Source of the DNA: an uncultured Chloroflexia bacterium
GTDB lineage: Bacteria; Chloroflexota; Anaerolineae; JAAYZQ01
Assembly (NCBI GenBank): GCA_963700285.1
Contig: CAVOXA010000010.1
Coordinates: 736,001-800,000 of the forward strand
DNA: 64,000 nucleotides
Direction of reading: 5' to 3'
A program made the translations under genes and the position numbers. Of this stretch, positions 1 through 64,000 are shown piece after piece (the first letter of the stretch is position 1; each line of letters starts with the position of its first letter). Under the pieces are notes generated by a model, which was given only the letters and a program-made list of their open reading frames with translations, was not told the origin of the DNA and searched no databases.

Positions 1-981
1 GGCCGTGTCCTTGTTTTGACAGGGTTGGTTGCTGGCACCTTGATGATATTTGGATCTGGGATCATGGCCAAGGCGCTGCACTTTGCTGAGAGACAGCCGT
101 TGTGGGTGCTGGCGGCAGCAATGCTGCCACTTGCTTTGATTCCTCTGGTGCTGGGTTTGCTGGCTGGCCAGCAGCGTTTTGGGTCTTTGGGCATGGTACA
201 GGTTTGGGGGTCCGCGATACGCTTGCTGAGCGGACTTGTACTGCTGCGACTTGGTACTGGAGCAACTGGCGCGGTGGCTTCGCTCGCGTGTGCAGCTTGG
301 GCTACGGCGACGATCGGCGGGCTGTCGCTGTCGAATGTGTGGCGGTACTGGCAAGAGCGCCACCAGCCAAAGCTGGAGGCATTGGGCAGTTTTGTGCTGT
401 ACGCAGCCCTGGGAACGATGGGTTTTGCACTGCTCACGGGCATGGACGTTCTGATTGTGAAGGGTCGCTTTCTCCCAATGGAAGCAGGACTCTATGCCTC
501 TGTCAGTACTGTCGGCAAGATCACTCTTTGGATTACCGGAGCACTGGGCATGTTCCTGTTGCCCAAGGCAGCCAGCCGTCACGCACGTGAGCAGGAAACT
601 TCCGGCTTGCTCCGCGGCACGCAGGCATGCGTACTGTTGCTGGGCCTCGGGATGGCCATCCTCTTCTACGGATTATCAGTTCCCCTGATGCACCTAGTCT
701 TCGGCGCAGGGTTCTTGGCCGAAGCAAACTTATTGGGTCCCTATGGCTTGGCGATGGCGGTGTACTCAGTGGTGGGCATCTGGTTCAACTACTTCCTGGC
801 AGTGCGGTATATGCAGTACACATGGATCCTACTGGCCGGGGTCGCCACCCAAGTAGTTGTTCTGGTGCGGTTCTGCAGTACGCTGTCTGAGATTGTTTGG
901 GCGATGTTGGGGGTGGGCTTGGTCCTGGTGGTCTGTGGAGAGGCTTCATACCGGCACTCTTTGCACAGGCGTAGTGTTTGA
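1..981 (+). CDS. Polysaccharide/oligosaccharide flippase (Wzx/MATE-like), 5'-truncated by window edge
   Basis: Multi-TM hydrophobic ORF open from the window start; DxLIVK...EAGLYASVSTVGK pattern; first gene of a glycosyltransferase cluster. Confidence 0.75.
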   Translation, partial: GRVLVLTGLVAGTLMIFGSGIMAKALHFAERQPLWVLAAAMLPLALIPLVLGLLAGQQRFGSLGMVQVWGSAIRLLSGLVLLRLGTGATGAVASLACAAWATATIGGLSLSNVWRYWQERHQPKLEALGSFVLYAALGTMGFALLTGMDVLIVKGRFLPMEAGLYASVSTVGKITLWITGALGMFLLPKAASRHAREQETSGLLRGTQACVLLLGLGMAILFYGLSVPLMHLVFGAGFLAEANLLGPYGLAMAVYSVVGIWFNYFLAVRYMQYTWILLAGVATQVVVLVRFCSTLSEIVWAMLGVGLVLVVCGEASYRHSLHRRSV

Positions 982-1718
982 ACACCATGTGCACGAGGGA
1001 GCCATGCATGGTTGTTGTCTTGCCGACCTACAACGAGGCGGAAAACCTTCCAGCCCTCGTGCCCCGGCTACTGGACATCGCGCCTGTGCGTGTGCTGATT
1101 GTTGACGATGACTCACCCGATGGGACCGGGCAGGTTGCAGATGAACTGAGAGAAGAGTTTCCTTCAAGGGTGGGTGTCCTTCATCGGCGCGGGGTGCCTC
1201 GAGGGCTGGGCTTGGCCTATTCAGATGGGTTCGCATCAGCGTTGGAACAGGGTGCAGACATAGTCATAGGAATGGATGCCGATCAGTCTCACTCTCCAGA
1301 GCATATTCCGACGATGCTGAATATAATGGTTCAGGAAGGCCATGATATCGTGGTCGGTTCTCGATACATCCCAGGCGGCGGGGTTGATGGTGGTTGGGGC
1401 TGGCAACGCCGGTTGCTCAGCCGGGCAGCACAACTGTGGGCCAGAGGACTGTTGGGCCTAGCGACTCACGACGTGACCGGGGCCTTTCGCTGCTATAGCC
1501 GCCGTGCATTGCAGACTCTGGACCTCGAGCAGATGCATCTTGACGGCTTCGGTTTCCTAATCGAGATCGTTCATCAAGCCGAGCGCAAACAGTTGCGAAT
1601 TGCAGAGATACCCATTAGATTCCGCGATAGGGAGTATGGTATGAGCAAAGTTTCGCCTCGCATTGTGGTTGCTGCGGTTGCGCAGGTACTCGGCTTGCGC
1701 CTGAGAGGTGGGAGCTGA
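978..1718 (+). CDS. Polyprenol-monophosphomannose synthase-like GT2 (DPM1 family)
   Basis: VVLPTYNEAENL, VDDDSPDGT, MDADQSH, VVGSRY, GAFRCY, EIPIRFRDREYGMSK motifs. Confidence 0.9.
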   Translation: MNTMCTREPCMVVVLPTYNEAENLPALVPRLLDIAPVRVLIVDDDSPDGTGQVADELREEFPSRVGVLHRRGVPRGLGLAYSDGFASALEQGADIVIGMDADQSHSPEHIPTMLNIMVQEGHDIVVGSRYIPGGGVDGGWGWQRRLLSRAAQLWARGLLGLATHDVTGAFRCYSRRALQTLDLEQMHLDGFGFLIEIVHQAERKQLRIAEIPIRFRDREYGMSKVSPRIVVAAVAQVLGLRLRGGS

Positions 1719-2715
1719 GGTGTTGCCTCTGATCAGCGTGATAATTCCAGTACGACCTGGCGGTGTGGCTCAGGCTGTACTGGAGAGCCTAGCTGGGGTT
1801 GACTATCCCAAAGAGCAGATTGAAGTTCTGATAGCGGAAGGGACGCAGCCCTCCAAGCAGCGCAACGAAGCCGCAAAACAGGCAAGAGGGGATCTGTTGT
1901 ATTTCCTGGATGATGACTCGGCCATCTATGCCAACCTCTTTCGAGACGTACTGAGGTGGTTCTGTGACGACCGCATCGCAGCCGTGGGTGGGCCGGCCGT
2001 TACCAGGCAGACAGACACTTTTGTACAGAAGTGCTTTGGTCATGCTCTCGGAGCCTACTTCGGGTCGCTAGGCATGAGCTACAAGTTCAAGGCGAACGGT
2101 TGGGTGAAAGAAGCGACGGAGCGAGATCTCATTCTGGCGAACCTGGCCATACGCCGTGAGGTCTTTCTGGCTGCTGGGGGTTTCAACGAGAACCTGTATC
2201 CCAACGAGGAGAACGAGTTGCTGAATCGCCTGAGCGGCAAAGGATACCGTTTCATCTACAATGCCGAGGCCGTTGTGTACCGTAGCCAGAGGGAAAACCT
2301 CGCCAAGTTCATGGCCCAGAACTTTAACTATGGCCGAGGGCGCATGGAGCATTTCTTTGTCAATCCAGGTTTCTTTGCACCGATGTTTTTGCTGCCACTA
2401 GTCTTCGTCTTGTACCTGTGTACCGTGCCGTTTGTGGTCAGGTGGTGGTACTTGATCCCCCTGGGGCTGTACGTGTGTCTTGATCTCCTGCAGGCGATTC
2501 AGATAGCCCTGGAGCAGCGCCAAGGCCGTGTGTTGTTGGTTGTTCCGTTTCTGTTTCCACTGATGCATATCTCCTACGGATGTGGCCTGGCCTGGGCGCT
2601 TTCCCGCAGACTCCTGCGCCGCCCCTTGACTTCCTCTGAAGGCGATGTTCTGCAAATCACCCGTGTGCAGCTCGACAGCAATCCAGACCATGCACCAGTA
2701 GGAGGAGATGGGTGA
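1708..2715 (+). CDS. GT2 glycosyltransferase (ExoA-like) with C-terminal TM helices
   Basis: ISVIIP, YFLDDD, GGFNE..YPNEENEL..R, Q.F.YGRGR motifs. Confidence 0.85.
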   Translation: MGAEVLPLISVIIPVRPGGVAQAVLESLAGVDYPKEQIEVLIAEGTQPSKQRNEAAKQARGDLLYFLDDDSAIYANLFRDVLRWFCDDRIAAVGGPAVTRQTDTFVQKCFGHALGAYFGSLGMSYKFKANGWVKEATERDLILANLAIRREVFLAAGGFNENLYPNEENELLNRLSGKGYRFIYNAEAVVYRSQRENLAKFMAQNFNYGRGRMEHFFVNPGFFAPMFLLPLVFVLYLCTVPFVVRWWYLIPLGLYVCLDLLQAIQIALEQRQGRVLLVVPFLFPLMHISYGCGLAWALSRRLLRRPLTSSEGDVLQITRVQLDSNPDHAPVGGDG

Positions 2716-4205
2716 AAGTTGCCATCGTGTATCCCCCGCTGGGGCAAGACCAAGGACACCCCCACTTGGGCCAGAACCGCCAGTTCCGCTATACTCATTC
2801 ACGGGCGGTCAAGATCTACCCAATTGTACCGGCTACGGCTGCAACGTTGCTGAAACAAAATGGCATTGACGTCCTTTACCTCGACGGCATCAACCTGGAG
2901 CTTTCGGATCGGGAGTACGAGCAGCGCCTGGAGCAGTTTGGTCCGGACCTTGTGATGTTGGAGACAAAAGCACCAGTGATCGACCTGCATTGGCAATACA
3001 TGGACAAGTACAAAGCCCAGCATCCAGACACGATTTTGGTATTGGTCGGTGACCACGTCACGGCGTTCCCAGACGAGTCGTTGGAGCGTTGTCAGGTGGA
3101 CTATGTCTTACTCGGAGGGGACTATGATGTCAGCTTGCTGCAACTGGTCCGTCACATTGAAGACGCAGCCCCATTGCCCGGTGGAGCGCACTATCGGCAA
3201 GATGACGGGATACTGAACACCGGACCGTTTGAAATGCTCGATGATCTGGATCAACTGCCATTCATCGACCGTGATCTGACAATGTGGCAGAACTATGGCG
3301 AAGCATACCTATACAAACCGTGTACCTATATCATGAGTGGCCGGGGCTGTGGTCGGTCCGACGGAGGGGGTGGCGTATGCACGTTCTGTATTTGGCAGCA
3401 GAACCTGTGGCAGCGGATCCCGAGGCTGCGTTCTCCGGAGAATGTCGTCGCCGAAATCGACCATCTGGTGAACAGCTACGGGGTTGCCGAGATCTTTGAC
3501 GACAATGACGGCGGGGCCGTCTGGAGCTTGGACTGGCTGCGAGGGTTCCACCGCGAGATGAAACGCCGTGGGCTGATCGGGCGCGTACATTTCTCCTGCA
3601 ATGCCCGCGCCGATTCACTCACGCCCGAGGCGTGCGACTTGATGAAGAGGACTGGATTCCGGCTGCTCAAGGTCGGACTGGAGTCGGGCAACGATGAAAC
3701 GCTGAGGCGTCTCAACAAGCGGGAGAGCGTGGAGGAAATAAAACGGGGAATCAAGACAGCCAAGGACGCCGGGCTCAGGATCTTGATCACCACGATGGTG
3801 GGCTACCCCTGGGAGACAGAAGAGCAAGCTCATCAGACCTACCAGGTGGCCAAAGAGCTGATGACCTACAAAGCACGGGCTGGCGATTCCTTACAGTCGA
3901 GCGTGATTGTTCCATATCCAGGCACACCGCTCTATCATGAGGCAATGAAGAACGGGTGGTTGCTCTATGGGCCCGAGGAGTATGCCAAGTATGATATGTC
4001 TGGACCCGTTCTCAAGACTGAGGTCGACACCGACCATTGGTGCGCCAGGATGTGGCGGGTACACTATGAACCCTTGTTCTTGGCGGGTTCGTTCTTTTCC
4101 ATTCGCTCCTTTGACGACATCCGCCTGCTTTTGGGAGGGGTAAGCTCGTTGTGGGGACACATAAGCGACTATCAAAGTCGGTCCACAGAGGCTGGGCTGG
4201 AATGA
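2712..4205 (+). CDS. Cobalamin-binding domain radical SAM protein
   Basis: N-terminal B12-binding-like domain (YPIVPATAAT, LVGDHVT, DYVLLGG); RGC...CTFC; RSPENVVAEI, VGLESG, MVGYPWET, VPYPGTPLY. Confidence 0.88.
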   Translation: MKVAIVYPPLGQDQGHPHLGQNRQFRYTHSRAVKIYPIVPATAATLLKQNGIDVLYLDGINLELSDREYEQRLEQFGPDLVMLETKAPVIDLHWQYMDKYKAQHPDTILVLVGDHVTAFPDESLERCQVDYVLLGGDYDVSLLQLVRHIEDAAPLPGGAHYRQDDGILNTGPFEMLDDLDQLPFIDRDLTMWQNYGEAYLYKPCTYIMSGRGCGRSDGGGGVCTFCIWQQNLWQRIPRLRSPENVVAEIDHLVNSYGVAEIFDDNDGGAVWSLDWLRGFHREMKRRGLIGRVHFSCNARADSLTPEACDLMKRTGFRLLKVGLESGNDETLRRLNKRESVEEIKRGIKTAKDAGLRILITTMVGYPWETEEQAHQTYQVAKELMTYKARAGDSLQSSVIVPYPGTPLYHEAMKNGWLLYGPEEYAKYDMSGPVLKTEVDTDHWCARMWRVHYEPLFLAGSFFSIRSFDDIRLLLGGVSSLWGHISDYQSRSTEAGLE

Positions 4206-5170
4206 GGCTCTCATGCTTCGAGTCACTTTTCTACATGCCCGAGTACAAAGATAGGAACCTTCTCTTCGATCTTTTCCTACGTGTCTTTGGGTACCCGATC
4301 TATATTCGCCGGTTGGAGGCCCGGTCGATCTTTCGGATGGTGGGCAACATCGATGGCCAGATGGTTCTTGATCTGGGCTGTGGGGATGGGTTCCTGAGTA
4401 TTCCGATGAGCAAGAGGGGGGCCAACGTGGTGGGGGTGGACATCGATGGCGAAAAGTTTGAACTTGCGAAGGAGCGGTTGGCAAAGCTAGATCTGCCGTC
4501 AGAGCCGATATTGGTGGTGGCTGACGCGACTAGCCTGCCATTCAAGGACGAGGTTTTTGATGCCACAGTCAGTAACTGTGTCATTGAGCACATCCCAGAT
4601 GACGATGCCGTATTCCGAGAAGTCTACCGAACCATCCGACAGAACAAACCCTTTGTGGCAACAATGCCGAGCGAAGAAGGAAAAAGCATCATTCCCTTTA
4701 CCGCTCTGTGGATCAAGAGTCCCAGGTGGTTACGCAGCCTGTTTGCACCCAGGTATCTTGCGGCCAACGAGTTTGGGTCGGTCAGAGAAGCCCGCAAGTT
4801 TCTCAAGCGCCAGGTGCTGGCTGAACACCAAAACTACACGCGACCCGGATTGTTTGCCCAGTTGGCAGCCTCCGGGTTTGAGATTGAAGAGTTCGAGTAT
4901 TTGATCCAGTTTTTTGGGGCCATTGTGCAGGATGTCGTTTTTGGGTTGCGAGCGATTTTCCTGAACATGGGCACGGCCTTATTGTTTCCAATCTTTTATC
5001 CGATCTGCCTGCTGGACACAAGATTCGTCCCTGAGGATGTTGTAGGTGAAGAGTTTGCCTTTCTGGCCTACAAACCTAGAATCAGACAAGCACCTCGCTG
5101 CGGGTCGCCAGTCTGGGCCATGAGGCGGACAAACGCGGCTCAGATCGACCACAGCCAACGAGGCCAGTGA
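4202..5170 (+). CDS. Class I SAM-dependent methyltransferase
   Basis: VLDLGCGDG, GVDID, ADATSLPF, VIEHIPDD; ATG at 4202 overlaps the upstream TGA (ATGA). Confidence 0.85.
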   Translation: MRLSCFESLFYMPEYKDRNLLFDLFLRVFGYPIYIRRLEARSIFRMVGNIDGQMVLDLGCGDGFLSIPMSKRGANVVGVDIDGEKFELAKERLAKLDLPSEPILVVADATSLPFKDEVFDATVSNCVIEHIPDDDAVFREVYRTIRQNKPFVATMPSEEGKSIIPFTALWIKSPRWLRSLFAPRYLAANEFGSVREARKFLKRQVLAEHQNYTRPGLFAQLAASGFEIEEFEYLIQFFGAIVQDVVFGLRAIFLNMGTALLFPIFYPICLLDTRFVPEDVVGEEFAFLAYKPRIRQAPRCGSPVWAMRRTNAAQIDHSQRGQ

Positions 5171-6337
5171 ATGCAGATACTGATGGTCGCTGCGGGTATG
5201 AGCTTGCTATCCGGCGAGGACCGAAGGCTCATCGAGCTGGGTAAGCGATGGATTGAGAAAGGTCACAGGATTGACTGCCTGATCCCTGCATCCTCGCTCG
5301 AGGTGTGCCAGCAGGAGGGTCTGAAGGCCAACTTTATCACCTTTCCCCCTGTACTCTCGGATGCAACCTGGCTAAACATCGGTGTGGTATGGACTGTCAG
5401 AGCGTTGGCCGCGTCCGTTTCTCTGCCCAGAAGCTGGCGTGGTGATGTTGTCTATTCGCGATCTAGGCTTTATCCTGATTTGATTCCTGCCTGGCTCCTG
5501 AAGAGACGACACCGCGACGCCAAATGGATCGTGAGTATTGCTCACTGGATCCAATCGCCCTCGAAGCGTCCCAGGGGAGACATTCTGGACTGGGTCGTCC
5601 AACTATGGCGCTTACCTGCTCGAACAGGCAGGCCTAGTCATGGCAACTCGCTACGCAGATATGATCACAACCCACAACGCAGCAGCGTCGGAGGAGATCG
5701 CTTCGGAGGACCAGGGCGAGCGTCGCATTGACCGGTGATGGGATCGACAGAAGGCTGATTGATTCGGTTACAGTACGTCAGCTTAGAATATGACGCCTCA
5801 TTTGTGGGCCGTATCCATCCTACAAAGGGGATCTCGGATCTGATTCAGGCCTGGCGATTGGTGTGTGACAAGCGGCCGGATGCCAAGCTGGCGATTGTGG
5901 GCGGCACACTACCGGGAAAGGCCGCCTACGAACAGTCGCTGCATGACAAGGTCCGGGAATCCGACTTGGAGCAAGAACGTCACCTTTCTGGGTTTTTGGA
6001 GACAGAGGAGGTGTTCCGAACGATCAAGTCGAGCAGGGTGTTCGTGTTTCCAAGCTACGAGGAGGGGTGGGGATTGGCCATCCTTGAGGCCATGGCTTGC
6101 AAGGTCCCGGTCGTTGCTTACGATCTTCCAGTTTACCGTGACATCTTTGGGGATAGCCTTTGTACGGTGCCAGTTGGAGACATTGACTTGCTGGCACGCC
6201 AAATCAATGACCTCTTGGAGAACAGGAACTTGCAGCATCTCAAGTCAGAGGCAGGCTATTCGCTCGCCACTCAGCACGATTGGGATGCCGTCGCAGCGCA
6301 AGAGTTGGTCAGCATCGAAGGGATCGTGAGGTCATGA
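5171..6337 (+). pseudogene. GT4 glycosyltransferase broken by about 3 frameshifts (5580-5790); pseudogene or assembly error
   Basis: N-terminal GT4 half in 5171..5731; middle in other frames (YLLEQAGLVMATRYADMITT; TGDGIDRRLIDSV); C-half FVGRIHPTKG, PSYEEGWGLAILEAMAC in 5759..6337. Confidence 0.75.
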
Positions 6338-6356
6338 GAATTGGGATGCGCCCCGG

Positions 6357-7490
6357 ATGACAGGACGAACTACGAAAGTGGGAAAACGAGTCCTTGTGGT
6401 CTCGATGTTTCCCATGTCCACACCGACTCTGCTCTCCAGGCTCTTGCCTCTGGCTCGCAGACTGGTCGACCGCGGCTACCGGTTCACCTTTCTGGTTAGC
6501 GACCCTGCCGGCGTTGACCCGGGACACCCGGCCATCAAAGTCACTCCGTTCCGCAGTATGCCGGACCTTGTCCAGCGGATCATGAAGGTGTCATCTGGCC
6601 AGTACGACATTGTCCATGCGCACAAGCCGTTCAGCGTGACGGGCTTTGCCTGCTACGTTGGCTGCATGCTCAAGAGGGACGTCGCTTTCGTCCTGGAGGC
6701 AGATGACCTGGAACAGGCAGCCCACCAAGTACGGACGCGCCAGGTGCAAGAGATCTTTTTCGAAAAGTTCTTGATGCGAGCGGCACAACACGTCACAACG
6801 AATTCCTGGAATCTGCTTGCCTATTGGAAACAGGCGACGTATATCCCCGTGAGCGCCGAACTGGATGTCTTTGACGGCTCGCGAATCAGCGAGGCCGAGC
6901 GCGGACGAGTGCGCGACAGGTATGGCATACAGGGGAAAATGATGCTGTGGGTAGCCAGGCTTGCAGGAGACATCGATCAAGAATACATCTTTCAGATCTT
7001 CCATGAAATTGCGGCCAAGCAGGCCGACCTGAGCCTGCTGGTCATAGGCGATGGGGAGTACCATTCCGCCATGCAGGCACGGGTTAGGGAGATTGGCCTC
7101 GACGAGCATGTCGTATTTACGGGCCGGATCCCCTTTTCGGATCTACCACAGTACTATGCGGCTGCAGATCTGTCCTTTCTTCCCTTGCGAAACCAGCCCT
7201 TCGATCAATGCAAGGCGCCTACCAAACTCCCGGAGGCGATGGCCATGGAACTGCCCATTGTCTCGACAGATATCGGAGAGCCCAAGCACGTCATCGAGGA
7301 GGCCAACTGTGGTCTTCTAATCCCCTTCGATGACGCATCTTCGGCTGCGGCACGAGTTCTGGACCTGATGGCCGACGGGGAACGGTGCAGGATGCTGGGC
7401 AAGAATGGGCGGAGATACCTGGAGCGCTATCGGAACTATGATCTGTTGGCCGAGGAACTGCACAGGGTATATGAAAAAGCTGCGAGCTAG
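6357..7490 (+). CDS. GT4 glycosyltransferase
   Basis: VIGDG, FTGRIP, PTKLPEAMAMELPIVSTDIG motifs. Confidence 0.88.
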   Translation: MTGRTTKVGKRVLVVSMFPMSTPTLLSRLLPLARRLVDRGYRFTFLVSDPAGVDPGHPAIKVTPFRSMPDLVQRIMKVSSGQYDIVHAHKPFSVTGFACYVGCMLKRDVAFVLEADDLEQAAHQVRTRQVQEIFFEKFLMRAAQHVTTNSWNLLAYWKQATYIPVSAELDVFDGSRISEAERGRVRDRYGIQGKMMLWVARLAGDIDQEYIFQIFHEIAAKQADLSLLVIGDGEYHSAMQARVREIGLDEHVVFTGRIPFSDLPQYYAAADLSFLPLRNQPFDQCKAPTKLPEAMAMELPIVSTDIGEPKHVIEEANCGLLIPFDDASSAAARVLDLMADGERCRMLGKNGRRYLERYRNYDLLAEELHRVYEKAAS

Positions 7491-10400
7491 GTGGCAGTTC
7501 TTCCTCGTACCGGCAGGGTATCTGGCTGTCGCTGCATTGGTTTACCGCAGGCTACTGCTTGCACCAGGATATGTGGGCTTTCGCCACGACTGGGGGCCGC
7601 TGCCTTTTCTGGCTGAACAGTACAACCAGCTTCCAGTCAAGGACCTTTATATTTGGGTACGGACATACACCGCCTTGGGGCAACCTTCGCTTTTTCCCAC
7701 CGAGTACCCTGAGAGAATCCTGCTCAGTTTCCTGGGGTCGTGGGTGGGAGGGGAAGTGATAACCAAGGGATACCTAATAGGGACCGCTGTCTTGGCGGGC
7801 TCGCTGCTCTACGGCCTGTGTCGTCATCTGAGACTGTCAAGGTCGACAGCGTTTGTAGCCGGTCTCTTTTATATGTTGACGCCCTATGTGTTCGATTCGG
7901 CTGTGGCTGGCCATACGCCGCTCATGCTGGGCTACAGCTTGTTGCCCCTGGTACTGCTCAGCTACATGAAGCTGACAGAGTCTGAACGGCTGAATTGGCC
8001 ACTCATCGGTGCCACCAGCCTTCTCATTGTGCTGGCGAGTACGGCGATTCAATTCCTTGTGCTCTCCTTCGCAACCTGCTTTCTGTACTGCCTCTTTGCA
8101 CCTGGCCTCCGCAAGTTCTGGCACTCATTCAAAGTCCTTCTCATCCTGCTCAGCCTGGTCCTGCTGATGGAGTCGACTTCACTCGCCGGCGTTGGGTTCC
8201 AACTCCAGAATGCCCTGTCCATGGCGGGCGGTGGTGGAGAGGCAAGCACTGGCTTCCTGCGATTTGCCAGCGTCCCCCTGGTGCGAAGGTTCGCCCTGAC
8301 GGGTCTATGGACTTCGGCAGACTATTTCCTTGATGCCCTGCCTGGGGGGCTCGTGCCCGCGGATTGGGGCGTTGCTCTCCTCTATTTGTCGCCTTTGCTG
8401 GCGTTCACAGCCCTGGTCCTGCGCCCGAGAGATCGGGTGGTTCTGTTCTTTGGTGCCCTGACCTTGCTCAGCCTGTTCCTGAGTAAGGGCGTCGCCCCGC
8501 CATTTGGGGAGTTCTTTCTATGGATCTACCAGCGTTTCCCGCCGATCAGGATGTTCCGACACGTTTCTCGTATTCTGCCGCCGGCTGCACTGGGCCTGGC
8601 CATGTTGCTTGGCTTTGGCCTTGATGCGCTGCGAGAGCGGCTCAAGTGGCGCGACCAGAAGGTGAGCGTTGCCTTTTCCGGCCTGGCCATTGCCGTTGTC
8701 GTACTCGGGCTGCAGCCCTGGTTCATAGGGGGAGACCTATCCGGGCAGTTGCAGCAGGTGAAACCTGTCGCTGAGTATCAGGTGGCATATCGAAGCCTGG
8801 CGCGGGAGGCCGGCGATTTCCGCATTCTGTGGGTGCCGATGTCCCAGCCCTTTTCCTATGCGTACAGCGAGTTTGCGGGCATGGACCCATTAATACTTTA
8901 TCCTCCCAAACCGACCGTCGGCAACGTAACTCAGGGCAAGCTTCCCTCGTTTCTTGACTATGGCATGCGACTGGCGCGTACTGACATTAAAAGGCTTCTG
9001 GATCTGGCAAACATCGGGTACGTGATCTATCGGGATGACTACCGGTCGAAACTCACCGAGTTCACCACCGTTGGCTACGACCCATCGGTGTCAAAGGCGC
9101 TGTGGACGAACTGGAGACTGATGCAAGTTCTGGGGGACGATGAGGAACTGAAACTGGTACACAGCCTGGGACCCCTACAGGTCTATGAGAACCAGCACTT
9201 TCTGCCGCACATCTTTGCATCAGGCAACATGGCTCTCGTCTCTGGCGGAGCTCTGACGCTGCTAACAGACAAGGCCAATGTCCTGGAGGGCGATCTCGGA
9301 AGAGGCGGAGACGTAGTGTTCGCGCCCCAACTCAGTTCTGCGGACAGCCCCTACACGGACCGGATCGAATCTGTCGTGGTTGTGGACGGCGAGTACCTCG
9401 ACCTTCAGTCCGCCTTTGTTCCGGACCAGTACAGGCTTGATCCCGCCGCCGTCACGAAGGAAGTGCAAGACGCCAACGAGGGGTGGGTGGACATCGATCG
9501 CGACTGGGGCTCCTGGTGGTACTACAACGTCAACTATCTGGCGGCTCCCGAAAGCGCAGCACTCAGCAAGACTGCGGCCACCCTGCCTATGTCCTTTTCC
9601 CTTGAAGAGCCAGGGGACTATGAGGTCTGGGCCAAGGTATACAAGGGGACAAAAGGTTCAGGCCTGGTATTTGAGCTTGATGGGGAACGTCTTGGCCAGG
9701 TAGAGACCAAGAGTCCTATCGACGAGGGCTTTCGTTGGATCCACCTGGGCTCAGTTGACCTTTTGCCCGGATCACACCAGCTCGAGGTTGTCAGCCACGG
9801 CGGTGAGAATGTTTTGGCCAGAGCACTGGTGGTGCCGGCCGCCGAGTGGCAGGCGGCCTCGGCCAAGGCTCAGTCGCTGCTCGATACCAAAGAGCTGATT
9901 CTAATCCATCGCCCGCAGGGACAGAGCGATGATGGACTCAATCCTGGTAGGGTAGAGATAAACCAGCCGGGTCCTTACCTGATACCAAGAACTGCTGGCT
10001 ACGAGATCAAGGTCGGATTCGTCGACGTGCCAGGAGTCCGGGAAAAGATGCCGCCATCGATCACACTGCGGGTGGATGGCGAACGATTGATTGCTCACCA
10101 GCAGCCAGGGCAACCGGCTCAAGAGGTCGACTGGTATGCAGTCCCCAACGTCACGCTCAGCGCTGGCGAGCACGCGATTGAGGTGGTAGCACCCCCGGAG
10201 GGACCCTATCCTTCTGTGATCAAGATGGCCACCCATTCTGAGTTGGCAGAACAGGAGGCTGTGTCCCCCGGCCTCGTGCATGAGGAGGTCAATCCAACTC
10301 GCTATCGCGTCCAGGTCACCGACGCACGAGCGCCCTATCATCTGGTGTTCAGCGAGTCCTTCGCCCCAGGGTGGGAGGCGTATGTGCGAGAGTCGCCCGA

Positions 10401-10674
10401 GGACACTCGGGATGAATTTGCATGGTCGGCGCTCCTCAGCCAACTGTGGCGCCACTGGAAAGGCGTGCGCAGGAGCAAGCTGGACGACCACCTGCAGGTG
10501 AATGGCTACGCCAACGGGTGGTACGTTGACCGAGAGGGAAGCTACACCATCGATGTGGAGTACCGTTTTCAGCCTGCCTACGAGATCGCGCTGTTGGTCA
10601 CCGGCGCGACGCTGGCAGTCTGTGCCATACTCGCGCTCGGAGTTGTGACCAGAAGGCTGGCACGGAGCACTTGA
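7471..10674 (+). CDS. Large GT-C-like membrane protein (AftD/DUF3367- or YfhO-like) with extracellular beta-sandwich domains and C-terminal TM
   Basis: About 11-13 TMs with HDW, AGLFYMLTP and MFRHVSR motifs; extracellular domain; HLVFSESFAPGWEA and VNGYANGW motifs; ATG at 7471 overlaps the upstream gene. Confidence 0.65.
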   Translation: MKKLRARWQFFLVPAGYLAVAALVYRRLLLAPGYVGFRHDWGPLPFLAEQYNQLPVKDLYIWVRTYTALGQPSLFPTEYPERILLSFLGSWVGGEVITKGYLIGTAVLAGSLLYGLCRHLRLSRSTAFVAGLFYMLTPYVFDSAVAGHTPLMLGYSLLPLVLLSYMKLTESERLNWPLIGATSLLIVLASTAIQFLVLSFATCFLYCLFAPGLRKFWHSFKVLLILLSLVLLMESTSLAGVGFQLQNALSMAGGGGEASTGFLRFASVPLVRRFALTGLWTSADYFLDALPGGLVPADWGVALLYLSPLLAFTALVLRPRDRVVLFFGALTLLSLFLSKGVAPPFGEFFLWIYQRFPPIRMFRHVSRILPPAALGLAMLLGFGLDALRERLKWRDQKVSVAFSGLAIAVVVLGLQPWFIGGDLSGQLQQVKPVAEYQVAYRSLAREAGDFRILWVPMSQPFSYAYSEFAGMDPLILYPPKPTVGNVTQGKLPSFLDYGMRLARTDIKRLLDLANIGYVIYRDDYRSKLTEFTTVGYDPSVSKALWTNWRLMQVLGDDEELKLVHSLGPLQVYENQHFLPHIFASGNMALVSGGALTLLTDKANVLEGDLGRGGDVVFAPQLSSADSPYTDRIESVVVVDGEYLDLQSAFVPDQYRLDPAAVTKEVQDANEGWVDIDRDWGSWWYYNVNYLAAPESAALSKTAATLPMSFSLEEPGDYEVWAKVYKGTKGSGLVFELDGERLGQVETKSPIDEGFRWIHLGSVDLLPGSHQLEVVSHGGENVLARALVVPAAEWQAASAKAQSLLDTKELILIHRPQGQSDDGLNPGRVEINQPGPYLIPRTAGYEIKVGFVDVPGVREKMPPSITLRVDGERLIAHQQPGQPAQEVDWYAVPNVTLSAGEHAIEVVAPPEGPYPSVIKMATHSELAEQEAVSPGLVHEEVNPTRYRVQVTDARAPYHLVFSESFAPGWEAYVRESPEDTRDEFAWSALLSQLWRHWKGVRRSKLDDHLQVNGYANGWYVDREGSYTIDVEYRFQPAYEIALLVTGATLAVCAILALGVVTRRLARST

Positions 10675-10735
10675 GGCCGGTCGGGCGTGTCAGTCCGCCT
10701 GACCACTAGCAAAACCAGAAACCGGATACCAGGTC

Positions 10736-12034
10736 GTGGAATCTCAAACGAACAGACGCTTCTACATCGTCACAGGATTGGCAGGTCTACTGCTGCGGCT
10801 GGTGGTTATGCCGTTCGCACTGCACGTCGACCCCAACTTTGGCGGCGATCTGCTTACCCTGAACTGGGAAGCCCATTCGCTGCTACAGGATCCACGTTTT
10901 GGGACCCCCTATCCTCCCCTGGCGCTGTATACCATCGGCGCTTTCCAGACCCTCTGGCGATTGCCGTTGTCCCTGCCCGTGCCGGTTGAGCCTACGCTGG
11001 ATGTCCAGACTTTCCTGGCGCCCCACTTTTTCTACCAGCTCTTTGCTACCAAGGCTCTGTATCTGCTGTTCGATCTGCTATGCCTGCTCTTCCTCGTGCG
11101 GCTCTACCGAGACAACCCGCGGCAGCATCGTATGGTCTGGCTGTTCTGGGTCTTTAACCCATTGGTGATCTATGATGCCTACGTGCACGGGCAGTATGAT
11201 CTGATCCCTGTGTTCTTTGTGATACTGGGCCTGTACGCCGCCAACCTGGACAAGCCCCGCTGGGCGGCACTGGCGCTGGGGATTGGAGCCTGCTATAAGG
11301 TTTTCCCGCTGTTCTTCCTGCTGCCCCTGGTCATCGTCTGCGCCAAGTCCTGGCGCGACAGGCTGGTGTTGCTGCTCCTTGGCGCTGCGCCATATCTCCT
11401 TCTTTCGATCCCCTTCCTGGCACAATGGAGCGGCAGTCTGGGCAGCTACCCGGATTGGTACCTCAGGGGCAGCTACGATCTGGGCTTCGGTTCGGAGGTC
11501 TATATCTTCCTGGTCTTTTATGGCGCTCTGCTGTGGTATCTCTACGACTGCCGGGCCAGCACCTTCCAGGACCTGTGGCGCGCCTCCTTTGCCGTGCTGC
11601 TGGTCTACTACCAGTTCAGCTACTTTGACCTGCACTATTGGGTCTGGATTGTGCCCTTTGCGGCCATCTATTGGGCTGAGCACCGGTCCCAGGCCCGACC
11701 CTTTTACATCGTCGTTCTGCTCTGCCTGCTTGTGCTCACTGCGCCCACACCGCTGGCGCGCTTCCTGGCTCCCATCAGCCCCCGGTTCTTCCTGCGCCTT
11801 CCCAGCCTGATGGAAGCGCTCAATCCCTACCTGCCGGTGCTGCTGATCACCAATATCGTGCGCAGCGTCCTGGCGGGCACCTGCTTCTATCTCGCCTGGC
11901 GGCTGCCGCGCGATGTGCCGGCCTCGCGCAACCGGGCAAGCCTGGCGACACCCTCCGCGGCGACAGGGCCTGTCGAACCCGGGCCTGGCCCGACAGGGCC
12001 TGTCGAACCCGGGCCTGGTCCGACAGGGGGGTGA
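10736..12034 (+). CDS. GT-C membrane glycosyltransferase (GT87/DUF2029-like)
   Basis: YPPL, K..YLLFD, FNPLVIY..Y.HGQYD, ALGIGACYK.FP motifs; multi-TM. Confidence 0.75.
   Translation: MESQTNRRFYIVTGLAGLLLRLVVMPFALHVDPNFGGDLLTLNWEAHSLLQDPRFGTPYPPLALYTIGAFQTLWRLPLSLPVPVEPTLDVQTFLAPHFFYQLFATKALYLLFDLLCLLFLVRLYRDNPRQHRMVWLFWVFNPLVIYDAYVHGQYDLIPVFFVILGLYAANLDKPRWAALALGIGACYKVFPLFFLLPLVIVCAKSWRDRLVLLLLGAAPYLLLSIPFLAQWSGSLGSYPDWYLRGSYDLGFGSEVYIFLVFYGALLWYLYDCRASTFQDLWRASFAVLLVYYQFSYFDLHYWVWIVPFAAIYWAEHRSQARPFYIVVLLCLLVLTAPTPLARFLAPISPRFFLRLPSLMEALNPYLPVLLITNIVRSVLAGTCFYLAWRLPRDVPASRNRASLATPSAATGPVEPGPGPTGPVEPGPGPTGG
11961..12027 (+). repeat. 30-bp tandem repeat (about 2.2 copies) encoding TGPVEPGPGP
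   Basis: CGACAGGGCCTGTCGAACCCGGGCCTGG(C/T)C twice, followed by CGACAGG. Confidence 0.9.
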
Positions 12035-12035
12035 A

Positions 12036-12758
12036 ATGGCTGGGACTTTTGCAAGGTCTGTGCTCTTGACCCTGATCGTGGCCCTGCTTGCGGGCTGTAC
12101 CATCGGCGGCGTGGACGTCGAGCAGGAGCAGGCTTCTGGCCTGGCAGGCGAGCTCCTGGACGGCCATAGCCTGGGCCAAACATTGACACTGGAGTTCGAC
12201 GGCCTGTACCGGATCGACCTGTATACGGCTACCTACGCCCGGGAGAACACGCACCCTATCATCTTTCGGCTTAGGACGGTGTCGGGCATAGATAAAGACC
12301 TCGTACGAGTGGAGCTGCCGGCGGCGCAGATCAGTAACAGCGGCCCGACGGCCATTGTCTTTCCGCCGCTGGCCGGCACCGCCGGCCAGACGCTCTATTT
12401 CTCTCTCGAATCGCCGGGCGCGGTACCTGGCGACGCTGTCACAGTCTACCGCCACGAGGAGAACATCTACGCAGGCGGGGAGATGCACGTCGACGGCCGG
12501 CCGGCCGGGGGCGACCTGGCCTTCATCGCCTACACCCAGGAACGCTTTTCCCTGGCCGAGATCTGGCGCGACTTTTATACCCGCGCCCGTCGGGACGGGG
12601 CCCTCTCTGTCCTCTATTGTTCCTTTTTGGCCTTGCTCCTGGTAGCACTGGCCGTCGTCCCCGCCTGGCCCCGGCAAAAGCCAGCGGCAGATGAGGGAGG
12701 AGAGGCGAAAGATAACCCACCTGCGAGGACCAATCCGGTCCCAAAGGAAGACAGATGA
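12036..12758 (+). CDS. Hypothetical lipoprotein with C-terminal TM helix
   Basis: ATG at 12036 after GGGGGTGAA; lipobox LLAGC; hydrophobic helix near the C-terminus. Confidence 0.6.
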   Translation: MAGTFARSVLLTLIVALLAGCTIGGVDVEQEQASGLAGELLDGHSLGQTLTLEFDGLYRIDLYTATYARENTHPIIFRLRTVSGIDKDLVRVELPAAQISNSGPTAIVFPPLAGTAGQTLYFSLESPGAVPGDAVTVYRHEENIYAGGEMHVDGRPAGGDLAFIAYTQERFSLAEIWRDFYTRARRDGALSVLYCSFLALLLVALAVVPAWPRQKPAADEGGEAKDNPPARTNPVPKEDR

Positions 12759-13996
12759 CCGAGCAAGAATCGATTACACAACCTACACCACGAACCACGC
12801 ACCACGCACCGCGCATCACGCGTCCCCAACACCGCCGCCTCTTCCTGTTCCTCACCCTCCTGTTGCTTGCGATTCTCCTGCAGGTCATCGTCCTCGGCTG
12901 GCGGGCCGAGACCGTCTTTTTCGTTACCTGGCTCCTGGCGGCACTCACCGTGCAGCACGACGGCCGCCTGTCGGCTGGTGTGGGCCTGGGATTTCTGGCC
13001 ACGGTCCCCCTGCTCTTGCTTGCGGACCAGAAGGGCGCTGCCGAGCAGACGGCTATCTATGCCTTCTATTTCCTGGCCATCGGCGTCGTGGTCCAGATCG
13101 AGGAGGTGGTTCTGGCGCGCTTTGGCTGGCTGGACCGCAAGCTGGACCTCGCCTACCTTTGGCGGCCTGTGGATCAAGCCTTGCAGCGTGCCTGGTCAGC
13201 CGCGATAGGCGCCGTGGGACGCCTTCAAGCTGCCGCCGATAGAAGGGAGTTGGTGCGCTTGGTCCAGATCCTGGGCGCAGCCGGGCTGGCCACCGTGTTC
13301 CTCTGGGCGGTGCTCAGCGGTGCGCCGGCCTCGGTGGTGGCGCCTTTGCTGGGCGGGGCCATCCTGTTTCCCTTCTTGGTGTGGGGCGTGTGGCTGATCC
13401 TGCGGGCAATGGGGCCGGCCTGGGTGCTGCGGGTGCTGCTGGCGCTGGCGCTCCTGGTCGTGATGACGTTCACATTGGCCTGGCTCTATGATCTGGGCAC
13501 GGCCGACCGGCTGGCGCGCATGGAGACCGCCTACGATTTTGTGGAGAATCTGGACAGGGCCCAACATGCCTCGCCCCCCGCGGAGGGCGAGGCCATCGAG
13601 GCCCGGGCATGGGCCGTCGAGGGAGAGGCGCGCCGGGTCCTGTACCAGCACCCGGCTTTCGCCGGTAGCAGCCGGGTAGCCTATACGGTCCCCATCGGCG
13701 AAGGGTACCTCCTGGCCTTTGAGCTGAGCACCAACCCCGATAGTTGGCTGCTGCCGGGCGACGGCGTCACCTTTACCGTGTATGTCGAGTCGGACCAAGG
13801 CACGGACCAGGTCTTTTCCACCTACATCAACCCCAAGGAGGAGGAGGCCGATCGGCGCTGGCATCCCGCGGCCATCGACCTGGGCGCCTATGCCGGCCAG
13901 ACGGTCACAATCATCTTTGAGACGGGTACGGGCCCGGCAGGGGACTATCGCTACGACTGGGCCGGCTGGGGTACGCCCCGGTTGCTGGAGCCGTAG
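12755..13996 (+). CDS. Hypothetical membrane protein with C-terminal NPCBM-like beta-sandwich
   Basis: About 6-7 TMs, then LYQHP, GDGVTF.V, W....IDL.AYAGQ.V.IIFET, DWAGWG.P. Confidence 0.6.
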   Translation: MTEQESITQPTPRTTHHAPRITRPQHRRLFLFLTLLLLAILLQVIVLGWRAETVFFVTWLLAALTVQHDGRLSAGVGLGFLATVPLLLLADQKGAAEQTAIYAFYFLAIGVVVQIEEVVLARFGWLDRKLDLAYLWRPVDQALQRAWSAAIGAVGRLQAAADRRELVRLVQILGAAGLATVFLWAVLSGAPASVVAPLLGGAILFPFLVWGVWLILRAMGPAWVLRVLLALALLVVMTFTLAWLYDLGTADRLARMETAYDFVENLDRAQHASPPAEGEAIEARAWAVEGEARRVLYQHPAFAGSSRVAYTVPIGEGYLLAFELSTNPDSWLLPGDGVTFTVYVESDQGTDQVFSTYINPKEEEADRRWHPAAIDLGAYAGQTVTIIFETGTGPAGDYRYDWAGWGTPRLLEP

Positions 13997-14123
13997 GAGT
14001 CTGCGGCGCCATAGCATGGGTGCCACAAATTGGGCCAAGGCCCAGTATGCGCCTTGGAGGAGCAAGATGGGGTCCTTTTGTGCCAAAAGGTAGGGTTAGG
14101 GCAAACGCATTTATCTTTTAACC

Positions 14124-14650
14124 GTAACTACTCAGGCTATGTGCGCCTGAGAGATTTGTAACTGAACTCTGAAGAAAATCAAACGGAAAACTAACACTTT
14201 CATGGTATTTTGTGTCTATTATGACGCCACCATCGGATTTAGATAGGAACCAGCTTGCAGAGTTAGACAAAGAAACCCTGATCGCCATCATCCAGGCATT
14301 GCAGCAGCAGGTGCGCGTCCTGGAAAAACAGGTGGCTGAGCAAGCGGTCATGATCCAATCCTTGCAGGACCAACTGGCCAAGAATAGCCGGAACAGCGGC
14401 AAGCCACCGAGTAGCGATGGCTTGAAGAAACCGCGCACACAGAGTCTGCGTCAGAAGACAGGTCGTCGTAGCGGCGGCCAAGAAGGCCATAAGGGACATA
14501 CCCTCAAGCAGGTTGAGGAACCGGATCATGTCCAGGTTCACGAAATTGCTACTGGACATCAAGGCTGAGGTGGAAGAAGCGGGTCCCCACCAAATGTCTC
14601 TGTCCCCAGAACGGATCACTCCAAACGGCGCTACGATGAACTGATTGCCT
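14124..14650 (+). mobile_element. IS66-family remnant: left end plus transposase N-terminus joined to a distal fragment
   Basis: GTAACTACTCAG end at 14124; KNSRNSGKPPSSDG...GGQEGHKGHTL; jumps at about 14546 to LLDIKAEVEEA...RYDELIA. Confidence 0.8.
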
Positions 14651-15052
14651 CCGCTATACGAGGCGCTTCGACACGCCATTGGGGCGCGGCGCGAGTTCTT
14701 CAACCATGTGCGCGCCCTGACCTGCTACCTCTATTTTCCGAGTTGGGACGACATGCTGGACTCTATGGACATCAAGCAGGAAGTAGGGCCTGTCTGATCT
14801 AGCTCTACGTCGCCATTGCTTAGCCCCGTCGGTGTTGCTCCTGACGTAGGCCACGACTTGAGGGCCGTTACCCCTTGCCTACAGAACTCCCATTACCTCG
14901 TTCATTGTCGATGCTCGGCTTTCTCGCTCCCTTAGGTCACTTTCATCGTTCCGCTTTGCCAGCTTGCAGCAAAATGATCTGCCGTTGCGAGTGCGCGGAC
15001 GACGCCTCTGTTCGACCGGGGAACTCTCCGCTCCTCATAATCAGAATTGCTG
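14651..15052 (+). mobile_element. 3' remnant of a second IS (DDE transposase C-terminus plus probable right end)
   Basis: 14651-14797 reads PLYEALRHAIGARREFFNHVRALTCYLYFPSWDDMLDSM, resembling transposase C-termini; GAATTGCTG at 15044-15052 is a candidate terminal IR. Confidence 0.55.
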
Positions 15053-15070
15053 GGTTCAAGTGACTCTGCT

Positions 15071-15099
15071 TTGCAGGAAAAGGGATTCTCAGGTATAAT
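15071..15099 (+). promoter_or_regulatory. sigma70-type promoter
   Basis: TTGCAG-17bp-TATAAT upstream of 15268. Confidence 0.6.
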
Positions 15100-15267
15100 T
15101 GGCGCAGGGTACCTCGTTTGTGGTTCCAACATCTGCATGTCCTTGGATGCTGAGGCATGTCTTCAGCGCTGCGAAAGGGCCACGCTACGAGCCTGTATTG
15201 CGGACCGATGGACCTGTGGCATAGCCTAGTTCTCAGCCCCATGCAGCTTTAGAACATAAGGAGGAGT

Positions 15268-15795
15268 GTGATGAATCAAGAAGGTGATATCGCCAGCCAG
15301 GGTGGTCAAACCGTTGCCGAAGTGGATCGCATTCGGGACATTATCTTTGGCCCGCAGATGCGCAATTACGAGCAACAGTTCAAGCGGTTGGCGGCTCAAG
15401 TTGATCGGCTGGGCAAGCAATTGGAGGACCTGAGTGCTGCTCTTGAACAGCAAAAAGAGGACCAGGAAGCGCGCACACGCCGGGCTGAGGAGGATCTGCG
15501 CCAGAGCCAGGCCGAGTTGGAGCGTGCCCTATCAACGCGACACGAGCAACTGGAGGCCAGCCTGGACCAACAGGTAACGGGGCTCAAAGGCGATAACCGC
15601 AAACTGGTTGCGGATATGAAAAAGCAGGCTAAGGATCTGCAAGGCGAGTTCTCTCAGGCCGTGGCCGCTTTGGAGGATGACAAGGCCAACCGGCATGACC
15701 TGAGCGATCTCCTGATCGAAATGGGTACCCGCCTTAAACAGCAAGTTGGCATCGCCGACCTCTTGGGGCAGTTGGAGGACGTGGCCAAAGACTAG
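15268..15795 (+). CDS. Hypothetical coiled-coil protein
   Basis: Strong RBS AAGGAGGAG; VDRIRDIIFG.QMR.YE motif followed by heptad-rich sequence. Confidence 0.75.
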   Translation: MMNQEGDIASQGGQTVAEVDRIRDIIFGPQMRNYEQQFKRLAAQVDRLGKQLEDLSAALEQQKEDQEARTRRAEEDLRQSQAELERALSTRHEQLEASLDQQVTGLKGDNRKLVADMKKQAKDLQGEFSQAVAALEDDKANRHDLSDLLIEMGTRLKQQVGIADLLGQLEDVAKD

Positions 15796-15805
15796 AGCCA
15801 ATCGT

Positions 15806-17095
15806 ATGAAGAAATTTGTGTTTCCCGACACGACCGTATTCCTCTATTTCCAATCCCTGGACCAGTTCGACCTGGCTGCGGCTCTCGAGTGCGATGCCGT
15901 GGAACTGGTTGTTGCGCCAGCCGTGATTGAGGACCTCGAACGGCAGGGCTGGGATCATCCCCGATTAAGTACACGCAAGCGTTCTGAGAACAGTCTGCGA
16001 ACGATCCGCACCTGGACGGAGATGAATGACGGGCTCGTCCGCCCTGGCGTGGAAGTAACACTCTGCTACAGCCCGAAGCAAACTACGTTCCAGGAGTATC
16101 GGTTGGATGCCCACAATCGGGACGATGTCATCATTGCCAGCGTCCTTGAATACAGCCAGATCCATAGTACTGACACCGTTCTACTCTTGACCGATGACGT
16201 GCGTCGCCGGTTAAAGGCCCATCGGCTCAACCTTCAGAGCATCAGCCTGCCGCCGGGTACCCGGCTTCCACCAGCCGAGGGAGCGTCGCAGGCTGCTGGA
16301 ACGGAATCTCTATGGGAACCTTCCCGACAACAACGCCGCGCACCACAGGTTGAGCTACGCTTCGACAGCGGTTCGCACCTGTTAGAAGTCCGGCCAAAAG
16401 ATAAAGTGTTCGACAGCGCTGACATGGTAGCCGCCCAGTTGGCTGAACTGAAAGATCAATTCCAGGAACCACTACGGTTGAGAGAGAGCAAGACAATGCC
16501 TGGGATAGATGACAGAGAAGCCGCATCCATGCTGACCAACGCGATCCTCTATCCCCAGGAAGAGTTCGAGAGATACCGGCAGGAGGTTCAGATATTCCTT
16601 GGAACTTGTGAGGAGTGGCTACAACATAGGTCGGAGGCGTTGAGCCCCACGCGTCGCAGCGTCAAGCTTGAGTTTGGACTGGTGAATTCGGGGGCTGCCG
16701 CTGCAGAAGGAGTGGTCCTTACCCTGTCCCTACCCAAAAGGCTGCGATGGCTTGAAGGTGTCGGTGACAAAGTGCCGCAACCACCAAAGCCGCCACGAAC
16801 ACACATGGAGATGATGAACGAGGCCATTTCGGATCTCTACAAAACGACGGTATTGCCTTGGTCGGCTGGTTTTGAATCCGTTGATGTTTCCAAGGCGGAT
16901 AGCTGGTTGGTAGAGGGGCGGGAGCTTCGAGGGCTGGTTGATGTCTGCCTGCCACACCGTACTGTGGGGCTGCCGCCCGCCTACGCCGCATTTGTCGATA
17001 CCGAAGCCATCTCAACCTTTGCCATCTCTTACGTCATCAACGAGAGAAACACGCCCGAGCCCATTGACGGTAAGCTCTTGGTTCGCGTCCTCTAG
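15806..17095 (+). CDS. PIN domain-containing protein with unknown C-terminal domain
   Basis: FPDTTVFL, VIEDLE, NRDDVII, LLTDD acidic PIN motifs in the first ~150 aa. Confidence 0.7.
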   Translation: MKKFVFPDTTVFLYFQSLDQFDLAAALECDAVELVVAPAVIEDLERQGWDHPRLSTRKRSENSLRTIRTWTEMNDGLVRPGVEVTLCYSPKQTTFQEYRLDAHNRDDVIIASVLEYSQIHSTDTVLLLTDDVRRRLKAHRLNLQSISLPPGTRLPPAEGASQAAGTESLWEPSRQQRRAPQVELRFDSGSHLLEVRPKDKVFDSADMVAAQLAELKDQFQEPLRLRESKTMPGIDDREAASMLTNAILYPQEEFERYRQEVQIFLGTCEEWLQHRSEALSPTRRSVKLEFGLVNSGAAAAEGVVLTLSLPKRLRWLEGVGDKVPQPPKPPRTHMEMMNEAISDLYKTTVLPWSAGFESVDVSKADSWLVEGRELRGLVDVCLPHRTVGLPPAYAAFVDTEAISTFAISYVINERNTPEPIDGKLLVRVL

Positions 17096-17173
17096 GCCCC
17101 AAAGGCAGCACGCCCTGGCCGCGCCAGAGCCCCCCACAATGACCGCCGGTCTCTAGATCTTGCCGGCACTTCG

Positions 17174-17202
17174 TTGCAGTTTCCGGCCAATTGAGGTATA
17201 CT
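17174..17202 (+). promoter_or_regulatory. sigma70-type promoter
   Basis: TTGCAG-17bp-TATACT upstream of 17247. Confidence 0.6.
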
Positions 17203-17246
17203 AGGGTCTGGCCCCAAAACGTATATTACCAATGGAGGTATGACAC

Positions 17247-18923
17247 GTGTACGACGTTTGGAGCAGGAACATGCGCGACAACGTGGGCTTGGTGCAGCAA
17301 AATGCAGGGCCAAGCACAGCCATCGTCGTATCTGGTAGCGAATCGGACCAAGCTTACTGGGGAGAACATTTTTGCCGAACTTCCAGCGACGTCTTTTGCC
17401 AGGATGGCAGCACGTACGTGGCTTCGGTTTACGAAAGGTTTCTGAGGGGCAACTTTCTGGGCACGTTCAACGCCTGGGCAGAAGCCATGCCAGGCATTGC
17501 CGCCAGCGGGATACCGCTTCCGGATGTTGGACTCATGAGCATGGTTTTTGGAAAAGGCAAGCGACTGAGTCCTTTTACGCAGGCACTCGGCAACCGCAAG
17601 CCGGCTTTTCCTACGCCCATGAAGGCACCGCAATCCGGCGTTTTTCTCCGTACTGTCGATCTTGCCAATCTATCTGCCAATTCCTGGGTACGCCACCTGA
17701 CCAGGAGTGGGTTCAGGGGCATGATCGTCAAATGGGGTGATGAAGCGGTCATTCCCGGGGTAGAATGGGATGCGAGGGCGCGTGATCTCAAGAAAGTAGA
17801 CGCAGTTCGTTTTGTGTGGCAGACAGAGATCACCAAGGACCTTGCCCGGGAAAAGGAATGGGTCGTGACTGACTCGGCTAGCGGTCTCATGAGATTCCAG
17901 TTCTCCAGGCAGGATCAGGATACGTTGCGGGGTAGAATAGCCGCGCTTGGAGACGATGTACAGGTTGGCGTCAACCTGGGCAGCCTGGCCATAAGCTATC
18001 CTTTCTTGGACACAGCTCTTGAGGTTCTTGGCGACGATGTTGTCGATCAAAAGAAATGGGCCAATTGGGACCCCTATGCCTGGATTGCCCTCTGCTGCCA
18101 GGATGAGAACCAGTGGCGGGCGGAAGCAGTGCACGAGGAACAACTGGGTAGAACAGGGATACGAGAGCTAGAGGCACATTATCCAGACTTCTATCCAAAA
18201 CTTGCCAGACTGCGCCGGGCGCTTGAGTCAAGAACCGGGCGGCCTCTGGCAGTTGGGGTATTGGATTTTGGGGAGACCTTTTGGGCAGATCTGGGGCTGC
18301 ATCTGACCCTGCGGGAAACGATGGATGCCCTGACAACCGAGTCGGATCGGGGCAGGGCAACCCGGGAACTCTTTGGTATCCCCCACGACCGGGACAAGAA
18401 TGGCAATATCATTGTTCGCAGCAACATTCCCCCCTCGGCCGATATCCGAGATTCCGTGCTCGTCGATTCGATAATCGTAGACCAGGATTCTGTCCTACGC
18501 AGAGGCGTGGTTGTTGGCGGCCGGCACGATTGGCTATCCATGCCCCAGGGGGGGTGCGCGCTCTTTTGCGCTGCGGATCGCCTGGAGTTCCAGGGGCCGC
18601 ATGGCGTTGCATTCCGCTCCCTTGGCTCCAAGATCATCATCGCTGAAGGTGGAAGGCACACCAGCCTGCTACTCCCAGATGGTCCAGCGGATATGGTTTC
18701 GAACGAATCAGTACTGGATTATAGCGGCGACAACTATGCCCAGCCAATTCTGGGCAACGAACTGTCTTTTGAGGATGCGGGCACCATCATGTCTGGCATA
18801 GATGGCCGCAACCTGGAGGACCGCTGGCTGCGAGCCTGGCAGGGGAAATGGAAGCCCCAGCAGACAGCAGCCACCCTCGGTCAGGGTGCGACCAAGTGTA
18901 CGGTCTCGGGCAGGACGAGATGA
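17247..18923 (+). CDS. Hypothetical protein, distant sugar-1-phosphate nucleotidyltransferase-like
   Basis: GGAGG RBS; FGKGKRLSPFT...K, WGD, FWADLG motifs, then a short hexapeptide-like repeat stretch. Confidence 0.5.
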   Translation: MYDVWSRNMRDNVGLVQQNAGPSTAIVVSGSESDQAYWGEHFCRTSSDVFCQDGSTYVASVYERFLRGNFLGTFNAWAEAMPGIAASGIPLPDVGLMSMVFGKGKRLSPFTQALGNRKPAFPTPMKAPQSGVFLRTVDLANLSANSWVRHLTRSGFRGMIVKWGDEAVIPGVEWDARARDLKKVDAVRFVWQTEITKDLAREKEWVVTDSASGLMRFQFSRQDQDTLRGRIAALGDDVQVGVNLGSLAISYPFLDTALEVLGDDVVDQKKWANWDPYAWIALCCQDENQWRAEAVHEEQLGRTGIRELEAHYPDFYPKLARLRRALESRTGRPLAVGVLDFGETFWADLGLHLTLRETMDALTTESDRGRATRELFGIPHDRDKNGNIIVRSNIPPSADIRDSVLVDSIIVDQDSVLRRGVVVGGRHDWLSMPQGGCALFCAADRLEFQGPHGVAFRSLGSKIIIAEGGRHTSLLLPDGPADMVSNESVLDYSGDNYAQPILGNELSFEDAGTIMSGIDGRNLEDRWLRAWQGKWKPQQTAATLGQGATKCTVSGRTR

Positions 18924-20737
18924 TCCCCCACTGGGGAGCCATCGGACCCCATGGCCGACAGCCAGGTTGAATCGCCAAAGGCATGTAGACCAATTGTTAA
19001 GGAGTAATCGCCCGGCTGGCCATACTCGGGTATGGGCAGCAAGTGAAGTGAGGCAAGCGGTATCCCTGGTAGCCAGCGATCGGTGGTGTCACGACCGGCC
19101 GTTGGCGAGCCGTCAGCGTACATCAGGAACTTGCCCTCTTTGTCCACCAGTTGAACGAGTGCCATCAGGTCCTCTTCCACTGGTTGGAGGCCTTGCCAGT
19201 AGAGGTACAGGACCAACTTGCCGCCAGGCTGTACCTGGTTGCTTTCCAGGCGATAGCCCAACAGCCGGAGCTCACCCCAATCCACGTTGAGGGACGTTGC
19301 CCCGGCGAGTTCCACCTCGGTGGCTACCGGCGCCGGTGCGTGAACAGGCCCGATGAAGCGAATGGGCGTGACGATCGCCAAGAGAAGCATCCCGGCTGCC
19401 AAGCCCCCCAGCAGCCACTTTTCCGCCCTCCCCTCCGCCCACCAGGCCCAGCCCACGACCAGGACAAGCATGATGGTGGGCATAACGGGATAGATGAGGC
19501 GGCCCTGGTCAGTACCCAGGACGGTGGCCGTCCACTGCAGTAGCGAGCCCAGGGTGATGACCGCATGCAAGCCCAATAGGCCCAGGCTCCATTTCGTAGC
19601 GCCCTCGAGTACGCTCCAACGGTGTGCCAGCCACGTGACGAAACCGGCCGCACCCGCCAGGCAGGCCACGCCGATGACCCAGTAGATCGCTTCATCAAAG
19701 GCAATACCGATCCAACCCAACCAGAAGGAGCGGAATACCCCCTTGAACAGCCAGGCCAGCACATCGAGACTCAGTGGTCCTTCGCGGCGGGCATTGATCT
19801 CGAGCAGGAATGACCAGCCCATGGGGTCGCCGTGCAGGAGCCAATTGCGGACAAAATACCAACCTGACAGGACTGCTACCAGGCCAAAGGCTAGCAACAA
19901 CCTGCCAGCGGCAGGCAGAACCCAAGCCCAACGCCCTGCCTCCCGCTCGCCATCTCCGGCGAATTGAGACCGGTAGCTGGCAACCAGCACAGCCAGACCC
20001 ACCACGGGCACCAACCCGATCAAATTCGCCTTGCTCAGCAGTCCCAGACCCAACAGAAGTCCCAACAGAGCGCAGCGCCGCCAGATAGGCTGAGACCCGG
20101 TGTCATGAAGCAAGGCGACCACCTGCCACAGGATCAAGGCCGAAAAGGTGAGGGCTGCATTGTCATTGTTCGCCACCGCAGACATGAAGATGAACTGGGG
20201 GGTAAAGGCAGTCAGGGCAGCCATCGTCAACGGGATGGCGGGTTGGGTAGGAAATAGTACGCGCCCAAGGCGGTAGACAGCCCAGACTGTAACCCCTCCG
20301 AGCACGACCGATAGGAGGCGAACCAGATGCCATGCCAGCGCCCAGCCGCGATAGGGCCATGCCTCATCTCTCGAGTGCAAGAGCAGGTTCTTTGGCGCAC
20401 GAGCGTCGGCGACGTCAAAGTGGGCGTTGGCCCGGATGGCAAAAGCCGCGTCCGTCTCATCTTCCACCCAGAATGTGAGCGCTGCACCTAGGACATAATA
20501 GAGCGGCGGCTGGAAAGCCTCGTGCTCCTCCTGTGTAGTTGGCAGCCGGCCATGTTGCGCCAGATAGCGGACGTAGGTAAAGTGTGGCACCTCGTCCGGC
20601 GCCTCACCCAGAGGGATGGTCACGCTGTACCAGACCGCGAGAACGAGGTAGAGAAGCAGCACGACGCCGAGCAAGATCCCAGACCTATCCTGCTTATCCC
20701 TGGCAAAGTCCTGGGGGCGATCCTGTTGCTGGCTCAC
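18881..20737 (-). CDS. GT39/PMT_2 (DUF2142-like) membrane glycosyltransferase
   Basis: EAPDEVPHFTY, EAFQPPLYY, SAVANND, LGLLSK, QGRLIYP; C-terminal LYW...W.PG domain. Confidence 0.8.
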   Translation of the reverse strand: MSQQQDRPQDFARDKQDRSGILLGVVLLLYLVLAVWYSVTIPLGEAPDEVPHFTYVRYLAQHGRLPTTQEEHEAFQPPLYYVLGAALTFWVEDETDAAFAIRANAHFDVADARAPKNLLLHSRDEAWPYRGWALAWHLVRLLSVVLGGVTVWAVYRLGRVLFPTQPAIPLTMAALTAFTPQFIFMSAVANNDNAALTFSALILWQVVALLHDTGSQPIWRRCALLGLLLGLGLLSKANLIGLVPVVGLAVLVASYRSQFAGDGEREAGRWAWVLPAAGRLLLAFGLVAVLSGWYFVRNWLLHGDPMGWSFLLEINARREGPLSLDVLAWLFKGVFRSFWLGWIGIAFDEAIYWVIGVACLAGAAGFVTWLAHRWSVLEGATKWSLGLLGLHAVITLGSLLQWTATVLGTDQGRLIYPVMPTIMLVLVVGWAWWAEGRAEKWLLGGLAAGMLLLAIVTPIRFIGPVHAPAPVATEVELAGATSLNVDWGELRLLGYRLESNQVQPGGKLVLYLYWQGLQPVEEDLMALVQLVDKEGKFLMYADGSPTAGRDTTDRWLPGIPLASLHLLPIPEYGQPGDYSLTIGLHAFGDSTWLSAMGSDGSPVGDHLVLPETVHLVAP

Positions 20738-22974
20738 GGCGCCACTACCTCGATCTCGCCCAGGAAGATACGGCCGCCGCCACGGGCAGTGGTACTCGCC
20801 GCGGCCACAATGCCAAGGTTACGGACCGTATCGTACTCGTACATGCCTGCCCACAGGAGGTAGCGGCCGGGTGTTAGATCGGCAGGCAGCACCAGGTGGT
20901 GGGCGTCCGGTACCAGCTCCCCGGCCAGCCATCGCGTCGTGGGGCTAAACCCACCGCCAGGATCGCCGTCGTGCTGGGCTGGCTGACGGGTTACTGCCGC
21001 GTCAGTCATGTGTACGAAGGTCTTGTATCCCTGATCCAGGCTGCGCAGTGCCCGCCAGTAAAGTGTGACATCTAGGGTATCACCAGGGCGATAGCTCGTC
21101 TCGCCAGTCGTGAAAGCCAAAAGCTCAACCGTGTCCTCCAGGTTGGCGTTTACCAGCTGGGTAGCCCGCAGCGCGCCGTTGGGCCAGATCAAGCTAGAGA
21201 ACAAGACCACAGCCAACAACACGTAGCAAGCGGCGAGCAGTAGAGGACCGGGTCTGGACCTGGCCCCAGCCGACCGGCCAAGGGCGAACAGGCCAGCACT
21301 CGTAGCCAGAGCTGCGACCAGGGATATCAGGGTACCCCAGCGCTGCGAGGGCGTGGCACTCAATCGCAATGCGAATGAGCCGCCCCCCGCTGGCAAGTCA
21401 AAGGCAGCCAGACCCAGAACGCCTTCTGGATGACCGGCGTACGATTGCCTGCTGGCGCGCTCCGCAGCCGCCCAACCCGGATAGTAGAACTGGTGTAGGG
21501 ACACTGTAGTCTCCTGATCCGTGGTCAAGGTGAGATCATAGAGGGCATGGCCTACACCCGCGAGTATGACCTGGCCTGCGGCCAGAGGCCCCCTGTCTTG
21601 CGCTGGTTCTGCAGCAGCATGGGACAGAGCCCAACGCTGCTCCGTCACCCAGACAGGCAAATACTCCCCGGTCCAGGTCGTACCCACCTGGCCGTGGTCC
21701 CGGTCCGTCTGCCACATTGCTTCGACTGAAGAATCAGGGTACGAGGGTGTGATGGACAGTTGCCCCAGGGACCAGACCGCGGTGGCTACAACCATCGTAG
21801 CTCCCAGTACAATCCTGCCCCAATGGGACGGGCGCGTCAGGCCCTGTACCACTGCGCCGGCCAAAAAGGCAGTGGCCAGCACTGTGAGGGTCTGGAAACG
21901 CCAAGGATACTGGAGGAAAGCCAGCCCCCACTCCAGCATCCGCCAGATCGGCAGCGAGGTCACGGTCAGCATAAGGGTGGACAACAGAGCGACAGCTAGG
22001 AACAGAAGGGTCACCCAGCGTCGCGGGCCAGGACGAAAGGCTACGACAAAGGAAGCGACAATGAACAGGACCTGAAGCAATCCCAGAGGAAAAACCCGGG
22101 CCACAGTGGGGTCAGATGAGTAAGGGTAGATGGGGGACCAAGCAAGCAGGCTGGACCACGATAGGAGATGGTCTTGGTAGCCCTGGGAGGCGCCATGGCC
22201 CAGACCCACGTAGCGCGACTCGGTCAGGACCGGCAACCAGTAAAAAGCACTCACAGCCGCGGCCAGAGCCAGGGCTGCGAGCACGTGACCAATCGCTCGC
22301 CGCTCGCCCACCCTGATGATCAGGATAAGAAGATACACTGCCAGGACCGGGGCAAAGATCAAGGCCGACAGGCTGTGCGTGGTCACCAGAGCGGCCAGGG
22401 TCAGTGCAGCCAGTCCCAACCTGTAGAGTCGTGCTTCATCCCGGTTTTCGACCAGCCCGTGAAAGGCCCACAGTACCAGCGGGAACCACACAAAAGCCAG
22501 GAACTCGGCGACGGCCCCTCGTACGTAAAAGTCCGCCAGGTGGTAGGGCATGTAGGCATAGACTGCGGCAGCGACCAGCGCCGGGCCGCGGTCCAGGTGC
22601 AGCCGGGCAAAGAGAAGCATGGCCAGCGCCGAGGCTACCAAACCTGTGGCAAAGACTAGCTGCAAAGCCAGCGCAGCGTTGGCGCCCAGGAGCATGAAGG
22701 GCAGGCCCCAATAGTAACTCAATGGCCCGTAAAAGTTCAGCACAGGATGGCCATAACCGAAGGCCAGATCTGGGAACCAGCGGGGGTAGAGAACCCCGGC
22801 ACGTACAGCCCGATCCAGCGCAGCCAGCCGGTAAACATGAAAGATGCCATCATCGGAGGCAAAGAACCCGGGCCGCGCCAGGGGAATGAGCGCAGGCAGG
22901 GTCAAGGGGACAACCCACCAACCGGTTGGGACACGACCAGGTGTTTGGATTAGGGCCCTGATCCGCAGGTTCAC
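20734..22974 (-). CDS. PTPS-related/YfhO-like GT-C membrane protein
   Basis: SDDG.FH..R, YPRWFPDL.FGYG.P.LNFYGPL, RGA.AE, SAFYWLP, LQYPWRF, FYYPGW. Confidence 0.8.
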   Translation of the reverse strand: MNLRIRALIQTPGRVPTGWWVVPLTLPALIPLARPGFFASDDGIFHVYRLAALDRAVRAGVLYPRWFPDLAFGYGHPVLNFYGPLSYYWGLPFMLLGANAALALQLVFATGLVASALAMLLFARLHLDRGPALVAAAVYAYMPYHLADFYVRGAVAEFLAFVWFPLVLWAFHGLVENRDEARLYRLGLAALTLAALVTTHSLSALIFAPVLAVYLLILIIRVGERRAIGHVLAALALAAAVSAFYWLPVLTESRYVGLGHGASQGYQDHLLSWSSLLAWSPIYPYSSDPTVARVFPLGLLQVLFIVASFVVAFRPGPRRWVTLLFLAVALLSTLMLTVTSLPIWRMLEWGLAFLQYPWRFQTLTVLATAFLAGAVVQGLTRPSHWGRIVLGATMVVATAVWSLGQLSITPSYPDSSVEAMWQTDRDHGQVGTTWTGEYLPVWVTEQRWALSHAAAEPAQDRGPLAAGQVILAGVGHALYDLTLTTDQETTVSLHQFYYPGWAAAERASRQSYAGHPEGVLGLAAFDLPAGGGSFALRLSATPSQRWGTLISLVAALATSAGLFALGRSAGARSRPGPLLLAACYVLLAVVLFSSLIWPNGALRATQLVNANLEDTVELLAFTTGETSYRPGDTLDVTLYWRALRSLDQGYKTFVHMTDAAVTRQPAQHDGDPGGGFSPTTRWLAGELVPDAHHLVLPADLTPGRYLLWAGMYEYDTVRNLGIVAAASTTARGGGRIFLGEIEVVAP

Positions 22975-22980
22975 GCGGGG

Positions 22981-23009
22981 ATTATAGCACGGCCGTCACG
23001 TTGCGGCAA
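22981..23009 (-). promoter_or_regulatory. sigma70-type promoter (predicts a leaderless transcript)
   Basis: Minus strand TTGCCG-17bp-TATAAT ending 7 nt before the GTG start at 22974. Confidence 0.55.
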
Positions 23010-23189
23010 GTGCGCTGCTGGTACCTGTCAGTTGACCGAAAGGCGAGATTCGGGTATACTCCCAATAGCTCACGGGGCCGCCTCGTCCGGCTGGTGGGTA
23101 AGGGCCACCACGGTGCTGGTTGCACCTCTTTGGTCCGCTCGTTGCAGTTGCGAGGTTCGTAGCTACTACATTTTCCAAACACACGGATT

Positions 23190-24263
23190 ATGACGCTGAT
23201 CCTGGGCATTGAAACGTCGTGCGACGAAACGGCCGCGTCTGTGGTAAAAGACGGGCAGTTCATCCTCAGCAACGTCGTTGCTTCGCAAGTCGATATCCAT
23301 CGCCGCTACGGCGGCATCTTTCCCGAGGTGGCTTCTCGCCAGCACATCTTGAGTATCCTGCCAGTCATTGAAGAGGCTCTCTTTGGAGCTGACGTTGACT
23401 GGGACGACCTGGCAGCCGTAGCGGTGACCCACGGGCCGGGGCTGGCCGGCTCGCTACTCGTGGGCGTCAACGCGGCCAAGGGACTGGCCTGGGGACGTGG
23501 GTTGCCCCTCGTCGGCATCAATCACATTGAAGCACACATCTATGCCAATTGGCTCATCCGGGATGCCCCACCACCAGAATTTCCGCTGATCTGCCTGATC
23601 GTCTCCGGGGGGCACAGTGAGCTGGTCCTGATGACGGGCCATGGACAGTACCGGCGGTTGGGCGGTACACTGGACGACGCCGCTGGCGAAGCATTCGACA
23701 AGGTTGGGCGATTGCTTGAACTGCCCTATCCTGGTGGACCGGCAATCCAGAAGGCAGCTCGTGACGGCACACCATCGGCCTTCAAACTGCCCCGCGCCTG
23801 GCTGCCAGGCACCTACGACTTTAGCTTCTCAGGGCTCAAGACGGCGGTCCTGCGCATCGCGCAACAGCATCAGGCAAAATCCAGCGACCAGGCGAGCTTT
23901 AAGCCACGGGCAAGGAGTTCGCAGCATCCACCGCTCACGCGGCTGATCTCCGTCGCCAACTTGGCCGCCAGTTTCCAGGCAGCTGTGGTAGAGGTCTTGG
24001 TGGAGAAAACCCGCCATGCGGCGGAAGAATTCGAAGCCAAGGCGGTATTGATGGCTGGCGGGGTGGCAGCGAATGAGCTGTTGCGGGAAGAAATGTCAAA
24101 GCGCAACTCAATACCTGTACGCTATCCCCCCATTGGGCTATGTACCGACAATGCGGCCATGATCGCCAGCAGTGGTTTTTTCCGTTTCAAGGCAGGTGAG
24201 CGGGCGGGGTGGGAATTGGACGTGATACCCAGCCTGCACTTGATCGAGAAGGAACCCGCGTAA
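23190..24263 (+). CDS. tsaD: tRNA N6-adenosine threonylcarbamoyltransferase
   Basis: [70 protein letters not shown]. Confidence 0.97.
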
Positions 24264-24409
24264 GCCTACGTACCACAAAGCCTAGATTCTGAGCAATTTC
24301 GCAACGAGCATGGGCGGTGCGTGTTTTCGGTGGTGTGGCACATGCTTGATCTCTCCACTGTGAGAGCGGATTTCTCTCAATCTTCTGTGTTCGGTAGGAG
24401 AAATACAAC

Positions 24410-25918
24410 ATGAACTCTGTTGTCCTCGAATCTGCAGCGGGCAAACCTAGACACTCATGGTTGCACCCCATTAACATCGCCTTCGTCCCTGGCTCAATGA
24501 CGGCCTTGTCGGAGGAAGTTGTAGAGGGACTGCTCCAGCATGCTCGTCTCCAGGGGCATCAGGTCCAGGCTATGCCCGACGACAGCACAGATATCGTTCT
24601 GACCACCGCTGCTTTTGGTAAACCGTTGAACTGGCGCCAGGCTCTGATGCTCTCCAGCCGTCGACGCTTCAAGCTGCAGCGTACGCCAGTCGTCTACACG
24701 ATGCTACACACTGGTCCCATAGAGTTTCAGCAGTTGCTGGACCATTTCCAGGTTGCACTCTCCAAGGAGCCGCCCGACCCGTCGGACTTTGATTACCCCG
24801 GCCTTGCCCCCACGGCCTACCTGACGCTGGTTGAGCAAGGTCGTCGTGGCGGGCCGATTCTTTCTCTAGAGCGGCTACTTCAAGCTCAAGCCAAATGTAT
24901 TCGCATCCTCCTTCTGGTCGGAGATGAGCGCCCCCAGGCCGTCTACCACTTTGACCTTGTTGGCGCGTATCCTTGCAGTGAGGCAAACGACGACCTATCT
25001 GCCTTCTACGACGACATTGTCCTGCGGATCGCGACTACCGTCTCCACGGACGAGGTGACGCAACACCAGGTAGTGGGCAAGCCCATCCCTCACTCTGTCT
25101 GGCAGAGTCTTAGGACGCCTCGGGCCATGACCACGGCGGCCCGGCAGTTGGGCAAGCGCAACTTTTTCACCGAGATGGTGCGCATCGCGGACCTGGTACA
25201 TGTGCCGTCTGTCGGCGATGCAGTGGCGGAGCAGTACAGCGAGGGCTGTTTTTCTACGTGGGACTCGGATCTGGGAGCGCTTGTTGCCACGATCACGGGT
25301 AGTGCCCGCCCCGTGAAAAAGAGCGATATCACCGAAGACGATTTGGCTGTGATCGTGGGGGTTCGCCCTGATGAAAAGGGCGCCCTCGTCCGCGAGGTAG
25401 AGGGAAAACAGAATTCGCCCCCTTCTTCGGAAGCGCTGGAGATGATAGACATGGATACCGCGCTCCCAACCATCCTTCTGAAGGAGGATTGGGACTTGGC
25501 AGGTGAGGCATCCGCTGCCAAGGTACCAGTGGCCCGCTCCAAACTGCACGGCCACCGGGGCATTCGGGCCTATCGCCCGGAGTATGTTGAATTTGTGCCA
25601 CTGTATCCCCAGTATTATCACTACATTGTCTCTTGTGCGACGGGGGCGCAGGCACGGGGGATCAAAGAGGCCTTTGCCCGCTCAGCGGCTCTGCAAGATC
25701 CGGATGACCCGCGCCAGGTCGTCTTTACCGTCCTCCCCGGTCACGGCACGGTGATTGCCGAGAAATGGGCGCCAGGCAAGGCCCCATTTGAGATCATCTG
25801 GGAGTACATGGATGCTGGCTACCTTCAAGTAGACAATCGTATTCCCCAGGGTCCCATGGCCTATGATCCCGATCCTGATGGGCTCATGGTTTTCGAGCCA
25901 GCGCCAGCCAGAACGTAG
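24410..25918 (+). CDS. Hypothetical protein with C-terminal class II aldolase/adducin-like domain
   Basis: AGGAG RBS; EGCFS, TITGS, PSSE, KLHGH, LPGHG motifs. Confidence 0.6.
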   Translation: MNSVVLESAAGKPRHSWLHPINIAFVPGSMTALSEEVVEGLLQHARLQGHQVQAMPDDSTDIVLTTAAFGKPLNWRQALMLSSRRRFKLQRTPVVYTMLHTGPIEFQQLLDHFQVALSKEPPDPSDFDYPGLAPTAYLTLVEQGRRGGPILSLERLLQAQAKCIRILLLVGDERPQAVYHFDLVGAYPCSEANDDLSAFYDDIVLRIATTVSTDEVTQHQVVGKPIPHSVWQSLRTPRAMTTAARQLGKRNFFTEMVRIADLVHVPSVGDAVAEQYSEGCFSTWDSDLGALVATITGSARPVKKSDITEDDLAVIVGVRPDEKGALVREVEGKQNSPPSSEALEMIDMDTALPTILLKEDWDLAGEASAAKVPVARSKLHGHRGIRAYRPEYVEFVPLYPQYYHYIVSCATGAQARGIKEAFARSAALQDPDDPRQVVFTVLPGHGTVIAEKWAPGKAPFEIIWEYMDAGYLQVDNRIPQGPMAYDPDPDGLMVFEPAPART

Positions 25919-25935
25919 ATCAGAGAAGCAATGGG

Positions 25936-25987
25936 TTGACAAAAGAGACGAAACAAGATAAGATGGGGCGCGTACCCGACGGGGGTA
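25936..25987 (+). promoter_or_regulatory. sigma70 promoter plus CsoR/RcnR-type operator
   Basis: TTGACA(25936)-17bp-TAAGAT(25959); TACCC-GACGG-GGGTA at 25973-25987. Confidence 0.75.
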
Positions 25988-26007
25988 TCCACAACAGGGA
26001 CGCGGCC

Positions 26008-26319
26008 ATGAGCACAGAAGAGATCACAAATCGCCTCAAGCGGGTTGAAGGCCAGATCCGCGGTCTGCAGCGGATGGTTGATGATGGGCGGGATTGCGAG
26101 GCCATTCTCACCCAACTAATGGCCGCCCGAGCGGCCCTCGACCAAGTAGGATTGATTGTGGCCGATAATTTTGTGCAAGAGTGTGTACTTGCGGCCGATG
26201 CTGACATAGCTCGAGAGCGGGCGGGACGCGTGTTGTCGATGGTCTTTGCCCGATTCTCTATCCCTCTTGGAGAGGGGTATTACATCGCAGAGGAAGCCAC
26301 GTTACCGGACCAAGCGTGA
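26008..26319 (+). CDS. CsoR/RcnR/CstR-family transcriptional repressor
   Basis: NRLKRVEGQIRGLQRMV..GRDC..ILTQL.AARAAL...ECV. Confidence 0.9.
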   Translation: MSTEEITNRLKRVEGQIRGLQRMVDDGRDCEAILTQLMAARAALDQVGLIVADNFVQECVLAADADIARERAGRVLSMVFARFSIPLGEGYYIAEEATLPDQA

Positions 26320-26373
26320 CATGAAGACCTCGAGTTGTGAGACTTGGCAAAGCTTCCAAGGAGGAACGACACT

Positions 26374-26697
26374 ATGGCAAAACCGGTTGTCGTCACGGAC
26401 GACACATTTGAAGAAGCTGTACTGAAAGCAGATCTGCCCACCATCGTGGACTTTTGGGCTGTGTGGTGCGGACCCTGCAAGATGATCGCGCCAGTGCTTG
26501 AGGAGATCGCTGAAGAGTATGATGGCCAGGTCGTGATCGCCAAGCTGGACGTTGATCATAATGGCCAATCAGCCATGCAGTATGGGGTCATGAGCATCCC
26601 GACTCTCATCATCTTCAAGGATGGACAGGCCGTGGAGCGGATCGTGGGTTTCATGCCCAAGGCCAAACTACTGGCCAAGATTACGCCCCATCTTTAA
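26374..26697 (+). CDS. trxA: Thioredoxin
   Basis: [21 protein letters not shown]; AAGGAGG RBS. Confidence 0.95.
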
Positions 26698-26788
26698 TCA
26701 AGTCGTTCGGGATTCTCGAGGTCAGGCATGTCACCTGGCCTGACGTCTCGATCACCAGGGTATCCGCGCACCGTATTGGCATTCAGTT

Positions 26789-26825
26789 CCGCCCTGGGAC
26801 ACCCTGCTCCAGGGACGGGGTTTTT
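26789..26825 (+). terminator. Probable intrinsic terminator after trxA
   Basis: CCGCCCTGG...CCAGGGACGG hairpin followed by TTTTT. Confidence 0.45.
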
Positions 26826-26863
26826 GGATGTTCGTCGCACAATCGTGCAGCACCATGCACCAT

Positions 26864-26892
26864 TTGACAAATGCCAGGGGCTGTGCTAAGAT
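26864..26892 (+). promoter_or_regulatory. sigma70 promoter of the T-box leader
   Basis: TTGACA-17bp-TAAGAT with extended TG. Confidence 0.75.
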
Positions 26893-26911
26893 TTGCTTGA
26901 GAAGTTAAAAA

Positions 26912-27275
26912 CGCAAAGGCTGAGATCAGGAGTAGTAGCTGTCAAAGCGGGGTTCAGAGAGTCGGGGTAAGGTGAGAGCCCGATACCAGCGCAGACAGTG
27001 AATGGGCCTGGGAGCTGCCCGCCGAACGCCAGCAGGTTGCGCAGTTTGAGCCGCAGGGGCAAGTAGTCGGAGCCGGAGTCGCCACCGTTATCAGGGCCGA
27101 GGGTATCGTCTGCCGTTGCTTGGTGGGCTGTGCCCGCAGAGTGAGGCTGGCATGCCTGTTTGCTATCCGCTTTCACCGGCGGATTTTTTGTTGGGCTGTA
27201 CTGGCCTAAGAGAGGTGGTACCACGGGTGTCTTTGAAAAAGGCGCTCGCCCTCAATTGAGGGCGAGCGCCTTTTA
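26912..27275 (+). ncRNA. T-box riboswitch, Trp (UGG) specifier
   Basis: AGTA, CAGAGAG and GGTGAGAGCC boxes; GAA-TGG specifier (27003-27005); CCGTTA; T-box AGAGGTGGTACCACGG (about 27211-27226); terminator AAAAGGCGCTCGCCCTCAATTGAGGGCGAGCGCCTTTT; lies upstream of trpS. Confidence 0.93.
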
Positions 27276-27328
27276 CTGTGGGATTCAAGCTTCTCTGCAA
27301 GAGGACAAGCGTACGATGGAGGGCTCGA

Positions 27329-28393
27329 ATGGAACGCAAGAGGATATTGACTGGCGACCGGCCAACTGGCAAGCTGCATCTAGGGCACTATGTGGGCAGT
27401 CTGCAGAACCGGGTGCAGTTGCAGGAAGAGTACGACTGTTTCTTTATCATCGCGGACTTGCACATGCTGACCACCCAGCCAGACAAGGCCAGCGTAGCAC
27501 AGGTCGCGCAAAATGTCCGGTACATCGTCTTGGACTATCTGGCCGCGGGCGTTGATCCCGACCGCAGTACGATCTTTGTCCAATCAGCAGTACCGGAAAC
27601 CTTCGAACTAAATTTGCTCTTTGAGATGCTGGTAACTGTTCCTCGTCTGGAACGGATTCCCAGCTTGAAAGACATGGCACGAGACGCCAACCTGGAGGCA
27701 ATGCCTCTGGGCCTGTTAGGCTACCCGGTGCTGCAGGCAGCCGATATCCTCCTGCCAAGGGCGCACCTGGTGCCGGTGGGCAGAGATAATGAGGCTCACG
27801 TCGAAGTGACGCGCGAGATAGCCCGGCGATTCAACCGGCTGTATGGTGAGGTATTTCCAGAGCCTGACGTGCTTCTGGGCGACGTTCCGGCGCTGGTGGG
27901 TACCGATGGTCAGGCCAAGATGAGTAAGAGCCGGGGCAACGCCATCAGCCTATCCGACGATGCGGATACTGTGAACAACCTGGTAATGGGCATGTACACA
28001 GATCCCCAGCGGATCCGGGCCGACATTCCTGGGCGTGTGGAGGGCAACCCCGTGTTTGTCTATCACGACGCCTTTAACGCTGACATCGACGAGGTGGCCG
28101 ATCTCAAGGAACGATATCGACAGGGCAAGGTGGGCGACGTTGAGGTCAAGCAAAAGCTAGCCCGCGCCATCAACGATTTCTTGGAGCCGTTGCGCGAGCG
28201 CCGCGCCAGCTATGAGGCCCAGTCATGGCTCGTGGATGATATCCTGGTCGACGGTGTACGGCGCACGCGGCGGATTGCCCAGGAGACGATGGGCATGGTC
28301 TATGATGCTATGGGTCTGTACGGCCCGTACCTGCTCAAAACCTACTCCATGCCAGTGCGTGGCCTGGACGTGCCTCCGCTGGCTTATTGCTAA
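27329..28393 (+). CDS. trpS: Tryptophan--tRNA ligase
   Basis: [35 protein letters not shown]. Confidence 0.97.
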
Positions 28394-28423
28394 CAGATCA
28401 AGCTTTCCCAGGGTTGTGAGGAG

Positions 28424-29146
28424 TTGGACATGTATCTACGTCAAGTCAGGATCGACAGCTTGGAGTTTCCCACAAGCCGCAACTATCCGTTCAACATCCC
28501 TGTTATCCGGGAATCGGCGGCATTGGCTTTTCGAACTCCGGTCACGTTTTTTGTGGGCGAAAACGGCTCTGGAAAATCGACGTTGTTGGACGCCATCGCC
28601 AGAAAGTGCAGCGTCCACATCTGGGACAAGCCCAGGCGTCACCTGGCCCACAACAACCCCTTCGAGACCAAGCTGGCCAACTATGTCGACGTTGACTGGG
28701 CCAACGGCAGGGTCGCAGGCTCTCTGTTCAGGGCCGAGACATTCCATGATCTTGCCGATTTTCTCGACGATGTGGCCCTCTGTGACCCTGGCCGGCTCGA
28801 GTTCCACGGCGGCCGGATCCTGAATACACTGTCGCACGGTGAAGGGATCCTGAGCTATTTTGGCGGGCGTTTTCATGTGAAAGGACTCTACTTCCTCGAC
28901 GAACCAGAGGCCGCCCTCTCGCCTGCAAGCCAGATCAAATTCCTCGATCTATTGCAAAAGCTAGAGGCCGCCGGCCAGACCCAATTCATCATCGCTACCC
29001 ACTCGCCGCTCTTGCTGTCCTATCCCGGGGCGCAGATCTACAGCTTTGACGGGGATCGGATCGAGGAGGTCAAGCTCCACGATACCGCACACTATCAGAT
29101 CTATGCGCAGTTCTTCTCAGGCCAGGCAACGGCCCAACGCGCTTAG
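28424..29146 (+). CDS. AAA/ABC-type ATPase (COG3910-like)
   Basis: GENGSGKST, FRAE, SHGE, LDEPEAALSP, IATHSP. Confidence 0.88.
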   Translation: MDMYLRQVRIDSLEFPTSRNYPFNIPVIRESAALAFRTPVTFFVGENGSGKSTLLDAIARKCSVHIWDKPRRHLAHNNPFETKLANYVDVDWANGRVAGSLFRAETFHDLADFLDDVALCDPGRLEFHGGRILNTLSHGEGILSYFGGRFHVKGLYFLDEPEAALSPASQIKFLDLLQKLEAAGQTQFIIATHSPLLLSYPGAQIYSFDGDRIEEVKLHDTAHYQIYAQFFSGQATAQRA

Positions 29147-29232
29147 AAAGGAGGATTTCATCTATACTAGGATCGCTGTGACGTTGACTCTATGCTCTCA
29201 ATCATACCATCCATAATCAAAGGAGGAAAACG

Positions 29233-30600
29233 ATGTCTCAGTACAAGTATGTTCTAGACGAGAAGGATCTGCCGACGCAGTGGTACAACATTCTTGCTGA
29301 CATGGATCCAGGCCCGGTGCCGTACCGGCATCCAGCCACATTGGAACCCATGGTAGAACCGCCGCTTCCACCTCCGGTCTTCCCCATGGCTCTGATCGAG
29401 CAGGAGTTCAGCCGGGAACGGTACATCGATATTCCGGAGCAGGTCCAGGATGTGCTCAAGATGTGGCGCCCCAGCCCTCTCCACCGTGCGTCCCGCTGGG
29501 AGAAAGCTCTGGACACGCCGGCCAAGATCTATTTCAAGTGGGAGGGAGTTAGCCCCGCTGGCAGTCACAAGCCCAATACGGCTGTGGCCCAGGCCTACTA
29601 TGCCAAGGAGGAAGGACTGAAGGGTCTTGCTACCGAGACCGGAGCCGGCCAATGGGGCAGCGCCCTGTCCTTCGCTGCTCAACTGTTTGGGCTCGAGTGC
29701 AAGGTCTTTATGGTTACCATCAGCTATCACCAGAAGCCCTATCGCCGCATCCTGATGGAGACCTGGGGCGGCCGGGTTGTGCCCAGTCCCAGTACCGAGA
29801 CCAATGCCGGACGCGCTATTCTGGAAGCCGATCCAGAAAGCACAGGCAGCCTGGGCATCGCCATCAGCGAGGCGCTCGAATACGCCATGACCCACGACGG
29901 ATACAAGTACTCCCTGGGCAGCGTGGTCAACTTTGTCCTGCTGCACCAGACAGTTATCGGCCAGGAGGCCCGGGTACAGATGGAGATGGCCGGGGACTAT
30001 CCCGACATTGTCATCGGCTGTGCCGGTGGTGGCAGCAACGCCGCGGGCATCATCTTCCCCTTCATGAAGGACAAACTGCAGGGGACCAAGCCTGACTTGC
30101 GCGCCATCTTTGTCGAGTCTACTGCCTGTCCCAGCATGACCCGCGGCGTCTACGCCTACGACTGGGGGGACACAGCCAAGACCGGACCGGTGGCCCTGAT
30201 GCACACCGTCGGACATGGATTCATCCCCGCCCCGGTGCACGCCGGCGGCCTGCGCTACCACGGCATGGCGCCTATTATCTGTGCCTTGCTGGATCAGGGA
30301 AAGGCAGAAGCCCGTGCCTATCACCAGAATGCTTGCTTCGACGCAGTCATGAGTTTCACCGGGGCAGAGGGCTATGTCCTGGCCCCCGAGACAGCCCATG
30401 CGGTGAAGGCGGTATACGACGAGGCGATGGCCTGCAAAGAGTCGGGTGAATCCAAAGTCATCCTCTTCAACGCCAGCGGTCACGGCCACTTTGACCTGGC
30501 CGCCTACGATGCCTACTTTAGGGAGGAATTGCCTGACTACCAGCTTGAGCAAGCACGCATCGAAGAGTCCCTCGCCGATCTACCCGAGATCTCGGACTAG
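29233..30600 (+). CDS. trpB2: TrpB-like PLP enzyme (tryptophan synthase beta chain 2)
   Basis: SPAGSHKPNTAVAQAYY, TETGAGQWG, GGGSN, HAGGLRYHG, SGHGHFD; no trpA adjacent. Confidence 0.93.
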   Translation: MSQYKYVLDEKDLPTQWYNILADMDPGPVPYRHPATLEPMVEPPLPPPVFPMALIEQEFSRERYIDIPEQVQDVLKMWRPSPLHRASRWEKALDTPAKIYFKWEGVSPAGSHKPNTAVAQAYYAKEEGLKGLATETGAGQWGSALSFAAQLFGLECKVFMVTISYHQKPYRRILMETWGGRVVPSPSTETNAGRAILEADPESTGSLGIAISEALEYAMTHDGYKYSLGSVVNFVLLHQTVIGQEARVQMEMAGDYPDIVIGCAGGGSNAAGIIFPFMKDKLQGTKPDLRAIFVESTACPSMTRGVYAYDWGDTAKTGPVALMHTVGHGFIPAPVHAGGLRYHGMAPIICALLDQGKAEARAYHQNACFDAVMSFTGAEGYVLAPETAHAVKAVYDEAMACKESGESKVILFNASGHGHFDLAAYDAYFREELPDYQLEQARIEESLADLPEISD

Positions 30601-30630
30601 AATGGGTAGAAACTAGAACGGCTAGAACAA

Positions 30631-30665
30631 AGGCACGAGGGGGCAATGGTCAACCCCTCGTGCCT
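30631..30665. terminator. Hairpin between convergent genes
   Basis: AGGCACGAGGGG...CCCCTCGTGCCT. Confidence 0.65.
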
Positions 30666-31146
30666 AGTCCCCATTCTCTGCCAAATCCACGACCTCGCCG
30701 CCGGTGATCGCTACCAATTGCTCGTAGGCTATGGGAAACACGGCATGGGCATTGCCGGCGGCTGCCCAGACCGTATCAAAGCGGCTCAGCGTCCCATCGA
30801 CAAGGGTGCGCACGGACTCGCTGTGGCCGACGGGGGGCACTCCCCCAACCTCAAATCCGGTACTCTCAAGCACCTGATCTGGGCGGGCGATGCGCAGCCG
30901 CCGCTTGCTCAGTCCCGTGTAGGTCCGTAGTTGTTGGACATCAGCCCGCTGGTCGCCCGCTACGAGCACAAGCAACGGCTTGCCATCAGCCAAAAAGATA
31001 AGCGATTTGACGATACTGCCGATCGGGGCGCCTACTGCACGGGCAGCAGCTTCCGCAGTACTGGTATCCGCTGGCAACTCTTGCACCAATCCGGCATCCA
31101 GGCCTGCGGATGTCAATGCATGTTTCACTCGCTCGACCGGATTCAT
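30664..31146 (-). CDS. YbaK/EbsC family aminoacyl-tRNA deacylase
   Basis: TAEAAA, IVKSLIF, TGFEVGGVPPVGH, VWAAAG. Confidence 0.9.
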   Translation of the reverse strand: MNPVERVKHALTSAGLDAGLVQELPADTSTAEAAARAVGAPIGSIVKSLIFLADGKPLLVLVAGDQRADVQQLRTYTGLSKRRLRIARPDQVLESTGFEVGGVPPVGHSESVRTLVDGTLSRFDTVWAAAGNAHAVFPIAYEQLVAITGGEVVDLAENGD

Positions 31147-31217
31147 GCTTGACCTCCTAAAAAGAAAGCCGAGGAGGCGCTATCGCTCCCCTCAGCCCTT
31201 CATCGCCATCGATCTGG

Positions 31218-34200
31218 CTAGTGGACGCGTTCCACGCGCACGGTGCCAGGGCTCACCAACGTCCGCAGCTTTTCCTCCAACTCTGGACAATGGCCCGTAT
31301 TGTCGTTGGGAAAGCTAATCTGGATCCGGCCCTGGCCTCCGTTCTCTACGTACAGGCTGAAACGATCCTTGCCCGGATACTGCTGCAACAGATCATGAAC
31401 CTGCCCTAACCGCTGGATGACCTGCTCCATGTTCCTGCTGCGAGGCACCAGCACATGCACGTGAACTGATCGTGCAGATTGGGGCTGGCCTGATTCACCG
31501 GCTGGGTACCCAGTAACCTCCAGCTCTGGTGGCGCCGGACCTGGCTCGTCGATGGGGTGAACTGTGGTGACCTCGTTGGTCACCGAGTCGACGATGATGC
31601 TGGGCTCTCTGCCGCGCAAGTTAACTTTGCCCCGAACCACCAGGATCCGGTCTGGCTCCCAAAGATCCTTCGTCTCTTCCCACACCCGGGGAAAGATGAC
31701 CAACTCGACGCTGCCTTGCAGATCCTCAATCTGGGCGAAAGCCATCGGATCGCCCTTCTTTGTGACGATCGGCCGCACATAGTTGACCATACCCGCGACT
31801 GTTACGTTCTTTTCGGCCATGGTCTCGTCGATCTCGCCGAGGAGTGCGGTAATGGTATTCTCCAGGTCTGCCCACACGCGGGACAGCGGATGATCAGAGA
31901 TATAGGCCCCCACCAGCTCTTTCTCCCAGCCCAAAAGCTCTTTTTGCGGCACCTCAGGCAGGAGGGGCAAGTCGGCAGCCAATCGGGTGGTGACTGCAAA
32001 GGCGGGTAGATCGAACATCGTGTACTGTTGCACAGCACCGTGAGCTTGCTGGCTGATGCTTATCATCCGATCCATGATGGCCAACAACTGAGCCCGGGTG
32101 CCAAAGGCGCCGAGAGCGCCAGCCTTAATGAGGCATTCCAAGGCCCGGCGGTTCACCTGCCGAAGGTCTATACGCTGGCAGAAATCATCGATGTTTGCAA
32201 AGGGCTCGCCAGCAGATCGCGCCGCGAGGATGGCCTCCACAGGTCCCTGCCCCACGTTCTTGATGGCTGCCAGACCGTAGCGAATGGCTGGCCCGCCAGC
32301 CCCTTTCTCTTGATCCTTTCGCACATCAGCATCTTCGATCGTGAAATCGAGTCCGCTATGGTTCACGTCAGGGGGCAGAACCTCTATGCCCAGGCGGCGC
32401 GCTTCAGCGATGAGCAGGCCGACCTTCTCGGTATTCCCTCGTTCCACGGTCAGGAGGGCGGTCATATACTCGACAGGGAAATGCGCCTTCAGGTAGGCTG
32501 TCTGGACAGTGATGATGGCATAGTCGGCGGCATGGGCCTTGTTGAAGCCATAGCGAGCAAAGTACTCGAAGGCGTCAAAGATTTGGTTGGCAGACGATTC
32601 GTCCATCCCGCTGTGTTCACTAGCACCCTGGACAAAGCTCTCACGATGCCGGACCAGTTGCTCCAATATCTTTTTGCCCACGGCCTTCCTGACCAGATCG
32701 GCGTCCCCCGGGCTATAGCCCGCGATATCGGTCAGGATACGGATGATCTGCTCCTGATAGACACAGATACCGTAAGTTTCGCCGAGGATCGGCTCTAGGG
32801 CTGGATGCACGTACTCTGGTTGTTTTTTACCATGCATGCCAGCGATATAATCATCGATGAACTCCATGGGACCGGGCCGGTACAGCGCCAGTACGGCCAC
32901 AATGTGGTCGAACTGCGTAGGCCTCATCGAGGTCAGCACGCGACGCATGCCCCCTGATTCGACCTGGAAGATGCCTGCCACCTCACCGCTGGAAAGCAAC
33001 CGGTAAGTCTCGGGGTCATCGAGAGGGATATTGCCCTGAGTAAAGACGATCCCATGGCGCTCTTTGATCAGATCCACAGCCTTGCGCAGGACGGTAAGGG
33101 TACTCAAACCTAGAAAATCGACCTTGAGCAGTCCTGTATCCTCCAGGACATCCATGGTGTACTGGGTCACCGGCAGGCCATCTTCGGATCCCCGCGTCGC
33201 GCGGTGCAAAGGGGTATACTCTACCAAGGGCAGATCGGTTACAACGACGCCGGCGGCATGCGTACTCGCGTGGCGGGAAACCCCTTCTACGACCTTGGCA
33301 GTATCGATCAACTGGCGCACATAGTCGATGCCCTCGTACATCTGGCGCAGCTCGGCCACTCCACTCAGGGCGTCATCTAGCTTGGCTCCCGGGCCACCAG
33401 GGACCAGGCGAGCCACTTTGTCCACCTCTCCCAAGGGGATATCCAGTGCCCGACCTACGTCTCGGATGGCGGCCTTGGGCCCCAGCGTCCCGAAGGTAAT
33501 GATCTGGGCCACTTTGTCAGCGCCGTACTTGCGCATGGTGTACTGGATCATCTCATCCCGACGGTCGTCCGGATAGTCCAGGTCAATATCCGGCATGGTG
33601 ACCCGGCCCGGGTTTAGAAAACGCTCAAATATCAAATCCTGGGCCAAGGGATCCAAATTGGTAATGCCCAGCCCATAGGCCACAATGCTTCCGGCTGCCG
33701 ATCCGCGGACATTCCACCACATATCCTGCTGCCTGGAAAACTCGCACAGATCCCAGACGATCAGGAAATAGACATCAAAGCCCATGCGGTGGATGATCTC
33801 CAATTCATAGTCCATGCGGCTTTGGACCTGCTCGGAATCAAAGGCGTCACCATAAAGCGTGCGCAGGCCAGACTCGGTCAAATGGCGCAAATAGGTCTCT
33901 GGCGTGTAGCCCACCGGGATATCCAGTTCCGGAAGATGAAAACCAGTCGGGTCGAGATTAACGTTGCATCGCTCGGCAATCAACAGGGTATTCTGCAATG
34001 CGTCAGGCAGACCCGGGAACAGACCGGCCATCTCCTCCAAGGGTCGCAAATAATAGCTGTCGTTGTTCATCCGCATCCGCGACGGATCGGTCATCGTCTT
34101 GCCCGTCTGGATGGAGAGCAACACCTCGTGGGCATAGGCTTGCTCCCGCCTGGCATAGTGCGCATCGTTGGTGGCAACCAGGGGGATCCCAGTCTCCCGA

Positions 34201-34781
34201 CTAAGGTCCACGAGCGCCCGATTGACCGGCTCCATCTCGGGGATGTCGTGCTCCTGAAGCTCCAGAAAGTAACTCTCGGGACCAAAAACGTCACGATACC
34301 ATTCGGCCGCCTTGCGAGCACGCTGGGGCCGATTCTGCTGGAGCAAGCGCGGGACCTCACCGGAGCCGCAGGAGGAGAGGGCAATGAGGCCCTCGGCATG
34401 ATCGGCCAGGAACTCTTTGTCCACTCGGGGTTTGTAGTAGAAACCCTCGAGTTGGGCCGTCGTCGCGATCTGCATCAGATTGTGATAGCCGGTCTGGTTC
34501 TCTGCCAGCAGCACCAGGTGCGTGGACTTGGCATCGCGTTTGACATCCTTCTGTGCCATGCGCCGGGGAGATATATAGATCTCGCAGCCCACTATCGGCT
34601 TGATGCCTGCTTTTTTGGCCGCGTGGTAGAAAGCCAGGATGCCGAACATGACGCCGTGATCGGTCAATGCCAGGGCCGGCATCCCCATCTCGGCCGCTGC
34701 CTGGGCGAGCGCGTCTACCTTGCTCAGCCCGTCGAGCAACGAGTAATCACTATGTACGTGCAAGTGAACGAAATCAGCCAT
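31218..34781 (-). CDS. dnaE: DNA polymerase III alpha subunit
   Basis: FVHLHVHSDYSLLDG, ALTDHG, RGSAAGS, FERFLNP.R..MPDIDLD, HAAG, YGFNKAH, C-terminal OB fold; no intein. Confidence 0.97.
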   Translation of the reverse strand: MADFVHLHVHSDYSLLDGLSKVDALAQAAAEMGMPALALTDHGVMFGILAFYHAAKKAGIKPIVGCEIYISPRRMAQKDVKRDAKSTHLVLLAENQTGYHNLMQIATTAQLEGFYYKPRVDKEFLADHAEGLIALSSCGSGEVPRLLQQNRPQRARKAAEWYRDVFGPESYFLELQEHDIPEMEPVNRALVDLSRETGIPLVATNDAHYARREQAYAHEVLLSIQTGKTMTDPSRMRMNNDSYYLRPLEEMAGLFPGLPDALQNTLLIAERCNVNLDPTGFHLPELDIPVGYTPETYLRHLTESGLRTLYGDAFDSEQVQSRMDYELEIIHRMGFDVYFLIVWDLCEFSRQQDMWWNVRGSAAGSIVAYGLGITNLDPLAQDLIFERFLNPGRVTMPDIDLDYPDDRRDEMIQYTMRKYGADKVAQIITFGTLGPKAAIRDVGRALDIPLGEVDKVARLVPGGPGAKLDDALSGVAELRQMYEGIDYVRQLIDTAKVVEGVSRHASTHAAGVVVTDLPLVEYTPLHRATRGSEDGLPVTQYTMDVLEDTGLLKVDFLGLSTLTVLRKAVDLIKERHGIVFTQGNIPLDDPETYRLLSSGEVAGIFQVESGGMRRVLTSMRPTQFDHIVAVLALYRPGPMEFIDDYIAGMHGKKQPEYVHPALEPILGETYGICVYQEQIIRILTDIAGYSPGDADLVRKAVGKKILEQLVRHRESFVQGASEHSGMDESSANQIFDAFEYFARYGFNKAHAADYAIITVQTAYLKAHFPVEYMTALLTVERGNTEKVGLLIAEARRLGIEVLPPDVNHSGLDFTIEDADVRKDQEKGAGGPAIRYGLAAIKNVGQGPVEAILAARSAGEPFANIDDFCQRIDLRQVNRRALECLIKAGALGAFGTRAQLLAIMDRMISISQQAHGAVQQYTMFDLPAFAVTTRLAADLPLLPEVPQKELLGWEKELVGAYISDHPLSRVWADLENTITALLGEIDETMAEKNVTVAGMVNYVRPIVTKKGDPMAFAQIEDLQGSVELVIFPRVWEETKDLWEPDRILVVRGKVNLRGREPSIIVDSVTNEVTTVHPIDEPGPAPPELEVTGYPAGESGQPQSARSVHVHVLVPRSRNMEQVIQRLGQVHDLLQQYPGKDRFSLYVENGGQGRIQISFPNDNTGHCPELEEKLRTLVSPGTVRVERVH

Positions 34782-34913
34782 CGTGCTCTGTCCTGAGAGT
34801 CTAGAAGCATTGCCGGTAGACCAAAGTACCCGCTTCAATACCTTTGTTCCTGGCGTTCCTGCGCAAATCGGGGCGCTGAGTCGCCCGCTAAGAACCTTCG
34901 TTGCAGTTCATTG

Positions 34914-34942
34914 ATTATACCACATCCCCCTGCATTCGTGAA
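34914..34942 (-). promoter_or_regulatory. sigma70-type promoter of dnaE
   Basis: Minus strand TTCACG-17bp-TATAAT. Confidence 0.5.
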
Positions 34943-35054
34943 GAGGGTATGACTGCCGCGAAAGTGATTTTAATCTAGAAATCAACCAGTTTCTGTCGAT
35001 CTATGCCGGTCTATGACAGAGTTCTGATCGAGGTACAATCGGGCCAATCTGCTA

Positions 35055-36134
35055 TTAGTCTTGGGCAACCAGCTCTATCTCAAACATCTTGGGCCACAGC
35101 TTGCCCGTGACAAACAACCGGTCATTCTCCTCGTCGTAGGCAATACCGTTGAGGACATCAACCGGTTGGCTGAGGTCTTCGGGGCTCAGCAAGCCAGCAA
35201 GATCTATCACGCCTGTCACTTCACCGGTCTTGGGATCGATCCGGACCACCACATTCGTTTTCCAGACATTGGCATAAACCTCTCCTTGAACGTACTCGAG
35301 CTCGTTCAAGGCCCTCACCGGTTCTCCAAGATAGGTGACCTGCACCTGGCCGGTCTCCTGCTGGCTCTCGGGATCCAGAAAATACAGGGTTGACGTACCA
35401 TCGCTCATCATCAGGTTCTGTTCATCGTGTGTCAGGCCCCAGCCCTGAGTGGGGTAGTGAAAGCTGCCGAGAAGCTCAAGGCTGGCCCTGTCATAGATGA
35501 AGCCGATGTTCGACTGCCAGGTCAACTGGTATATGCGGTCACCAACCACCGCAATCCCCTCGCCAAAGAACTGTTCTGGGAGTGCCCGCAGTTTCTGGAC
35601 CTGCCCGGACTCTAGGTCAACTTGGCGCAGCGTAGAATATCCACGACGCCCTGTCCCTTCATACAGTACGCCGTCCACGAAGGCCAGGCCCTGGGTAAAA
35701 GCATCGCGATCGTGGGGGTAGGTGTTGACAACCCGGTACGTGTAGATCGGAACCAACTCTTGCCCCGACGGATCTTTCGCCTGGTCCGGAGTTGGGGGCG
35801 GTGTGAAAGTCGGCGTCAGCGAAGGTAAACTTGTTGGAGATGGAGACGGCATGCTGCTCGGCGTTAGCGAAGGTAAACTTGTTGGGGATGGAGACGGTAT
35901 GCTGCTCGGCGTCAGCGAAGGTACGCTGGTTAGGGTTAAAGACGGTGTCCCGCTGGGAGTCGAAGACGACACAGCGCCGGGGCTGGCAGCCAATGTACGG
36001 CTTGGGATTGGGGAAGGCGTCTCGATTATGCCAGGTTGAGCCCCTGCCAAGGGGGCCGTGGCGCACGAACAGACAAAAGCTAGCATCAGCAGTGTCAGGA
36101 GAGCTGCGGTGCAACGTCTGAAACAGAACCTCAT
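35055..36134 (-). CDS. Glutaminyl-peptide cyclotransferase, exported/lipoprotein, with S/T/P linker
   Basis: YPHD..AFTQGL, FFGEG, QLTW, GWGL, SDGT, LNELE, ANVW, VLNGIAYD, VTGKLWP. Confidence 0.92.
   Translation of the reverse strand: MRFCFRRCTAALLTLLMLAFVCSCATAPLAGAQPGIIETPSPIPSRTLAASPGAVSSSTPSGTPSLTLTSVPSLTPSSIPSPSPTSLPSLTPSSMPSPSPTSLPSLTPTFTPPPTPDQAKDPSGQELVPIYTYRVVNTYPHDRDAFTQGLAFVDGVLYEGTGRRGYSTLRQVDLESGQVQKLRALPEQFFGEGIAVVGDRIYQLTWQSNIGFIYDRASLELLGSFHYPTQGWGLTHDEQNLMMSDGTSTLYFLDPESQQETGQVQVTYLGEPVRALNELEYVQGEVYANVWKTNVVVRIDPKTGEVTGVIDLAGLLSPEDLSQPVDVLNGIAYDEENDRLFVTGKLWPKMFEIELVAQD
35811..35923. repeat. 48-bp tandem repeat (about 2.3 copies) encoding the SLTPSS(I/M)PSPSPTSLP linker
   Basis: CGGCGT(C/T)AGCGAAGGTAAACTTGTTGG(A/G)GATGGAGACGG(C/T)ATGCTGCT repeated. 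Confidence 0.9.
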
Positions 36135-36505
36135 CGAATCACCATATGATAGCCGAGCCTATCCCAACGGAGATCCACTCCTCGTACCTAACGCCAGAAC
36201 TGCGAACAATGCCGCCATTATATCTGCAAAAGGTCGCTGTGTCACCTCGCAGAGATGCTCCTGCAACAGTTCTCGGTATGAGGTCAGATCTTTTGGGTCT
36301 CAGCCCATCCAGCAAGCCCCGATCGACCAGAGCCAAAGCATGGCGTATTTCCTGCCCCATCGGAGGATGCGTCCAAAGTTGACGGATGAAGCAGGATCAG
36401 GTATCATCAAGCTTCGATCAGCAGCCCTCAGGGCGAAGCCTTGCCTGTGTCATACCAAACCATGAGGAGACTGGAAAGCCAAACGCGCGCGTTCTCGAGT
36501 CACCA

Positions 36506-37402
36506 ATGATCCAATTCCTGTACACGAACATCTATGGTCTGCTAAGAACCTTTCGTCCCCGGCAGTGGATAAAAAACGGGCTGGTCTTCATGGCCTTGCT
36601 TTTTGACCAGAAGCTGACCGACTGGCCCCTCCTGCTCAGAACAACGCTGGCTTTCATCCTATTCTGCATGGTGTCCAGCACCGTATACATCATCAACGAC
36701 CTGGTCGACATCGAAAAAGACAAGGTGCATCCCAAGAAAAAGAACCGGGCGCTGCCAAAGGGCCAGTTGAAGCCCTGGTTCGCCATTCTAGCGGCGGTAG
36801 GCCTCCTGGCCGTCAGCTTACCGGTGTCCTTCTGGCTGGATCCCTTCTTTGGCCTCATCATCATCACCTACTTGTTGCTGAACCTGGCCTATTCCTTCTT
36901 CCTCAAGAACGTGGTCATCGTCGACGTGATGGTCCTCTCCTCCTTCTTTGTCCTGCGCGTAGCAGCTGGCGTGATTGTGGCCGAGGCCGAGCGCTTTTCG
37001 CCGTGGCTATACGTCTGTACTATCTTTCTGGCCCTCTTTTTGGCCATCGGCAAGCGACGCCACGAGCTCGTCTTCTTGGCCGAACATGCGAACAGCCACC
37101 GCAAGAGCCTGAACGACTATACTCTGCCTCTGCTGGACAGCATGATTCAGGTCGTCACAACCAGCGCCATCATTGCCTATTCGCTCTATACCTTTTCGGC
37201 CGAGAATCTACCTGCGAATAACTCCATGATGCTCACCATTCCCTTTGTCATCTACTTTGTCTTCCGCTATCAGTTCCTGGTCCACGTCAGAGGGGAGGGT
37301 GGCGCGCCCGAGATGTTGCTCTATACCGACCGGCCACTCCTGCTGGACGTCGTCCTGTGGGGCCTCGCCGTCGTCCTCGTCTTGTACGTCTTTAATCCTT
37401 GA
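36506..37402 (+). CDS. Decaprenyl-phosphate phosphoribosyltransferase (UbiA family)
   Basis: RPRQWIKN, YIINDLVDIEKDKVHPKKKNR, YSFFLK, KRRHE, RYQFLV...GGAPE. Confidence 0.88.
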   Translation: MIQFLYTNIYGLLRTFRPRQWIKNGLVFMALLFDQKLTDWPLLLRTTLAFILFCMVSSTVYIINDLVDIEKDKVHPKKKNRALPKGQLKPWFAILAAVGLLAVSLPVSFWLDPFFGLIIITYLLLNLAYSFFLKNVVIVDVMVLSSFFVLRVAAGVIVAEAERFSPWLYVCTIFLALFLAIGKRRHELVFLAEHANSHRKSLNDYTLPLLDSMIQVVTTSAIIAYSLYTFSAENLPANNSMMLTIPFVIYFVFRYQFLVHVRGEGGAPEMLLYTDRPLLLDVVLWGLAVVLVLYVFNP

Positions 37403-37490
37403 TCGGGTGCTGCCAGTAGGTTTGAGGTTCAGAAACGGAGCAGAGATCTGGGGGGTCGATCTGCGAGGGATACTACTACTCTGCTATGAT

Positions 37491-37540
37491 AAAGACCTAC
37501 GGGGCTGCGAACCAAAGGATCCGCAGCCCCGTAGGTCTTT
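37491..37540. terminator. 19-bp perfect inverted repeat, bidirectional terminator or REP-like
   Basis: AAAGACCTACGGGGCTGCG-12nt-CGCAGCCCCGTAGGTCTTT between convergent genes. Confidence 0.75.
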
Positions 37541-37551
37541 GCCTGTCGCGA

Positions 37552-38727
37552 CTAGCGGCTTTTCTTGATTACCGCGAGCAAATCACTGCCAAACTCCTCC
37601 ACCTGCCAGGGCGCCAGCAAGCCATCGCTGGCCAGGTCAGCGGGCGTGCTTGGGTTGTTCATCGCCACCGACCACAAAGCCTGGTTGGTCAGGACAATAT
37701 CGGGCTCGACGCCCCGGGTTGAGGCTGTCGTGTTGCGCCAGGTACGCAGCGCATCAAAACGGGCCTGGGAGGCTGCGGAGGGCCGTCCCCCTGAGCCCCC
37801 GTTGGATCCGTTGACCGGGCGCGGCCGCTCACTCCAGGCAAGAGATTCCGCGCTCCCCCGGCGGATGGCGGCCAGCATTCCCCCCCCGTACTTGCGGACC
37901 ATGCGCTGAGAGACGCCCTTGATCTCTACCAATTCCTTCGAATCCTGAGGTTGTCGCTCGCTCAATTCTACCATCGTTCTGTTGGAAAAGACCTTAAAGG
38001 GCGGGCGATTTTCGGACCGGGCCCGATCTTCGCGGTAGAGATAGAGCTGGCGGAGGACGCCTCTGCCCGCGTCGTCCAGGTTCCTCACCCCTGGCAATCG
38101 CCAGAAGCCATCTGGATCAAAGTCCTTCTGTTCCCTGCGGGCCTTGGTCAATTTTTGGAAGCGGTACTGGGCCTGGGGCCACCTCCCGCTGCTCTCAATC
38201 TCCTGGGCCTGGATGTCGTGCAGCGCGAGCAGATAGTGCGTGTCTAGGCGCGCATAGTCCAGTTGCTCTGGTGGAAGGGGACGACGACCCCAATCGGCCC
38301 GCTGATACTTTTTGTTTAGGCTTACCCCAAAGTGGTCCTTCAGTAGGGCTGCCAGACCATGAGCCGGCCAGCCCAGAATGCGGCTGGCCCACATGGTATC
38401 AAAGAGGTTCTTCAGTGTGAACCCATAGTCCCGTTGCAGGACGCTCAGGTCGTACTCAGCGCCGTGGAGGACCTTGAGTACCTGTCGATCAGCGAGTACC
38501 GGTCCGAGGCCAGAGAGATCGGCCAAGGCCAGCGGATCGACCAGGTAGTCGTTTCCCGGTACCGAGACCTGGATCAAACACACTTGTTCCTGATAAGCAT
38601 ACAAGCTGTTCGATTCAGTATCTACCGCGAGCGCCGGCTCTCCCCGAAGGCGGGCCAACATCGTACGAAAACCTGCTGGCGAATCGACCCAGATAGGCGG
38701 CGCCAAACCTTGTACCTGATTCATCAT
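37552..38727 (-). CDS. rnd: Ribonuclease D (3'-5' exonuclease plus two HRDC domains)
   Basis: AVDTE, CLIQ, KVLHGAEYD, LFDT, QRADW.RRPL..EQLDYARLD; two HRDC domains. Confidence 0.9.
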   Translation of the reverse strand: MMNQVQGLAPPIWVDSPAGFRTMLARLRGEPALAVDTESNSLYAYQEQVCLIQVSVPGNDYLVDPLALADLSGLGPVLADRQVLKVLHGAEYDLSVLQRDYGFTLKNLFDTMWASRILGWPAHGLAALLKDHFGVSLNKKYQRADWGRRPLPPEQLDYARLDTHYLLALHDIQAQEIESSGRWPQAQYRFQKLTKARREQKDFDPDGFWRLPGVRNLDDAGRGVLRQLYLYREDRARSENRPPFKVFSNRTMVELSERQPQDSKELVEIKGVSQRMVRKYGGGMLAAIRRGSAESLAWSERPRPVNGSNGGSGGRPSAASQARFDALRTWRNTTASTRGVEPDIVLTNQALWSVAMNNPSTPADLASDGLLAPWQVEEFGSDLLAVIKKSR

Positions 38728-38759
38728 GAGTAGATTCTACCAAGGAATGGCCAAATGGG

Positions 38760-40158
38760 CAAGAAGCCGGCCTGCTCGGTCCCGAGGCCTGGAGCCAGGC
38801 CCAGGTCTGTCCGGACGGCATGCTCCTCCATGCCGCTTCCCGGATGCGCTGTGCTTCCGTGCAGGAGAGCTGTTACCAACCTACGAGCCCCGACAACCCG
38901 CGCCCTTGCCCGGCCAAGGAGAAAGAGCGCCGGGGCTGTAATTGTGACACCTTGGCCTGTGTCGATGCCTGCCGCCACGCCACGCCTCGGGATGCGGAAG
39001 CTCGTTTTGTCTGGTACAGTGGCTCCAATCAAGCCAAGTCCAGTCCCAATCGGTCCACCGATCCCGCGAAAAAGGACAAGAAGCAAGACGGGAAACCTTG
39101 CTACGGCTATCGCAGTTTGCCTTTACTCTTGGCAGATCCCAGCCGCCGCTTCCACCTCCCTTTGCTTGCGGATTTCCTGGCTGCCAACGAGCGGGAAGAA
39201 GTTCCAGGCACAGCTCTCCTGCTGCAGTTGCCTCTTTTCTATCCTGACTTGCACCTTGATGCGGTCGCAGGTGATGCGGGCTTTGGCTACGACGTGTTCT
39301 TGCACACCATCTACACCCTTGGCGCCAAACGCGTTGTCGATCTGCGGGCCCACACCACCGACGAAAACAAGGCTGAGTGGCCTGTTCGCGGCTATGACGA
39401 CTGCGGCCGCCCCATTTGCCCCTTCGGTTACGCCTTCACCGCCAACGGCTTCGATACCAGCCGCCAACGATACAAGTGGTTCTGTGGTCAGGCTTGTCTC
39501 CACGGCACTGAGCCCCGAGTTTCCTTGGACGGGGTCATCTACCCGCCCCACGAGTGTCCTCGCCAAGCGTCTACCTCTCTCTATGGCAAAATCCTCAACC
39601 TGGGAGAACGTTTCGCCAATGGTTCCATCCGCTTGGTGCGCGACTTGCCTGTTGGCTCAACTGCCTGGAAGCGTCTCTACCATCGAGCCCGGAACGCTTC
39701 CGAAGCCCGCAATGCCACTTTCGAGCACTGGAACCTCAAGCGCTTGCCGGTGTATGGCGGACTGCGGGGCAAAGCCTTTGCCTACCTGGCTGATACCTGG
39801 GCTACCTTGACCACTCTGGCCCGTCTCGTGCGTGAGGCCACCTTCGCCACCGTAGGCGCCTGAGCGCGGCCTGCCTATCACACTGTACGCCTCGTGGACG
39901 CCTCTCCACGTGGCGCGCTGCCCCCTGCTTGCTCATCGCTTGCCCCTCTTCCAGGAGCAGCTCCCCAGGCCGCAAACCCGTTCCACAGCCTTCTCTGTTG
40001 CCTTTTCAAGACCCTGGAAGGTTGTCGGAATCCTCTATCCTGGCCCGCAACTTGCTTCTGCTTCGTTTCGACCTGCCCTGGCCGGCCCTTCCCAAGCTAT
40101 CAACCCCACCCATACCCCTCAGAGCCCCATTCAAGGCACCTTCTACTTCGAATACCCG
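38760..40158 (+). mobile_element. 5'-truncated IS: DDE transposase C-terminal ~365 aa (to 39863) plus 3' flank
   Basis: CPDGML, YGYRS, ANERE, VAGDAGFGYD, LYHRARNASEARN motifs; no proper start; right boundary approximate. Confidence 0.65.
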
Positions 40159-40652
40159 TTGGGGGTTAATGGGACGCAGAGCAGACTCAGCCGGGAGAAC
40201 ACACACACCTACCCATTTAGCCTGATGTTGGTCACGGACAGGGGCAACCCCTGCTTGTCCGTGACAAGTGCTATCGACAAGGGGGTATGTATGGATGTGA
40301 CACTGACCTATCACGTGTCGCTGCCAGGCCATGTGGATCCGGTGAACACTGGATCCAGAAAGGTCCAGTGTTGGAGGCTGGACCTTTCTTGTCCATGCAG
40401 ACAGAAAGTGCACCGTGGATAGCGATCTGTGCCCCCATTGTCCACAGCGGTAGCTGTCATCCAGGAATGGCTGTGCAGCGGCCTGGGCCCGGAGCTCTAC
40501 ATGTTTGACCGGCTGAGCTGCCTGGATGCCGGGGTACGCTGCGGCGGTTAGGGCCAGGCCTTCTTCAAAATCTATCCGGTACGCCTTCAAGAGGGTGGGG
40601 AAACACCAGGCTGAACATGCTCGATCAGCCAGTCAGCTAGCAGAGACCACAT

Positions 40653-40961
40653 TCACTTATTGCTTGCCTCATATTCTGTATCGATGTCCAGACGGGAGCC
40701 CCTCGCAGCTCCTACAGCAAGTTGATCACAGGTTTTGTTCTCATGGTTCCCTGTATGACCCCTCACCCGTTTGAACTCGACTTCGTGCTGCTTGCACAGA
40801 TAGACCAGTTGCTCCCCCAGATCTGAATTCTTGACCCGTTGCCCCCCGCTTAGCTGCCATCCTTTGGCTTGCCATCGTTCTGCCCATCCGTGGTTCATGC
40901 CATTTACAACATAAGTCAAATCACCAAAGAGAATAACCGAGCACCTGTACTTGAGCGCCCT
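40653..40961 (-). pseudogene. rnhA: Ribonuclease HI C-terminal fragment
   Basis: ALKYRCSVILFGDLTYVVNG...W...GW...VKNSDL...EF..VRGHTG..EN..CDQLA; N-terminus missing at the IS junction. Confidence 0.85.
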
Positions 40962-40963
40962 CT

Positions 40964-41360
40964 GCGCTCATCCAGGAACTGCCGAAGGAGTTGCGATTCC
41001 TGTTGGGCGACCGTCACTACAATGCGCCAAACGTACGGGAAGCTTGTGGCCAACAGGATTACCTCTTGGTTACCAGTCAGTACGGCCGTTACCCGCATAC
41101 CGACCCGGGCGTCGAGGTCCGTCGCATCTTCCACAAGCTGCGCTCGTTGGCGATCGAGAATTTCAATGAGCATTTCAAAGGTCTTTGACGGACATGGGCA
41201 GGTACCGACCAAGGGCCTGGTCAACACCCGCCGGTTTGCGCTTGGCGCTATCTTTGTCTATCAATTGGCCTTGCTCTATCGGTTCCAACATGGCCTCGAA
41301 CTCAATGTTGGCCTCAAGGCCTTCCTGAAAGCGGCCTGAGGAACTATGACCATGCCTCAG
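40964..41360 (+). mobile_element. DDE transposase C-terminal fragment (IS5/IS982-like), frameshifted
   Basis: FLLGDRHYN...RSLAIENFNEHFKG / FDGHGQVPTKG...LKAFLKAA*. Confidence 0.7.
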
Positions 41361-42509
41361 CTATCTCAGCACCTTGTCAAGGGCCTGGACAAACCGGTCG
41401 ATGTCCCCCTCATCGTTATAGAGGTGCGGCGAGATCCGGATGCTATCCCGCACCGAGACAATGACATTGTCCTCGCCAAGCCTGGCCGCGATCTGCCCAG
41501 GTTCCTGTCCCGGAAAGTCCACCGCCAGGATCGAAGAACGACCGGCCTCATCCTCCGGAAGCTGAACCTGGCCGCCTCTGCTCTCGAGTTCTGACACCAG
41601 CCTGTCGACCAGCGCCAGGTTGTGGGCATAGATCCGCTCGATACCCACCGCATTCAGGTACTCCACCGCCCTGGCCAGTCCAACGGCGCAGCCATAGGCC
41701 ATGGTACTGGCCTCGAACCTTCGGGCGTTGTTAGGGAACTCGTACCGGTCAGCTCGCAGCGCCCAGATCTCCCGGTGACTGCGCCAGCCGACCATACCCG
41801 GATCCAGGGCGCGCTGCTGGGCCGGCGCCAAGTACATGATCGCTGCGCCAAAAGGACCGCACAGCCACTTGTACCCCGAGCAGACCAGTGCATCGACCCC
41901 TGCTTTTCCCACGTCCATGGGAACCTGGCCCATCGACTGCGTGGCGTCGACGGCCAGCAGGGCGCCATGCTCGTGCGCCTTACTGGCCAGCGCTGCCAGA
42001 TCGTACATCTGGCCCGTCCGATACTCGACGTGAGAGAGCGCCACTATGGCTGTCCGGTCGTCAATGAGATGGAGCAGCTCCTCCGGGTCTACAAGCCCCC
42101 GATCATCAGCTCTGGCCAGGCGTACCTCGCAACCCACATGGCGGGCGATCCGCTGCCAGGGGTAGATGGTTGAGGGAAAGGCTGCCTCCGTGCCGACGAT
42201 CACCTGATCGGGCTGGGGCAGGATGGCCCACGCCAGGGAGGACAAGAGTTCTGTGGCGCTGGAGCCGACGGCGATGTCATCGGCCCTGGCTCCCAAGAGC
42301 AGGGCCGAGGCTGCCCGCAAGTCGTCAAAGACGCCCTCCTCGGCTACCTCATCAAAGTTCAGTGTCCCGTTGTCCGCCAGATCTCGCTGCCAGGCGATGG
42401 TCGCCTCGGCCGCACCCACAGACATCAGTGCCACAGAGGCAGCATTGAGATAGGTCCATTTCTGGCTGGCCGGAAAGTCAGCCGCAGGTACCAACCTGTT
42501 CGCAGTCAC
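41361..42509 (-). CDS. Class V aminotransferase-fold PLP enzyme (cystine C-S lyase/selenocysteine lyase-like)
   Basis: YLNAAS, SHVEY.TG, VDATQSMG, SGYKWLCGP.G, RFE..T, IRISPHLYN; lacks the RxGxHCA and SSGSAC catalytic-Cys motifs. Confidence 0.85.
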   Translation of the reverse strand: MTANRLVPAADFPASQKWTYLNAASVALMSVGAAEATIAWQRDLADNGTLNFDEVAEEGVFDDLRAASALLLGARADDIAVGSSATELLSSLAWAILPQPDQVIVGTEAAFPSTIYPWQRIARHVGCEVRLARADDRGLVDPEELLHLIDDRTAIVALSHVEYRTGQMYDLAALASKAHEHGALLAVDATQSMGQVPMDVGKAGVDALVCSGYKWLCGPFGAAIMYLAPAQQRALDPGMVGWRSHREIWALRADRYEFPNNARRFEASTMAYGCAVGLARAVEYLNAVGIERIYAHNLALVDRLVSELESRGGQVQLPEDEAGRSSILAVDFPGQEPGQIAARLGEDNVIVSVRDSIRISPHLYNDEGDIDRFVQALDKVLR

Positions 42510-42961
42510 TCGATCTCCCCCGCCCCCATTGCGACTTTTCCGATCCAGTGTACCCAGTCGGCGCCAACCTGCCGCGTACCATTTGCCAGCCGCCGATCCG
42601 CTGTCCACAACGAAATTCCCTCTTGTTCCGCAAGGGCCAGATACTGTGCATCGTAGGCATTGGAATGTCCAAGGCGTTCCGACCAGTGCAGTGCTCGCTC
42701 ATGTAGATGGGCAGTGGGTGTCAAACACTGAATATTTAGCGACAGGATCTTGCCCATGGCTTCAACGGCAAGCTCGGGGGTCAGCCATCGGGCGACGACT
42801 GCTTTGCGCAGAATGGCGGCGATCTCGTATTCCAGCAGAACAGGAGCAAGCAACTCAGATCCGGCTCGTTTCCAGACTGTGATCTGCTGTGTCGCCTGAT
42901 CAGAATAGGGCAACGGCAGGACGACGGCCGCGACCACGTTAGCGTCAAGGACCACACTCAT
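42506..42961 (-). CDS. vapC: VapC-family PIN toxin
   Basis: VVLDAN, APVLLEYE, AYDAQYLALAE, LWTADRRL. Confidence 0.88.
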   Translation of the reverse strand: MSVVLDANVVAAVVLPLPYSDQATQQITVWKRAGSELLAPVLLEYEIAAILRKAVVARWLTPELAVEAMGKILSLNIQCLTPTAHLHERALHWSERLGHSNAYDAQYLALAEQEGISLWTADRRLANGTRQVGADWVHWIGKVAMGAGEIE

Positions 42962-43065
42962 TCCTCGCCTCGCCAGACCCGTTCGAGCTGTGACTGGAGC
43001 TTATTCCTTCCAGCCGGAAAACCGGCCGCGGGTCCAGGCATCCTACTGTACAGATCTACTGCCAC

Positions 43066-44133
43066 TCATGGCAGAAACGGCAGAAAGCGCTCTAACTCTC
43101 CCATGCGACTCACCACAGCTTCCAGCAGCGCAATCGTACCCCGGACATCGCCCATGTCCGCGACCTCAATCGGCGAGTGGGCATAGCGCCGCGGGATCGT
43201 CACGACGCCAGTAGGGATCCCCTCCCGCTGGAGATGAATGGCGCTGGCATCGGTCGAAGACCGGTCGTGCACCACCAGTTGATAGGGGATGCCCTGCTCC
43301 TCAGCCGTCTCGATCAGAAGGCGCTTCAGACCATGATGGGCGACATCGCCGCGGCTCACGAGGCGGAACACTGGGCCTTGTCCAATGCCGATAGGCAGCG
43401 TGGTATCGCCGGCCATGTCGGGCGTACCCCCGCAAGGCACCGTATCGACGACGATGGCGCAATCAGGACCGATGCGGTTCGCCGCCACTCTGGCGCCGCG
43501 CAGCCCTACCTCTTCCTGCACCGTTACGACGAGGTGAAGCGTGCCTGCAACTTGCTTGCCCTGCAGCCGTTCGAGCAGGGCCAGCAATACGACGCAGCCC
43601 AGACGGTTGTCCAGCGCCTTGCCCACGAAACGGTCCGGCTTGCTGAAGTGCTGTACCTCGCTGACATAGGTCACCGGATCGCCGATGCGGATGCCCATGT
43701 CAGCCGCTTCGTCCGCGCTGTCGGCGCCAACGTCAATGTACTGCTCCGTATAGGTGGGCACACGCAGGCGCTCTTCCGCGGTCTGCGCGTGGCCGGCCTT
43801 GAGGCCGATCACACCCAGGTGGCCGTTGACCATGACCTTGCGGCCTACGGCCAGAGAATCGAGCATCCCGCCCAGCTTGTTGAATCGCAGAAATCCGTCG
43901 GCTTCGATGGCCCGGACCACCCCGCCGATCTCGTCCGAATGGGCCGAGATCATGAGTGTTGGGCCGCCGGGTTCGCCCCGGCGCAGGGCATAGAGGTTGC
44001 CCGTGGTGTCAACCTCGACCTCGTCCGCGTAGGGTCGGAACGCGTCCAGCAGCCAGGCCACAACGTCATGCTCAAAGCCCGGTGCCCCGGGAATACGGCA
44101 CAATTCCTTTGTCAGTTCAAACAGGTCAGTCAT
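43066..44133 (-). CDS. M42 family metallopeptidase
   Basis: AHSDEIG, YIDVGA, KALDNR.G, TVQEEVGLRGA, TDA, RYAHSP.E. Confidence 0.92.
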   Translation of the reverse strand: MTDLFELTKELCRIPGAPGFEHDVVAWLLDAFRPYADEVEVDTTGNLYALRRGEPGGPTLMISAHSDEIGGVVRAIEADGFLRFNKLGGMLDSLAVGRKVMVNGHLGVIGLKAGHAQTAEERLRVPTYTEQYIDVGADSADEAADMGIRIGDPVTYVSEVQHFSKPDRFVGKALDNRLGCVVLLALLERLQGKQVAGTLHLVVTVQEEVGLRGARVAANRIGPDCAIVVDTVPCGGTPDMAGDTTLPIGIGQGPVFRLVSRGDVAHHGLKRLLIETAEEQGIPYQLVVHDRSSTDASAIHLQREGIPTGVVTIPRRYAHSPIEVADMGDVRGTIALLEAVVSRMGELERFLPFLP

Positions 44134-44312
44134 TTGATTCTGTTCCTCCATTTCAACGCCATGGAATGCTTCCAAGTATCACCTGTCGATATTGTACCAT
44201 AGGCAAGCCGGATTTCCTACTCTGTCTATCAGTCCTTGGATGTGGCTAGATAACGGCCAAGCCAGAACTGGGCCTCCGGTGCCACTTCCTGCTGCATCGG
44301 GCAGCGGCGCAC

Positions 44313-44353
44313 TTGACTGATCGCCGCATACTTGGTATAATCTTGGTATACCA
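44313..44353 (+). promoter_or_regulatory. sigma70 promoter with GntR/FadR-type operator
   Basis: TTGACT(44313)-17bp-TATAAT(44336); palindrome TGGTATACCA at 44344-44353. Confidence 0.7.
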
Positions 44354-44408
44354 GAGATACTTCTCACGTATGGATCATGGTATTTATCCTGATACCTGTT
44401 CACTCTTG

Positions 44409-44864
44409 GTGTGTACCGCACTAAAAACCTCATGGGAGAAAGTACCATCGACGGTCAACTCCAAAGTTACCTGGTTTGGCAGCAAGCAGTTTGTTGGCAC
44501 CGACAGCAGCAAGCACTCCGTCGTGATCTCTTCCCAGGATGAGGCCAATGGCACAGGTATGAGGCCGTTGGACCTGTTGCTGGTGGCGCTGGCGGGTTGC
44601 ACAGCCATGGGGGTTGTGGACATCCTGCAGCGGAAGCGCCAGGACCTGCTCGATTTTGAGATCAACATCTCCGGCGAGCAGGATGAAGATCCGCCCCGGG
44701 CCTTCAATCAAATTCACGTCGAGTATGTGGCCAAGGGATGTGGCATCAGGGAAAAGGCACTCTGCGATGCCATCGAGCTCTCGCTCAACAGGTACTGCTC
44801 GGTCAGCGGCACGGTGAAACACAAGGTTGAGATCACGACCAGCTACAAGATTGTTGAGCTATAG
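44409..44864 (+). CDS. OsmC/YhfA family protein (start uncertain)
   Basis: GMRPLDLLLVALAGCT, LQRKRQ, F..IHVEY, LS..RYCSV; no ATG start. Confidence 0.8.
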   Translation: MCTALKTSWEKVPSTVNSKVTWFGSKQFVGTDSSKHSVVISSQDEANGTGMRPLDLLLVALAGCTAMGVVDILQRKRQDLLDFEINISGEQDEDPPRAFNQIHVEYVAKGCGIREKALCDAIELSLNRYCSVSGTVKHKVEITTSYKIVEL

Positions 44865-44876
44865 ACAGGTCATTCT

Positions 44877-44958
44877 TGTCACTGCGAGCGCCAGCGAAGC
44901 AGTCCCCGCTAGGCAGGTGGGGATTACTTCGGCCCAAAGAGCGGGCCTCGCAATGACA
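44877..44958. repeat. Palindromic REP/RPE-like element
   Basis: TGTCACTGCGAG...GAAGCAGTCCCC...GGGGATTACTTC...CTCGCAATGACA nested inverted repeats. Confidence 0.75.
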
Positions 44959-44985
44959 TGGCCTGAGACAGATAAGGTGTGAACC

Positions 44986-45669
44986 ATGGGTTTTCCGGAA
45001 CCTGTTCCATCCCTGGCCGAGCAAGCGTACCTCCGCCTCCGGCAGGAAATCCTGGTCTGTACCCTGGCTCCGGGCCAAGTGGTGACCGAACGGGAGCTTG
45101 CCGCTCGCTACGAGATGAGCAAGACACCAATCCGCGAAGCCATCACCCAGGTCTGTCACGATGGGCTGGTGCAGCGGCTGCCGGGCCGGGGCTACATGGT
45201 AGCGCCTATTACTGTCAAGGACCTGCGCGACCTCTTTGGCATGCGTCTCATCCTCGAGACAGCCGCGGCGGAACGCACTGCTCGCACTCCCTCTCCCGCC
45301 CTGGTGACACAGCTCAAGAAGCTCTCGACCATCAGTTATGCTCTGGGGAACGGCGATAGCCAGGTCCAGTTCTTGAAGGGAAACCGCATCTTCCATCTCA
45401 CGCTGGCTGATGCGGCCGGCAACCGCCGTTTGACCCAGACGCTGGAGAGCCTACTGGTCGAGCTAGATCGTTACTTTCACCTGGGTCTGCGCCTGCGAGA
45501 CAGCAGTGGGGAGATGAAGCGCGAGCACGAGGAAGTGGTCGCGGCACTGGAAACTGGCGATGTCGAGGGGCTCACGACGTGTATCAAGGATCAGATCACG
45601 ACTTCGCGCGACCGCATTCTGGAAGCCATCATGAAGGGCGACATGCCAAGCGTCCAGTTGGGCGGCTGA
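44986..45669 (+). CDS. GntR family regulator with FCD domain
   Basis: SLAEQAY..LRQEI, ERELA..Y.MSKTPIREA, R..LE, FHLTL, EH. Confidence 0.92.
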   Translation: MGFPEPVPSLAEQAYLRLRQEILVCTLAPGQVVTERELAARYEMSKTPIREAITQVCHDGLVQRLPGRGYMVAPITVKDLRDLFGMRLILETAAAERTARTPSPALVTQLKKLSTISYALGNGDSQVQFLKGNRIFHLTLADAAGNRRLTQTLESLLVELDRYFHLGLRLRDSSGEMKREHEEVVAALETGDVEGLTTCIKDQITTSRDRILEAIMKGDMPSVQLGG

Positions 45670-45739
45670 TCTAGCGCGGGCAGAAACCCCACGATCGAGG
45701 AATTGCAGCGATAGGAATCGTCGAACAAAGGAGCAAAGG

Positions 45740-46060
45740 ATGCCACATATCGAGTACGACGGCAAGCAGATCGAGACGGATGAGGATGGTTTCATCACCG
45801 ACCCCTCGCTGTGGAACGAAGGCCTGGCCACAGCCATCGCCCAGCAGGAGGAAGGGCTCACCGAGCTGAGCGATGACCACTGGAAGGTGGTTTACTACCT
45901 CAATGCTTACTACCACGAGCACGACATCGCCCCCATGGTGCGCAAACTATGCAAAGAGACCGGCTTCAAGCTAAAAGAAATCTACGAGATGTTCCCCAGC
46001 GGTCCGGCCCGCGGAGCGTGCAAGGTGGCCGGGCTGCCCAAGCCAACCGGGTGCGTCTAG
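45740..46060 (+). CDS. dsrC: DsrC/TusE family sulfur relay protein with both C-terminal cysteines
   Basis: TDEDGF, HWKVV, APMVRKLCK, FPSGPARGACKVAGLPKPTGCV. Confidence 0.92.
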   Translation: MPHIEYDGKQIETDEDGFITDPSLWNEGLATAIAQQEEGLTELSDDHWKVVYYLNAYYHEHDIAPMVRKLCKETGFKLKEIYEMFPSGPARGACKVAGLPKPTGCV

Positions 46061-46064
46061 CTCC

Positions 46065-46694
46065 ATGGAATTCAGTGAGTTCCAGCAACTGACCCACGAG
46101 ATTGGTACCGCCATCCTGGTGCTGCTGTATCTGGCGCGGCTGGTCGTACTGCTCAAGCGCAGGCCGGCCCGCGACCTGGCCAGCAAGCCAAGGGGTGAGA
46201 TATGGAAAGGCACGGTCGACGCATTCCTGACCATAGTCGCCCCGTGGCGCATGGAAAGTACCAAGAAGCACTGGACGCGCTACGTCGAGTTTGTGGTTTT
46301 TCACATCGGCGTGTTCCTCTGCATCGCGCTTTCGTTTGTGATCACCTACGCTCCGGGAATTTTGACCCCACCCGTCCGCGCCGCGGTCTTTGCTCTGATG
46401 GCGGCCTCGCTGGTCGCGGGCGGCCTGCGCCTGGTCCGCCGGGTTAGGCTGCCGGAAATGCGCATCATCAGCTCGCCCGATGACTATCTTGCCATGGGCA
46501 TGGTACTGGGCTTTCTGGGAACCGGGATGCTGAGCTTGACCGGTTGGGAGGCGGCTATCATCGCCTACTTTGTGGTGAGCGCTCTGTTCCTGGCCTACGA
46601 ACCCTTTAGCAAGATCCGCCACTATATCTACTATCCCTTCGCTCGCTACTACTATGGGGCGGCCTTTGGCCGTCGCGGCGTGATCGGCTGGTGA
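46065..46694 (+). CDS. NarI/DsrM-like cytochrome b membrane subunit
   Basis: About 5 TMs; FHIG, RR....MR.IS.PDDY, PFSKIRH. Confidence 0.75.
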   Translation: MEFSEFQQLTHEIGTAILVLLYLARLVVLLKRRPARDLASKPRGEIWKGTVDAFLTIVAPWRMESTKKHWTRYVEFVVFHIGVFLCIALSFVITYAPGILTPPVRAAVFALMAASLVAGGLRLVRRVRLPEMRIISSPDDYLAMGMVLGFLGTGMLSLTGWEAAIIAYFVVSALFLAYEPFSKIRHYIYYPFARYYYGAAFGRRGVIGW

Positions 46695-48034
46695 TGGAGG
46701 CAACGATGCAAGCATCAAAGAAGGATGTCTCCGCCGCCCTGGAGGTTCTCTCCCAGCGCCTCACCCGCCAGCTAGAGGCGTCGATGCACGCCTGCGCCCA
46801 CTGCGGGCTGTGCAACGATTCGTGCCACTATTACGTCGCCCTCGGTGAACCTGAAATGGTGCCCACCTACAAGGCGGACCGGCTGCGAAACGTTTGGAAA
46901 AGGCGCTACGACTGGATGGGGCAGGTCTGGCCCTGGTACGTGGGGGCGCGCAAGCTGGATGAAGGTGTGATCGAGGAACTGTGGGATACCGCCTGGGGTG
47001 CGTGCACGATGTGCGGGCGGTGTGTGTTCAACTGCCCCTTTGGCGTCGATACGCGGTTGATCATCGGCACGGCGCGGGCCATGCTGGGTGCTATGGGCCT
47101 GGTGCCCCAGGGGCTGCAGGACACCGTGGACATCCACCTCCAGACCAAGAACAACATGGGGGTGAACGAAGAGGATTTTCGGGACACCATCGAATGGCTG
47201 GACGAGCAGCTTTGCGACGAGCTGGAGGTTGAGGGACCCGTCATCCCCTTGGACAAGCCGGGGGCGCGGGTCATGTACCTGGTCAATCCGCGTGAGGTCA
47301 AGTTCTACCCGCTCTCGCTGATGGCTGCGGCCAAGGTCATGTATGTAGCGGGCGAAGACTGGACCATGAGCACCGAGTACTGGGACGTGACCAACTATGC
47401 CCTCTTCTCTTGTGACGACGACGCCGCACGTCAGATCGGCCAGTGGGTGGCCGATGCGGCGACCAGGATGGGCGTCAAAGAGGTGTGGATGTCCGAGTGT
47501 GGCCACGGCTACAACGCTCTGCGCTGGGAAGGAGAGAACTGGCTGGGCCAACCCTTCCCCTTCGAGGTACGCAGCTTTGTCGAGGCCATGGCAGAATACA
47601 TCCGCGATGGGTGTCTGCAGCTTGACCCATCTCGAAATCCGCAGCCGGTCACGTACCACGATCCCTGCAACCAGGGGCGCAAGGGCGGAATCCTCAAGGA
47701 GCCGCGCTATATTCTATCACAGACGGTAACCGACTTTCGCGAGATGCTGCCCAATGGCCGGGACAACTATTGCTGTGGAGGCGGGGGAGGGATGTTGTCA
47801 ATGAGCGAGTTTTCCAAGAGGCGCATCGCTGCCGCCAGCGTAAAGGCAGGCCAGATTCAGAGCACCGAAGCCAAGATCGTAGCTACTTCTTGCCATAACT
47901 GCCTGGATCAACTGGCCGACGTCAACCGCAGGTACCAGCTCGGCGCACCGGCCAAGAACCTGTGCGAGCTGGTAGCCGATGCCATTGTCTGGCCGCCAAG
48001 GCCGGATACAGACGGACCTGATGGCTTGGCCTGA
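46691..48034 (+). CDS. DsrK/TmcB/HdrD-like Fe-S oxidoreductase with CCG domain
   Basis: CAHCGLCNDSC, CTMCGRCVFNCP, SECGHG, YHDPC, CCGGGGG, SCHNC. Confidence 0.9.
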   Translation: MMEATMQASKKDVSAALEVLSQRLTRQLEASMHACAHCGLCNDSCHYYVALGEPEMVPTYKADRLRNVWKRRYDWMGQVWPWYVGARKLDEGVIEELWDTAWGACTMCGRCVFNCPFGVDTRLIIGTARAMLGAMGLVPQGLQDTVDIHLQTKNNMGVNEEDFRDTIEWLDEQLCDELEVEGPVIPLDKPGARVMYLVNPREVKFYPLSLMAAAKVMYVAGEDWTMSTEYWDVTNYALFSCDDDAARQIGQWVADAATRMGVKEVWMSECGHGYNALRWEGENWLGQPFPFEVRSFVEAMAEYIRDGCLQLDPSRNPQPVTYHDPCNQGRKGGILKEPRYILSQTVTDFREMLPNGRDNYCCGGGGGMLSMSEFSKRRIAAASVKAGQIQSTEAKIVATSCHNCLDQLADVNRRYQLGAPAKNLCELVADAIVWPPRPDTDGPDGLA

Positions 48035-48072
48035 ACACCCGAGTGACAAGATACCAATCCGAGGAGGCGATC

Positions 48073-49236
48073 ATGGGCGATTTGATCTACCTGGACAACG
48101 GAGCTACATCCTTTCCAAAGCCTGAAGTAGTCTATACCTTTATGGACCATGCCTACCGCAGCTTTGGAGTCAATCCGGGCCGCTCGGGCTATGACCTGTG
48201 CCTGGAGGCTGGCCAACTGGTCGACGATACCCGCAAGCTCCTGACAACGCTCTTTAACGGAGCCGACCCCAACCGCCTCGTCTTTTCCTACAACTCTACC
48301 GATGCCCTAAACCTGATCATCAATGGCCTGCTGCGCCCCGGAGACCACGCCATTTCGACGACCCTGGAGCACAATTCGGTGCTGCGCCCCCTGTATCATC
48401 TCTCACGGGATGGAGTTGAGGTGGATCTCGTACCCTTTGACGGGGCTGGGTTTGTCGATCCCGGCGCAATCAAGGCCAAGTTCAAGGCAAATACCCGCCT
48501 GGTCATCGTCAACCACGCATCCAACGTCATTGGCACCGTCCTGAACATCCGCGAGATCGGCAGATTGTGCCGCGAGGCGGGTATCCCCTTCGCCATTGAT
48601 TCGTCCCAGTCGGCGGGCAAGATCAAGATCGACATGGAAGAGGACAATCTGGATATAGTGGCCTTTACCGGGCACAAATCACTGTTTGGCCCGACCGGCA
48701 TCGGCGGGATGTACGTCCGGGAGGGGATCGAGATCCGGCATACACGGGCCGGCGGCTCGGGTGTGCGCTCGGCCGACCGCGCCCACCTGGACGAGTATCC
48801 CTACCGCATGGAATATGGCACGCCCAACGTGGCCGGCATCGCCGGTCTGCAAGCGGGCGTCAAGTGGGTCGAGGGCCAGGGCATCGAATCTATACACGAG
48901 CGCGAGATGAAACTGCTGCGGTTACTGCGCGATGGCCTGGCGGAGATCCCGGGCGTCATCCTCTACTGCCAGGAAGACTTGACGGACCACATCGCCGTCC
49001 TGGCCTTCAACGTCGAGGGCATGGATGCCGGCGACGTGGGCACGCTCATCGACGTCGACCACGACATTGCCTGCCGGACAGGGCTGCATTGTGCGCCCCT
49101 GGTCCACGAAGGGCTGGGAACTGCCGTCCGTGGCGCTGTCAGGTTCAGCATCGGACCCTTCAACACTGAGGAACATACACAGATCGCGGTCGACGCGGTC
49201 AAAGAGATAGCAGAGTTTGCCCAGCGCAAGTCCTAG
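48073..49236 (+). CDS. Cysteine desulfurase (class V aminotransferase, SufS-like group)
   Basis: YLDNGATSFPKP, LEHNSV, NHASNVIG, FTGHKSL.GPTG, RTGLHCAP. Confidence 0.92.
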   Translation: MGDLIYLDNGATSFPKPEVVYTFMDHAYRSFGVNPGRSGYDLCLEAGQLVDDTRKLLTTLFNGADPNRLVFSYNSTDALNLIINGLLRPGDHAISTTLEHNSVLRPLYHLSRDGVEVDLVPFDGAGFVDPGAIKAKFKANTRLVIVNHASNVIGTVLNIREIGRLCREAGIPFAIDSSQSAGKIKIDMEEDNLDIVAFTGHKSLFGPTGIGGMYVREGIEIRHTRAGGSGVRSADRAHLDEYPYRMEYGTPNVAGIAGLQAGVKWVEGQGIESIHEREMKLLRLLRDGLAEIPGVILYCQEDLTDHIAVLAFNVEGMDAGDVGTLIDVDHDIACRTGLHCAPLVHEGLGTAVRGAVRFSIGPFNTEEHTQIAVDAVKEIAEFAQRKS

Positions 49237-49380
49237 AGCCTGGGGGTCAGAGCTTTCTCATTTGAGAGAAGAAAGGAGGCGGCACTGAACAATAGGAGTG
49301 GAAGTGAGGCGGACCGGTACTTGGCTGAATTGTATACACCAAAAGGAGGATCAAGGTTATGAAACGCGTCGGTATCAAGC

Positions 49381-50616
49381 CTACTTCAATTCGACCCAGT
49401 GTACGACAAATGCAGACAGCCCAGTAAGAATACCGATTCCGGCAATCACGGGGAGTACCGTACCGTTGTAGCTTTGACCGATGATGGTACCCAGAGGCAT
49501 GGAGATCAAGGTTGAGAGCGAACCGACTACTGCGGCCCCGATCCCGGCCAGATGACCCAGGGGCTCCATGGCCAGGGAATTCTGGTTGCCGAACAGGATG
49601 CCGACGCAGAAGAAGGTCAGCATGATGTAGGCCATCAGGAACCATAGATGCGGCTGTCCGGCTGCCAGTAGGGCGACCACAAACGCAACGATTGACAGCC
49701 CTATCATGATGCCCTGCGACCGCCGAACCAGGAAACGCATGCCAAAGCGCATCACCAGGCGAGCATTCAGGAAGGACGCCACCCCAATGGAGAAAGAGAT
49801 GATACGCAAATATGAGCGGGAAGAGCTCTCCAAGCGCATACTGTTCCTGGAAGATCTGCTGGGAGGAATTCAGGTAGCCGATAAAGGCCCCGCTTATCAG
49901 ACCAGCCGACACGGTGTAGCCCAACGACTGTTCGATTCCTTAGAATCTCGCAGCGTTGCGTCAACGATCCGCCGCAGCGAAAACGGGGCTCGATCTTCTG
50001 GAGCCAAGGTCTCTGGCATGCGCAGCGCGAACCAGACCAAGGTGATGAGCGCCATCAGCACAAAGCCGCCAAAGATACCACGCCAACCTGAGACCAGCAG
50101 AATGGCCTGCCCTATGGTAGGTGCGATCATGGGCACCAGGATGAAAACAGTCATGACAAACGACATCACCCGGGCCATCGCCCGGCCCTCGTACCGGTCG
50201 CGTACCAGGGCCAACGTCACGGCACGCGGCGCCGAAGCCCCAAACCCCTGCAGAAGCCGCCCCGCCAGCATCATTTGGAAACTGGCCGCAGTAGCCGACA
50301 GCAGAGCGCCGATGACAAAGAAGGCATAGCCAATATAGATAGCGGGTTTGCGCCCGATGGCATCGGAAAGCGGCCCAAAGAATAGCTGTCCAAAGGCGAT
50401 GCCCACAAAGATAACAGAAACAACCAGCTGCCGGTCGTTGGCGTTCTGGACGTTCAGATCGCTGCCGATCTGGGACAGGGCTGGCAGCATGGCATCGATG
50501 GACATGGCGGTGAGCGACATCATCAAGGAGATGATGATGACAAACTCAACGAAGGATGGTCTGGTTTGCTCTGTTTCTGAACTCATGTTTTGGTACCTGG
50601 TTGGGGCATTTTCCAC
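49381..50616 (-). pseudogene. Bcr/CflA-family MFS efflux transporter, frameshifted (2 or more)
   Basis: SIDAMLPAL, GPLSDAIGRKP, GRLLQG, RDRYEG..MARVMS, PETL; continues across three ORF frames. Confidence 0.8.
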
Positions 50617-51263
50617 TTCAAGACCACCAACGATAGCCTCCCGGAGCGAATATGCTACGGATTACTCGCCTGCATTTACATCTCAATGTCCCAGGTAACT
50701 TGCAGGACTAGTCCGTCCCACATTCCCTGGATTAGAGCTTTTCTCTACAGTGGTTCCTGACGAAGCTCTATGCGGAGCCAGGCGACATTGTATCACGGCT
50801 CGGTTCCTGGAGCGAATCGAGGGTTTGGAGGGGGACACAGAGATCCGGGGAATTGGAGGGGCCTGTCGGGACTGCTGTCAAGGCGAACAATGGCAAATTC
50901 CAAACCTGAAGAAGAAGAAAGCTGAGCATCACACAAGTTTTCTTCCTATTTCTAACTGTTAGAAACACGACATTGCCCTCGCCACCCAAGTGCCTGATCA
51001 GCGTTCGCGCTGCCACGTGCCCTTTCCTAATCTGATCCTCATACTGGGCCAACAGTCCCAGAGCGTGCCTCATCGTGCATTTCCTACAGGTCTACGCCCT
51101 GTCAAATCCCCCCAAGGAACCTCGAACGCACGCTTGGTCATGCCTTCTACAGTTCCTGGAAAACGCTAATCTGCCAGAGCGCGTCGCGGGCGCAGTCTGA
51201 TCCGCGGACTCGTCCTTTTGAGCGGCCTGCGCAAAGCAGGGTTGGAAGTGTCGTGGTAAGAGA

Positions 51264-52007
51264 TCATGAGTCCTGTCTCTTCCTGCCAAGGCCGACTACA
51301 GTGAGCCCAAAGGGTAGGGTATGGTTTGACAACCATCGAGCCTCGAGATACAGGAACCTGACCAAGAGTTTGTTTTGCCAAGCAGGATTGCGGTGGAGGT
51401 CCGAATTAGTTTTCGCTGGGACTACTCTCTCTGCCACGCGTTTGCCCAAAGCCAATGGGAACAAGAGCGTGTTCGCATATGATATCTTCTCAATACAAAA
51501 GTTCGCAGCAGTGAAGGCCCCGACGCAATTCGGGAACAGTAAAGCGATGGGCGGTGTGAATGGCCTGGTCATGTCGGCCGCGCAGCCAGTCGTAAGCGGG
51601 CAAGCGGAGGAAAAGACATCCGCCTGGTTTGAGGACCCGGTGAAACTCCTTCAATGCCTGGCCATAGTTCCCCACAGCACGATGATACAGTACGTCAAAG
51701 GAAGTGATCAGGTCAAAGCATTCGTCGGCGAAGGGAAGCGAAACGATCGTCGCCTGACCCAAGCGGACAACCCTCGTTTCTGGCAAAAACGCAGAGCCAA
51801 CCTCGACAGATCACAACCTGTGACCGTGCCACAAGGTGCAAGATACCCCGTAGCTGCACCTGTTCCGCAGCCAGCATCCAGAATGTGCAGATCGCGCCGG
51901 TGCGGGTAACAGTGGGAGACTAGCATGATGGTAATCCGCTCCATGCCTACATACCACCAGTGCCGGTCTTCTACGGAAAACATGATCTCGTACTCTTTTG
52001 GGTCCAT
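51264..52007 (-). pseudogene. Class I SAM methyltransferase, frameshifted (2)
   Basis: EDRHWW...ILDAGCGTG / LPF.DE.FDL...DVLYH..RVLKPGG / YANTLLFP...LPFGL in three frames. Confidence 0.8.
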
Positions 52008-54029
52008 TCAACGATTCCTGCTCGTCACTTGAATTGTGCCCAGCAGAGCTGCATCGTTGGGAAGTGGATTCCCAGACATGTCGCTGGCTGGCAAGCGGGC
52101 CATGGTCGCCAGCAGGTAGAAACCGACTTCAAGCTGGTATTCACCCGACGGGCTGTCGAGGGGTACCGCCAGCGAGTGTACATCGAGGATGACTTGCCCC
52201 GGTTGCCAGTAACTGGTGGGATAGTGTCCGCCATCGGGCTGGCCATCGTGCCCGGCCCAGAGAGGACCGGTCGTAGCCGAATTGTGCTCGCTCAATAGAT
52301 GTACAAAGACGGTGTAGTCGTCCTCCAGTGGGGTCAGAGCCTGCCAGTGCAGGGTGAGGTAGAGCGTCTCACCCGCTGCGACCTCCCTGGTGTCCAGCGA
52401 ATAGCCCGTCAGTCGGACGGCGTCACCCCATACAGCGTCGGCAGGATGGTCAGGGGCCGGGGCGGGTGTATCAGTGGCGGGCAGGCGATAGGCTGCCGCG
52501 TAGGGACGCCCGTAGTCATCGGCCAGGTTCCAGATCACCTCTCCGTCGGGCCGAGAGCGCTGCAAAATGGGAAGGGTCGCTGTGTCCTCTTGGAGGAGAA
52601 CGATCACAGTCGCCGTCCGCCCCGGAGGGGGATAGAGTAGCCCCGCACGCCCATCATAAGAGGTGAAAGGACGGTGCACCAGGAATTGGAGCGTGTAATG
52701 GTCGCTGGCTGTGGGTGTGAGGTAGACGTCCTCGTCCCTGGGAAAAGTGTTGACCTGTTCAGCGATTTCTACCAACCCCACATCGTAGGCGTAAAACAGG
52801 TCGGGACTGCGGCCCCAGGTGTAAAAGTAAGCTCGCGCCGTCGAGACGGTGGAGAAGGCCAAGCCAATCATCAACAGTAGGGCAATCCATGACCTTGGGT
52901 GTTGGACTTTGGATTGCAGAAATCTCCAATCTCCGATTCCGTGTATCAAATACTCGATTCCCAGCGCACACAGGAGAGCTACGGCCGGCGTCGCGCCGAT
53001 GGCTCGACCAAAATGGGGTGCGTGCTCGGTGATGATGGTAGGCAGGATCATCACAATGAGCCAGAGCAAGGGCAGCAGTGGCCTGATGTGACCGCGAAAT
53101 GATTCGATCAGCGCCCAACCCAAACCAACCAGGAAAAGGAGTGCCAGGAAAGGATCGAATACTGGACGGCCAATTAGGTTGCTGCGGGGATTGGCATCGC
53201 CCTCGACAAAGAACATGCCTAGCACGCGGAGCAGGTTGTCGGCCACTGCCTGGCGGGAGCTAGCTACGCTCATGGGTCGCTGCAAAAAGTTGGCAAGATG
53301 GGTTACAAAGTAGATGACTATGGGGGCCGCGACCAGTAAAGTGACGAGGGCGGTCAGTGCCAGGCCACGCCAATGACGCCGTAAGAAACCCCGTTCCATG
53401 ACTACGGCGCACCCGATGTACAAAATAGCCAGGATCGGCACAAAGTATCCGGCCTTGTAAGTGTAGAGGCTGCCGCCCAGGGCCAGGCCGGTCAGGACAA
53501 ATGCCAACAGACGATCGGAGTTCAAGCCCCAGGACAGTGCAGCAAAGGCCAGGGTGGCGAAAAAGGGCACCAGAATCGGCTCCATGCCGATGCGGCTAAA
53601 GCTGACATGCCAGTACAGAATCGCAAGCACTAGGGCTGCACCCAGGCCTACTACCCAGCTCCGAAAGAGCTCACGGCCCAGATACCAGACCAGCGGTACT
53701 GTCAGCATTCCGACGATTGCCGACAACAAACGGATGGCCCATGGCTTCTGTCCAAACAAGCCGAGGGTGAAGGCCACCAGGTAGATGGCAATGGGCTCCT
53801 CCCCCATGTCGTCTTCAAAAAACAGTTGGGGTGCCGCACCCCCGAGGAGCGCACGGGCGGTGACACCCTTGAATCCCTCGTCAAAATGGAGACCGGGTGG
53901 CAGGGTTTTGAGAGAGCAAAGCCGGAGAGCCGCAGCGAGCAGAATGATGAGGAGAAGGGCAAGGGCTTCCCAGGTCAACCAAGGTTTTGCGTTCTCTGTA
54001 TCTCTGCGGTTGAATGTTTTGTTCACCAT
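52008..54029 (-). CDS. GT39/PMT_2 membrane glycosyltransferase
   Basis: LPPGLHFDE, AIRL.SA..G.LTV, WHVSFSRIG, LYTY, PHFGRA; C-terminal LHWQAL...YTVFVHL...W.PG domain. Confidence 0.85.
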   Translation of the reverse strand: MVNKTFNRRDTENAKPWLTWEALALLLIILLAAALRLCSLKTLPPGLHFDEGFKGVTARALLGGAAPQLFFEDDMGEEPIAIYLVAFTLGLFGQKPWAIRLLSAIVGMLTVPLVWYLGRELFRSWVVGLGAALVLAILYWHVSFSRIGMEPILVPFFATLAFAALSWGLNSDRLLAFVLTGLALGGSLYTYKAGYFVPILAILYIGCAVVMERGFLRRHWRGLALTALVTLLVAAPIVIYFVTHLANFLQRPMSVASSRQAVADNLLRVLGMFFVEGDANPRSNLIGRPVFDPFLALLFLVGLGWALIESFRGHIRPLLPLLWLIVMILPTIITEHAPHFGRAIGATPAVALLCALGIEYLIHGIGDWRFLQSKVQHPRSWIALLLMIGLAFSTVSTARAYFYTWGRSPDLFYAYDVGLVEIAEQVNTFPRDEDVYLTPTASDHYTLQFLVHRPFTSYDGRAGLLYPPPGRTATVIVLLQEDTATLPILQRSRPDGEVIWNLADDYGRPYAAAYRLPATDTPAPAPDHPADAVWGDAVRLTGYSLDTREVAAGETLYLTLHWQALTPLEDDYTVFVHLLSEHNSATTGPLWAGHDGQPDGGHYPTSYWQPGQVILDVHSLAVPLDSPSGEYQLEVGFYLLATMARLPASDMSGNPLPNDAALLGTIQVTSRNR

Positions 54030-54313
54030 TCACACTATTGCCCGCTACGCGTCGGGGCCGTGCTCGGGCTCTCGATGAGCCTTGAGATTCTACTATCTAT
54101 TCTTCCAGTATACCACCTTCGGCAGAGATGATCAAAGACGCAGGCTGACCCATGGCCTTTGCGCGAGCCGAGCACTAGAAGGAACCGGCTCACAGGAGAA
54201 GGCCAGAGTCCTTTGCTTGGAAGAACACCGCCGCTTGCGGCCGAGTTTTCACCACGCAGACTCTACTTCTGGAGGGGATATAGAAGGTGCGCCCAAGGGA
54301 CCTCAGATCCGCG

Positions 54314-55411
54314 TCAGGGCAGTACCCCCCGCAGTTCCTCCAGGTAGGGCTCCACCTCGCTCGCCGCTTCGGGATTAAGCTCCAGATAGATCTCGAAATG
54401 ATCCCTGGCCTCGGCAAAGCGCTCCAGTTCCAGATAGGTCAGCGCCAGGTTCCAGTGGGCCGAGGCGAACCCGGGCTCCAGCGCCAGGGCCGACTCGTAG
54501 GCATCGGCAGCCAGTTGGGGCTCGTCCAGGTGATTGCGGGCCAGGCCCAGGAAGAACTGTGCCTCGCTCAAGGCAGGATCCTCCTCCAGGGCCAGTTCTA
54601 GCTGGACAGCGGCCTCGTCCCAGGCTTCCCGCTCGACGGCATCCTCGGCGCGCAGTAAGTAGCTGGCCGGGCTGTCGCGCTGGACGCTGGTCGCCAGGGC
54701 TACGCCGCCTGCCAGCAGCAGCACGGCCACGGCCAGGGCCAGCCAGTACCGCCCCAGCCGGTTCTCGTCCACCAGTTGCATGGCGACGGGATCTAGTTTG
54801 TAGCTGGGCATCAGAAACCAGCCCAGGCAAAAGCCGCTCACCAATCCCCCAAGGTGGGCCATGTTGTCGATGGCCGGCTGGGTAAAGCCCAAGACCAGGT
54901 TGATGACGATCAAGAAGGCGATATTGGCCAGGCGCCGTTGTCCCCAGGCACCCAATTGCTGGCGGTGGCGCAGGAAAAAGGCAGCGAGGGCGCCAATGAT
55001 GCCAAAGATGGCGCCCGAGGCGCCGGCCGACAGGCTGTCGCTGAAAGCGTAGCTGGCCAAACCGCCAAACAGTCCGGACAGGATGTAAATAGCCAGGAAG
55101 CGCCGCCAGCCCAGCAGCCGTTCCAGCTCCGTGCCAATGACGACCAGGGCATAGCCATTGAAGGCCAGGTGCATGATACCAATGTGCAGGAACATGGCGC
55201 TAAAGAGCCGCCAGTACTCGCCCTGAGCAATCAGGGGGTTGACCTTGGCGCCCAGGCGGACCAGGACCTCACTGTTGGTGGAGCCGCCGACCAGAGTCTC
55301 CAGGGCGAACACGACGAGGATGATGCCCAGCAGGACCCAGGTAACGACCGGTCTGTTGAGCGGCAAAGCCAAAGAAACGCGACGCGGTTGGGAGTCGAAG
55401 GGCTCCGTCAC
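54314..55411 (-). CDS. Rhomboid intramembrane serine protease with C-terminal TPRs
   Basis: EYWRLF.AMFLH.G.MHL.FN, GASGAIFG, AHLGG; TPR repeats. Confidence 0.92.
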   Translation of the reverse strand: MTEPFDSQPRRVSLALPLNRPVVTWVLLGIILVVFALETLVGGSTNSEVLVRLGAKVNPLIAQGEYWRLFSAMFLHIGIMHLAFNGYALVVIGTELERLLGWRRFLAIYILSGLFGGLASYAFSDSLSAGASGAIFGIIGALAAFFLRHRQQLGAWGQRRLANIAFLIVINLVLGFTQPAIDNMAHLGGLVSGFCLGWFLMPSYKLDPVAMQLVDENRLGRYWLALAVAVLLLAGGVALATSVQRDSPASYLLRAEDAVEREAWDEAAVQLELALEEDPALSEAQFFLGLARNHLDEPQLAADAYESALALEPGFASAHWNLALTYLELERFAEARDHFEIYLELNPEAASEVEPYLEELRGVLP

Positions 55412-56040
55412 AAGCTGACCCTTCGGGGCACAGTGCGGCAGTGCTCGGCGCGCATGATGGCCACGACGTCGTCCACCGCGATGTCCAGGGCATCGCGCGC
55501 ATTGACGACGACGTAGTCAAAGTCGGGAATGAGGGCCATCTCCTCCTGGGCCGTCTCCAGCCGCTGCGCCAGCGCCTCTTCCGACTCGGTCCGGCGCTCG
55601 CGCAGGCGGGCCACCAATTCCTCCCTCGACTCGCAGTTGAGAAAGATGGTGATGGCCTCCGGGAGCATGGCTTTCACCTTCCTGGCTCCCTGCACATCCA
55701 CGCGCATCACGACATCCTGTCCCGATGCCAGCGCCTGGCGGATGTGGGCCTTGGGCACGCCCTTGTGCTGACCATAGACGAGCGCGTGCTCCACCAGCTT
55801 GCCCTCGGCGATCATCCGCTCAAACTCGGCGGTCGTATAAAAGTAATAGTCCACCCCATGGATCTCGTCGGCTCGGGGAGAGCGATCGGTGGCCGTGACC
55901 ACAAAGTCAAAGGGGTAACCCCGCTCCTTCATGCGCTGGACGACCGAGTCCTTGCCTGCGCCCGATGGGCCCGAGATGACGACCAGCAGCGGAGACTGCT
56001 CCTGGTAGAATGGATCTGCCGAGTGTGCAATGTCTGTCAT
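55408..56040 (-). CDS. gmk: Guanylate kinase
   Basis: VISGPSGAGKD, T.R.PR..E..GVDYYF, DVQGA, FDYVVVN. Confidence 0.95.
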   Translation of the reverse strand: MTDIAHSADPFYQEQSPLLVVISGPSGAGKDSVVQRMKERGYPFDFVVTATDRSPRADEIHGVDYYFYTTAEFERMIAEGKLVEHALVYGQHKGVPKAHIRQALASGQDVVMRVDVQGARKVKAMLPEAITIFLNCESREELVARLRERRTESEEALAQRLETAQEEMALIPDFDYVVVNARDALDIAVDDVVAIMRAEHCRTVPRRVSL

Positions 56041-56067
56041 GCCTGTCCGTCCTGTGAAAACGAAAAC

Positions 56068-56096
56068 TTGGCGGCGAGGCCAGTTTTCAGTATAAT
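56068..56096 (+). promoter_or_regulatory. sigma70-type promoter
   Basis: TTGGCG-17bp-TATAAT upstream of 56134. Confidence 0.5.
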
Positions 56097-56133
56097 TCAC
56101 GGTAAGAAGCTGACAAGATCGAGGTGAGGAATC

Positions 56134-56523
56134 ATGCCCATTTACGAATACCGCTGCCAGGACTGCCGTCGCCGGGTCAGTCTCTTTTTCCGGTCCTTTT
56201 CAAAAATTGAGGATGAGCCCACCTGTCCGCGCTGTGGCGGCACCCACCTGGTTCGCATGATCTCACGGGTAGCGGTCATCCGCTCTGAGGGCAGCCGTCT
56301 GGACGACCTGGGCGATCCCTCGATGATGGGCGACCTGGACGAGGACGATCCCAAGAGCATCGCTCGCTGGATGCGCAAAATGAGCGCCGAGACAGGCGAG
56401 GAGATGCCCGGGGAGTTCGACGAGGTCATAGACCGGCTGGAGAGCGGCCAGAGCCCCGAAGAGATCGAAGGAGCCATGCCCGACCTTGCCGGCGACTTGG
56501 GTGGCGGCATGGAGGACTTGTGA
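56134..56523 (+). CDS. FmdB-family zinc ribbon protein
   Basis: MPIYEYRC..C...CPRCG. Confidence 0.88.
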   Translation: MPIYEYRCQDCRRRVSLFFRSFSKIEDEPTCPRCGGTHLVRMISRVAVIRSEGSRLDDLGDPSMMGDLDEDDPKSIARWMRKMSAETGEEMPGEFDEVIDRLESGQSPEEIEGAMPDLAGDLGGGMEDL

Positions 56524-56581
56524 TGCGTTCGAGGCGCAGGGCACCCTCCTCGGCCCGCAGCAAGCCAGAGTCCCGGGCCCG

Positions 56582-56920
56582 CTAGAACCGCTCAAACCGC
56601 TCGATGTCCAGGACAAAGATCGTAGCGCCCCCCACCTGGATCTCCACCGGAGAGGGCACGTACATCTCCCCTGGCTCCATCACGGGGGGCAGCGGGTTTA
56701 CCAACTGTCGCCGGGTGTGACAGTTCTCCCGGATTAGCTGCATCACTGCAGGAACATTTTCCTCCATGGTGCCAATGAAAACCGTGGCGTTCCCCTGGCG
56801 CAGGAACCCGCCTGTCGTACTGATGGTCGTCGCCCGGTAGCCGGCCGCGGTCAGAACATCCACCAACCGACTAGCATCGTCGTGGTTGACGATCGCCATG
56901 ATCAACTTTCTCTCGCTCAC
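56582..56920 (-). CDS. darA: Cyclic-di-AMP receptor, PII-like (DarA/PstA/YaaQ)
   Basis: KLIMAIV..DD, TTGGFLRQGN.T, VGGATIFV; lies directly after tmk, as in Firmicutes. Confidence 0.9.
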   Translation of the reverse strand: MSERKLIMAIVNHDDASRLVDVLTAAGYRATTISTTGGFLRQGNATVFIGTMEENVPAVMQLIRENCHTRRQLVNPLPPVMEPGEMYVPSPVEIQVGGATIFVLDIERFERF

Positions 56921-57564
56921 GTTCCCTCCCCACTCGTCGCTGAATCTCGCCGGGCCATGACCAGATCTTGGATGGTGACTTGTACCTCATCGATCTCCCG
57001 ACTGGCATCCACTACAACCCAACGTTCCGGCTCCTGAGCGGCCATGGCCAGGTATCCAGCACGTACCCGTTCGTGATACGCAAGCTCCTTCTGCTCCATC
57101 CGGTTCCAGGCGTCGCCGCTGCCCCCCATTTTTCGCCGCAGGCCGAGTTCAACCGGCACGTCGAAATATAAGGTCAGATCTGGTACAAGCCCGCCGGTGG
57201 CAAAGCGGCTGACAGCCAGAAGAACGTCCAGATCGAGTTGATACCCATAGCCCTGGTAGGCCATGCTCGAATCAGCATAGCGGTCGCTAAACACGATGCC
57301 GCCCCTTGCCAGATGGGGGCAGATCACCTGGCCCACGTGCTGCGCCCGCGCCGCCGAAAAGAGCAGGAATTCGGTCGGCGGCAACATCTCGGTGTGCCCC
57401 GGGTCGAGCAGGATATTGCGCACCCGCTCACCAATCGGCGTACTGCCTGGCTCCCGCGTGGTCAGCACATCGTGGCCCTGTTCCCGAAGATAGTCAGCCA
57501 GGGCTCGCATCTGGGTGGTCTTGCCGGAGCCTTCCGGCCCTTCAAAAGTGACGAAAAGACTCAA
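56917..57564 (-). CDS. tmk: Thymidylate kinase
   Basis: FVTFEGPEGSGKTTQ, TREPG, LLFSAARAQH, DRY.DSS.AYQG. Confidence 0.95.
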   Translation of the reverse strand: MSLFVTFEGPEGSGKTTQMRALADYLREQGHDVLTTREPGSTPIGERVRNILLDPGHTEMLPPTEFLLFSAARAQHVGQVICPHLARGGIVFSDRYADSSMAYQGYGYQLDLDVLLAVSRFATGGLVPDLTLYFDVPVELGLRRKMGGSGDAWNRMEQKELAYHERVRAGYLAMAAQEPERWVVVDASREIDEVQVTIQDLVMARRDSATSGEGT

Positions 57565-57799
57565 GGTGTCTTTCCCCTCGTTCGTGCTGGAGCGACATCC
57601 AGCAGATAGCCATGGGCCATCTCGCACTCAAGCCAAATGCGCGGTTCGGCGGTTTTCACCCGGGAATCGCCGGCCAGGGATCACGTTAGATCAAAGGACA
57701 GAGATCTACTGGTTAAGAAACGGTGGTTGGTACATGGTACACAGCAAGTGACCGCCCATATTATACCCGAAAAACCTGCGTCACGCAACATAGAAATAC

Positions 57800-57837
57800 A
57801 AACTGGGCCAGTCTCCAGAAAGACCGACCCAGTTTTC
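57800..57837 (-). terminator. Probable terminator of the ABC operon
   Basis: AAACTGGG...CCCAGTTTT hairpin. Confidence 0.5.
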
Positions 57838-57856
57838 CCTGATAAGGATAAGTGGC

Positions 57857-59747
57857 CTATGTCGTCGCCGCTGCCAGGTGGCGCCCATCCCCACCAGGTT
57901 TCGCAGGAACTACTATTTCTAGCTCCTGCCGCTGGCGGAACTGGCGGGTATAGAGGTCATAGTACGCCCCACCCACGTCCAAGAGCTGCTCGTGGGCCGA
58001 TCTTTCCGGGGTACTGGCGGCCCGCTCCACGATCTCGCCATCCTGCAGAACCAGCAGTTGATCGGCATTGCGGATGGTGCTCAGGCGGTGGGCGATGACA
58101 AAGCTGGTCCGGCCCTGCAGCAACCGGGCCAGCGCCCGCTGGATCAACAGCTCGGTACGGGTATCCACACTGCTCGTCGCCTCGTCCAGGATCAGCAGGC
58201 GGGGGTCAGCCAGGATGGCCCGGGCGATAGAGATGAGCTGCCGCTGGCCCTGGCTCAGGTTGCGCCCCTGCTCCGAAAGCTCGGTTGTCGTAGCCCTCCG
58301 GCAGCTTGGTCGATGAACTCATCGGCGTTGGCCAGCTTGGCCGCCTCGATCACCTCTTCGTCGCTGGCCTCCAGCCGCCCGTAGCGGATGTTCTCCATGA
58401 TGGTGCCGCTGAACAGGAATGTATCCTGCAAGACGATGCCCATCTGGGAACGCAGGCTGGCCCGGGTGACCTCGCGCACGTCCCGGCCGTCGATCCGGAC
58501 CGAGCCCTCCACCGCCTCGTAAAAGCGGCCCATGAGGTTGACCAGCGTCGTCTTGCCCGGCACCTGTCGGCCCCACCAGGGCCACGGTCTGGCCTGGCTC
58601 GGCCACCAGGCTCACGTCGCGCAGCACCGGCTCCTCCGGCTTGTAATGGAACGACACACCGTCAAAGGCTACACGACCGGCTATGGGCGGCATCTCCACC
58701 GCATCGGCAGCGTCCGCCAGGTCGGGCTCGGTGTCCAGCAGTTCAAAGATGCGCTCCGAACCAGCCAGCGCCGACTGCAATTGGGCATAGAGCTGGGCCA
58801 ACTGCTGGACCGGCTGGAAAAAGCGCCGCACGTAGACCAGGAAGGAGACGATGACGCCCACTGTGATGAGCGGCGGTGTTTGCAGGGCCAGGTAGCCGCC
58901 AAAGCCGAGCACGATGGCCAGGCCGATGGTGCTCAACACGTCCAGTGCCGGCGATAAAAGCGGCGACGACTCCCTGGGCGCTGACGTTGGCATCGCGGTT
59001 GGCCCGGTTTAGCTCGTCAAAACGCTCGATATTCTCGTCCTCCCGGGCAAAGGCCTGGGCCACCCGCACGCCCGAGATGTTCTCCTCCAGATCGGCGCTC
59101 ACACTGCCGATGGTCTTTCGCGTCTTGCGGAAGGCGTGGCGGGCGCGGCGCGAGAGCAGGATCGATACGGCGAACATGAAGGGCAGGATGACAAAGGTCG
59201 CCAGGGCAAGCTGCCAGTTCAGGCGGAACATGGCGATCACAATGCCCACGATCAGCAGCACGCTGCCGAGTGTCTGCACCAATCCGGCATTGATCACCTG
59301 GCCGATGGTGTCCACGTCATTGGTCAGGCGGCTCATCAGGTCTCCGGCCTCGTGTTCGTCAAAGTAGGTCAGCGACAGGCTCTGGATCCGGTCAAAGATC
59401 TGCGAGCGCAGCCGGTAGAGCACCTTGTTGCCGACGATGATCATGCCATAGAACTGGCCATAGTTGGTCGCCCACGAGCCCAGGTAGGCGGCCAGTAGCA
59501 GCAGCATGGTCCTCGTCAGCCCCTGCCGGTCGCCCTCGACGATGAACTGGTCGATGGCCAAGCCGATCAGGTAGGGAGCCAGCCAGTTGCAGCAGCGTAC
59601 CCACGACCAGCAGGACCGCTACGCCCAGCAGCGCCAGCCGGTAGGGCTTGAAAGTAGAGCGCCAGGCGCCGCAGCACCTGCCCGCTATCGTGGGCCTTTT
59701 CTTCCTCGCGTGCTCGCCATGCGGTGCATCGGTCCGCCACCAATCAT
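57857..59747 (-). pseudogene. Heterodimeric ABC exporter subunit 2 (TMD+NBD), multiply frameshifted
   Basis: [49 protein letters not shown] spread over several frames. Confidence 0.8.
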
Positions 59748-61789
59748 CGGACCACCTCCTCTCCAACCAACGTGGGGGGTACCGATGCCTTTGCAGTACC
59801 CGGGACTTGGGCGGCGGCATCCTCACACAGCTCCGGCATCAGGTCGCACTCGCTCTGGAGCTGCGAGCTATAGATCTCGGCATAGATGGCGCTGTCGCGC
59901 ATCAGATCCTCGTGGGTGCCCGTGGCCGCAATCCGGCCGCCCTCTAGCACCAGGATTGCATCGGCGTCGCGCACGGTGCTGATGCGCTGGGCGATGACAA
60001 AACTGGTGCGGCCCACCATCAGCTTGTCCAGCGCCTGCTGGATGTGGTACTCGGTCTCGACATCCACGCTGCTGGTACTGTCGTCCATGATCAGGATGCG
60101 CGGGTCCAAGGAGCAGCGCCCGGGCGATGGCAATGCGCTGCTTCTGCCCCCCAGACAGGGTCACGCCCCGCTCGCCCACTTCCGTTTCGTAGCCGTCGGC
60201 GAACTCGATGATAAAGTCGTGGGCCTCGGCCGCCTTGCGCGGCAGCCATGACCTCCTCCATTGTCGCCTCGGGACGGCCGTAGGCGATGTTCTCGCGGAT
60301 GGTGCCCGAAAACAGTGTCGTCTCCTGCATCACCATGCCGATCTGCGAGCGCAGCGAATCCAGCGTCACGTCGCGCACATCCACGCCGTCGATCTTGACC
60401 GCGCCGCGGGTCACGTCGTAAAAGCGGGGCATCAGGTTGATGATCGTACTCTTGCCCGATCCGGTCGCGCCCAAGCAGTGCAATCACCTGACCCGGCTCT
60501 GCACTAAATGACACATCCTTCAGCACCCAATCATCGGTGGCCGCCGTGGGCGAGCCTCAGGTCCGCCCATGCCCATCCCCATGCCCATACCGCCCCCACC
60601 CATCATCCCTCCAGCCCCTGTCCTGGGCGGAGACGAAGGATCAGGCGAGGTACCACCCGGCCGGGGTCGCCGGCGGCGACCGCGTTTCCCGGCCGCTTTC
60701 GATTCCGCGTCCTCCCCATCCCCTGGCGCAGGGTCCTCATCCTTCGGACCAAAGTAGCGGAACCAGACCTCCTCAAAGACCACACTGCCCCTCGACCGGC
60801 GGCAGGTCGCCGGCGTCCGGCTTTTCCACCACCTCCGACTGGGCGTCCAGGATCTCGAACACCCGGTCGGCGCTGGCCGCGGCCTGGGAGACCATGGCGA
60901 TGATCATGCCCAGCATGAACAGCGGGAACATGGCCATCATCAGGTAGCTCTGAAAGGCCACCAGCTCGCCGATGGTCAGCCGCGCGCCGATGACCTGCAA
61001 GCCGCCGATCCAGATCACGGCCAGGGTACCCAGGTTGGCCATCAGAAAAATCAGGGGAAAAGCCAGGGCGATCTGTTTGCCCACATCGATGCTCTCGTCC
61101 ATCAGGTCCTGGTTGGCCGTCTCGAACGTGTCCCCGCTCGTAGGGCTCGCGGGCAAAGGCCTTGACCACGCGCACCCCGGCCAGGTTCTCCTGCAGCACC
61201 GTATTGAGATGCGACAGGTACTGCTGCACCTTGGTGAACAGCGGGCGCAGCGCGGGTGGCAAAGTAGATAAAGATGGCCATCGTCAGCGGCATGAGGACG
61301 ACCATGATCAGAGCCAACTGCCAGTCGAGGGAAAAGAGCAGGATCAGGCTGCCGACGATCATGATCAGGGCGGTGAGGAACATGATGAACCCCCGCCCCA
61401 CGAACATCTGTACCCGGTCCACGTCGCTGGTAGCTCGGGTCAGCAACTGGCCGGTCTGGGCCCGGTCGTGGTAACCAAAAGATAGCTTGTGAATCTGCTC
61501 ATACAGGATATTGCGCATGTCGTAGGCAACGCTCTGCTGACGCTTTGGCCGCCCAAAAACCCTGCAGGAAGGAAAACAGCGCTCGCGTCAGCGCCACGCC
61601 GACGATGACCAGCGCACCCACCACGATCACGCCCGCCACCTTGGCCGTGATGCCCTCGTCGATGATCCGTCCCGTGATGGCCGGGATCACCAGGTTCAGC
61701 AAGGTCGACAGCAGCAGGGTGACAAAGGTACCCGTTGCCAGCAGCCAGTACGGTTTCAGATAACCAAGTGCTCTTCCCAATGATTTCAT
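59744..61789 (-). pseudogene. Heterodimeric ABC exporter subunit 1 (TMD+NBD), multiply frameshifted
   Basis: [60 protein letters not shown] (degenerate site) over about 9 ORF pieces. Confidence 0.8.
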
Positions 61790-61923
61790 ACTCATCTCCT
61801 ACCTGGCCGCGCCAAGCCCGATCCTCCCGCAGGCTCCATATGGGACTTGGCACTCACCCGGCGCGTTTTTTTCTCGTCACTCATCTGAGTCGCAGGGCAA
61901 AGCCTGCGGGAGGATTGTTTCTC

Positions 61924-62541
61924 TCAGGAAGCTGTCCACAAGGGACCCGCCAACCCTTCCATCAGCAAATCCACGATCCGTTCAAACTGCTCCACCGGCG
62001 ACGGCTCGTCGCCATCGTCGCCACAAGCCACGATCCGCCGGAAATAGGCCATCCGCAACAGGTCCGCCATCAGCTCCGCGTCCACGTCGGCCCGGACCTC
62101 GCCACAATCCTGCGCCTCCCGCACCAACTCGCTGAAAAAACCAAACAGCGCCCGCTTGCCCCGCTGGGGCGGCGGAACGGGATGGTGCAAGTGATGGGCA
62201 AAGGCCCGCCGGAAGAGGCGCATGTCCTGGGCCACCTGCTCGTGCGTCAGCCGCATCAGCAACTTGATGCGGGCCACCGGACTGGCCGGCGCCCCCTGGC
62301 TGACTTCCAGCGCCTCGCGAAGGCGCCCCACGTGCCACACAGACAGGTCATCCAGCAGCGCCTCTTTCGAGGTAAAATAGTTGAAAAAGGTACCCTTGGC
62401 CACGTCCGCCCGGCCGGTGATCTCTTCCACCGTCGTGGCACTGTAGCCCTTCTCCCGAAAGAGACCCAACGACGCCTCTAGCAGCGCCTGGCGCGTCTCC
62501 AGTTTTTTCCGTTCGCGGCGGGATAGTGTTTGCTCCATCAT
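61924..62541 (-). CDS. TetR/AcrR family regulator
   Basis: RRERKK..TR, TTVEEI...ADVAKGTFFNYF..KE. Confidence 0.93.
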   Translation of the reverse strand: MMEQTLSRRERKKLETRQALLEASLGLFREKGYSATTVEEITGRADVAKGTFFNYFTSKEALLDDLSVWHVGRLREALEVSQGAPASPVARIKLLMRLTHEQVAQDMRLFRRAFAHHLHHPVPPPQRGKRALFGFFSELVREAQDCGEVRADVDAELMADLLRMAYFRRIVACGDDGDEPSPVEQFERIVDLLMEGLAGPLWTAS

Positions 62542-62555
62542 CCACCCTCAATTTG

Positions 62556-62614
62556 TGACCAAACTACAAATTTGACCAAGGTCATATTTTACCCGGGCGG
62601 CGTTAGTTTGTCAA
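62556..62614 (-). promoter_or_regulatory. Promoter and TetR operator
   Basis: Minus strand TTGACA-17bp-TAAAAT (62614-62586); palindrome TGACC-AA-GGTCA at 62573-62584; extra TGACCAA half-site at 62556. Confidence 0.7.
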
Positions 62615-62874
62615 ATCAACAAGCTATCCTGGTCATGGGCACGTCCCCCCGGTATCCATAGGCCAATCAATCGATTACGTCAACTTGTCCGGTGAGTTGG
62701 ACCGAGGGGTTGCGCAGATACCCGGATGATGGTATACTCTATGCGATCCTCGAATACTATGGTGGCAGAGTGTTGCCCAGGGAGATTCCAGACGAAAGAT
62801 CCTGTTGATAGCGGTAGGTAGAGAACCGGACAGATGCGGCCGCAGCCCAACAATCTGCTGAGGGGGGAAGCACG

Positions 62875-64000
62875 ATGAAGGTGCCCAGTGTGAGAACAGC
62901 CCAACGGACGACCGCGATTGCCCTGCTAGCACTCTCGTTTTTTCTTCTCCTGGCACTACAGATGAGCTCAGTGCTGGCCCAAGAGTCTTCCGACGATGTT
63001 TGGGTCCTGACCGAAACCCTGGTCAATCCCGCAGGCGCAAAAACAGAGTTTATCGGCGGAGGAGCAGATCCAACCTGGTTTCCAGAGCCACGGTTTGAGG
63101 GAAAGCGCGACCGGTGGACCATTACCGAGTCGGCTTTCCGCATCGACACTCGGGATGTTGACCACGGGTATGAATACCACAATGTGAGTCTTCTGGCTGA
63201 CTTTGAGCCGCCGCCGGCCGTCCTCGTCCCCGGGGAGAAGGTCGAGTTGACCGTTACGGGTAGTTACAGCGGCACGGTAGCAGAAGGGCGAGCGGGGCCG
63301 GGCTACCAGTTCTGGTACACCGGCGAGGGCATAGCAGTGGTGCCAGATTCCGTACTCGGCTTTGCTCCGTGGAATATCTACTGGGATGGCAGGGAATCCG
63401 CCACCTACACCCTCGACGTCCCCCAGACCAGGAGCGGGGTAGAAATAAAAGTACACGCTGGCTTGTGGAATGCAGAGCCCGCTCAAGTCGTCTGGATATA
63501 CCAGGCCCAGCAAAGGCCTGAGGGTCAGGGGGCAGAAGAGGGCTCTGGTACGGGAACAGGCACAGAGACTGGAACGGGTACGGCGGACCGGCACCGGAAC
63601 CGGAACTGAAACCGGCACGGGCGCTGGTACTGGCACGGGAACAGGCACAGAGACTGGAACGGGTACAGGGACTGGGACCGGCGCCGGAGCCGGAACTGAA
63701 ACCGGCACGGGCGCTGGTACTGGCACGGACACGGGCACAGGGACCGGCACGGGTACAGGGACCGGTACTGGCACCATCCCGCCCACAACACCCGGCCAGT
63801 ATCCACCGGGCGTCCAGTACCCACCGGGCGCCGTCTGCGGCGTCTACACGGGTGCGACGGTGCCGGTACCCACTGGCGGGGGTACAGGCGGCGCAGACAG
63901 CGGCGCGGCCCCCTGGGATACGGCCCAGGGCCAGGGCTGCTTTGACCGCTGGATCGCCGAGACCGAAGCACGCCTCAACGGCTACGACGGCGACGACGAT
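62875..64000 (+). CDS. Secreted protein with Gly-Thr repeat linker; frameshifted in the repeat and running off the window
   Basis: Signal peptide ending VLA-QE; ~190 aa domain; GT repeats; downstream frame reads ...[30 protein letters not shown]. Confidence 0.65.
63541..63775 (+). repeat. Gly-Thr coding repeat containing a ~90-bp duplication
   Basis: ACGGGAACAGGCACAGAGACTGGAACGGGTAC at 63550 and 63635; CCGGAACTGAAACCGGCACGGGCGCTGGTACTGGCACGG at 63600 and 63690. Confidence 0.9.

Follow-up and report, generated by a model that had tools for sequence, protein, structure and literature searches.

Two-cysteine DsrC proteins and the DsrMK pair are currently taken as parts and markers of DsrAB-based sulfur metabolism. 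The locus described here raises the question of what such proteins do in a genome where no dsrAB is detected and where their genes are followed by one for a cysteine desulfurase. It lies in a window of 64,000 nucleotides (the whole stretch of DNA analysed) from an uncultured Chloroflexia bacterium. We assign a probability of roughly 0.55 to the reading that the encoded proteins would convert cysteine and quinol to alanine and H2S by way of a DsrC persulfide, a prediction from sequence that includes both the direction and the substrate.

The cassette, its slot and its distribution

The cassette occupies positions 44225..49369, between an M42 peptidase gene and an MFS gene. Both flanks are present in another genome of the same genus at a DNA identity of 85-87%, and between them that genome has ~2 kb with an ABC ATPase gene. 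The cassette is inserted into a slot that holds an ABC transporter in the same-genus genome, and the location of this slot is new here. All six co-oriented ORFs are present and intact, with spacings of 4, -4 and 38 nt in the order dsrC, M, K and desulfurase, as the first-pass annotation had described.

That annotation had begun the module at position 44313. This position is probably the first base of the -35 box of a sigma-70-like promoter with an extended -10 (TTGACT-17-TATAAT; 44313..44341, + strand; 11 of 12 consensus bases), and the TTG found there is unlikely to be an OsmC start because the same box and the palindrome that follows it also stand before gntR in locus L010. By scan alone the promoter is not significant (one match, versus a shuffle mean of 2.0). 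The palindrome TGGTATACCA (44344..44353) is a putative operator, which we take to be likely of the GntR/FadR type; it has one match in the window and three exact matches in the genome, and the same motif occupies the same place in L010. The OsmC-like protein (PF02566; 44439..44864, + strand; start uncertain) had been counted as part of the module and was rejected as such, since it is without match in 72 K loci and 80 desulfurase loci; it appears to be a passenger outside the conserved core. The regulator (44986..45669, + strand), which matches the GntR and FCD families, has an ortholog (68%) preceding dsrC in L010, and a different GntR gene precedes the desulfurase gene in L146, where the two stand by themselves.

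The last gene (48073..49236, + strand) encodes a SufS-like cysteine desulfurase of the TIGR01977 family (426 bits against a cut-off of 377) that has the PLP lysine (K202) and the catalytic cysteine motif (C340, in RTGLHCAP) of group II desulfurases. It scores 293 bits with the SclA model, under the cut-off, and belongs to a dedicated clade in which a clade-specific cysteine, C43, is invariant (57 of 57). The host genome also encodes a second TIGR01977 enzyme, whose gene has YedE and TusA-like genes as neighbours. Members of the dedicated clade adjoin dsrC, M or K genes in 46 of 62 metagenome loci, and such linkage is found in none of the 18 loci of the sister clade. Complete modules are present in 30 of these desulfurase loci (20 after dereplication at 90%) and occur in at least four gene orders; the linkage that had been proposed is thus kept through rearrangements and is far above chance. 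Partial forms exist as well, with dsrC and the desulfurase gene lacking adjacent M-K genes in L104 and L129, and with a 78% identical desulfurase standing alone in the dsrAB-positive genome G057 (8 kb flanks inspected). No further clade members were found among the best four candidates per genome in a 401-genome sample of the phylum (best 52%). Across 80 desulfurase loci, MocR regulators at 68% or above occur in 17, cysteine-synthase-like genes in nine and CoA-disulfide-reductase-like genes in five, and dsrA, dsrB and dsrN have no match in any of these loci.

Profile searches of the host genome (89% complete) likewise gave no match for dsrA, dsrB, dsrD, dsrN, NIR_SIR or aprA, so that dsrAB elsewhere in the genome, named earlier as a finding that would refute the proposal, did not turn up. 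Of the 72 genomes found to encode this K family, dsrA/B is present in 67; both genomes with the dsrC-M-K-desulfurase cassette (one of them 95% complete) have no dsrA/B, and three more have neither a dsrA match nor a cassette in the fetched loci. The cassette is patchy, being present in 2 of 23 genomes of the host's family. Given its NuoD, MenA (above cut-off) and COX1/COX2-like genes, the host looks like a respirer and not a plain fermenter, and the suggestion that reduction at the membrane serves an amino-acid fermenter was given up in that form. Futalosine and MenB searches of the same genome found no MqnA/D and no MenB above cut-off.

The DsrC, M and K proteins

DsrC (45740..46060, + strand) scores above cut-off with PF04358/TIGR03342, is 64-74% identical to the DsrC of dsrAB operons, and is encoded by the only dsrC found in the host genome. 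Its C-terminus, ACKVAGLPKPTGCV, keeps both cysteines (C94 and C105), so that this earlier observation, like that of the desulfurase motif, is confirmed by sequence and profile scores. Two conserved C-terminal cysteines and an AGLPKPTG-C motif define respiratory-type DsrC (PMC8477390), and both features are found here; the DsrAB expected in the same genome is not found in the 89% that is covered. Of 28 cassette copies that were aligned, 27 keep the same two cysteines; in L100 the first is lost. A TusE-like role in tRNA thiolation was rejected: the protein scores 82 with the TusE model NF008562 against a cut-off of 191, it does not have the last cysteine only, and mnmA, which in the host has an IscS-like gene ~7 kb away, is also present without DsrC in a same-genus genome.

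The membrane subunit M (46065..46694, + strand; 209 aa) belongs to the NarI family. It scores best with the HmcE/TmcC models, under every cut-off including that of DsrM, and also has a weak fold match to EtfD (TM 0.62, E 0.25). H80 (NarI H56) is conserved in all 86 rows and H186 (NarI H205) in 85 of them, and a single heme b is predicted. The positions of NarI H66 and H187 are not histidine, whereas all four heme ligands are kept in the DsrM of L249 and L251 and in the TmcC/HmcE-like proteins of L264 and L267. M thus has neither the four heme-ligating histidines nor the NarI-type quinol site at a periplasm-side heme that mark DsrM and DsrM-1. Because the distal heme ligands are lacking, no redox loop and no energy conservation are expected at M-K.

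K (46691..48034, + strand; 447 aa) is a protein of the DsrK superfamily with two CxxCxxCxxxC cubane motifs, one CCG domain, an ECGH motif (C270, H272) and a CxxC ending in Cys404. The ECGH Cys/His and single CCG cluster of DsrK are therefore present, and the Cys/His pair is kept in 32 of 32 desulfurase-linked copies. In the DsrK of A. fulgidus, density at the ECGH cysteine was assigned as a persulfide and a sulfur relay was proposed (10.64898/2026.08.25.746951). Even so, K scores 253 with the DsrK model NF045796 against a cut-off of 400. Its best scores are with the HmcF/TmcB models, and the NCBIfam scores and cut-offs for HmcEF/TmcCB (306/750, 276/735, 55/275 and 54/240) leave all of these below threshold. 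In the tree, K falls on the HmcF/TmcB side in a clade separate from above-cut-off DsrK, and five dsrAB genomes (G043, G074, G046, G047 and G063) have a true DsrK besides this family. For these reasons we rejected a canonical DsrMK label for M-K, as well as our first reading of the 48/50 result, namely that this K family is the DsrK of dsrAB genomes. The NarI-like and DsrK/TmcB-like assignments of the first-pass annotation stand as to motifs and superfamily; the two proteins are not DsrMK orthologs. We also rejected the idea that the residue closing the CxxC marks specificity for a persulfide: this residue is Asp500 in A. fulgidus, Asp in nine of nine Desulfobacterota DsrK and Cys404 in K, but Cys in two above-cut-off Chloroflexota DsrK as well. 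The only PDB sequence match for K is EtfD/EMO (PDB 9OJN).

A further new result is that K nests among the K proteins of Anaerolineae that have dsrAB, whereas other K proteins linked to a desulfurase lie elsewhere in the tree; the module therefore probably arose by assembly on more than one occasion. The closest relatives of K, from those Anaerolineae, are encoded behind NrfD and a large protein, multiheme by prediction, that has no Pfam match. A single origin of all desulfurase-linked K was rejected by an AU test (p 1.9e-5; window clade plus main metagenome clade, 14 rows) that used a quick tree and groups set by gene context after a FastTree had been inspected.

A predicted persulfide cycle and its rivals

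In the reading that we prefer, the desulfurase, with cysteine as its presumed substrate, would load persulfide sulfur directly on the last cysteine of DsrC, C105, without TusA or DsrEFH. The single-heme M-K pair would then reduce the DsrC persulfide, drawing two electrons from quinol, and K might accept the sulfur at the cysteine of its ECGH motif and reduce it at the non-cubane cluster. Alternatively, K may reduce a DsrC disulfide formed after C94 releases H2S, and the net reaction would be unchanged. With a heme on the cytoplasmic side only, the step should be electroneutral and serve as an electron sink, and any energy would be conserved upstream, by complex I or other dehydrogenases reducing quinone. 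The GntR protein may switch the operon in response to a ligand. The earlier proposal that the desulfurase replaces DsrAB as sulfur donor remains the best reading, except that the product would be a persulfide and not a trisulfide; by redox bookkeeping, the former is two electrons more reduced than the latter. The persulfide couple lies, on a rough estimate, at about -220 mV under standard conditions and at -100 to -40 mV with 10-100 uM H2S, and at these concentrations it is within menaquinol's reach. At standard potentials the same rough estimate makes the step uphill from menaquinol, which counts against the reductive direction.

The opposite direction would be downhill at standard potentials. 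Here M-K would oxidize sulfide or DsrC, the latter as thiols or as persulfide, and pass the electrons to menaquinone, taking a persulfide to a trisulfide or H2S to a persulfide. The desulfurase would supply or hand on sulfane sulfur that is then stored, detoxified or transferred. EtfD, the nearest solved single-heme relative, passes its electrons to menaquinone without coupling (PMC13083937), and in sulfur oxidizers persulfurated DsrC is described as being oxidized by DsrMK(JOP) (PMC8477390). We nevertheless consider oxidation unlikely, given that the genome, without DsrAB, has no trisulfide outlet that we could find, that the trisulfide withstands chemical reductants (PMC10861901), and that a desulfurase already makes sulfane sulfur, leaving sulfide oxidation redundant. 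Rather unlikely, too, is a biosynthetic relay in which sulfur passes from the desulfurase through DsrC into tRNA, as with TusE, or into a cofactor, be it by Moco sulfuration or in the cluster of K itself, while the sole task of M-K is to maintain DsrC in its reduced form. The host has many xanthine-dehydrogenase-family genes, a dsrC-desulfurase pair follows a molybdopterin oxidoreductase gene, with YeeE and DUF3343, in G018, and four loci place a related desulfurase (51-52%) and a DsrC-like protein between aldehyde oxidoreductase and XdhC-like genes. Those four DsrC-like proteins, however, keep the last cysteine only and their desulfurases form a separate clade. Moreover, across 80 loci the cassette has no recurring neighbour that would be a client for the sulfur, mnmA is served elsewhere in the genome, and 67 dsrAB genomes make the same K, with a close desulfurase in just 1 of 48 tested.

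The cysteine assignment itself is weakened by the breadth of TIGR01977, which also takes in selenocysteine-lyase relatives. Selenocysteine, cysteine sulfinate, cystine or S-sulfocysteine might be the substrate, with DsrC and M-K handling selenium or other sulfur species; the proximity of the clade to the selenocysteine lyase SclA, the cysteine-synthase-like neighbours noted above and the unexplained C43 are compatible with this. It seems quite improbable in view of the SufS-kind motif at C340 and of the second TIGR01977 enzyme, whose neighbours suit a selenium role better. Just as improbable, in our estimation, is a remnant of a dsr cluster, or a dsrAB hidden in the 11% of the genome that was not recovered, with the desulfurase as a chance neighbour. 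Incompleteness, the presence of the cassette in so few members of the family, and the closeness of K and DsrC to those of dsrAB-positive G043 speak for it. Against it, the ORFs are intact, the gene order is common to three genomes with dsrAB in none, the linkage recurs across unrelated clades, and in G043 dsrC and M-K of this family sit in different clusters, so that the order is not the product of a simple deletion.

Building on the reductive use of cysteine, we tentatively sketch a wider scheme that, taken as a whole, may well prove wrong. Cysteine would be a respiratory electron acceptor, with electrons flowing from NADH through complex I, quinone and the single-heme M-K pair to DsrC persulfide and H2S, and this DsrAB-free DsrC cycle would have been put together on several occasions, with K proteins of different lineages. 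In sulfite reducers, the HmcF/TmcB-side pair might be the missing DsrC persulfide/disulfide reductase; with a cysteine synthase in the operon, sulfur could turn over catalytically as serine is reduced to alanine.

Meaning and relation to known systems

We did not find such a module described in the literature searched, and passages of PMC8528874, PMC10920352, PMC9774590 and 10.1101/2023.06.27.546762 contain nothing on one. If the prediction is true, four genes would constitute a new biogenic source of H2S unseen by dsrAB surveys and a new means of using an amino acid as electron sink. The module also offers a small system for the question of what single-cluster HmcF/TmcB-like proteins reduce, and a direct comparison is possible with a relative that has dsrAB, since its DsrC and K share 71% and 78% identity with the ones here.

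The cassette shares with the DsrAB-DsrC-DsrMK(JOP) system, which carries out menadiol:DsrC-trisulfide reduction (PMC10861901) and has been solved structurally (10.64898/2026.08.25.746951), a two-Cys DsrC with AGLPKPTGC, a NarI-family subunit and a K protein with two cubanes, CCG and ECGH. It differs in that its genome is without detected DsrAB, DsrD, DsrN or DsrJ, the desulfurase is in the operon, K misses the DsrK cut-off and falls in a different clade, M retains two histidines instead of four, and the expected substrate is a persulfide (two electrons) instead of a trisulfide (four). HmcEF/TmcCB of Desulfobacterota give the top model scores for M and K, and K is on the HmcF/TmcB side; unlike them, the pair falls below both cut-offs, M has two histidines, and the cassette is without a periplasmic cytochrome or NrfD.

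Furthermore, a desulfurase also stands upstream of a DsrC-family carrier in the IscS-TusA-TusBCD-TusE-MnmA relay of E. coli (PMC3397948), whereas here both cysteines are kept, no TusBCD-type genes are in the cassette and a membrane reductase is attached. [quoted passage not shown] Finally, EtfD/EMO (PDB 9OJN; PMC13083937) has, like M-K, a NarI-like domain whose single b heme is connected to cubane and non-cubane clusters, but it is a fusion in a single polypeptide, has two CCG sites, takes electrons from ETF and carries out no sulfur chemistry.

Gene content and linkage of the cassette

The cassette (44225..49369) is real and conserved, and it is made of known parts. The six open reading frames that the first-pass annotation had described (osmC-like, gntR, dsrC, the NarI-family membrane protein M, the DsrK-superfamily Fe-S protein K and the desulfurase, D) were all borne out, with their motifs and spacings, by re-reading the sequence and by family profiles. 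DsrC scored above the PF04358 and TIGR03342 cut-offs and the desulfurase above that of TIGR01977; M and K fell below every NCBIfam cut-off, with top scores to HmcE/TmcC and HmcF/TmcB, respectively. Position 44313, previously taken as the start of the locus, is instead likely the first position of a -35 box. This promoter and palindrome TGGTATACCA are also found upstream of gntR in L010, a related cassette locus, with no OsmC gene in between. Another palindromic element, between osmC and gntR (44874-44958), has several matching places in G001, a genome of the same genus.

The desulfurase is present in two of the 23 genomes of the host's family, and the cassette is therefore patchy. Both flanking genes are present in G001, where the gap between them is 2 kb and holds an ABC ATPase gene, versus 5.1 kb in the window. 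The neighbouring stretch at 41361-44175, with a divergent M42 peptidase and a second class V aminotransferase, is common to the two genomes; a PIN-domain gene between these two (42506-42961) occurs in the window and not in G001.

Of 119 metagenome loci found with the desulfurase, the 80 best were kept; 44 of these had a match to K, 33 to DsrC and 33 to M, and none had dsrA, dsrB or dsrN on the contig. These loci were split by the desulfurase tree into a core and a sister clade, partial sequences outside the tree being counted as core. At least one of dsrC, M and K lies within 4.5 kb in 46 of the 62 core loci, and all three do in 30 (20 when dereplicated at 90%); none of the 16 unlinked core loci has 3 kb on both sides. 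Linkage is conserved across several gene orders, among them C-M-K-D, D-C-M-K, D facing K-M-C and M-K-C facing D. The sister clade has no linked locus (0/18, six with long flanks), the K of L156 being about 5.5 kb away. Exceptions are a dsrAB-positive genome, G057, with a lone desulfurase 78% identical, three loci with no adjacent M-K (L146, L104 and L129), and L100, whose DsrC has lost the first Cys.

Related desulfurases with a one-Cys DsrC-like partner occur in aldehyde oxidoreductase clusters, a second setting in which this enzyme family works with carriers of the DsrC family and no TusA. At L244:4905-11548, and also in L245, L246 and L247, genes for the aldehyde oxidoreductase, one-Cys DsrC-like protein, desulfurase, XdhC-like protein and NTP-transferase stand in a row that is likely a Moco sulfuration relay with a DsrC-family carrier. 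One run in G018, a genome with no match to dsrB, joins molybdopterin oxidoreductase, Fe-S, NrfD, two-Cys DsrC, desulfurase, DUF3343, carbohydrate-kinase-like, YeeE and PALP enzyme genes (L092:1554-11815).

Relatives of K and the origin of the module

The K survey covered 72 fetched genome loci with 47-83% identity to the window protein. Only L010 and L011, the two closest, have dsrC-M-K-desulfurase. Matches to dsrA/B were found in 67 of the 72 genomes (48/50 and 19/22, counts that include related and hence non-independent genomes); the other five are the two cassette genomes, that of L011 (G015/G042) being 95% complete, and three more of 1.6, 1.8 and 5.3 Mb. Window-type M-K in dsrAB genomes is a second M-K pair. 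In L251, dsrA-B-D-C and a true DsrK (514 bits, cut-off 400) precede window-type M-K further along, and in L016 (Firmicutes) that pair sits inside dsrA-B-D-ferredoxin-C-M-K-N, with a true DsrK at another place in the genome.

In many Anaerolineae and Dehalococcoidia genomes of this set dsrAB is present, and so are large dsr clusters that hold two different M-K pairs along with a PhsA/QrcB-like molybdopterin protein, NrfD and siroheme genes. In several Chloroflexota loci, mostly Dehalococcoidia, K continues in frame into a DsrC-like domain at its C-terminus that is without the GC[VA] tail (L043, L044, L046, L050, L052, L053, L055, L056, L058-L061, L063, L064, L069 and L080), often followed by further DsrC-like genes of the same kind.

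A careful K tree of 46 of 132 rows, picked to span the clades, groups the window K with L010 and L011 (100/96), next with L012 of the dsrAB-positive genome G043 (100/100) and then with L013/L014 (100/99). The remaining K proteins with a linked desulfurase fall into two distinct starred clades, and L140 falls on the DsrK side. True DsrK stands apart; K nevertheless keeps the Cys and His of the ECGH motif. A tree test rejected a single clade that would unite the window group with the main group from metagenomes. This tree does not resolve the deep branching among K clades, and gains and losses of modules cannot be ordered from it.

The window DsrC is nearest to that of the G043 dsr operon in a FastTree phylogeny, with weak support (0.81). 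The residue after LPKP is Thr in 29/29 dsr-operon copies and Asp in 27/32 desulfurase-linked copies; it is Asp in L011 and Thr in the window. In the simplest reading of these sequences, DsrC and window-type M-K would have come from a sulfite-reducing Anaerolineae lineage and been joined to the desulfurase independently of other modules.

Host sulfur genes and the direction of sulfur flow

The host genome (7.05 Mb, 89.3% complete, 6.5% contamination) has its closest named relatives in Anaerolineae/Chloroflexota. At this completeness, searches for NIR_SIR, dsrA and dsrB, and tblastn with DsrA, DsrB and DsrD of two operons and with DsrN, gave no match, so the lack of dsrAB noted for the window extends to the assembly. 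For aprA there were weak matches only (best E 9e-6). There is one dsrC. Both sat, which adjoins an APS kinase gene, and mnmA are frameshifted pieces (C1:187125-187759 and C1:1620167-1621230), mnmA likewise in G001 and G015; these frameshifts are probably assembly errors. NuoD and MenA exceed their respective cut-offs, and the profile search found no MqnA/D or MenB over cut-off.

A second DsrK-superfamily locus (G000:C1:471438-474220, minus strand; L091:11439-14220) encodes DsrE2-like, TusA and NarI/DsrM-like proteins, the last frameshifted at its end, and K2, which has ECGH. It forms a module parallel to the cassette in which TusA takes the place of DsrC as carrier, likewise without DsrAB. Genes for YedE, a TusA-like protein and a second TIGR01977 enzyme (G000:C10:546300-548937) likely serve selenium or sulfur trafficking.

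The first-pass annotation suggested that the desulfurase may replace DsrAB as sulfur donor. A desulfurase yields a persulfide rather than a trisulfide, and reducing it to H2S takes two electrons; the trisulfide potential is stated as unknown in PMC10861901. By a rough calculation, the cysteine/(alanine + H2S) couple lies at about -105 mV, and the persulfide couple at about -220 mV under standard conditions and about -100 to -40 mV at 10-100 uM H2S. On these values, persulfide reduction driven by menaquinol would be feasible only with low sulfide and with DsrC kept loaded. We infer the function of the module, and its direction could be either. The reading we favour, at a probability of 0.55, is reductive, with cysteine sulfur passing via DsrC to H2S; the remaining probability is split between oxidative use, a relay for biosynthesis, a different substrate and a remnant.

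Comparison with known DsrMK-type systems

No description of dsrC-M-K with a desulfurase was found in the literature searched, and the module is apparently undescribed so far; subscription papers, supplements and the 2014 DsrC review (Venceslau et al.) may mention such clusters. PMC10504309 notes that DsrAB is lacking in 7 of the 74 bacterial assemblies of the basal DsrMK clade, and that basal DsrM of Chloroflexi comes from organisms that lack it as well; the word "desulfurase" is absent from the main text. According to PMC3397948, the first DsrC Cys is found almost only in organisms that have DsrAB. For A. fulgidus DsrK, the ECGH site is proposed, in the portion available, to accept sulfur from the last DsrC Cys (10.64898/2026.08.25.746951).

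The structure model of M is helical, and its top fold match is NarI, all fold matches having E > 0.001. In the alignment with NarI, H80 and H186 of M correspond to H56 and H205, which we take to be the ligands of the proximal heme; M is without NarI H66, H187 and the loop preceding the last helix. In two sources a single-heme NarI-like domain is described that hands electrons on to menaquinone in an energetically uncoupled way (10.64898/2026.08.18.745454; PMC13083937). The M-K complex thus probably generates no proton gradient of its own. The DsrM proteins of L249 and L251 and the TmcC/HmcE-like protein of L264 keep four His, whereas M keeps two.
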